Shown here piece after piece: positions 1 through 31,808 of a DNA stretch of 31,808 bases. The DNA lies in NCBI GenBank assembly GCA_964347045.1, contig CAYFXC010000012.1:1-31808 (forward strand), given 5' to 3'. The stretch's first letter is position 1, and every line of letters starts with the position of its first letter. Origin of the DNA: an uncultured archaeon (GTDB lineage Archaea; Asgardarchaeota; Hermodarchaeia; Hermodarchaeales; Hermodarchaeaceae). The notes under the pieces were generated by a model that was given only the letters and a program-made list of their open reading frames with translations, did not search any database and was not told the origin of the DNA. The position numbers and the translations under genes are program-made.

Positions 1-233
1 GAGAAGGCGAGCTTATAATACTCTCTGTCTCCTCTGTTGCCAGCAATAGAAGAGCTGCTGCACCCTGCTTAACCCGATTCTAACAACAGTTCAATATCGG
101 ATATATCCCTTAACTATCTTGTCGGTTGTGGCAACGGTTGCCAGAACAAGACACTCCGCGTCAACGGTTGACAATTCATGAGGGAGTTGATAGCAACAAC
201 TGGAAACTGATCAAGGAATGCCTCAATTTCCAC
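1..233 (-). pseudogene. Possible degenerate PIN/VapC-like nuclease remnant (frameshifted, at window edge)
   Basis: Minus-strand fragments in different frames read VEIEAFLDQFPVV / LSTVDAECLVLATVATTDK / GAAALLLLATEE, reminiscent of the PIN LS..D...L.LA...T.D signature. No intact ORF. Confidence 0.2.
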
Positions 234-323
234 CCGAATCTCAAATTAGAGGAACATCCAACACCGGCTCCGCGCTGGAAAAGGAAAAACCGTGAAGGAT
301 AGCTATTTAATACTTAGTTGAAT

Positions 324-2696
324 TCATCCTAATTGCCGTTCACGTATCACTTGGTGAAGCGGAATTCTAAGTATTATGTTAAGGGAGGGGACTGTGGCGA
401 TTAGAGCAGTGGCAATGATGATTATGCCAACTACAGCGAATTGAACCCAGTCGATAAAAACCTGATAAATTGGAAAAATATTCTCTAGCACAGGGAGGGT
501 TACAATCCATTGGGTCAAAAAGTAACTGAGGGGAATCCCCACAAGGATACCAAAGATGCAAAGTGTGAATGTTTCGCCGATGACAATTTTAGCAATGGAG
601 CGTTTGCCATAGCCGATAGCACGCATAAGACTGTACTCAGATTGGCGTTCGAGACTGCCGATGAGGACAAGGTTGCCAATTATGAGCATAGCCATTAACA
701 GCCCAAGAAGAGTAAATATCTGCAGAATTTCACTAAAGTATCCCATCATACGACGCATACCTGACAGAACCTCTTGACGGTCCTGAACCAGAACAACTTG
801 ATCTAGCTTGTTCAAATCCTTTTGAAGCTGATCTGCTCTGCCAGTTTTGGCGGTCAAAAAAAGGCCTGTAGCAGCGGGGTTGCCAATGAGGCTATGTGCA
901 TCATCTAACCGAATAAAAGCTTCACCAAGAAGGTCACGGACTATCCCAGCGACTTCAAACTCTGTTGAGTTGTCAGCTACATAAAGCATTACTGATTCAC
1001 CAATCACCACACCCAACTTACGAGCCAAGCGAGGAACTAAAAGAATAGTTCTGCGTTGTTCAATGCCTTGTCCCTCTCTAATCCAGAATGTATGGAGAGT
1101 GTTATTCCAAGGCATTGCAACAACCCCGACGGATTTGTTGCTTTCACCGCTTCCAGTCCGAATAGCATATCCACCAAATCGAAGGAATGGTACGATGGTT
1201 TCAGCGTTTGTGAGGTTAAGATTGTCAACCTCAGATGGCAAAAGGGGGCTTGCAAAGCTTGCAGCATAGTCCCATTTGTCATGTTGATCAAGGGCGTATT
1301 CAAAGGAGACACTAAAGGAAGAAACCATCATGGGACCAATGGCAGCAATGACAAAGCAAAAACTAAGGGCAAAAACTACGAGTGTGCTGCGAATTCTGCG
1401 TCGACTGAGTTGACGGAAGAGATACCGTGTCGTGTAAGTGGGGGACCCTACAACCCCAAATACACGTTCCAACACAGTCAGTTTCACGGGTTTCATATCA
1501 ACCATTTCGCCTCTCATAGCATTGTGGGGATTGAGGTGGGTTGCACCCCACGCAGCAGCCACCATAGCCAGTGAAGTCGTGGCAGGACCAAATACTAATG
1601 CAAGAATGAACATTTCAGGCGGAAGGGTTAGTACTTCAAGTGGAAAACCACTGATAACATGCATATATTCAACTGAGATGGGAAAACCAATTGGAAAGAA
1701 TAGTAAAATGCCGATGAATGAGCTTAGGAGACCTAATCCTATGGCAACAACAATATATTGTGATAGGATGCTCCGCTGATTGTAACCAAGACCACGCAAA
1801 ACACCAATCTCCTGACGCTGACTTCGTACGAGCCTATGCATTGCCGAGAATACAACAAAGAAAGCGACCGCTAAGATAATGCCTGTAAGAATAACTATGA
1901 ACATGTTTCCAAATTGTAGATCCGTTTCAACAAAGGAGATACCGAATATATCCTCCTGCCGTACACTTCGCCGAATCCCATAATCTTGGAGAATATCATC
2001 TACGGCATCTCTGGAATTCTCAGGGGTTACGTCCTCCTCGAAGACCACGCAGAACTCGTTGACGTACCCGCTAAATCCAGAAATGGTCTGGAGAGTCTTG
2101 AGAGGGACTATAACAGCAGCTAGACTGCCAGGAGTTGGGTAGGCAGCCATTGGATTAACTGCTGCAAGGAGGAATTCTGGAGACAGAAAGAGCCCACGAA
2201 TCGTGAAATTGTGCACCTGACCGAGAATTATGATAGTTAAATTGTCACCAACTGATTGGTCATGCTCTTGGGCAAAACGCTGATCGAGGAGCACAGAAGA
2301 GGACTTGTTGTGGTCAAGGTAGTCACCATCGACGATTGAGACATTGTTGACAGATGGAGGTATGGAGGCGTTGAATCCAAGTAATTCGGTAGTTAAGTTC
2401 AATTCATTAAAAGTCACGAGTCCGGATAAATGGAGACGACCATTGGCGTATTGGACAGTACTAAGATTGAGAAGCTTTTCTGTAGTATTCACTGGAGCAG
2501 CATCTACGGTTACAATGTAATCCGCCAAGTGTAGCCTGTTAAAAACCATATGTAGACTGCTATAAACGGAAGGAATCATCGCGGATAACGTACAGAAGGT
2601 AGTGCAACCCAGTGAAATGAGGAGGACGCTGGCAACTACCCTCACCTTGATACGCTTGAAGTCCCGGAGAGTCTTCCGAAATAGGAGTCTAGGCAA
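324..2696 (-). CDS. ABC transporter permease, FtsX/MacB-like (duplicated extracellular + FtsX domains)
   Basis: 790 aa with two halves, each an extracellular domain followed by a TM bundle. FtsX motifs QRQEIGVLRGLGY and ERQSEYSLMRAIGY. Start overlaps the ATPase stop. Confidence 0.9.
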   Translation of the reverse strand: MPRLLFRKTLRDFKRIKVRVVASVLLISLGCTTFCTLSAMIPSVYSSLHMVFNRLHLADYIVTVDAAPVNTTEKLLNLSTVQYANGRLHLSGLVTFNELNLTTELLGFNASIPPSVNNVSIVDGDYLDHNKSSSVLLDQRFAQEHDQSVGDNLTIIILGQVHNFTIRGLFLSPEFLLAAVNPMAAYPTPGSLAAVIVPLKTLQTISGFSGYVNEFCVVFEEDVTPENSRDAVDDILQDYGIRRSVRQEDIFGISFVETDLQFGNMFIVILTGIILAVAFFVVFSAMHRLVRSQRQEIGVLRGLGYNQRSILSQYIVVAIGLGLLSSFIGILLFFPIGFPISVEYMHVISGFPLEVLTLPPEMFILALVFGPATTSLAMVAAAWGATHLNPHNAMRGEMVDMKPVKLTVLERVFGVVGSPTYTTRYLFRQLSRRRIRSTLVVFALSFCFVIAAIGPMMVSSFSVSFEYALDQHDKWDYAASFASPLLPSEVDNLNLTNAETIVPFLRFGGYAIRTGSGESNKSVGVVAMPWNNTLHTFWIREGQGIEQRRTILLVPRLARKLGVVIGESVMLYVADNSTEFEVAGIVRDLLGEAFIRLDDAHSLIGNPAATGLFLTAKTGRADQLQKDLNKLDQVVLVQDRQEVLSGMRRMMGYFSEILQIFTLLGLLMAMLIIGNLVLIGSLERQSEYSLMRAIGYGKRSIAKIVIGETFTLCIFGILVGIPLSYFLTQWIVTLPVLENIFPIYQVFIDWVQFAVVGIIIIATALIATVPSLNIILRIPLHQVIRERQLG

Positions 2697-3459
2697 GAGG
2701 TGTTCTCCCCTCTTGAATTCGATCTACTTGCCCAGACTTCAGGAATATTGCACGGTCAGCCAAAGTAGCAATTTCTGTCTGATGGGTGACAGCAATGATG
2801 GTGGTACCTATCCTCTTATTGAGCTGCTGTAGCAGCTGCCAAACTTTTTGACTTGTTTCAGCGTCGAGATTACCAGTGAGTTCATCAGCTAAGAGCAGTC
2901 GTGGCTCCTTGGCTAAAGCTCGGGCGATGGCTACCCGCTGCTGCTCTCCACCGCTCAGCTGAGCAGGATACTTGCCCATATGGTCCACCAATCCAACGAG
3001 CGCCAAACACTTCTGAGCACGCTCCCTTACAACAGAGAAGGTGAGGGGAGTTAATGCAAGACCAATCTCTACGTTCTCTAGTGCTGTCAGGACTGGAAAG
3101 AGATTATAGAATTGGAAAACTAGCCCTATCTTTTGGGCTCGAAACCATGTGCGCTCTCCATCAGAATAGTTCGATACTTCTTCACCGTCAACAAACACGT
3201 GACCAGAGGTGGGATGATCAAGCGTTGAAATCATATTCAGGAGGGTAGTCTTGCCACATCCACTTGGACCTAAAACAACTGCAAAATCACCCTCATCAAA
3301 TTTCAATGATAGGTCGCGTAAGGCATAAACGATTGTCTCGCCCATTCGATACTCCTTGCATACATTTTGGAGTTCAACAATTGTTGGAGCCACATTGCTC
3401 ACGGCCGAATAATCTACCAAGCCTAACTGAACTTTTTTTGACGAGGGGTAACTGTTCAA
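2689..3459 (-). CDS. ABC transporter ATP-binding protein, LolD/MacB-like
   Basis: Walker [11 protein letters not shown]-loop VFQFYNL, signature [15 protein letters not shown], Walker B LLLADE(L)TGNLD, H-loop VTH. True start may be slightly downstream. Confidence 0.95.
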
Positions 3460-3526
3460 TTCCTTAGAATAATAGGCAGGTCATTTTGATAATAACCCAT
3501 CATCAATTGAAAAAGGTTCACATATT

Positions 3527-5116
3527 ATGTTGGCTTCTAAAAACTATCAGCGTAGAATGCAACTGCTAGTCTCTTTAGGCCTTCTTACCATTCTGGCTGT
3601 TGGGATCCTAATTCCAATTGATGCCTTTAGCAATAGTGAGCCTGAGTCTTATTTTCAACATCACCAGAAATCAAATGAAACCAACTTTCAAAACCACTCC
3701 GAAAAATGTGATATTCTAAAACAACTTCAGTGGGAACAAAAAAATCACATATTTCAACCTTCACAGATAAAACAAGACCAATCTCAGATGAAGAAATACC
3801 AAGACGTAGGTTATCAACGAAGTTTCTGGACATATGATTTCACTGCTTCATTTTTCTATGAAGTAGATTCAACATTGCTCGCCATTGGTGAGTACAGCCT
3901 TGTTTTCATGGAAAATCGTTGCATAACCGAACTGGGAGAAACCGCTGCGATAGGGAAGACAGAGACCATACGCGATGAATTTGATAACACAATCTATCCT
4001 CGAGTCACAGACCTTGCAGGGCATCCCAATGGAACTTTAGGGGATATCGATGGTGATCCTAGAATCATAATCTTGCTTTCTAGTAATCGCGCGTTTTACT
4101 TTTCTGAGCGAAATGAGCTGCCTTTTGAATATTCGAATTTGTGTGAGATGATTTACCTCCATTACAGGATTCCAGTGGTAAATGTTATTGCACATGAATT
4201 TCATCATCTCATCTGGTTTAACAATGAATGGGATGAACACCACTTCATCATAGAAGCTTTAGCCCAATATGCCATGTATTATGCCGGTTATCTAGAATCT
4301 AATAATAATCTCGCTCCGCAGGTACCTTTTTTTCTTTCTCATCCAGAGGACTCTCTTCTGTATTGGAATATGTACAATGAAGGGGGAATGGATGCGGTCA
4401 TTGATTACGGGAGTGGGTATTTGTTTGCCTTCTATATCGCGGAAAAATATGGTGTTGATATTCTTCGAAACCTGATAACGGAGCCTGCTGATGGACCGCA
4501 CGGGATTGAGACTGTTCTGCACACAGCAGGTTATGATATCACATTCAATGAACTCTACTTGAATTGGATCACGACATTAACAATTGATGAACTAGGATTC
4601 GACAACAATCTCTATGGCTTTGAGAACCTAGATGCTCGAATAACCAGCTACAATCCTGTCGGTGTGCTACCTCTTCGTAATCAAGCAATTTCGCTTCGGT
4701 ACTACGGTTTTCACATCCATAAACTGCAAGTCCCACCTGATGGTTTTACAGTCCAAATTAACAAATCCTCAAATCACACCATTGGAATCTCCATCGTTGC
4801 ACACGATGCATATGGCTGGCACATTTACCAAAACCTACACGATGAACAGGACACCATAATTACAGATAACTTCACGGGCAATCGGACCGATGTAGCATAT
4901 ATCATTACCAGCTACATGTCGAATTACACGCCAATATCAACCAACACTATTGGACTTGGACCTGAAACGGAGATCGACATTTCAATAATCCCAACACACA
5001 CAGAATCGGAAGTTCCTTGGAGCTTAATCATTCTTTTACCAGCATTCTGTGGAATCTGCCTTCTTTTCGTAATCATGATTACGATAAGGAAAAGGAAGTA
5101 TTTTGAAGAAAAATAA
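3527..5116 (+). CDS. Secreted, membrane-anchored zinc metallopeptidase (HEXXH; M6/M30-like)
   Basis: N-terminal hydrophobic signal, GDIDGDPRIIIL, AHEFHHLI...E zinc motif, DYG..YLF..Y, C-terminal TM followed by RKRK. Confidence 0.8.
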   Translation: MLASKNYQRRMQLLVSLGLLTILAVGILIPIDAFSNSEPESYFQHHQKSNETNFQNHSEKCDILKQLQWEQKNHIFQPSQIKQDQSQMKKYQDVGYQRSFWTYDFTASFFYEVDSTLLAIGEYSLVFMENRCITELGETAAIGKTETIRDEFDNTIYPRVTDLAGHPNGTLGDIDGDPRIIILLSSNRAFYFSERNELPFEYSNLCEMIYLHYRIPVVNVIAHEFHHLIWFNNEWDEHHFIIEALAQYAMYYAGYLESNNNLAPQVPFFLSHPEDSLLYWNMYNEGGMDAVIDYGSGYLFAFYIAEKYGVDILRNLITEPADGPHGIETVLHTAGYDITFNELYLNWITTLTIDELGFDNNLYGFENLDARITSYNPVGVLPLRNQAISLRYYGFHIHKLQVPPDGFTVQINKSSNHTIGISIVAHDAYGWHIYQNLHDEQDTIITDNFTGNRTDVAYIITSYMSNYTPISTNTIGLGPETEIDISIIPTHTESEVPWSLIILLPAFCGICLLFVIMITIRKRKYFEEK

Positions 5117-5146
5117 TGATTGATGGTTATTGGATATCCGATACGC

Positions 5147-5175
5147 TTTTACTCACAAACCCAAGCCTTACTGAA
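5147..5175 (+). repeat. Module-boundary repeat A, copy 1 (TTTTACTCACAAACCCAAGCCTTACTGAA)
   Basis: 29 bp identical to the copy 2 core (6229-6257). Intergenic, between convergent genes. Confidence 0.9.
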
Positions 5176-5237
5176 CTTTATTCTTTGGTTCTCAATTCTT
5201 CTGTCAATTGTAAATAAATATTGGAAAATTTGTCGGT

Positions 5238-5678
5238 TTAAAGTAATGACTTGGTTTCGTCAGGAAACCCTTTGTATTCAATGACGCCGAGTTGTTGATA
5301 CAAATCCATCAGATCTAAAACCTGCGTTACCTTTTCGATGACCTTCCCATTAGCAAGCCGATAAACGATAATACCTGTTGAGGTGAATTTCTTGCCGGTG
5401 GGAGCTAGTCCGTGATATTCTCCAGTGTGGGTTCCCGTACTTTTAATCTGAAACCATACAGTATCCCCATCCGCGGCGATGTGGGTAATTGTCCGTTGTA
5501 TATCAGGAAACCCCTTGTATATCGTTTTTTCCATTTTTTTGTAAGCGTCTCTTCCCTGCAATTTCATTGGATGATCAACAAAATCAGGGGCGATAATTTC
5601 ATCGATTAGAGTTTCATCTTTGGTATTGAAAGCTTTGGCTAATTTCTGAACGAGCGCTTTGTTCTCCTCTATAGACAT
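5238..5678 (-). CDS. SnoaL-like ester cyclase (NTF2 fold)
   Basis: EENKALV...FVDH...FPD....I..I.ADGDTV......TGTHTGEYHGLAPTGKK pattern. Confidence 0.9.
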   Translation of the reverse strand: MSIEENKALVQKLAKAFNTKDETLIDEIIAPDFVDHPMKLQGRDAYKKMEKTIYKGFPDIQRTITHIAADGDTVWFQIKSTGTHTGEYHGLAPTGKKFTSTGIIVYRLANGKVIEKVTQVLDLMDLYQQLGVIEYKGFPDETKSLL

Positions 5679-5787
5679 TGGACATCATACTCCGAGTGTA
5701 AACCTGTTCAACATGTGAAATGAACCCATTGGATTTTAAGGGTATCAATTTACTAGCGTTTATTCTAGTTTAGATGGAGTTGATGTC

Positions 5788-6207
5788 TTGCTGAACGAAA
5801 CGAGTCCAGAAAGGAAAGCGTTGTTAAAAACAATTGCAGATCTTGATCGAACCTTTTCCGAAGATCGCGCTGAGGACATGGGTAAGTTCTTTGCCCCGAA
5901 TGCACGGCTCATGTTCCCCAATATGGAAGACATCTTGGGTCGAGAATCAATTCAACAAACGTTTGTTGACCTAATGGCAGAATATTCAACAGATTCATTT
6001 CACCCAAACCGGGAATTGATCGACATCTATGTGCACAGGGCATATACTTTAGGAAGTTTCATAGAAATACGCACACCCCTCAAAGGGGGGCCGAAAGAGA
6101 AAATACACGGACGTCTTCTGGAAATCTGGCAACGCTCCTCAAAGGGCAACTGGGAGATAATCCGTTTCATGACTGGAAGGTATTCTGATTTGGAGCATAT
6201 CGAATAA
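5788..6207 (+). CDS. NTF2-like / DUF4440 family protein
   Basis: 139 aa: FFAPNARLMFP...ILGRESI...GRLLEIWQR...GNWEI. Confidence 0.8.
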   Translation: MLNETSPERKALLKTIADLDRTFSEDRAEDMGKFFAPNARLMFPNMEDILGRESIQQTFVDLMAEYSTDSFHPNRELIDIYVHRAYTLGSFIEIRTPLKGGPKEKIHGRLLEIWQRSSKGNWEIIRFMTGRYSDLEHIE

Positions 6208-6208
6208 C

Positions 6209-6257
6209 TGGTTGTACGACCGACGTCGTTTTACTCACAAACCCAAGCCTTACTGAA
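6209..6257 (+). repeat. Module-boundary repeat A, copy 2 (extended TGGTTGTACGACCGA... + core)
   Basis: Core identical to copy 1. The upstream TTGTAC is shared with copies 3 and 4 at the same offset. Begins 1 nt after the stop codon of 5788..6207. Confidence 0.9.
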
Positions 6258-6353
6258 TTTTTTTTCTTCTGAATTTCAGGGAATGCCTAACCTACATTTT
6301 TTAAAAATATAAAAAGAAGTTTGTACGATTAGTAAGAAAATTGGGGTGATGGT

Positions 6354-6692
6354 ATGCCGACGCTTTTTTGCGTGTACAATATAACTGATAAACAAAAGGC
6401 TGAAGAATACGACAACTATCTCAACAGCAAGAAAATACCAGGGATACGAGGGGCACCGTGGTGTACAGCGTTCCATACATGGAGGATAAACAAGGTTCTA
6501 GCACCTGCGGTCTCTGAACCAGAGGGAGAATTACCCTCAGAATCTCCTTACATGTATATTGCAAAAATAGAGGTTTCCGATTTAGATGCGATGGTCAGTT
6601 TTCTCGGTACTGATGCAGGAAAAGACTTTATGAAATCCTGGAGCATTTACATTGATCCTAAAGCATTCTTTACAATGGGAGAGGAAGTCTAA
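6354..6692 (+). CDS. Dimeric alpha-beta barrel protein, HapK/EthD-like
   Basis: 112 aa. MPTLFCVYNI...EEYDNYL...IPGIR...SPYMYIAKIEVSDLDA pattern resembles HapK/EthD families. Confidence 0.6.
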   Translation: MPTLFCVYNITDKQKAEEYDNYLNSKKIPGIRGAPWCTAFHTWRINKVLAPAVSEPEGELPSESPYMYIAKIEVSDLDAMVSFLGTDAGKDFMKSWSIYIDPKAFFTMGEEV

Positions 6693-6921
6693 TTTCCACT
6701 GATAGCCTCTGTCACAACTTACAAAATAATTTGAGAAATATATCCGATTCTGAACTGTTGCTTGAATTGAGCTTTTACATGCGAAGCACCAATTCTATTG
6801 ATAGTATTAGATGAGTCTAGCATTTGTAAATTCAGCTTCAATGAAGTGTTTCCAATAGAACTGTTGAAAAATTTCCAAAACGGTTAGAAGAAATAATTAG
6901 GTAACACTTTTTTGGATGACC

Positions 6922-6970
6922 TGTTTGTACAACCGAGGCTTTTTTACTCACAAAACCAAGCCTTACTGAA
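6922..6970 (+). repeat. Module-boundary repeat A, copy 3
   Basis: Core 6942-6970 matches copies 1/2 at 28/29. Upstream TGTTTGTACAACCGA. Confidence 0.9.
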
Positions 6971-7057
6971 GTTCTATCGTCAGATTAGGTTGATCTACCA
7001 TCTGAAAAAGAAGAAACATTAACTGGAATGATGGAATGAAATTCCGGTGAACGCCTA

Positions 7058-8143
7058 ATGGGAAATACTGTGGGCAATGACGTCTATGAAAGACTTGCGG
7101 ATGCGATGGATCGCTTACCCAACGCCTATCCTAGAACCGCATCTGGAGTGGAGGTCGAGATACTTAAACGTATTTTCACTCCAGAGGAAGCTCAGCTCGT
7201 GCTACATTTACACGGGGAGATGGAACCTCTTGAAATAATTACTAAACGTGCGGGACTAGCCATTGAAGATGTGGAATCGAATTACTTTGATCTTGCAAAA
7301 CGGGGACTTGTCTGGTTCAGGCAAAGGAGTGAAAAACCGCATTTCCGAATGGCACCTTTTGTAGTGGGAATCTATGAGGCCTCCCTTGAAAATATGGATC
7401 ATGATTTTGCTCACCTCATTGAACAATATTTCCGCGAGGGAGGTGTGGCAGGGATAATGAAACCTCAGCCTGCCATTCATCGTGTTGTTCCAGCCTATCA
7501 ATCAGTTAAGTCAGAGTGGATTCTCCCCTATGATGACATTCGGGCAATTATGATGGCAATGAAAACGTTTCGTGTCCGTGATTGCATTTGTCGTGCGCAA
7601 CAGGACCACATTGGTCGTAGATGTGATTTTCCAGTGAAAATGTGTCTTAGTTTTTCACCAATCGAACAACCAACCAGCTCTAATGAAGACGGACTGGATT
7701 CACAGATTACTCAAAAAGAAGCCTTAGCGATTCTCGATACAACTGAAGAAATCGGCCTTGTCCACACCGTAAGTAATGTCGCTAAGGGAATCTATTATGT
7801 CTGCAATTGTTGTGGATGTTGCTGTGGCGTCCTCCGGGGCATTACAGATTTTGGTATTGCTAACTCAGTAGCCCACGCTAATTATTTCGCTGTGATTGAT
7901 CCTGATGAATGTGTAGGTTGTAAAACCTGCCTTGACCGCTGTCACGTGAACGCCATTACTGAACAGGATGATATCTCGGTCGTCGATGAAACACTATGTA
8001 TTGGTTGTGGGTTATGTGTCACAGGATGTCCAAACGAGGTTGCGAAACTCCAACGAAAACCAGACGAAGAAATTGTGGAGCCACCAATTGATAGAACTAC
8101 TTGGGAACGAGAACGATTGCGAGGCAGAGGACTCAATAAATAA
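7058..8143 (+). CDS. 4Fe-4S dicluster domain protein
   Basis: CxC...C...C, CNCCGCCC and two ferredoxin motifs (CVGCKTCLDRC, CIGCGLCVTGCP). Confidence 0.9.
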   Translation: MGNTVGNDVYERLADAMDRLPNAYPRTASGVEVEILKRIFTPEEAQLVLHLHGEMEPLEIITKRAGLAIEDVESNYFDLAKRGLVWFRQRSEKPHFRMAPFVVGIYEASLENMDHDFAHLIEQYFREGGVAGIMKPQPAIHRVVPAYQSVKSEWILPYDDIRAIMMAMKTFRVRDCICRAQQDHIGRRCDFPVKMCLSFSPIEQPTSSNEDGLDSQITQKEALAILDTTEEIGLVHTVSNVAKGIYYVCNCCGCCCGVLRGITDFGIANSVAHANYFAVIDPDECVGCKTCLDRCHVNAITEQDDISVVDETLCIGCGLCVTGCPNEVAKLQRKPDEEIVEPPIDRTTWERERLRGRGLNK

Positions 8144-8166
8144 TAATGTTCTGGAAAAGTAGAAAT

Positions 8167-8214
8167 GGGTTGTACGGACAACGGCTTTTTACTCACAAAC
8201 CAAGCCTTTCTGTA
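8167..8214 (+). repeat. Module-boundary repeat A, copy 4 (diverged)
   Basis: GGGTTGTACGGACAACGGCT + TTTTACTCACAAACCAAGCCTTTCTGTA: one deletion and two substitutions in the core. Confidence 0.85.
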
Positions 8215-8235
8215 CGCGCAGCCTACCCAAGAGGT

Positions 8236-9084
8236 CTATTTTCGAGCTTCAACAACTTCAAGGTTTTTATTAAAATCCTTTTTTCCACCTGACAGAGACT
8301 CAAAGAACACGATATCCTTGAATCCGACTTCTCTAATTATTTGCTCAAGGTTCTCTCGTGTATATGCAACCATGCTTGATGCATGGAGGGTTACATTATT
8401 GGTCTCAGCGTCTATGATGTAATATCTTGTTGTAGCAACATGTTTCTCTTGGTCCCAGAAGTTTTCCATCAGGCACAGGTGTGGTTTCGGACTGAACAGT
8501 CCCTGCTTTGACGAGAACCATGAAGCGGAGCTTTTTCCTACCTGTTTCACTGTCTCGTACCGGTTGGGTTCAGCGATGAAAAGACCACTTTTTTTCAGTG
8601 AATCATATGCCTTTTTGAGTACGCGTTTTATATCCACTGGTTTGAAGACGTTGAACTCACCGTAGATAAATAATACAACATCATAATTATCTCCGTAATC
8701 CGCGGTCCTGATATCCTCAAGAACATAATCAATCTCAACCTCATCTTTGATCGCCTGTTCTCTGGCGTATTTGATAGAAGAAGGGCTGAAGTCTATCCCT
8801 GTACAGCTATGTCCAAGCTTGGTCAACCGGTTAGAGTATAACCCAGGCCCACAGGCTAAATCCAGTATTTTGGATGGTTTTCCTCCTAACTTGTTGTGAA
8901 TCCAATCAACGTGTCTATCGACTATTTCGGATCTTCTGCTGGCGAAATCGTGTTCCTGCGTAAGGTGCTGCTTAAGCATCCTCTCACTGAATCCTGAATC
9001 GTTCCAAGGAATCTTCTCACCCTCACTCCAAGGCTCAGAAGTCTCGATCCTTGTTATTAACTGCATTATGTTCATGATTGACAA
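8236..9084 (-). CDS. Class I SAM-dependent methyltransferase
   Basis: KILDLACGPGLY motif I, GIDFS..SI.YA, YDVV. Confidence 0.92.
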   Translation of the reverse strand: MSIMNIMQLITRIETSEPWSEGEKIPWNDSGFSERMLKQHLTQEHDFASRRSEIVDRHVDWIHNKLGGKPSKILDLACGPGLYSNRLTKLGHSCTGIDFSPSSIKYAREQAIKDEVEIDYVLEDIRTADYGDNYDVVLFIYGEFNVFKPVDIKRVLKKAYDSLKKSGLFIAEPNRYETVKQVGKSSASWFSSKQGLFSPKPHLCLMENFWDQEKHVATTRYYIIDAETNNVTLHASSMVAYTRENLEQIIREVGFKDIVFFESLSGGKKDFNKNLEVVEARK

Positions 9085-9132
9085 GCCTCATCGGATATAA
9101 TGGGGCAGGATAGAAGCCACATCTGATATAAA

Positions 9133-9160
9133 TGGTAGTACAGTAATCTTTTTGCTCACA
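9133..9160 (+). repeat. Module-boundary repeat A, copy 5 (highly degenerate, truncated)
   Basis: TGGTAGTAC...TTTTTGCTCACA matches the left half and first 11 nt of the core, at the next gene boundary. Confidence 0.5.
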
Positions 9161-9272
9161 GAATCACGCAGCTCTCACATTATCTAAGGAAGGGAACGTA
9201 CCATAAAGGAGAGCATGATGTGAAACGTACGAACATCTAATGAATCGTGTTCTGTGATTCCTCTGAATTGTA

Positions 9273-9302
9273 ATAAAAGAGGAAAGGGAGGCAGAGCCTC
9301 CC
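9273..9302 (-). terminator. Hairpin + pyrimidine tract, putative terminator
   Basis: GGGAGGC-AGA-GCCTCCC (9286-9302) followed on the minus strand by TTTCCTCTTTTATT. Confidence 0.5.
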
Positions 9303-9328
9303 ATCGAGCTGAAGAGGTTTGAATAGGT

Positions 9329-9439
9329 CTAAGAGGTTCTGCGACGAATTAGGATGACACCGATCACGATTACAATCATAACAAAAACTCCTCCACCAAT
9401 CGCGGCGATTGCCCAATTATAGGAAATGATGGGCCACAC
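9329..9439 (-). pseudogene. Orphan C-terminal membrane anchor (gene remnant or micro-protein)
   Basis: Translates as VWPIISYNWAIAAIGGGVFVMIVIVIGVILIRRRTS*, a TM helix + RRR typical of surface-protein tails. In-frame stop just upstream. Confidence 0.45.
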
Positions 9440-9569
9440 TACGAATGTAGATAGGGATTGGCATTGACGTAGATGGTATCAAGAATATTTAGGACAAGGT
9501 ACCGAGTTTCTGCGAGTAGAGTTCCTAATGTAAGAAATACTAGTTGAACTCCGGCTTGCGTTCCGAATT

Positions 9570-9598
9570 AAAAGAAAAAAGGAGCCTGTAAGCTCCTT
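9570..9598 (-). terminator. Hairpin + T-tract terminator of the 239-aa membrane protein gene
   Basis: AAGGAGC-CTGTAA-GCTCCTT (9579-9598) followed on the minus strand by TTTTCTTTT. Confidence 0.55.
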
Positions 9599-9639
9599 CA
9601 ATGAAACCTACGGGCATCAAACAAACCTCAATCGGTTCT

Positions 9640-10359
9640 TTAGCGTTCTACCCGTGAATCCATGAAGGAGCCGATGAGAATGATCCACCAAGCCAATGCA
9701 AGGATAGTAAACGCTATCTCAGTTCCTGGCGGTATCAAAATGGTTGGATACATAATCAACAAGACAGACGTCATTGCATACGCTATGAACCAAAGGACCA
9801 CTCCCAGTGTAATGGTAAAGATCCATTTTACTCGTGGTGTTCCACGAACTCGATCGAGCCGGAGATAATTATATGTTGAAATCAATGGAATTATCAGTAA
9901 ATAGATCACATTGTAGATTAGAAATGACCAATAGACAGTGCCTTCGGGGATTCTGAGGATAGTCATTATTTCATATACTATGAGTCCAATGGCTGGGAGA
10001 ATGATTGTCCATTTGCGTTGACTGAAGAAATCAGGGAATGCCAAGATAATGACATAGTATACTAGGAAAAACTGGCCAACCGCCCACAAACCCCAGAAAA
10101 TATAGTAGTAGAGTGATGTCCATAGGGAGAGTGGCTGATACATTGCAAAAGCAAAGATTGTGTATGTTAACATTAGGAAAAGGGCGATGAGAAATCCCAG
10201 AATTGCTAGGGTACGTTTTCTGCCAGTGCTGGTGAACAGGGTAATTAATTGGTATAGCATGGCTAATACGATTGGAATCAAAAATAAGACTAAAAGACTA
10301 AGTTGAAAAATATCTAGTTGCAGAGCAACTTCCCTCCGCTCCCGGATTTTAATAATCAT
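9640..10359 (-). CDS. Hypothetical integral membrane protein (~7 TM)
   Basis: About seven hydrophobic segments separated by short basic loops. Start uncertain. Confidence 0.75.
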   Translation of the reverse strand: MIIKIRERREVALQLDIFQLSLLVLFLIPIVLAMLYQLITLFTSTGRKRTLAILGFLIALFLMLTYTIFAFAMYQPLSLWTSLYYYIFWGLWAVGQFFLVYYVIILAFPDFFSQRKWTIILPAIGLIVYEIMTILRIPEGTVYWSFLIYNVIYLLIIPLISTYNYLRLDRVRGTPRVKWIFTITLGVVLWFIAYAMTSVLLIMYPTILIPPGTEIAFTILALAWWIILIGSFMDSRVER

Positions 10360-10695
10360 TTTTAAGTATTATCTTTTTCAGGAATATCCTTTTAGCGAAT
10401 TTTCGGAGGTTAACAATTCTACAACAATTATTGGGTTCACGCTATTATTTTTGTTTAGAAACTTGTTTACTTAACTGATATTACTATAAGAGAAGTTCTA
10501 TGCACAAGATTAATCGACTATGAAAACCCTGCTTCAGAAATGTATCTGCTGAAGCATAATCTCAGGTTGTTTGAACAACAGGCTAAGAAATTAATTTGGT
10601 ATGTATATTCAGAAAAGTTTCAAAGGTTATATTTTTTAAAGATGAGTATTCCCTAAGAGTTTGTTTATTTTATTCGTTTTCCTATTATGTTAAGT

Positions 10696-10732
10696 TGTGA
10701 GTGTAAAAGATTTAATACTCACATAATGTGAG
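10696..10732 (+). promoter_or_regulatory. Putative BRE/TATA with overlapping palindromic operator upstream of the HtrA-like gene
   Basis: AAAAGA-TTTAATA (10705-10717) about 30 nt before the ATG. Palindrome CTCACAT-A-ATGTGAG at 10718-10732. Extra TGTGAGT half-site at 10696. Confidence 0.5.
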
Positions 10733-10742
10733 CTAATTATCA

Positions 10743-11690
10743 ATGCCAATCCCAACTCACCCTTTTCAAGAAGAGCTTATTCAAGCTGTAAACCGCGTTA
10801 TACCAAGCGTTGTAAGTGTTAGCACAGTCGCATTGATGCGAAACTATTATCGAGTACTTCCGATTGGAGGTATGGGCTCTGGCGTAGTTTTGGATGATCA
10901 AGGGCATATTATTACAAACCGACACGTCATTGACAAGGCTCAACGAATATCGGTTGCTGATATCAATGGGGGTCAACACGAGGCAACCTTACTTGGTGGT
11001 GATCGACTCGTTGATATTGCAATACTTAAAGTCGAAAACGGTGGGCTTGAACCGGCTTCACTTGGAGATTCAGATAAGCTCGAAGTGGGACAACTCGCAA
11101 TAGCCGTGGGCAATCCCTATGGATTCATTCTTGGCGGACCTACAGTGACGACCGGCGTTATTAGTGCAGTTCAGCGACAGATCCAGGCAAGAAATATCAT
11201 AATGGAGAAGCTCATTCAGACTGATGCCGCAATTAACCCAGGAAACAGCGGTGGACCTCTTTGCGACATTAACGGCTGCGTTGTTGGGATAAGCACGGCC
11301 ATGCTGCCATTTGCGCAAGGCATTGGGTTTGCGATTCCAATTAATACTGTGAAAGAAATTGCTGAAGAAATTATTGAATTCGGGCGTGTAAGACGTTCTT
11401 ATATGGGCTTTTTGGGTGTGGGAGTGAATCCGCAGATAGCTAGCGCATATAAACTTGCAGTATCTGAAGGAGTGTTAATCGCTCAAGTGGTTGAATCGAG
11501 CCCCGTATCACGTGCAGGATTCCGTGAAGGTGATATCATCATAGCCTTTGATGGAGAGAAAATCATCTCAATGGGTGAAATCCAAGGACGACTCAGAAAG
11601 CGGGAACCGGGAACCCGTATCGATGTCACGGTGGTCCGAGGGCAAAGCCAAAAGGTGCTTCCTCTTATTCTGGGGGAGGTTCCAGGGTAA
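10743..11690 (+). CDS. htrA: HtrA/DegP-like trypsin serine protease with PDZ domain (no obvious signal peptide)
   Basis: GSGVV, TNRHV (His), DIAILKV (Asp), IQTDAAINPGNSGGPL (Ser), C-terminal PDZ (SPVSRAGFREGDII). Confidence 0.93.
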   Translation: MPIPTHPFQEELIQAVNRVIPSVVSVSTVALMRNYYRVLPIGGMGSGVVLDDQGHIITNRHVIDKAQRISVADINGGQHEATLLGGDRLVDIAILKVENGGLEPASLGDSDKLEVGQLAIAVGNPYGFILGGPTVTTGVISAVQRQIQARNIIMEKLIQTDAAINPGNSGGPLCDINGCVVGISTAMLPFAQGIGFAIPINTVKEIAEEIIEFGRVRRSYMGFLGVGVNPQIASAYKLAVSEGVLIAQVVESSPVSRAGFREGDIIIAFDGEKIISMGEIQGRLRKREPGTRIDVTVVRGQSQKVLPLILGEVPG

Positions 11691-11700
11691 CATCATCAGT

Positions 11701-12843
11701 TTAATCATAGAGTTGTCGTGTTTCCGGTTTCACTTCAATGGGTTGTTCATAACGTGTGATGTATGCAAGGTAGGATAGAATCAAGAAGTAGAGAATATAG
11801 AAGCCGGCAAGACTAACATAGAGAAAGAAGACATTGGGGTAAATAGCAAATGTGAAACCTAATTCGGCAAGAACTTGAATTGAAAAGAGACCAAAGGCGA
11901 TTATTAAATAGCCTGTTAATCCAGGAAATATATTAATTCTTGATTTTAGGCGCAATGTTTCTACCCATTGTGGCGGTGGGTCACGGAAGAACCAAACAAG
12001 GGCAAGAACTCCTACAATGATACCGACAATCAATAGAATCATGAGAATTCCCGCATAGACAAGAAGCAGGTTGAAGTCGTCGATGCTAATTAGGATGAGC
12101 TCAGTGAAAGCAACGGCGTTAATGAAACCGTGGATAATCATTGGATAAATGACATTTCGCGTGAAAACGTACACAAAGCCCAACATCAGGCCAATGGTAA
12201 AGGTGGTAATGAAGTGCGTGATAACATATCCAAGACTCCCATTAATGAGATCATTGGGGACATGGATGAGTGCAAAACCCATACTTGATGCAATGACAGC
12301 TGCAGTAGGGGCCATGCCACGGTATTCGAGAGCAGGAATGAGAATGCGTCGGAAGATGAGTTCTTCAAAAATGGCAGCCCCAATAGTGGCGGTAGCTAAG
12401 AAAAGAACGAGGTTCCAAGGATTCGCCAAGTGCCCAGGTGTAAGGATGATGTCACCGTAGGAATGTTCAATTGGAATACCTAGTATTGAAAAAAAGGTCC
12501 ATAGAACTAATGCTAATCCCATAGAGAGTGTGAGAGTAAAACATGCGATGCCCAAGACTTTGATTGTTCGAAACAGGGTAGGTTTTTTGGTTTTCACTGT
12601 TTTCAAGCCGAAAAAGGGTATAAGGAAAAGAAGTGTGGCGATGATGCCAATTATTTGTCCAACCAAATTCATTTGGATAGATGCCATGATCGGGTCAGGA
12701 ATGAGCAGGGGAATAAAGAAATTAATAAGAATAAGTGAGAGAGCCCCAATAGAGAGGATGAGCAGTCCTACCATGATAAGAACAGCAGGAGTGAGGAAAT
12801 TAAGAAAACTTTCATCACGTTCAACTATTTCCACAATACGCAC
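11701..12843 (-). CDS. CPBP (Abi / type II CAAX protease) family intramembrane glutamic endopeptidase
   Basis: EELIFR, FALIH and HGFIN motifs in a multi-TM protein. Confidence 0.9.
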   Translation of the reverse strand: MRIVEIVERDESFLNFLTPAVLIMVGLLILSIGALSLILINFFIPLLIPDPIMASIQMNLVGQIIGIIATLLFLIPFFGLKTVKTKKPTLFRTIKVLGIACFTLTLSMGLALVLWTFFSILGIPIEHSYGDIILTPGHLANPWNLVLFLATATIGAAIFEELIFRRILIPALEYRGMAPTAAVIASSMGFALIHVPNDLINGSLGYVITHFITTFTIGLMLGFVYVFTRNVIYPMIIHGFINAVAFTELILISIDDFNLLLVYAGILMILLIVGIIVGVLALVWFFRDPPPQWVETLRLKSRINIFPGLTGYLIIAFGLFSIQVLAELGFTFAIYPNVFFLYVSLAGFYILYFLILSYLAYITRYEQPIEVKPETRQLYD

Positions 12844-13030
12844 CTATTTCAAGAATTATCTAATCTCAGCAATAACAGAAGATCTTTCGTTTAACTTGTG
12901 TGGTTAAGGTAGTGTTCTTTCTATTAATTTCAGTTTCGGCTTATTAGATTTTAGAACCAACATTGGAAAATTTTGACAAGAACATAGCTAAACTAAGATA
13001 AAATGAAGTAAAACACACAGGTCTAATTAA

Positions 13031-14605
13031 TTACTTGATTTGAATCCAAAACTGAGATAGATCATGGGCAAGATGTGTTGACAACAAACCCCGAAGAGAG
13101 AGTTCCTGAACCCCATGGAGAAACTGATCAATTCGCTTCTTGTGCTTAAGCTTATTACTTCGATGTGCCATTTTATCTAATGTATCTCGGAATTTGGGTC
13201 TGGTAACCATCTCTGAACGCAACATATCTTGCAATTTGATACAGAATGATTCATCAAAAAGCGTAACATTAAATGCTTTCACTGGTGGAACCTGTTTCGA
13301 ACCCTTCCAATGGATTGGTGAGGTCGGACGCAAAAGTTTCAAAGGTGGAATAATCGCATAACGTGTTGGGTTGGATGTTTTAACCATAAAGATTGGAACT
13401 AAAACTTTGACTATTTGATGTTCACCTTGTAAATCACCCATCTTTGCCGAAATTTCGATAAATCGATTATATTGTTTTTCAAGTTTTGAACTGAGATCAT
13501 GAAGGGTTTGAATTAGAACAGGATAGTTTCCCAAAATTCGTTCTCTTAGACTCACTAAAATGCTAAGTTGAGTATCTTTTTCTAAATTAACTCTCGTTTT
13601 TGATGAAGGAAAAGTTGTATATTCGGAGGCTGATTGCACATTCATATTGTGTTGGATTCCAATATTTTCTTGTTCATAAATCGATGACCACTGCCTTTCA
13701 GCCGCTTCTAGTTGAGAAAAGGCGGCATCTAATTCAATGGATGTTTGTTGGAGTGTTTGACGGAAGTCATGAGCAAGAATCTGTGGCTGAATCAAATCCT
13801 CAGTACTTTCCTTAAAAATGAGATCTGTCTTAGTTGGGCTCGAATCCATTTGCACAATAAATTGCCGGCATTGATTTGTGGCAAACTTCAAGATTCCTTC
13901 CAAGTGATTCAAAAGTTGAGCCATACCTAGTTCTGCCGCTGTATTCTGGTGAATTTTCATGCGTTCTTCATTAATATACTGTAATTGAACCTCAATGTAT
14001 CGATTAATCGCATCCAACATATGCATCAAATGTTCATGGCAATGGTCGAGTCGTGAGATTTCTTCACGAACTGCTGAACCAAGCTCAATTGCCCCTTTTG
14101 TGTCAAGGGTTGATTCGATACACACTTTGTTTGATGGATGAGAAAGTGAGTGGTCAATGAGCCGGCGAATGGGGTCAGCCATTGATGGCTTCATGACATT
14201 GGGTAAAGTTATGCTTGTAGGATGAAGATTTTTCACAAGTTTGTCAAGATTAGTAATTAGGCGGGGAACTTGTTCTATGTCATCCACGTGGCTTAGAAGA
14301 TTTTCAAATGCTTCTGGAGGGAGTATTGTAACGTTTTTCAGCATGATCGAAGAAGTTCCTACCCCACCAATAATTAGACTATTATCCGAGCTTATGCTTA
14401 CAAGATAGATTGGTAAATAGAGTTGTGAAATATACTCTAATCGCAATGGTGCACGAGTTTGCTTGCGTAAATACGCTACTGCTGCGACTAGATCGGCTTC
14501 CGATGTGAAACCAATTCTTTCTTTTCTTTGTTCCCATACCCACCGTTCTTCCGCTCTCTCCTTGCTGACAGCTTGAAAAAATTTAGCAACCTGCGTTGCG
14601 GTCAC
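13031..14605 (-). CDS. Hypothetical protein with long central helical/coiled-coil region
   Basis: 524-aa ORF. GTG start overlaps the TGA of the upstream gene. LYLPIYLV and VLVPIFMV strands flank a helical region. Confidence 0.7.
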   Translation of the reverse strand: MTATQVAKFFQAVSKERAEERWVWEQRKERIGFTSEADLVAAVAYLRKQTRAPLRLEYISQLYLPIYLVSISSDNSLIIGGVGTSSIMLKNVTILPPEAFENLLSHVDDIEQVPRLITNLDKLVKNLHPTSITLPNVMKPSMADPIRRLIDHSLSHPSNKVCIESTLDTKGAIELGSAVREEISRLDHCHEHLMHMLDAINRYIEVQLQYINEERMKIHQNTAAELGMAQLLNHLEGILKFATNQCRQFIVQMDSSPTKTDLIFKESTEDLIQPQILAHDFRQTLQQTSIELDAAFSQLEAAERQWSSIYEQENIGIQHNMNVQSASEYTTFPSSKTRVNLEKDTQLSILVSLRERILGNYPVLIQTLHDLSSKLEKQYNRFIEISAKMGDLQGEHQIVKVLVPIFMVKTSNPTRYAIIPPLKLLRPTSPIHWKGSKQVPPVKAFNVTLFDESFCIKLQDMLRSEMVTRPKFRDTLDKMAHRSNKLKHKKRIDQFLHGVQELSLRGLLSTHLAHDLSQFWIQIK

Positions 14606-15150
14606 TGATGTACATCTCCCAGAAATGTTTGACTGGGAATTATGATATTCTTGGATGGATCAAAAAAAAGAAAGGCCTTGTCTCCACCTTTCGGCGTTAG
14701 ATAGTTCGTATAGACATCTTGGCAACAGTATATAGGTTCTGTATCATACCACTCCATACAGGTCATTTCGCGCGATCCATCGGCTTTGACCCAAGTGAAT
14801 CTGTAACACCCGGGTGGTCCGCAAAGGTCAATGTAGCCTGTACAGTTTGTCGCAAACCAGCCAACGGGGATCCAATGTCCTGTTCCACACGCATAGCTAT
14901 AGAATTCAACGAAGATCCATTCGGCAACAAGTGGTTCATAATAGGTGTCTGGATACGCGTTCCAGCATTCGATTTCCCAGAAGAAGCCTTTCGAGAATTC
15001 TATACCGGGTGGAGACCAGCATTTAGAAGTTGAATTTATTTCATCAATAGGGTCTGTTGGTGTGGTATTGGATGGAGCGAGATGTAGTGCAATGAAGATT
15101 AGTGCAAAAGTAGAGACAAGGATAGCAATGGTGATTTCGTTTCTCTCCAT
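14602..15150 (-). CDS. Membrane-tethered Cys-rich extracellular protein
   Basis: N-terminal TM, 9 Cys. TNCTGYIDLCGPPGCYRF resembles the T...G....L.PG.Y pattern of prealbumin-like/SpaA domains. Confidence 0.65.
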   Translation of the reverse strand: MERNEITIAILVSTFALIFIALHLAPSNTTPTDPIDEINSTSKCWSPPGIEFSKGFFWEIECWNAYPDTYYEPLVAEWIFVEFYSYACGTGHWIPVGWFATNCTGYIDLCGPPGCYRFTWVKADGSREMTCMEWYDTEPIYCCQDVYTNYLTPKGGDKAFLFFDPSKNIIIPSQTFLGDVHQ

Positions 15151-15185
15151 TTATTTTTTCCAATATCATAGGTTTTTTGTTTTAG

Positions 15186-15252
15186 GTGGAGATTATGTCG
15201 GCGGTAAGCCTTCTCCTTACTCCACTGTTAAGGTCTTAGTCCCGCCGCACAT
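15186..15252 (-). other. Bulged stem-loop with potential pseudoknot in the leader of the 182-aa gene
   Basis: ATGT/ACAT, CGGCGG/CCGCCG, TAAG/CTTA and CCTT/AAGG stems. Loop CTCCAC (15220-15225) is complementary to flanking GTGGAG (15186-15191). Confidence 0.4.
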
Positions 15253-15944
15253 CATAGTTTCCCAGAATCTATCCTCGAACCAGTACCTCAGCGCATTTTA
15301 GGATGCATATATAAAAAAAGGATTTTGGTTGCTTGGAAATCTATTATTTAAGAAGATAAAATTAATAATTTATCCTCTTTTTTTGATATTGCTTCGATAT
15401 GGCTTATAATATAACGAACTATTATTTCTATCAAATATATACAGTAATACAATTCAAAAATTTATAATATATGGCTATAATATATTATATGTTTTATATA
15501 AATTAAATACTTTTAAAATATATTATTATATTCTATTTAAGTTTGTGTATATTAATGTATATTCTTATTTACAAAACAATATATTTATTGCATAACATAT
15601 GTTAATATAATCAAATACAACATATAAATTTAGCACCAACACACCATTATAATAATATACTATTACTTAATCATTACATATAAAATATAATATTTTAAGT
15701 TAAAATCTTATTAAATAAAATTTTACCACAATCAGAACATTTTTACTCTCTAAATGAAAGGTCAAAATAGAATATTACTTTAAGGGTCAAAAATTCAGAC
15801 CCCGAGGTAGCGAATGATCTGACACTTCGTATCAGTGAAAACCAGTACCTCTCCCCTAAATGGGGACGTGTTTTCAGAAGAGTCAAATCCGCTAAAACCC
15901 CGTTACTTCTTTTGATACGCTTTTATACGATTTCGATTTGACGT

Positions 15945-16433
15945 CTAGGTTTTGCTTACGTTTACCGGTATTTTTATTCTATACGGGTCGGAACTAAACG
16001 AGATATCTTCATCTATGTTACGGGCATAGATACGATATTGCAGTACAAGAAAAGGCTGTAGGGGATGTGCAAAATGGGGACGAAATATGGTTGAAAATTG
16101 AAAGATTTTATTTTGCTGGCTAGGGATAGTGTGTTCAACTTTTTTCCCAAGAGTATCTGTAATGGTCTTTAACCGGCTGCGACCCATCATTTTAGAGGTT
16201 TTTTTTCTAAATACTAAAACGTTCGAAGGAGAGGAAACATGAACCCTAACGTCTATAGAATGATCATAATGATTGTGGATTAGAAAGCTAAACCGATAGG
16301 GAACTGTTCGGCCACGAGGTAGCTTTGCCAATGATTTTATTGAGGTAATTTCCCAGCTTAGTTTCCCAAGACTAGACTGACCAAGGAGAATGTTTGGCGT
16401 TTTTTTCATCTTCAAATTAGTAGCCTCAATCAT
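15945..16433 (-). CDS. Hypothetical basic protein (beta-rich)
   Basis: 162-aa ORF co-directional with and just downstream of the GTPase. No recognised motif. Confidence 0.6.
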   Translation of the reverse strand: MIEATNLKMKKTPNILLGQSSLGKLSWEITSIKSLAKLPRGRTVPYRFSFLIHNHYDHSIDVRVHVSSPSNVLVFRKKTSKMMGRSRLKTITDTLGKKVEHTIPSQQNKIFQFSTIFRPHFAHPLQPFLVLQYRIYARNIDEDISFSSDPYRIKIPVNVSKT

Positions 16434-16513
16434 TCTAGCTTAGGTTTGACACTTCAATACGATATTACACGTATATATGAGATTATAATAATAGGCTTCA
16501 ACAAACAAAAAAG

Positions 16514-17062
16514 TCATCCTTCAATACTTTCTAGAATTTGAGGTGCAAGAAGAAAGAAGGGTTTGACAGTATTCATACCGGTTTTTGCACTGGTTTCTAC
16601 GTAGGTTAGATTATACCGGGATGCAAACTCATTTGCCTTTTCATTAGATATTGCGGGGCGTAGATCGGCTTTATTTCCAACAAGGACAAGGGGAATTTCT
16701 CCACAGCAACGTTTAACTTCAGCAAGCCAGAAATTTAGTTGTTCAAAGCTTGTAGGATTGGCTAGGTCAAAGACAATTACTCCGCCTCGGGCACCCTTGT
16801 AATATTTTTCGCGAACCGGACCGAATCGTTCTTGTCCTGCAGTGTCCCATATTTGAAAACGCAATGTCTTTTCACCTAGACTGATATCTTGTATAAAAAA
16901 ATTCACGCCTAAGGTGATGATATAGCTTGGATTGAAGACTCCTTTGACGTATCGGACAATTAGACTTGTCTTTCCTACGGCGGCATCCCCAACGACGATA
17001 ACTTTAGCTCTGTGAGTATATGTCGGTTTTTCTGAGGAGTATTCGGCGGGTGGCGGGGTCAT
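16514..17062 (-). CDS. Rab-like small GTPase (Ras superfamily; eukaryotic signature protein)
   Basis: G1 GDAAVGKT, G2 TLGVNF, G3 QIWDTAGQERF, YYKGA, G4 NKAD, G5 ETSAK. No C-terminal Cys prenylation motif. Confidence 0.95.
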   Translation of the reverse strand: MTPPPAEYSSEKPTYTHRAKVIVVGDAAVGKTSLIVRYVKGVFNPSYIITLGVNFFIQDISLGEKTLRFQIWDTAGQERFGPVREKYYKGARGGVIVFDLANPTSFEQLNFWLAEVKRCCGEIPLVLVGNKADLRPAISNEKANEFASRYNLTYVETSAKTGMNTVKPFFLLAPQILESIEG

Positions 17063-17877
17063 AGGAGTTCCATCACCAATTTTTTCTGAAGTTCATATTC
17101 TTCAATTCGTTCTTGTTCGGATTTTATTAGTGGTGCATAATACTCAAAGAAGAGAGATTCATAACTTTGACGGCGACGAGCCCTTCGAGCTATGGCAACT
17201 AATTCTTTCAGAATTATGCTCAAAGTGTCTATCAGGTCCAATATTCTCACACGGTCGGGGTCAACTTTATCAAAGGACACAACACCATGTTTATCGACGG
17301 ATACAGGTCGGAGTGCTGGATCTGCTTTCAAGTGCGTTGAGAAGATGCGTTGGATATCGTTAAAGTGCATTTCCCGTGATCGGCTAGTAATAATTTTTTG
17401 TAATGTGATGTTATAAAATTGGGTGAAAATATCAAAGAGGTCCATGACTTTTGCTGTGCGAAGCGAGGCTTCACCGGTTTCCCAGTGGGAGATAAGACTA
17501 TCTACTAATTCGTCAAAAACACTAGCCCGCCGTGAATCCCTCTGAGAAACTGGAATATGAGAGGTAATATCTGAAAAATTCTCAAGGAACCGATTGTGTA
17601 GCATGTCTAAATAGTCACCAAAACGTGTTGGATCATCGGCTACATCGGTTATAAAGACTAGAAGAAGCCCGTTTTCATCATCAACTTTGAAAAAGAAGCG
17701 AGAATTCTTCATAGTTACCATATCTACATGTTGTGAAGTAATTTTGAGAGCGAGGAGTTCCACGCTAGCGAGGAGTCCAGAAAGTAGCGTAGGATTTTCA
17801 GCGACTTCAACCCAGGTTCGATTGTAGAGTGGTTGCCCTGAATCCCATGCGATGACATAGAAGCTGTGAATAGCCAT
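17059..17877 (-). CDS. Longin-like domain protein with C-terminal helical domain
   Basis: N-terminus IHSFYVI...SGQPLY......NPTLLSGLL.SV......LLLVFITD...LHNRF resembles Asgard longin/roadblock-type domains. ATGA overlap with the GTPase start. Confidence 0.7.
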   Translation of the reverse strand: MAIHSFYVIAWDSGQPLYNRTWVEVAENPTLLSGLLASVELLALKITSQHVDMVTMKNSRFFFKVDDENGLLLVFITDVADDPTRFGDYLDMLHNRFLENFSDITSHIPVSQRDSRRASVFDELVDSLISHWETGEASLRTAKVMDLFDIFTQFYNITLQKIITSRSREMHFNDIQRIFSTHLKADPALRPVSVDKHGVVSFDKVDPDRVRILDLIDTLSIILKELVAIARRARRRQSYESLFFEYYAPLIKSEQERIEEYELQKKLVMELL

Positions 17878-18175
17878 AGCACTCTACCCGAAGCCTTGTA
17901 ATCCGCTATCCAAATCTAGTATTAAGGTAGCGCCTCTTTTCCTAAATAAACTGTATCCCTCTTGTCAATATTAGTTTAAGGTTTCCTGAATTACTCAATA
18001 AAGATTTGGTACACTTTGATTGAAAGAATTCAATGAAATTAATGAATTTAATGGATTTTTTCTTGTTTTCCACCCGACAAAAATCCAAGAATTAAAAGTT
18101 TCCTTTAAAGTCGTGATTTTGTGAATGTTCAAACATGAATAACAAATGTAACCATTAAATGGAAAGAGATTCCAG

Positions 18176-18943
18176 GTGATTGTTGTGTCTTCTCCTCAAG
18201 ATATTGCGCTGATTGAAGAGATTGCTAGTCGTGCATGGCCTGCAAAACATACTGAACAATATGGAGGATGGCTCCTTCGAGCGACAGAGGGAGTGACTCG
18301 TAGGGCGAATAGTGTGTTACCTCTAAAAAAACCCGCTACTAAGCGCCTTGAAGAGGCATTCCAGAAGGTTCAACAATTTTATCAAAACTATAAGTTGCCG
18401 GTACGTTTTCAAATGACGTCAGTAAGTCAACCAGAAGACCTTGATACATTTCTTGCATCTAAGGAATTAGCCATCGATATGTATGTAAAAGTGTTAACTG
18501 CACCCCTAGACAATATATTCCTTGAAGAACCGGAAGTTGGGATCGTTGTGTTTGGATCCCCATGGAAAGACTGGTATGCCACCTACAAGAAAGCGGCTGG
18601 TTTTGATACAAAAAATATGATTGTGCGCCAAGGGATTTTTGAACGAATTAGCACTGAAAAAGCCTGTGCTGCAGCTATCATGGGTGATCAGGTCATTGGC
18701 GTCGGATTGGGCGTCTTAGATGGGGAGTGGTTAGGATTGTTTTCTTTGGTTACAGAAGAAAAATATCGGCGCAGGCGTGTGGCTTCATCCATTACTCAGA
18801 GCTTGGTTAATTGGGGGTTAATACGTGGGGCAACGCATGGCTATTTGCAGGTCGAAGAAAACAACGAACCAGCTCAGAAATTGTACTATGGACTCGGTTT
18901 TAAGGACACGTATTCTTATTGGTACCGGGTGGAACAAAAATAA
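18176..18943 (+). CDS. GNAT family N-acetyltransferase
   Basis: AWPA....GGWLLRATEGVTRRANSV, YRRRRVA, GYLQVEENNEPAQKLYYGLGF. Confidence 0.9.
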   Translation: MIVVSSPQDIALIEEIASRAWPAKHTEQYGGWLLRATEGVTRRANSVLPLKKPATKRLEEAFQKVQQFYQNYKLPVRFQMTSVSQPEDLDTFLASKELAIDMYVKVLTAPLDNIFLEEPEVGIVVFGSPWKDWYATYKKAAGFDTKNMIVRQGIFERISTEKACAAAIMGDQVIGVGLGVLDGEWLGLFSLVTEEKYRRRRVASSITQSLVNWGLIRGATHGYLQVEENNEPAQKLYYGLGFKDTYSYWYRVEQK

Positions 18944-19015
18944 TTATCTTTAGCGATCCATGCTGTTTTTTTCTGTTTTATAAAGCTAAAGCAGGGTGAA
19001 AATCTTAATTATTTA

Positions 19016-19471
19016 TTGGAACTAGATGAGATTTACAAGGATGGTGAGTATTTGTCTGCAGAAGAAAATATTACGAATATTAGGCGAATCATTCAAGCTT
19101 TTAATGATCGGGATCTGACCGTCGTTCCTAAGCTTGTGACATCTGGATTTGTTCGCCATGATATAGCTGCTGCCTTCACAAATGTTGAAGGGCTTGATGA
19201 ATTGAACGATTTCATGCAGCTAGTTTTGAAAGCTTTGCCAGATGTGCAAGTAAAGATTGAAGACATCTTCGCGACAAACAATCGAGCTGCAATGCGTGCC
19301 ACAATTACTGGAACACACCAGGGAGATTTCATGGGAACTGCGCCGACGGGAAGGAAAGCTGTATTTAATACTTTCAACTTGTATCGATTTGAAGAAGGCA
19401 AACTTGCGGAGTTTTGGCAGCTTATAGACGTAGCGACTTTTTTGCGCCAAATCGGAGTGTTATTAATCTAA
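19016..19471 (+). CDS. SnoaL-like ester cyclase
   Basis: FVRH...LPD..V.IEDIFA...GTHQGDFMGTAPTGRK...YRFEEGKLAEFW. Start may be downstream. Confidence 0.9.
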   Translation: MELDEIYKDGEYLSAEENITNIRRIIQAFNDRDLTVVPKLVTSGFVRHDIAAAFTNVEGLDELNDFMQLVLKALPDVQVKIEDIFATNNRAAMRATITGTHQGDFMGTAPTGRKAVFNTFNLYRFEEGKLAEFWQLIDVATFLRQIGVLLI

Positions 19472-19741
19472 AAATTAACTATTCGGATCTGAATGATAGA
19501 TTTGAGCATGTTTGATTTTTTTGAAATATTCATTATTTTACTTTGAAAAATGAAGCACAAAAGCGAGCCATATGTACCAATTTTTTGTTTTCACATCATT
19601 CTTCTGCATTAATTGATTCTAAATCTATTTGATTTTCTTTGAATTATATAGCATTTTCAGTCCGATTTCTGTCACTAACAGAAGGAAACTAACTGCAAAA
19701 ATCGAAACACTCAAAATGTACCGCCTTGCTAACCTTATTCG

Positions 19742-20161
19742 TTGGAGGATTTTCTTGTGAATGTTGAGCAACGCATTGAGGAGCTCATCAAAGAACTAAG
19801 CAAACCAGGTCGTGAAGCCCTCCAAGCCAGTACCGCCCTTTCTGAAATCGGAGCCCTAGCTGTATTTCAATTGGTCAAAGCAATAAAAGAAGAAGACGAT
19901 GATTACACACGCAAACTTGCGGCCCTCTCACTAGGCCGTATTGGGAAACCAGCGATTGATCCACTCTTAGAGACCATGAAAAGCAAGGATGCCGACGATA
20001 GACGCTATGCTGTGGAAGCCCTAAGTCATATCCGATCTGAACCCCGTGTTTTGGGAGCCATTTTTCAAGCTCGCAAAGATCCAGATGAACAGGTTCGACA
20101 AGCAGCTTGGCGTGCCCTTGAAAGGTTACCTGCCCGTAATTTGGAAAAACGTATGACTTAA
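19742..20161 (+). CDS. HEAT/PBS-lyase repeat protein
   Basis: Repeated R..AA.SLG.IG.PAI.PL and D.DE.VRQAA..AL units. Confidence 0.85.
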   Translation: MEDFLVNVEQRIEELIKELSKPGREALQASTALSEIGALAVFQLVKAIKEEDDDYTRKLAALSLGRIGKPAIDPLLETMKSKDADDRRYAVEALSHIRSEPRVLGAIFQARKDPDEQVRQAAWRALERLPARNLEKRMT

Positions 20162-20324
20162 TCATTAATTAGTCCAAGATTGAAAGACCTGGAACTCTTT
20201 CTAGACTTAGCCATTAACCTAATCCTTTGAAGCATTTTTTAACTGAACCCATTTCACTTTAAACACATAAAAGCAAGGTCTAACCCTATTTCGTTCTATG
20301 CAACCTTTGTGAGGTTCAGGTAAA

Positions 20325-22922
20325 ATGATTCCTCAACATAAAACGAAAACACTTTTTGGCGTGTTTATTCTCCTCACAATAATTCCCATAGCGGCTATAA
20401 ATTCAATGAGTTCTTTACAGATTACCCAATCCCCCCAACAGCTGTCACTTCAAATAAACGAAGCCAACACTTCATCTAGAAAGTTTATTCCAAATCCGGG
20501 TCCTGATCTGGGAATCGCAAACTGGACTAATGATCATGCTTTAAACCCAGGTTTTGAAAGCTGGGGCAGCCCCTACGCTCCAGCAGAATGGCGTACTAGC
20601 AGAAATATTGATAGATACCAATGGTTTGCAACCCAGCCGCCTTGGAATGTCAGTCAAGGAACCTATTCAATTGGCATGCAAACCCGATATAGTGCACCAG
20701 AACAGGGTTGGACTTACGTATATCAAGGCAATTTAGGTGCAGATATGCGAAATCTCACCTTACACTTTGATTACTATGCGGATTCAGTTCCGAGCCTTAG
20801 CCTTGATTATTTCATGCTATATGTCTCTTTATCTGACGGTCGTACGATTTGGTATTTTATTGTTGGAGCTGAAGGACTTTCCTTTACTAACCAGACATTG
20901 ATGGGGTATTTCCAACTCAATGGGCCCGCTAGCACTTGGGATAGTTTCAATCGGAACATCACAGCCGACTATCTAGCTTTATCTCTCTTTCCGGGTTCAA
21001 TTGCGCCAGGATTAGAAGTTACGTTCCTTTGGTTCTACATACAAACGGCTTCTTCATCGGATCAATGGTTACGGGTCTTTTTCGATGACGTCCAATTACA
21101 AAATGGGACTACCACCTTCATCGGAAGTACAACTAACAATGGAGACTGTGAATATCCTTTCTGGAACCCCTGGTATAGTGCAGGGAACTATGATGCATCC
21201 CATGTCACCCAAAGTTCCACCGTCTACTCAGGTGCATCCAGTTGCAACATCACTGCAGCATCTTTTGGTAATATCAGTACAGCCCAAGTTTATCAATATC
21301 CCCGTGTACGTATAACGAATCAAAATCAAGGAAGTTTCAGTTTATGGTGGCATCTTACTCAAGACAAAGTCACCATGTGGGATAATACCTGGATACAATT
21401 CCAATTTTACAACCTCTCCGGCTACTTTTCACTCTATTATTTACTCAGTTATGGTGACACCTTCCCTTACAGCAACACAAGTTTACTCCAATACCTACAT
21501 GCGGACGGTTTCAACACAACCGGATCCTGGCAACACTTCCAGTGCAATCCGTGGCAAGATTTACTAGCCACCTTTGGGACTAATGATGCTATCCTTAATC
21601 GATTCTATATCACCGCTACATCGGGTGGTGTGGATGCCCGGATTAATCTCCTAATTGATGATGTTCGTTTCGTTGCAAGAGCTGTTAGTGATGCCGACTA
21701 CGAAGATCAACATGATCCGGGTTCACCAATTCTTGGCTGGAATCGAGATTATTCATTATATTTTGTAGTTTCAGATCAAGGGTATGGTGGTGGAAAAGCC
21801 GCCAATTGCTCATTAGGTCCGTTTGGATCAGTGATGCTTGATCATGAACTCAATGACCGACCCCTAAACAGTTCACGTGAAACCTACTTAGATGTCATGT
21901 GGCGAATCGAAGCCTTCACGGGTGCGCTAATAGAGTTTAATCTTGAATTTGACAATGGTCGAGTTATCCACTATATTCTTGGGACGAATAATTGGGGCAG
22001 TTTTAGCAACAGTTCAATGGAGAGATTCTTCAATGTGACAGGGAGCGGAACCGTCGGTTCATGGATTCAGATGCATAGAGACCTCGTACATGACTACGAA
22101 ACCGCGTTCGGCAGCCTACCCGATGTTACGATGGTCAATTTAAGATTCTGGGCGACCGCGGACACAAATTCTCTTGAAGTCCTCTTCGATGACCTCTATA
22201 TCTATGACGACCCAGCCCCCCAACTAAGCAACCATCAGATCGCCTCGGGTACTCCCAACCATAATGATCCCGTCCAAGTAGAGGTCGACGCGATCGACCA
22301 AGACCTTGATACCGTCACATTAGTTTATACCAACAATTCCGGATCAGCTTGGAACATCGTTCCAATGACCCATCAAACCGGGGATACCTATCGTGCCACT
22401 ATCCCTGGTTACCCATATACAACGGATGTGGACTACTACTTTGAAGCAAACGACACGTGGGGCATGAACACCCGATTTCCATCTACTATCTTTAGTTACA
22501 GCGTAGATGATACAATTGACCCCAGTGTCTCGATTACAAGTGTAAATACAGGCGATATTGTCAGTGGTATGCTGGATATTGACGTCACCGCCACTGACGG
22601 AGAAAGCGGAATGAACCGCGTAGAATTTCTCATTGATAGTACACAACAGCATACCGATTACAGTGCACCCTACAGCTACACACTAAATACCTCCACCCTC
22701 ATTGATGGCGACCACACAATCACCGTTGAAGCCTATGACAACGCCGGAAACATGGGCACAGACTCCAAAACCATCACCACCGACAACGGTCAACCCACAA
22801 CACCCCCACCACCTCCACCACCCCCCGCAATCCCTGGATTCCCGATGGAAGCCCTAGTTATTGGACTGGTAGGAGCTTTCAGTTTCATTCTTGTCATTCG
22901 CCGTCGTAAAAGCAAAAAATAA
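20325..22922 (+). CDS. Large secreted cell-surface protein: three tandem beta-sandwich (CBM-like) repeats, Ig-like domains, poly-Pro linker, IPGFP-TM-basic sorting tail
   Basis: Signal peptide. Repeats begin NPGFE/NGDCE/DADYE and end FDDVQL/IDDVRF/FDDLYI. Ig-like RVEFLID...APYSYTLNT...DGDHTITVEAYDNAGN. Tail PPPPPPPPAIPGFP-TM-RRRKSKK. Confidence 0.85.
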   Translation: MIPQHKTKTLFGVFILLTIIPIAAINSMSSLQITQSPQQLSLQINEANTSSRKFIPNPGPDLGIANWTNDHALNPGFESWGSPYAPAEWRTSRNIDRYQWFATQPPWNVSQGTYSIGMQTRYSAPEQGWTYVYQGNLGADMRNLTLHFDYYADSVPSLSLDYFMLYVSLSDGRTIWYFIVGAEGLSFTNQTLMGYFQLNGPASTWDSFNRNITADYLALSLFPGSIAPGLEVTFLWFYIQTASSSDQWLRVFFDDVQLQNGTTTFIGSTTNNGDCEYPFWNPWYSAGNYDASHVTQSSTVYSGASSCNITAASFGNISTAQVYQYPRVRITNQNQGSFSLWWHLTQDKVTMWDNTWIQFQFYNLSGYFSLYYLLSYGDTFPYSNTSLLQYLHADGFNTTGSWQHFQCNPWQDLLATFGTNDAILNRFYITATSGGVDARINLLIDDVRFVARAVSDADYEDQHDPGSPILGWNRDYSLYFVVSDQGYGGGKAANCSLGPFGSVMLDHELNDRPLNSSRETYLDVMWRIEAFTGALIEFNLEFDNGRVIHYILGTNNWGSFSNSSMERFFNVTGSGTVGSWIQMHRDLVHDYETAFGSLPDVTMVNLRFWATADTNSLEVLFDDLYIYDDPAPQLSNHQIASGTPNHNDPVQVEVDAIDQDLDTVTLVYTNNSGSAWNIVPMTHQTGDTYRATIPGYPYTTDVDYYFEANDTWGMNTRFPSTIFSYSVDDTIDPSVSITSVNTGDIVSGMLDIDVTATDGESGMNRVEFLIDSTQQHTDYSAPYSYTLNTSTLIDGDHTITVEAYDNAGNMGTDSKTITTDNGQPTTPPPPPPPPAIPGFPMEALVIGLVGAFSFILVIRRRKSKK

Positions 22923-22935
22923 CTCGAAAAATATT

Positions 22936-22970
22936 GCCCAGCACCATGCTGGGCTCGTTCTTCTTTTTTT
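22936..22970 (+). terminator. Hairpin + T-tract terminator
   Basis: GCCCAGCA-CCA-TGCTGGGC followed by TCGTTCTTCTTTTTTT, 13 nt after the stop codon. Confidence 0.6.
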
Positions 22971-23048
22971 CGATGTGTCGAAAACTAAGAATTAACTAAT
23001 TTTTCTGACGTGAAACATAAATATTTTCGATGCATCGAAAACTGAGAA
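22967..23048. promoter_or_regulatory. Two copies of palindromic site TTTTCGA-N4-TCGAAAA(CTRAGAA)
   Basis: 22967-22984 TTTTCGATGTGTCGAAAA and 23024-23041 TTTTCGATGCATCGAAAA (perfect palindrome), both followed by CTRAGAA. Confidence 0.6.
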
Positions 23049-23366
23049 AAATCATAAAAAGTAAATCAAATACAAAAACAATTGAACAACCATTACTACA
23101 AATGTATATCAAATACAAACTAAAAAACATAAAATGAATTAAACATATAAAAATACAACGATATAATTCGCTCTAGCGAAATAAACTCAGAAATGATGAT
23201 CAAACCAAAGTAATAACAAAAAATCCTCCCAAAAGACCATCACCGCATTGAAATTTTATGATGTGAAACTGGTGTTTCACGTCATTGAACCTAAAACTAG
23301 CCTATTTGAACTGGTTGAACTCCTTAAAACAGGATTATTGAACTAGGTATTATGAAAAATTATTCT

Positions 23367-23660
23367 TCAACTAATTGCCTCCTTCTTCAAAGAACCTATG
23401 ACAGGACCTGATTTTTTCATTTCGTTCATGTTAAGCCATTTTCCCTTCACCATATTGCAAATAAAACAAAGCATCTGTAAATTTCCTAAAGTATATCCCT
23501 TTTTGCTATCAATTCTGTCAACAGTAAAGCCACACAGTTTGCTTTTTCCTCGTCTCTTCTGAAATGTTTTTGATTCAGTAATTGTGCATCCACATGAAGG
23601 GTATTTTCGGTTCTAAACTGGTCCATTTTTTTCATCCCATCAATAGCAAATCAAAAGCCA
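23367..23660 (-). pseudogene. HNH (His-Me finger) endonuclease pseudogene
   Basis: Frame reads *WDEKNGPV*NRKYPSCG...FTVDRIDSKKGYTLGNLQMLCFICNMVKG...EAIS*. DRID..KGY...N....C..CN..K is the phage-type HNH signature. In-frame stops at 23613-23615 and 23640-23642, no start. Confidence 0.6.
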
Positions 23661-23663
23661 TTT

Positions 23664-23703
23664 TGTGCAAGTTACCCATGTTGGGGGATTCGGGGCTGGG
23701 TTT
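23664..23703 (+). repeat. Repeat B copy 1 (TGTGCAAGTTACCCATG...GGGGCTGGGTTT)
   Basis: 29/40 ungapped identity with 24335-24374. Confidence 0.65.
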
Positions 23704-23764
23704 AGGAGTTGTTTTGTCATTAATTTTTAAGGTTCAACGTTGTTTAACGGTCTTCAGGTGACAT

Positions 23765-24313
23765 TTGATGCTTGAGGGTAAAAAGATCAATTTGCGACCC
23801 ATGGAGAAGGAAGATGTGCTAGTGTTTGCTAGATGGATGAATGATAGGGAGTTCGTGGGTCCCTATTTTTTGCCGGTGATGCTTCCGTTGCCGGCGTTTG
23901 AGAAGAGCTATGCGGAGCCGTCGCCGGATAGCGCGCGATTCATTATTACGGCAAAGGATGGGAGCCCAGCGGGCTGGATCGCCCATTTTTTGACACGTTT
24001 TGGTGGTTATGCGACCTCTAAGGAGATCGGGTATATGGTGAGTCCAGAGTATCGGCGGAAAGGGTTTGCTAGTGAGGCGGTGGCCATGATGGTGGATTAT
24101 CTCTTTATGGAAAAAGAACTCGTGCGCATTCAAGCAGTTATTTATGAAGGGAATATTGGGTCCAAGCGATCGTTGGAGAAGGCTGGATTTAAAAAAGAAG
24201 GGGTCATGCGGAAAATGCTCTATGGCTTTGGTCAGTACTGGGATGGAACGCTCTATAGCATTCTCCGTGAAGATTGGAAGGAACCTAAAATTCTCCCACT
24301 AGCCCCAGTATGA
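23765..24313 (+). CDS. GNAT acetyltransferase, RimJ/RimL family
   Basis: LEGKKINLRP, EIGY.VSPEYRRKGFASEA, N.GS.RSLEKAGFKKEG.MR. Confidence 0.92.
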   Translation: MMLEGKKINLRPMEKEDVLVFARWMNDREFVGPYFLPVMLPLPAFEKSYAEPSPDSARFIITAKDGSPAGWIAHFLTRFGGYATSKEIGYMVSPEYRRKGFASEAVAMMVDYLFMEKELVRIQAVIYEGNIGSKRSLEKAGFKKEGVMRKMLYGFGQYWDGTLYSILREDWKEPKILPLAPV

Positions 24314-24334
24314 TTCGCCTTTGACACGAAATTA

Positions 24335-24374
24335 TGTGCAAGTGGCCCCTGAACGGGATGTTGGGGCAGGGTTT
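24335..24374 (+). repeat. Repeat B copy 2
   Basis: TGTGCAAGTGGCCCCTG...GGGGCAGGGTTT, a direct repeat of 23664-23703. Confidence 0.65.
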
Positions 24375-24444
24375 TTGCTGAGTTTGATGTAGGAATAGTG
24401 ATGTTTTTCAAGATGAGTTATTATTACTTCATTGGAAGGAGTTT

Positions 24445-24657
24445 ATGTGGGAAGATTACTCTGATTATAGGTTCTTGGTTGGCGGTATAATCCTCGGAAT
24501 AATATTTGGGATATTAGTGGGCGTTCCACTATGGGTTGCTACGGGCGCCTCCAGCTATATACGGTTATCCTTTTTTCTTGGTGTACTCATCGGTGGAGCT
24601 ACAGGAGCATTCTTAACCAATAAAACAAAGCGGCGCAAAAAAAGACCTAAGTATTGA
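24445..24657 (+). CDS. Small 2-TM glycine-rich membrane protein
   Basis: GGAG RBS upstream, two Gly-rich TM helices, basic tail. Confidence 0.7.
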   Translation: MWEDYSDYRFLVGGIILGIIFGILVGVPLWVATGASSYIRLSFFLGVLIGGATGAFLTNKTKRRKKRPKY

Positions 24658-24667
24658 AATTTCTCAC

Positions 24668-25141
24668 TTACACTGGGATCCATTTTCGGACTCGTTTTTT
24701 GTAGGTGAGGTATTCGTCACCGAATTTAGTTTCCATGCGTCTTTCTTCATCATTTGCGAGATAGTTGTAGCCGATGAAGACGGCACAAAGAGGAAATAAG
24801 GTCAATAGAGAAAGAGTGGCGATCCAGATGCCAACATGAACGAGAACCATGCCCAGGTACATTGGGTGGCGCACATGAGCATAAACGCCGGAGTCGACGA
24901 CGTGCGGTTCGGTGCCTTCAAAGACAATGTCAGCTTTGAAAGTGAGCCAGAGACCGAGAATGATAACAATGATGCTAATTAGGACGTTGAAAAAGAATGG
25001 GGTGATGTAGACGAGAGCTGTCAAACGGAAAATGAAGGAGTCGAGAGCCCACACAATGATGTAAAACAGGAAGAGCCCGATCATGAGTTGATGGCCCAGG
25101 GGATGTTCACCTGCCATATGTGAGTTGCCTTGGTGGGTCAT
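24668..25141 (-). CDS. Isoprenylcysteine carboxyl methyltransferase / PEMT family membrane protein
   Basis: VVDSGVYAHVRHPMYLG and EERRMETKFGDEYLTYKKRVRKWIP motifs. Confidence 0.9.
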   Translation of the reverse strand: MTHQGNSHMAGEHPLGHQLMIGLFLFYIIVWALDSFIFRLTALVYITPFFFNVLISIIVIILGLWLTFKADIVFEGTEPHVVDSGVYAHVRHPMYLGMVLVHVGIWIATLSLLTLFPLCAVFIGYNYLANDEERRMETKFGDEYLTYKKRVRKWIPV

Positions 25142-25276
25142 AGAGATTACTTCTTAGTGTAGCCAATCAAAATCAACTATTTTAGGTTTCACAATTTAGC
25201 GTTCAATCGGGTGTAACAGGATATGTGTTCAATGCCGGCGTCAAAAATACTCTATAGCAGGAAAAAAGGGTATACG

Positions 25277-25292
25277 AGGGGCAACTTGCACA
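25277..25292 (-). repeat. Repeat B copy 3 (inverted, 16-bp core TGTGCAAGTTGCCCCT)
   Basis: Reverse complement matches copy 2 at 15/16 and copy 1 at 14/16. Confidence 0.6.
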
Positions 25293-25314
25293 AATGTGAG
25301 AAGCCAATGAGATT

Positions 25315-25527
25315 CTATTGGTCATAAAATTTGTTTTCTTCTTCCTCGGGGATTTCGGATGCCTCTTTGCAAAAGAGACTGAAAATAAAACAGACTCCGA
25401 TCATGAGGGGAATCCAGAGCCAATTGACAAAAGCAATGCTAATAATAACTCCAAGAAGTGTTCCAATGATTACGGCGATGATGATTCGTTTGTAATGAGA
25501 AATAGATTTCATGTTGAGTGGCTCCAA
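25315..25527 (-). CDS. Small 2-TM membrane protein with acidic tail
   Basis: Two hydrophobic helices and tail EASEIPEEEENK. Confidence 0.6.
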   Translation of the reverse strand: MEPLNMKSISHYKRIIIAVIIGTLLGVIISIAFVNWLWIPLMIGVCFIFSLFCKEASEIPEEEENKFYDQ

Positions 25528-25632
25528 AGGATTGCTAATTAGCGTTCTGGAGTCTATACACCTTGGAAATAAACCATTTATTTCACTTATCTGGTTTGGC
25601 CAATCTCAAATGTATTTGAGATAAAATATTAT

Positions 25633-26349
25633 GTGACTAATTCGATAACTTGCTTTGAATTTACAATGAGTGCTTGGTGGATTACAATTAATCTTCGAGG
25701 ATCACTCCCAAATTGGGGAGCTTCGATATTTGGATTCGCAAAATTAGAAGGAATATTACCAAAGGCATTTGAAGATTTTACTCGTGGCATCAGTATTGGC
25801 GTGAGACTATCTGAAAGCATCGTTGACGAGCTTATTACCGGTCCTACGAAAGCTTATGCCTATCATTATAGTGCAATGAATCGATTATTGGATGATTTGG
25901 CCCTTCAAACGATGAATTTTTTACAGCAGCGTGGCTATGACGCCTATCCAATTCCTACTTCACAAACTGTGGATCAAACGAATCATTTAGGGCATTTGTC
26001 GCATAAACTAGTAGCAACAAGAGCAGGTCTCGGATGGATTGGTAAAAGTTCCCTATTAGTTACATCAAAGTTTGGTCCAAGAGTACGTTTGACATCTGTA
26101 TTAACCAATGCACCATTATTGCCTGGAAAACCGGTTACAGAGAGCCTCTGTCGAGATTGTAAGGCGTGTGTGAAAGCTTGTCCTATGGATGCGATTCGTG
26201 GCAATAACTGGACTATTAATGCTGAAAGAGCTGAATTATTGGATATTGATCGGTGTGCTAAAAAAATTGACCAAGGAAAAGTAGAATTTGGTGCGCCGGT
26301 ATGTGGGGTATGTATCCAGGCGTGCCCGAAGGGCAAAAGAACATCCTGA
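25633..26349 (+). CDS. Epoxyqueuosine reductase (QueG)-like / cobalamin-dependent Fe-S protein
   Basis: SHKLVATRAGLGWIGKSSLLVTSKFGPRVRLTSVLT, CRDCKACVKACP, CGVCIQACP. Start probably downstream of 25633. Confidence 0.85.
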   Translation: MTNSITCFEFTMSAWWITINLRGSLPNWGASIFGFAKLEGILPKAFEDFTRGISIGVRLSESIVDELITGPTKAYAYHYSAMNRLLDDLALQTMNFLQQRGYDAYPIPTSQTVDQTNHLGHLSHKLVATRAGLGWIGKSSLLVTSKFGPRVRLTSVLTNAPLLPGKPVTESLCRDCKACVKACPMDAIRGNNWTINAERAELLDIDRCAKKIDQGKVEFGAPVCGVCIQACPKGKRTS

Positions 26350-26360
26350 GGGATTTTCAA

Positions 26361-26606
26361 TTGCAATTAAACTCGAATAGGCTGGAGAACTTTAAGAAAA
26401 AACGTCGGAGCACACCATGTATCATTGGGGTTGTTTTGATATCCGTATTTCTAATATCAGGGATTCTAGCGATAATTGCTCAGATAATAGCCTACTATCC
26501 ATTGTGGTTATTTTCGATTATCATGTTCATCGCAGGAATATTTTTGCTGATGGTTGAAATTTTTTTGTTATATGCCCTATTTGCTGGTAGGCGATATGAC
26601 TTTTAA
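26361..26606 (+). CDS. Small 2-TM membrane protein
   Basis: Basic N-terminus followed by two TM helices. TTG start chosen to avoid overlap with the upstream gene. Confidence 0.5.
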   Translation: MQLNSNRLENFKKKRRSTPCIIGVVLISVFLISGILAIIAQIIAYYPLWLFSIIMFIAGIFLLMVEIFLLYALFAGRRYDF

Positions 26607-26668
26607 ATAGAAATCTTAAACGGAATTTTCAGAGACATTTAGTCGATAGTATAGGATTGGTGTTAGGT

Positions 26669-26845
26669 TCATTTGTTTTCTTTGGCACTATTGATTGATG
26701 CGCTGAGCTTGACTTTACCATCTTTATCGTCTAATTCAACAGTGATTTGAGCTTCGACTTTTTTCGCTTCTCCAGTTTGGATGGGAAGGAGCATTAGCTC
26801 AGCGATGCCATCTAATAGAGCGTTATCGTCTACTTCGGAACTCAT
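26669..26845 (-). CDS. Small hypothetical protein (58 aa), divergent from xerA; absent from the ORF track
   Basis: MSSEVDDNALLDGIAELMLLPIQTGEAKKVEAQITVELDDKDGKVKLSASINSAKENK*. Archaeal-type SD GGGGTGA just upstream. Confidence 0.65.
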   Translation of the reverse strand: MSSEVDDNALLDGIAELMLLPIQTGEAKKVEAQITVELDDKDGKVKLSASINSAKENK

Positions 26846-27167
26846 CACATCACCCCGCTGAAGAGGATGTTTCTCTTTGTCGTGTGTTCGATTTTCCCTA
26901 AGAAAGCTGGTATTACACCGTATTTATACTCGAAAGCCTTGAGGTTTCCCTTTTGGTCTGAAATTGCATTAACTAGGCGCTATAGGTCAAGTAAAAGAGG
27001 ATTTTAGAGATTAAACCATGTTTTTACGTCATTGAAGCGGAAACGCCCCGCTAAAGGCTACAAAAGACAAGAACAAAACAGAAAATGCCCAGCTAAAACA
27101 TGAATTTTGGTAATACCAGCCATTAAATCAACTGACTAGAAAACCAGACAAGTCAATTGACTGCTAG

Positions 27168-28115
27168 GTGAAACTGGTTATGGAACCCGAAGGTCTGACC
27201 TTTAAAACGCAACCTAATCCTATTCGAATGCTCGTTTCTGAAGCGATTGATCGTTTTACCGAGTATGTTGCCATTGAACGCGGTGGGAGTCAAAAGACAT
27301 CCCGTGTATACCGTTATGATCTCGAGATGTTCTTCCAATACATTGGTGTACCCCCCCAACAGGTACAAGCACATCATGTCCGAATGTTTTTAACCTATCT
27401 AAAAAGCGATAAGGGATATGCTAATGCTTCATTACGTCGAAAGCTTGCCTGTCTTCGATCGTTTTTCCGGTTCTTAGTTCGAGAAGAAATGGTTCTAACT
27501 GATCCAACGATGGGTTTAGCTACTCCGAAACTTAGCCAACGCCTTCCCCGAGCCATTTCATCTGAAGATATTAACCGACTGCTTTGGGCCGCACGAAACT
27601 CTGAGAAAAACGCCAAACGGACTCACGCGATTTTCCAGGTCCTTTATAGCACGGGAGCCCGGGTTTCAGAGCTCTGTGATATGAATGTTGAGGACATTGA
27701 CTTCTCAGAAGGCACTATTCGAGTGCGGGGTAAGGGCGATAAAGAACGAATGGTGTTATTGACGGTTCCAGCTATGAATGCGATTATTGAGTATTTGCAG
27801 TTTCGACCCGCTGAGGGCCCTCTCTTCCTGAGCCGTAGAGATCGGCGACTCTCACCGTTGACCGTGCAGCGAACAGTGCGAGAGGTCGCACAACGGGCGG
27901 GAGTCACTTCTAAGGTCACACCTCACGCGTTGCGTCACTCCTTTGCTACTCATATGCTAGAACGAGGAGCGGATGTTCGGGTTTTACAGGAACTCCTAGG
28001 GCATTCGAATCTAACGACCACACAGATTTACACTCATGTCTCGTTAGCCCATGAACGAGCAGTCTTTCAACGTACACACCCACTAGCAGAAACGGATCCA
28101 GAAGGAGCCTATTAA
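27168..28115 (+). CDS. xerA: XerA/XerC-D family site-specific tyrosine recombinase
   Basis: N-terminal SAM-like domain. Catalytic residues in LYSTGARVSEL (R), RGKGDKER (K), TPHALRHSFATH (H-x-x-R) and LLGHSNLTTTQIYTHV (H, Y). Lacks the integron-integrase-specific insertion. Confidence 0.88.
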   Translation: MKLVMEPEGLTFKTQPNPIRMLVSEAIDRFTEYVAIERGGSQKTSRVYRYDLEMFFQYIGVPPQQVQAHHVRMFLTYLKSDKGYANASLRRKLACLRSFFRFLVREEMVLTDPTMGLATPKLSQRLPRAISSEDINRLLWAARNSEKNAKRTHAIFQVLYSTGARVSELCDMNVEDIDFSEGTIRVRGKGDKERMVLLTVPAMNAIIEYLQFRPAEGPLFLSRRDRRLSPLTVQRTVREVAQRAGVTSKVTPHALRHSFATHMLERGADVRVLQELLGHSNLTTTQIYTHVSLAHERAVFQRTHPLAETDPEGAY

Positions 28116-28130
28116 CCCACCTCCTAACAC

Positions 28131-28164
28131 GGAGAGCTAGAGTGTGGTGCAACTCTAGCTCTCC
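28131..28164 (+). terminator. Perfect 13-bp inverted repeat downstream of xerA
   Basis: GGAGAGCTAGAGT-GTGGTGCA-ACTCTAGCTCTCC, 15 nt after the stop. No immediate T-tract. Confidence 0.45.
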
Positions 28165-28271
28165 AATACTCTGTTCACTCTACCTTCTTGAAGATATTTT
28201 TGAGCTTTCTATTGATTTGATGTAAAAATTATATCAACGTTCTCTCATAATTTTTCGATTTGTGTTTAATA

Positions 28272-28418
28272 TATTCGATGTAAAGAAAATAATTGATGTA
28301 GCCCTTTTTGTTCAGTATTAGCCTAATCTTTCACATGTAGTTATAAACATATAATAGTCTAAAATAATCTACTAATAGTTATGCAAATATATTGTTAATG
28401 TTTTCGATTAATAGAAGA
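28272..28418. promoter_or_regulatory. Two copies of TWTTCGAT-N2-AWAGAARA site in AT-rich spacer
   Basis: 28272-28289 TATTCGATGTAAAGAAAA and 28401-28418 TTTTCGATTAATAGAAGA. Confidence 0.5.
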
Positions 28419-28596
28419 CACATGATAGATAGATATAGTATAATAATATATTATAAAAAATCAAACTTTGTTAAATAGTTTAACAAAATTACAAAGGAGT
28501 TAACTAATCAGAAACATTATACTTTTACCTAGCGGATTTTTTTAAAAACTTAGCTTTTAAGAGGAGGAACGACAAACAATCTACAGAGAATCTCAA

Positions 28597-29187
28597 GTGA
28601 CACTAATGATTGAAATTGTTAGCCTTGAACAACTCATTAAGACTATGAAGAAGAGCACCGACCCTATGGAAAGGGCACAGGCAGCCCGAGGTATCGGTCA
28701 CCTAAAAAAAGCTGAAGCCGTCGAAGCCCTCCTAGAGGCACTTGGAGATTCTGATTACGACGTAAGGCAAGCGGCGATTTGGGCTCTCGAGCAGATCCGA
28801 GACGAACACCTCGTTGAGGAGCTACTTGATGATTTGAATCACGAAGACCCGGATGTTCGGCGTGGCGTCGTCTATGTTCTCGGTGAAATTGGTGACCGAG
28901 AAGCAGTTGAACCACTTTGTAGCGCACTTGAAGATGAGAACTTGTATGTTCGAAAAACAGCTATTGAAGCATTGGCAGCTATTGGCGATTGGAAAGCTGT
29001 TGACCCAATAATCGCCAGATTAGAAGATGAAGACCTATATGTGCGACAAGCGGCTGCAGTGGCCCTAGGTGAAATGGGAGAAATGCGTGCTGAAGATCCC
29101 CTTCAACGATTACTTCGAACAGAGAAAGAGCTCATTGTACGTCACGCCATTAAGATAGCATTAGCAAAACTTACGGGCGGAGAATAA
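28597..29187 (+). CDS. HEAT/PBS-lyase repeat protein
   Basis: About five 31-aa repeats: L.D.D..VR..A..ALG.IGD..AV.PL. Confidence 0.92.
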   Translation: MTLMIEIVSLEQLIKTMKKSTDPMERAQAARGIGHLKKAEAVEALLEALGDSDYDVRQAAIWALEQIRDEHLVEELLDDLNHEDPDVRRGVVYVLGEIGDREAVEPLCSALEDENLYVRKTAIEALAAIGDWKAVDPIIARLEDEDLYVRQAAAVALGEMGEMRAEDPLQRLLRTEKELIVRHAIKIALAKLTGGE

Positions 29188-29290
29188 AACTTTCCTTCAA
29201 TTATCACGTTTTTATCGAAGCCTTCCTAGCTTGATTTGAAATGAAATTTGTTTGCATAAAATTGTTATACAATTAATGGTATTTTTAGTG

Positions 29291-29399
29291 TTTTCGATTT
29301 AAAGAAAATCAATGATATAGAGTTTAATGTTGTTTTCATCTAAAATATTAATGAAAAATAAATACAAATATTTGTTATAATTATTCGATGAATAGAAAA
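29291..29399. promoter_or_regulatory. Two further copies of the TWTTCGAT-N2-AWAGAAAA site
   Basis: 29291-29308 TTTTCGATTTAAAGAAAA and 29382-29399 TATTCGATGAATAGAAAA. Confidence 0.5.
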
Positions 29400-29661
29400 C
29401 AATTGAGAACAACATAAGGCTGTATCAATTGTTAAAATTACAAATTATATAAAATATGTTAAAATAAAAAGTTAATTAAAAATTTGGTGAGCAACAATTT
29501 CTCTAAATTTAGAAACGATCCATAGGCAGTTTTGATTATCTATTATGAATTTAAGATAAGATTCTAAAGGACTTCAAGAAAAAGAATGATAGAATAGGGA
29601 AAATAATGACTGTTTCCCTATTCCTTTGGTGTTCAATTGACTTGAATTATTAGTGATAGTA

Positions 29662-31524
29662 TTAGTCAGAAATTTTTGCCCCACAAGCAGGGCAAAAGAT
29701 AACGCCAGGAGGTACAGGTGAACCACAATTTAAACAAGTGGTCTCTGGATAGGCTTTAGCAGGTACATCGAATTCATCGGGGGGTGGCGGTAGTTCTTTT
29801 GGTTCCATCTTTGATTCAGTAGGAGGAGTGGATGCGGGCGGGGTGTAACTGGGTTCTCCGCGTCGGAAGATACCGAGTAGGGATTTTAGAAGCCAGATTA
29901 GAGCGTAGAGAGCGATGAGAACGATAATTAGAATCACTGGGATAGACCATGGAATATCGCGCATGATAGTTAGTATAAAGTCAAAGAGACTACCATAAAC
30001 AACGGTGAGAAAAGCTTCATTACTGGCTTTATGCCAGACACGAAGCGAAGCATCTTCAAAGGAGACATTGGTGCGTTGAGCCACATAACTGCCTTCTCCA
30101 TATACTGTTATTTCGTAGGTATGAGTTTCCATCACACCCGGTGCAATTGAAGTCCAGTTGGCTGTAAGGCTTCCATCGACGGTTATTCCACCAAAGGGAA
30201 AGCCTTCGTAGAGTTGCCAACTTTCAGAATCATCAAGATTGACGTTATATACGGTCTGATTTGGATCAATGTTTTCAAGTGTTATCGTAACTGTTGCTGT
30301 ACCTCCAACTGCAATTATAGGGGTAATCGTTTTCGAGATGGTAAGACCCGGCGGAAAGTCGCCTTCAAAGTTAACGATGATATTGGAAACACTAGACACA
30401 TTTAGCCAGTGACCAGTGGATCGGATTACCATAGGTCCTTCAGGTCCTGTTGTGTTCACCATGTCAGTGGGTGTATAGGAAGTGATGTTAACGCCAAGAG
30501 GGAATAACATAGTGAATTCAAATGCTTCCAAGGTGGCACCCATTTCAATGTTACCCAAATGACCAGTGAAATCATTGACATCGAAAGTTTGCTCAGTTGT
30601 ACCGAAGAATTTGTCTTGATGTTGACTCCCCCATGCAGCAAAAGTGATAGCTTCAGACGGCTGCATGGCTGTTTTCATAGGCATTGGTGTGGGACTTCCG
30701 CCCATAATTGCAAAATTGATGAAGCCGGACAATCCTATTCCGCCGATGGAATCCTCAGCCAGTGTGTTAGTGACTAATGCGGTTCCACCATAACGGGAAG
30801 CACCCAAAGTTCCCATATATGCTTCGAACTGGTTGCGTCCTTGAATATCAACAGGATCTGGACTAGGAAAACCATAGAAGCCGTAAGCTTCGATGCCTAG
30901 AGTCATGTTGGGAATTGGTAGAGCCAGGCCAAAGATTCGTTCAAAAGGTGTTGCGAGGGTTTCTTCGAATTCAAGATGAATAGCATGTCCCCAATTCTGG
31001 ATTTCGGCAGGACTACCACCCATGAAGATCATGAGTATGGCATTTGATGGTAACATATCTAGAAGCTCATAGAGCATATCTAGTTCTGAGCCGCCTCCGC
31101 CACTAGTGTCATTAGTAATAATGGAAAGAAGCCCATCAAGGACAGTTTGGTATTCACCCCATCGAAAAATGGATAGAGCAAGAAGGCATTCTTGATATGG
31201 TGGAGCAGTGATTGTATAATCACCAACATCACCCACAGCCATAATTGTGCTCGTCATTGATCCGTCGGGATTCACCATAAAGGCAGTTAAATCTGCTTCA
31301 CCCTCCATAGTGAAGTTTTGAGCACGCATAGCTGAATGCGTGGGCTTAATTAGGAATTCAGTTGTTTCAGATTGCATGACAGGAGGAATGACTATTGGTT
31401 TGCTAAGAGCGACAGGAAACAAGAATCCACTTATAATAAATAGGAAACCTAAAGCGGTAATCGTGAATAAGAGAGGGAGTTTTTTACTGGAAAAATTTTG
31501 GTTAACATTATGCGTTCGTTTCAT
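29662..31524 (-). CDS. Membrane-anchored surface protein with Ig-like (DUF11/BatD-like) domain, TM, Pro-rich tail and C-terminal zinc ribbon
   Basis: N-terminal signal/TM, LTISKTI...GGTATVTITLEN...YNVNLDD, TM helix, CLNC...FCPACG. Confidence 0.8.
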   Translation of the reverse strand: MKRTHNVNQNFSSKKLPLLFTITALGFLFIISGFLFPVALSKPIVIPPVMQSETTEFLIKPTHSAMRAQNFTMEGEADLTAFMVNPDGSMTSTIMAVGDVGDYTITAPPYQECLLALSIFRWGEYQTVLDGLLSIITNDTSGGGGSELDMLYELLDMLPSNAILMIFMGGSPAEIQNWGHAIHLEFEETLATPFERIFGLALPIPNMTLGIEAYGFYGFPSPDPVDIQGRNQFEAYMGTLGASRYGGTALVTNTLAEDSIGGIGLSGFINFAIMGGSPTPMPMKTAMQPSEAITFAAWGSQHQDKFFGTTEQTFDVNDFTGHLGNIEMGATLEAFEFTMLFPLGVNITSYTPTDMVNTTGPEGPMVIRSTGHWLNVSSVSNIIVNFEGDFPPGLTISKTITPIIAVGGTATVTITLENIDPNQTVYNVNLDDSESWQLYEGFPFGGITVDGSLTANWTSIAPGVMETHTYEITVYGEGSYVAQRTNVSFEDASLRVWHKASNEAFLTVVYGSLFDFILTIMRDIPWSIPVILIIVLIALYALIWLLKSLLGIFRRGEPSYTPPASTPPTESKMEPKELPPPPDEFDVPAKAYPETTCLNCGSPVPPGVIFCPACGAKISD

Positions 31525-31545
31525 TTATGATCAACACCATTTTTT

Positions 31546-31808
31546 CTAATTGCGGACGGGTATGAGCAGACGCCCGATGAAACCTCCAATCACTGTAGCA
31601 ACGACTAAGATAATGAAATTAAATATTGGCGGTAGGACTATGGTATTCACCAGATATGCTTGTAATAATGTGACTAGTGCATCCGGATCTACTCCGGTAC
31701 CACCAATTATATCTCCTAAGCCACCTGTGGCTGATTCGATGAGAGGCCCTATTACTGGAGCATCCAAGATATCAAACAAGGAGACATTAGGTGGTATACT
31801 TGATAGCA
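31546..31808 (-). CDS. Membrane protein, 5'-truncated by window edge
   Basis: The frame stays open to the window end. Hydrophobic C-terminus ...ATVIGGFIGRLLIPVRN. Confidence 0.65.
   Translation of the reverse strand, partial: LSSIPPNVSLFDILDAPVIGPLIESATGGLGDIIGGTGVDPDALVTLLQAYLVNTIVLPPIFNFIILVVATVIGGFIGRLLIPVRN

Follow-up and report, generated by a model that had tools for sequence, protein, structure and literature searches.

The 31,808-nt stretch of DNA analyzed here (the window) contains an array of accessory-gene modules separated by co-oriented copies of a short intergenic site, and arrays of the same site are found in other species of the genus Candidatus Hermodarchaeum. The modules have a fixed polarity relative to the site, breakpoints between species fall at an invariant block within it, left and right site halves combine freely, and the cassettes are far more similar between species than core genes are. 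We think it probable that site-specific recombination, by an enzyme that is as yet unknown, built these arrays as an integron-like cassette platform. A sequence-only reading of the window had proposed gene capture by iterative site-specific insertion. This is supported as the best explanation but remains an inference; neither an excision circle nor an empty site nor an enzyme has been demonstrated.

Structure of the Array and the Cassette Site

In the cassette site, which spans approximately 50–55 nt, an invariant 13-nt block (TTTTACTCACAAA) separates a left arm that is semi-conserved from a right half that is conserved. There are three types of left arm (a, b, and c) and three types of right half (A, B, and N). 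Four full copies are present in the window, all on the plus strand and all with the core TTTACTCACAAACCCAAGCCTTACTGAA (Table 1). Three have at most one mismatch to this core, where 0 are expected from shuffled sequences; the fourth was detected via a repeat finder and the profile. The sequence-only reading had counted five same-orientation copies, which holds for these four. The fifth, at 9150, is the left part of a site joined to a type-B right half. The spacings of 1082, 713, and 1245 bp were reproduced, as was the module content (SnoaL, DUF4440, a 112-aa ORF, a 4Fe-4S protein, and a SAM methyltransferase). The statement that no copy exists elsewhere in the window missed related features, namely a right-half remnant at 3417–3441 and a core-sharing palindrome at 10716.

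Table 1. Features of the array, its anchor and the nearby recombinase gene.
Feature	Position	Strand	Description
Left terminal junction	3390..3441	+	Chromosomal flank joined to right half only, CCAAGCCTAACTGAAC + T-run (3417-3441); bounds array on left
Module 1, 529-aa protein, family F3	3527..5116	+	No Pfam match; weak HExxH-type match below cut-off
Site copy 1	5128..5188	+	Left arm type a GGATATCCGATACGC, core TTTTACTCACAAA, right half A (CCCAAGCCTTACTGAAC + T-run); 64 bits
Module 2, SnoaL-like cyclase + DUF4440/SnoaL_4 protein	5238..6207	5238-5678 -, 5788-6207 +	Domain matches
Site copy 2	6209..6268	+	Left arm type b GGTTGTACGACCGACG, core, right half A; 62 bits
Module 3, 112-aa ORF	6354..6692	+	No family match; own AT-rich, TATA-like stretch upstream
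Site copy 3	6923..6984	+	56 bits
Module 4, 361-aa protein	7058..8143	+	C-terminal 2x[4Fe-4S] ferredoxin domain
Site copy 4	8168..8214 (within 8166-8218)	+	1-nt deletion at core-right boundary, decayed right end; 37 bits
Module 5, class I SAM methyltransferase, family F20	8236..9084	-	Domain match
Hybrid junction (core at 9150)	9140..9192	+	Left half of site TTTTTGCTCACA joined to type-B right half GAATCAnG..CTCACATTATCT
Variable segment, 59-aa ORF + 239-aa polytopic membrane protein	9237..10616	-	Unique to source species
Conserved HtrA-upstream unit	10617..10732	+	Ends in palindrome TACTCACATAATGTGAG (10716-10732); attI-like native partner site N
Anchor gene, HtrA-like serine protease (Trypsin_2 + PDZ)	10743..11690	+	Conserved
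XerA-type tyrosine recombinase	27168..28115	+	NF040815, 271 bits vs cut-off 220

At the left terminal junction, homology to the full site of genome G014 starts at +10, counted from the A of ACTCAC. Module 1 is 82–85% identical in DNA to copies in G011, G012, and G014, where its neighbors are different. The variable segment has no counterpart beside the anchor in G008, G006, or G013. The profile scores of the full copies fall from left to right and are followed by a half site; polar decay along the array was considered and rejected, as the G008 array has no such trend. A translated read-through extension of the upstream protein's C-terminus was likewise rejected as the role of the conserved 26 nt of the site, since a hand check found that the frame differs from that of the upstream gene.

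The profile was searched against the whole 2.58-Mb assembly, a genome that is 89% complete. Matches with E<0.05 were confined to contigs C12 (5), C42 (3), C43 (1), C40 (1), and C17 (1). Copies within each contig are co-oriented, and the four contigs besides the array's own are short. Site halves also occur separately, the right half alone at joints at 3417, C42:3705, and on C17, and the left half alone at 9150, C46:4338, and C42:5720. The type-B right half is also present on C40 and C17 and in G012, G006, and G005. An Rfam gathering scan gave 0 matches for the site. A search of viral contigs also gave 0 matches, so no vector was found.

Arrays in Related Genomes

Of 14 other species in the genus, 9 have co-oriented arrays of the same site, whereas 0/46 genomes searched outside the genus have one; a reversed control pattern gave 0 matches in the same search. 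All genomes compared are incomplete MAGs (72–91%). Scattered copies, or an identical gene order across relatives, would have refuted the sequence-only reading. Instead, the copies are clustered and co-oriented, and gene order varies between relatives with breakpoints at the repeats. The arrays in G000, G008, G006, and G013 all end at the same HtrA–Rce1 anchor and differ in their modules and module order, and across genomes each module family has a single fixed orientation relative to the site. An independent Logan contig shows the same order as the window and the G006 order was recovered on three or four JGI contigs; thus, the arrays are not an assembly artifact.

Modules shared between species are 77–96% identical, but the flanking core and anchor genes are just 64–76% identical. 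Module 2 (SnoaL), for example, matches its G013 and G008 copies at 94–95% over 1.09–1.12 kb, with anchor genes at 70–72% (94.8 vs. 72% in one comparison). This excess of module over core-gene identity points to horizontal exchange. An exact look-up of the SnoaL cassette protein returned only the source sample's own contig. Two JGI contigs carry relatives at 82 and 72%, in gene neighborhoods that look cassette-like; these were seen at the protein level only, without DNA.

Modules of two to five genes occur, the five-gene case being an Opp operon, and the cargo is of a detoxification or resistance type, e.g., ACR3 with ArsR, esterases, and methyltransferases. The first gene is reversed in 2/5 modules of the window and 5/8 modules of G008. 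The sequence-only reading had argued from the constant orientation of the site, whatever the direction of the flanking genes, that it is not a simple promoter or terminator. In the window, a plus strand stop codon precedes each of the four full copies and the argument is weak; it holds in the relatives, where many modules have reversed terminal genes.

Breakpoints and the Chromosomal Partner

Among 208 inter-species HSPs, 45 start at −20 to −1 and 30 end at +30 to +39 relative to ACTCAC, where about one is expected by chance. Switch points were analyzed in 77 unique junctions. Pairs with the same left and a different right side have identities of 0.87 (−9 to −1), 0.95 (0 to +8), and 0.48 (+9 to +20), against a background of 0.47. 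Pairs with the same right and a different left side have identities of 0.56, 0.96, and 0.79 over the same intervals. Homology between junctions therefore changes partner inside the 13-nt block TTTTACTCACAAA. All nine combinations of left arms a, b, and c with right halves A, B, and N were observed.

The palindrome TACTCACATAATGTGAG in the HtrA promoter is an attI-like entry point, a chromosomal partner that shares only the block with the cassette site. Joints resembling attR, with a cassette arm fused to the HtrA palindrome, are found in G008, G014, and G003. In G012, G004, and G006 there are joints resembling attL, in which right half A comes after the HtrA-upstream unit. In G013 the joint between the last cassette and the anchor has no core and lies approximately 100 nt upstream of the palindrome. 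Not all joints are thus at the block, which counts against our interpretation.

The same palindrome lies between an ArsR/HTH_20 regulator and a divergent sHSP-like gene in 19/19 genomes of the family. There it follows the TATA box of the sHSP-like gene and precedes its start codon, often with extra half-sites. This placement fits an operator, and the HtrA palindrome is unlikely to be the chromosome's dif. The invariant block is also a half-site of this palindrome, which resembles a transcription-factor operator, so part of its conservation could be regulatory; this too counts against site-specific recombination as the full account. The site might be primarily a terminator or insulator, or a stress-regulated promoter piece with a half-operator. 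Modules would then be swapped when copies recombine through ordinary homology or microhomology, also with DNA taken up from outside, and no dedicated enzyme would be needed. We consider this unlikely. It would fit the half-site common to the HtrA and sHSP promoters, the arrays without a nearby recombinase, the G013 joint outside the core, and the two T-runs on either side of the conserved 26 nt (archaeal RNA polymerase terminates at T-runs). The homology switch is nevertheless confined to the invariant block and not spread over the ~50-nt shared site. Hybrids of type A, type B, and the HtrA palindrome have only the block in common, too short for efficient homologous recombination. No consensus hairpin was found, and half of the modules have a reversed first or last gene, so that a promoter or terminator role cannot fit every copy.

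Comparison with Known Recombination Sites and Repeats

attC sites form an imperfect hairpin and are recombined as a single-stranded substrate, and the integrase gene intI, whose product has an extra domain, adjoins attI. Integron cassettes are mostly single, promoterless genes and are co-oriented. A dif-type site is 28 bp long, a 6-bp spacer separating its two inverted 11-bp arms, and in pdif modules the flanking sites alternate in orientation (XerC/D and D/C). The sequence-only reading had held that the site is neither attC nor dif, and our tests bear this out. The boxes RYYYAAC (R'') and GTTRRRY (R') at 40–130 nt apart were found in 0/38 copies on either strand, and neither box is in the conserved core. 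RNAalifold predicted 0 pairs from 35 copies, and single-strand DNA folds of both strands were no better than chance (z −1.75 to +1.17 vs. shuffles). The best dif-type arms in the consensus match at 6/11 positions, which 397/500 shuffles equal. The absence of the inverted binding arms that tyrosine and serine recombinases usually need also counts against our own interpretation.

An ordinary integron fragment (CALIN) or a Xer/dif-module array with divergent sites is on this evidence very improbable. An XerA gene does lie about 16 kb from the array, and attC arrays, mostly CALINs, are enriched in Asgard MAGs (Ghaly et al., 2022, PMC9668308). The sites, however, lack attC boxes, a consensus fold, and 11-6-11 symmetry and are all co-oriented instead of alternating, and the recombinase scores 154.9 bits against an integron-integrase cut-off of 265, passing the XerA model instead. 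Archaeal cassette arrays reported so far are of the attC type only (PMC9668308).

The arrays resemble sedentary chromosomal integrons and CALINs, including archaeal ones (PMC9668308), in being one-directional series of small accessory-gene cassettes between repeated sites. Site copies within a lineage are alike, cassettes are common to several species, the cargo is of the detoxification or resistance type, and the chromosomal entry site has just a short core in common with the sites of the cassettes, a relation like that of attI to attC. They differ in having no attC hairpin, R/L boxes, IntI, or recombinase beside the entry site, in cassettes with their own promoters and up to five genes in either direction, and in a crossover block of TTTTACTCACAAA vs. 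G|TT. Like Acinetobacter pdif/dif modules and IMEX (CTX, TLC, and VGJ phages and the gonococcal island), the modules lack a recombinase, are bounded by short sites, are presumably moved by a host enzyme, and stack at one chromosomal site; as in some IMEX attP sites, the element's site has only one good arm. Unlike in those systems, there are no 11-6-11 inverted arms, the sites are co-oriented, and the chromosomal partner resembles a promoter operator, not the chromosome's dif. Integrative elements in tandem at one att (e.g., islands at tRNA gene 3′ ends) also duplicate att at each joint with fixed element polarity, but the Hermodarchaeum units are 0.7–5 kb without an integrase and the repeat is not the 3′ end of a gene.

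REP and MITE copies occur genome-wide in both orientations and are palindromic or have terminal inverted repeats. With REP/BIME, MITEs, and "mobile promoters" the site shares being a short conserved intergenic repeat beside unrelated genes. Its copies, in contrast, are not scattered or palindromic, have a single orientation, occur in just a few arrays, and lie at breakpoints between species.

Candidate Enzymes

The sequence-only reading had suggested looking for a recombinase that co-occurs with the arrays. None was found in or beside any array examined, which counts against site-specific recombination. The genome has two tyrosine recombinases, the XerA type in the window and one on contig C9. 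The latter was rejected, as it has no orthologue in the genus. XerA is described as housekeeping, is the sole tyrosine recombinase conserved across the genus, and lies 10–19 kb from the anchor in five species. It is a candidate by elimination and the only one with any support; its action on the site is inferred without binding or catalysis data, and we think it rather doubtful that XerA is the enzyme.

The separate site halves would fit another origin, in which the modules are non-autonomous transposon-like units with a left end CCAAGCCTTACTGAAC.. and a right end ..TTTTACTCACAAA, inserted precisely after ACTCACAAA. The site would then be merely abutting ends, moved by a trans-acting HUH, IS110-type, or unknown transposase. 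A direct repeat (TTACTCA/TTACTGA) includes TTAC, the target of IS608, and contig C78 has an IS110-family gene. That gene was rejected as the enzyme because it is sporadic, with an IS110-like gene in only 3/15 genus genomes at 22% identity. No serine recombinase, Y1 transposase (Y1_Tnp), Cas1, or DDE_Tnp_1 was found in the genome, whose 89% completeness leaves their absence unproven. Fold tests gave no subterminal hairpins, and neither target-site duplications nor terminal inverted repeats were seen. We regard a transposon-like origin as improbable. One TnpB-like fragment is located elsewhere in the genome.

Proposed Mechanism and Implications

Under site-specific recombination, the window would be one array of a genus-wide mobile gene-cassette system. 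Each cassette would comprise a single accessory gene or a few, in either orientation and under promoters of their own, and as a circle would carry one ~55-nt site. A trans-acting site-specific recombinase may exchange strands within the invariant block. Recombination of cassette with cassette, or of cassette with chromosome, would lead to insertion, excision, and reordering in a fixed direction. Chromosomal partners would share only the block, the main one being the HtrA promoter palindrome. The circular intermediate, the conservative site-specific chemistry, and the enzyme are all inferred.

We found no publication on the Hermodarchaeum site or array. To our knowledge, no platform for stockpiling and exchanging single genes is well understood apart from integrons. 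The arrays indicate another such design among Asgard archaea, one whose site is different, which has no integron integrase, and whose self-expressed cassettes cross between species whose core genes are just ~70% identical. Such exchange has a bearing on how accessory, possibly bacterial, genes spread in the lineage that gave rise to eukaryotes. It may be, although we would stop short of calling it probable, that Hermodarchaeum chromosomes capture and exchange genes by a mechanism distinct from that of integrons, in which the host XerA or an unrecognized recombinase, possibly directed by a winged-helix factor reading the CTCACA half-site, joins a 55-nt asymmetric cassette site to promoter-embedded entry sites. 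Concrete targets for experiments are the exchange block of 13 nt, the cassette site of 55 nt, and the attI-like partner in the HtrA promoter. If such a distinct mechanism operates, cassette shuffling would be a main way in which accessory genes move within the closest archaeal lineage to eukaryotes.

The Repeated Site and Its Array

The window covers the first 31.8 kb of its contig (C12) in an assembly of 83 contigs (2.58 Mb, 89% complete). The sequence-only reading had described five co-oriented copies of one intergenic site separating self-contained modules of one or two accessory genes. The repeat is confirmed, with four copies on the + strand scored by a profile built on the copies themselves (see table). 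In three of the four full copies the 28-nt core, TTTACTCACAAACCCAAGCCTTACTGAA, is intact or differs at a single position; shuffled sequences gave no such match. Of the proposed fifth copy only the left part, TTTTTGCTCACA, is present; the remainder is a different conserved sequence, here called type B. Three other species also have type B, as do contigs C40 and C17 of this genome. The gene content of the modules was checked and is as originally described. The module order is reproduced by a Logan contig from run ERR2564004, and an array in another species of the genus (G006) is reproduced and extended by three to four JGI metagenome contigs. The arrays are therefore not assembly chimeras.

Coordinates of features in the window and elsewhere in the genus (C, contig of the same genome; L, locus)
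Feature	Position	Strand	Remarks
Right-half remnant	3417-3441		CCAAGCCTAACTGAAC + T-run; left closure of array
Site copy 1	5126-5178	+	64 bits
Site copy 2	6208-6260	+	62 bits
Site copy 3	6921-6973	+	56 bits
Site copy 4	8166-8218	+	37 bits
Hybrid junction	9150		TTTTTGCTCACA, then type B, GAATCAnG..CTCACATTATCT
Hairpin + T-rich run	9283-9300	-	GGGAGGCTCTGCCTCCC; downstream of 59-aa ORF
Palindrome TA[CG]TCACAwwATGTGAGTA	10716-10732; C20:16587-16605 (L072 about 1588); C10:77345		in window, TACTCACATAATGTGAG
Palindromes	22966-23055		TTTTCGATG..ATCGAAAA; related to ~39-nt repeat
Tyrosine recombinase (XerA)	27168-28115
~39-nt repeat, four copies	28258-28425; 29277-29406		..TTTTCGAT.TAAAGAAAA..
HEAT-repeat gene	28597-29187
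Second tyrosine recombinase	C9:121087-122139 (L030 1210-2262)		350 aa
IS110-family (DEDD) recombinase	C78 (L096 450-1550)		1.6-kb contig
~120-nt repeat	C2 (end); C19, C44, C46 (starts); C66:2085		contains GTGTCACAATAACATGCAAAAGTGTCAGAATAGCAC
ACR3/SBF transporter + ArsR	L021 4274-5810; L025 2350-3913; L027		two-gene cassette

In an alignment of 35 copies the left arm of the site is partly conserved, a T-run followed by ACTCACAAA is nearly invariant, and the right half, CCCAAGCCTTACTGAAC and a T-run, is well conserved. Three types of left arm recur: GGAYATCCGATAYGC (type a), GGTTGTACGACCGACGCC (type b), and the native region upstream of an HtrA-like protease gene, a unit of 85 nt (type c). The site had been held to be neither attC nor dif, and this is borne out. 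The attC boxes are absent from all 38 copies examined, there are no inverted arms beyond chance, RNAalifold finds no consensus pairs, and neither strand folds better than shuffled sequences. Rfam has no match to the site. The units TTACTCA / TTACTGA, repeated directly 19 nt apart, are its sole internal symmetry; in type B, CTCACA is repeated in a similar way at equal spacing.

Distribution

Across the whole assembly, all profile matches with E<0.05 lie on five contigs (C12, C43, C42, C40, and C17) and share one orientation within each contig. The copies are thus clustered, not scattered. The site also punctuates a second array, which runs through C46, C43, and C42 (loci L003, L002, and L001). 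The end of C46 and the start of C43 both lie inside a site and overlap by 55 nt, so the assembly graph branches at that point. The modules of this array include those for a GNAT protein, a TetR regulator, an amidohydrolase, a PEMT-type methyltransferase, an Opp-type ABC operon, a PNPOx protein, and a carboxylesterase; the five-gene operon spans C43 to C42 as a single large module.

The relatives were searched with a 25-nt pattern allowing up to three mismatches. Co-oriented clusters were found in 9 of the 14 other species of the genus. Candidatus Hermodarchaeum yapensis Yap4.bin9.105 is among these genomes, which makes the source of the window an Asgard archaeon of the Hermodarchaeum type. There were no matches in four sister-genus genomes and 42 genomes of the phylum's other families, and the reversed pattern used as a control matched nothing.

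A second repeat family of ~120 nt is found at five contig ends in the genome of the window. It contains two direct GTGTCA units 21 nt apart and bounds the C46-C43-C42 array at its left end, and there is no transposase near these copies. It is probably another family of cassette junctions.

A Proposed Entry Site Upstream of HtrA

At the end of the array in the window, the HtrA start codon is immediately preceded by an attI-like palindrome, itself preceded by arm c. Joints of an attR-like kind are present in three species (G008, G014, and G003): at the exchange block (TTTTACTCACAAA) the sequence passes from a cassette arm, be it type a, type b, or another type, into the right half of the palindrome and the HtrA start. 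The converse, attL-like joint has arm c followed at the block by the right half of the full cassette site, type A (G012, G004, and G006), or by type B (G005). Counting the palindrome side as a third right half (N), all nine combinations with arms a, b, and c are present. In no genome were both reciprocal products found, and arm c is absent from the incomplete assemblies of the three attR-like species. In G013 the last cassette meets the anchor without the core, at a point ~100 nt upstream of the palindrome; events of other kinds occur too.

We collected 77 unique block-containing junctions and grouped their outer flanks.

Sequence identity between junctions according to shared flanks
Pairs	-9..-1	0..+8	+9..+20
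Same left, different right flank	0.87	0.95	0.48
Same right, different left flank	0.56	0.96	0.79
Neither flank shared (background)	0.53	0.91	0.47

In pairs with the same left and different right flanks, identity falls from 1.00 at +8 to 0.48 at +9, which places the partner switch inside TTTTACTCACAAA. Plain homologous recombination would spread crossovers over the whole 50-nt site, and this is not the pattern of the junctions.

The palindrome is not unique to HtrA. Every one of the 19 genomes in the family carries a near-identical sequence, TAGTCACAWWATGTGAGTA, often accompanied by extra half-sites. It separates the TATA box of an sHSP-like gene from the start of that gene, which is divergent from a gene for an ArsR/HTH_20 regulator. 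In the genome of the window this regulator is encoded on C20. The palindrome at the HtrA-like gene also lies between a TATA box and the start codon. The simplest reading is that it is the operator of a small heat-shock or stress regulon that includes HtrA. Read in this way, the exchange block in cassette sites doubles as an operator half-site, whether by descent from the entry site, shared recognition by a protein, or coincidence.

Modules Compared Between Species

ORF maps were drawn for 17 loci. Arrays in four species (G000, the genome of the window, G008, G006, and G013) end at the same conserved gene pair, the HtrA-like protease and an Rce1-like gene, and differ in module content and order; homology ends at the site. 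Module families recur in several species with a constant orientation relative to the site. They include SnoaL+DUF4440, carboxylesterase, Zn-dependent alcohol dehydrogenase, alpha/beta hydrolase, PNPOx, GNAT acetyltransferase, PEMT-type methyltransferase, a 529-aa protein, and an ACR3-type transporter with ArsR. The last is an arsenic-resistance unit moving as a cassette.

When the species were compared all against all by BLASTN, 45 of 208 alignments began 1-20 nt before ACTCAC and 30 ended 30-39 nt after it (~1 expected by chance). The SnoaL module of the window is 94.8% (G013) and 94.0% (G008) identical over 1.1 kb, including intergenic DNA, whereas the anchor genes beside these arrays are 72 and 71% identical, respectively. 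Overall, identity between species is 77-96% for cassettes and 64-76% for anchor genes. Cassettes are far less diverged than the surrounding genome, which argues for exchange between species after their divergence.

Candidate Enzymes

None of the arrays examined contains or adjoins a gene for a recombinase or transposase. No serine recombinase, Y1 transposase, Cas1, or DDE_Tnp_1 was found in the 89% complete genome of the window, which encodes two tyrosine recombinases. The one in the window passes the archaeal XerA model; in five species synteny is conserved, with 10-19 kb between it and the HtrA anchor. The other is divergent, stands at a contig end, and lacks orthologues in the genus; toward the C terminus its sequence weakly resembles ribosomal protein L40e (zinc ribbon). 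It probably belongs to an integrated element. A stand-alone IS110-family gene is preceded by a non-coding leader of ~450 nt, as in bridge-RNA elements, and is sporadic (3 of 15 genomes of the genus). Because the other candidates are missing, sporadic or unique to one genome, XerA is a candidate solely by elimination, and its action on the site has not been shown. Since the cassette site has no inverted arms, a canonical Xer reaction is disfavoured. IMEX elements include one-armed sites.

Just downstream of xerA, two copies of a ~39-nt repeat stand on each side of a HEAT-repeat gene. This HEAT-repeat gene adjoins arrays in other species.

Comparison With Known Gene-Capture Systems

The cassette site fails every structural criterion of integrons and dif modules, and the literature consulted on integrons in Asgard archaea describes the attC type only. 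The functional likeness is to a sedentary integron, in which cassette sites and an entry site have only a short core in common. Comparative genomics supports the proposal that the array is a gene-capture platform, although neither its mechanism nor its enzyme has been shown. What sets this site family apart is its 13-nt exchange block, the pairing of each of three left arms with each of three right halves, and an entry site embedded in a promoter.
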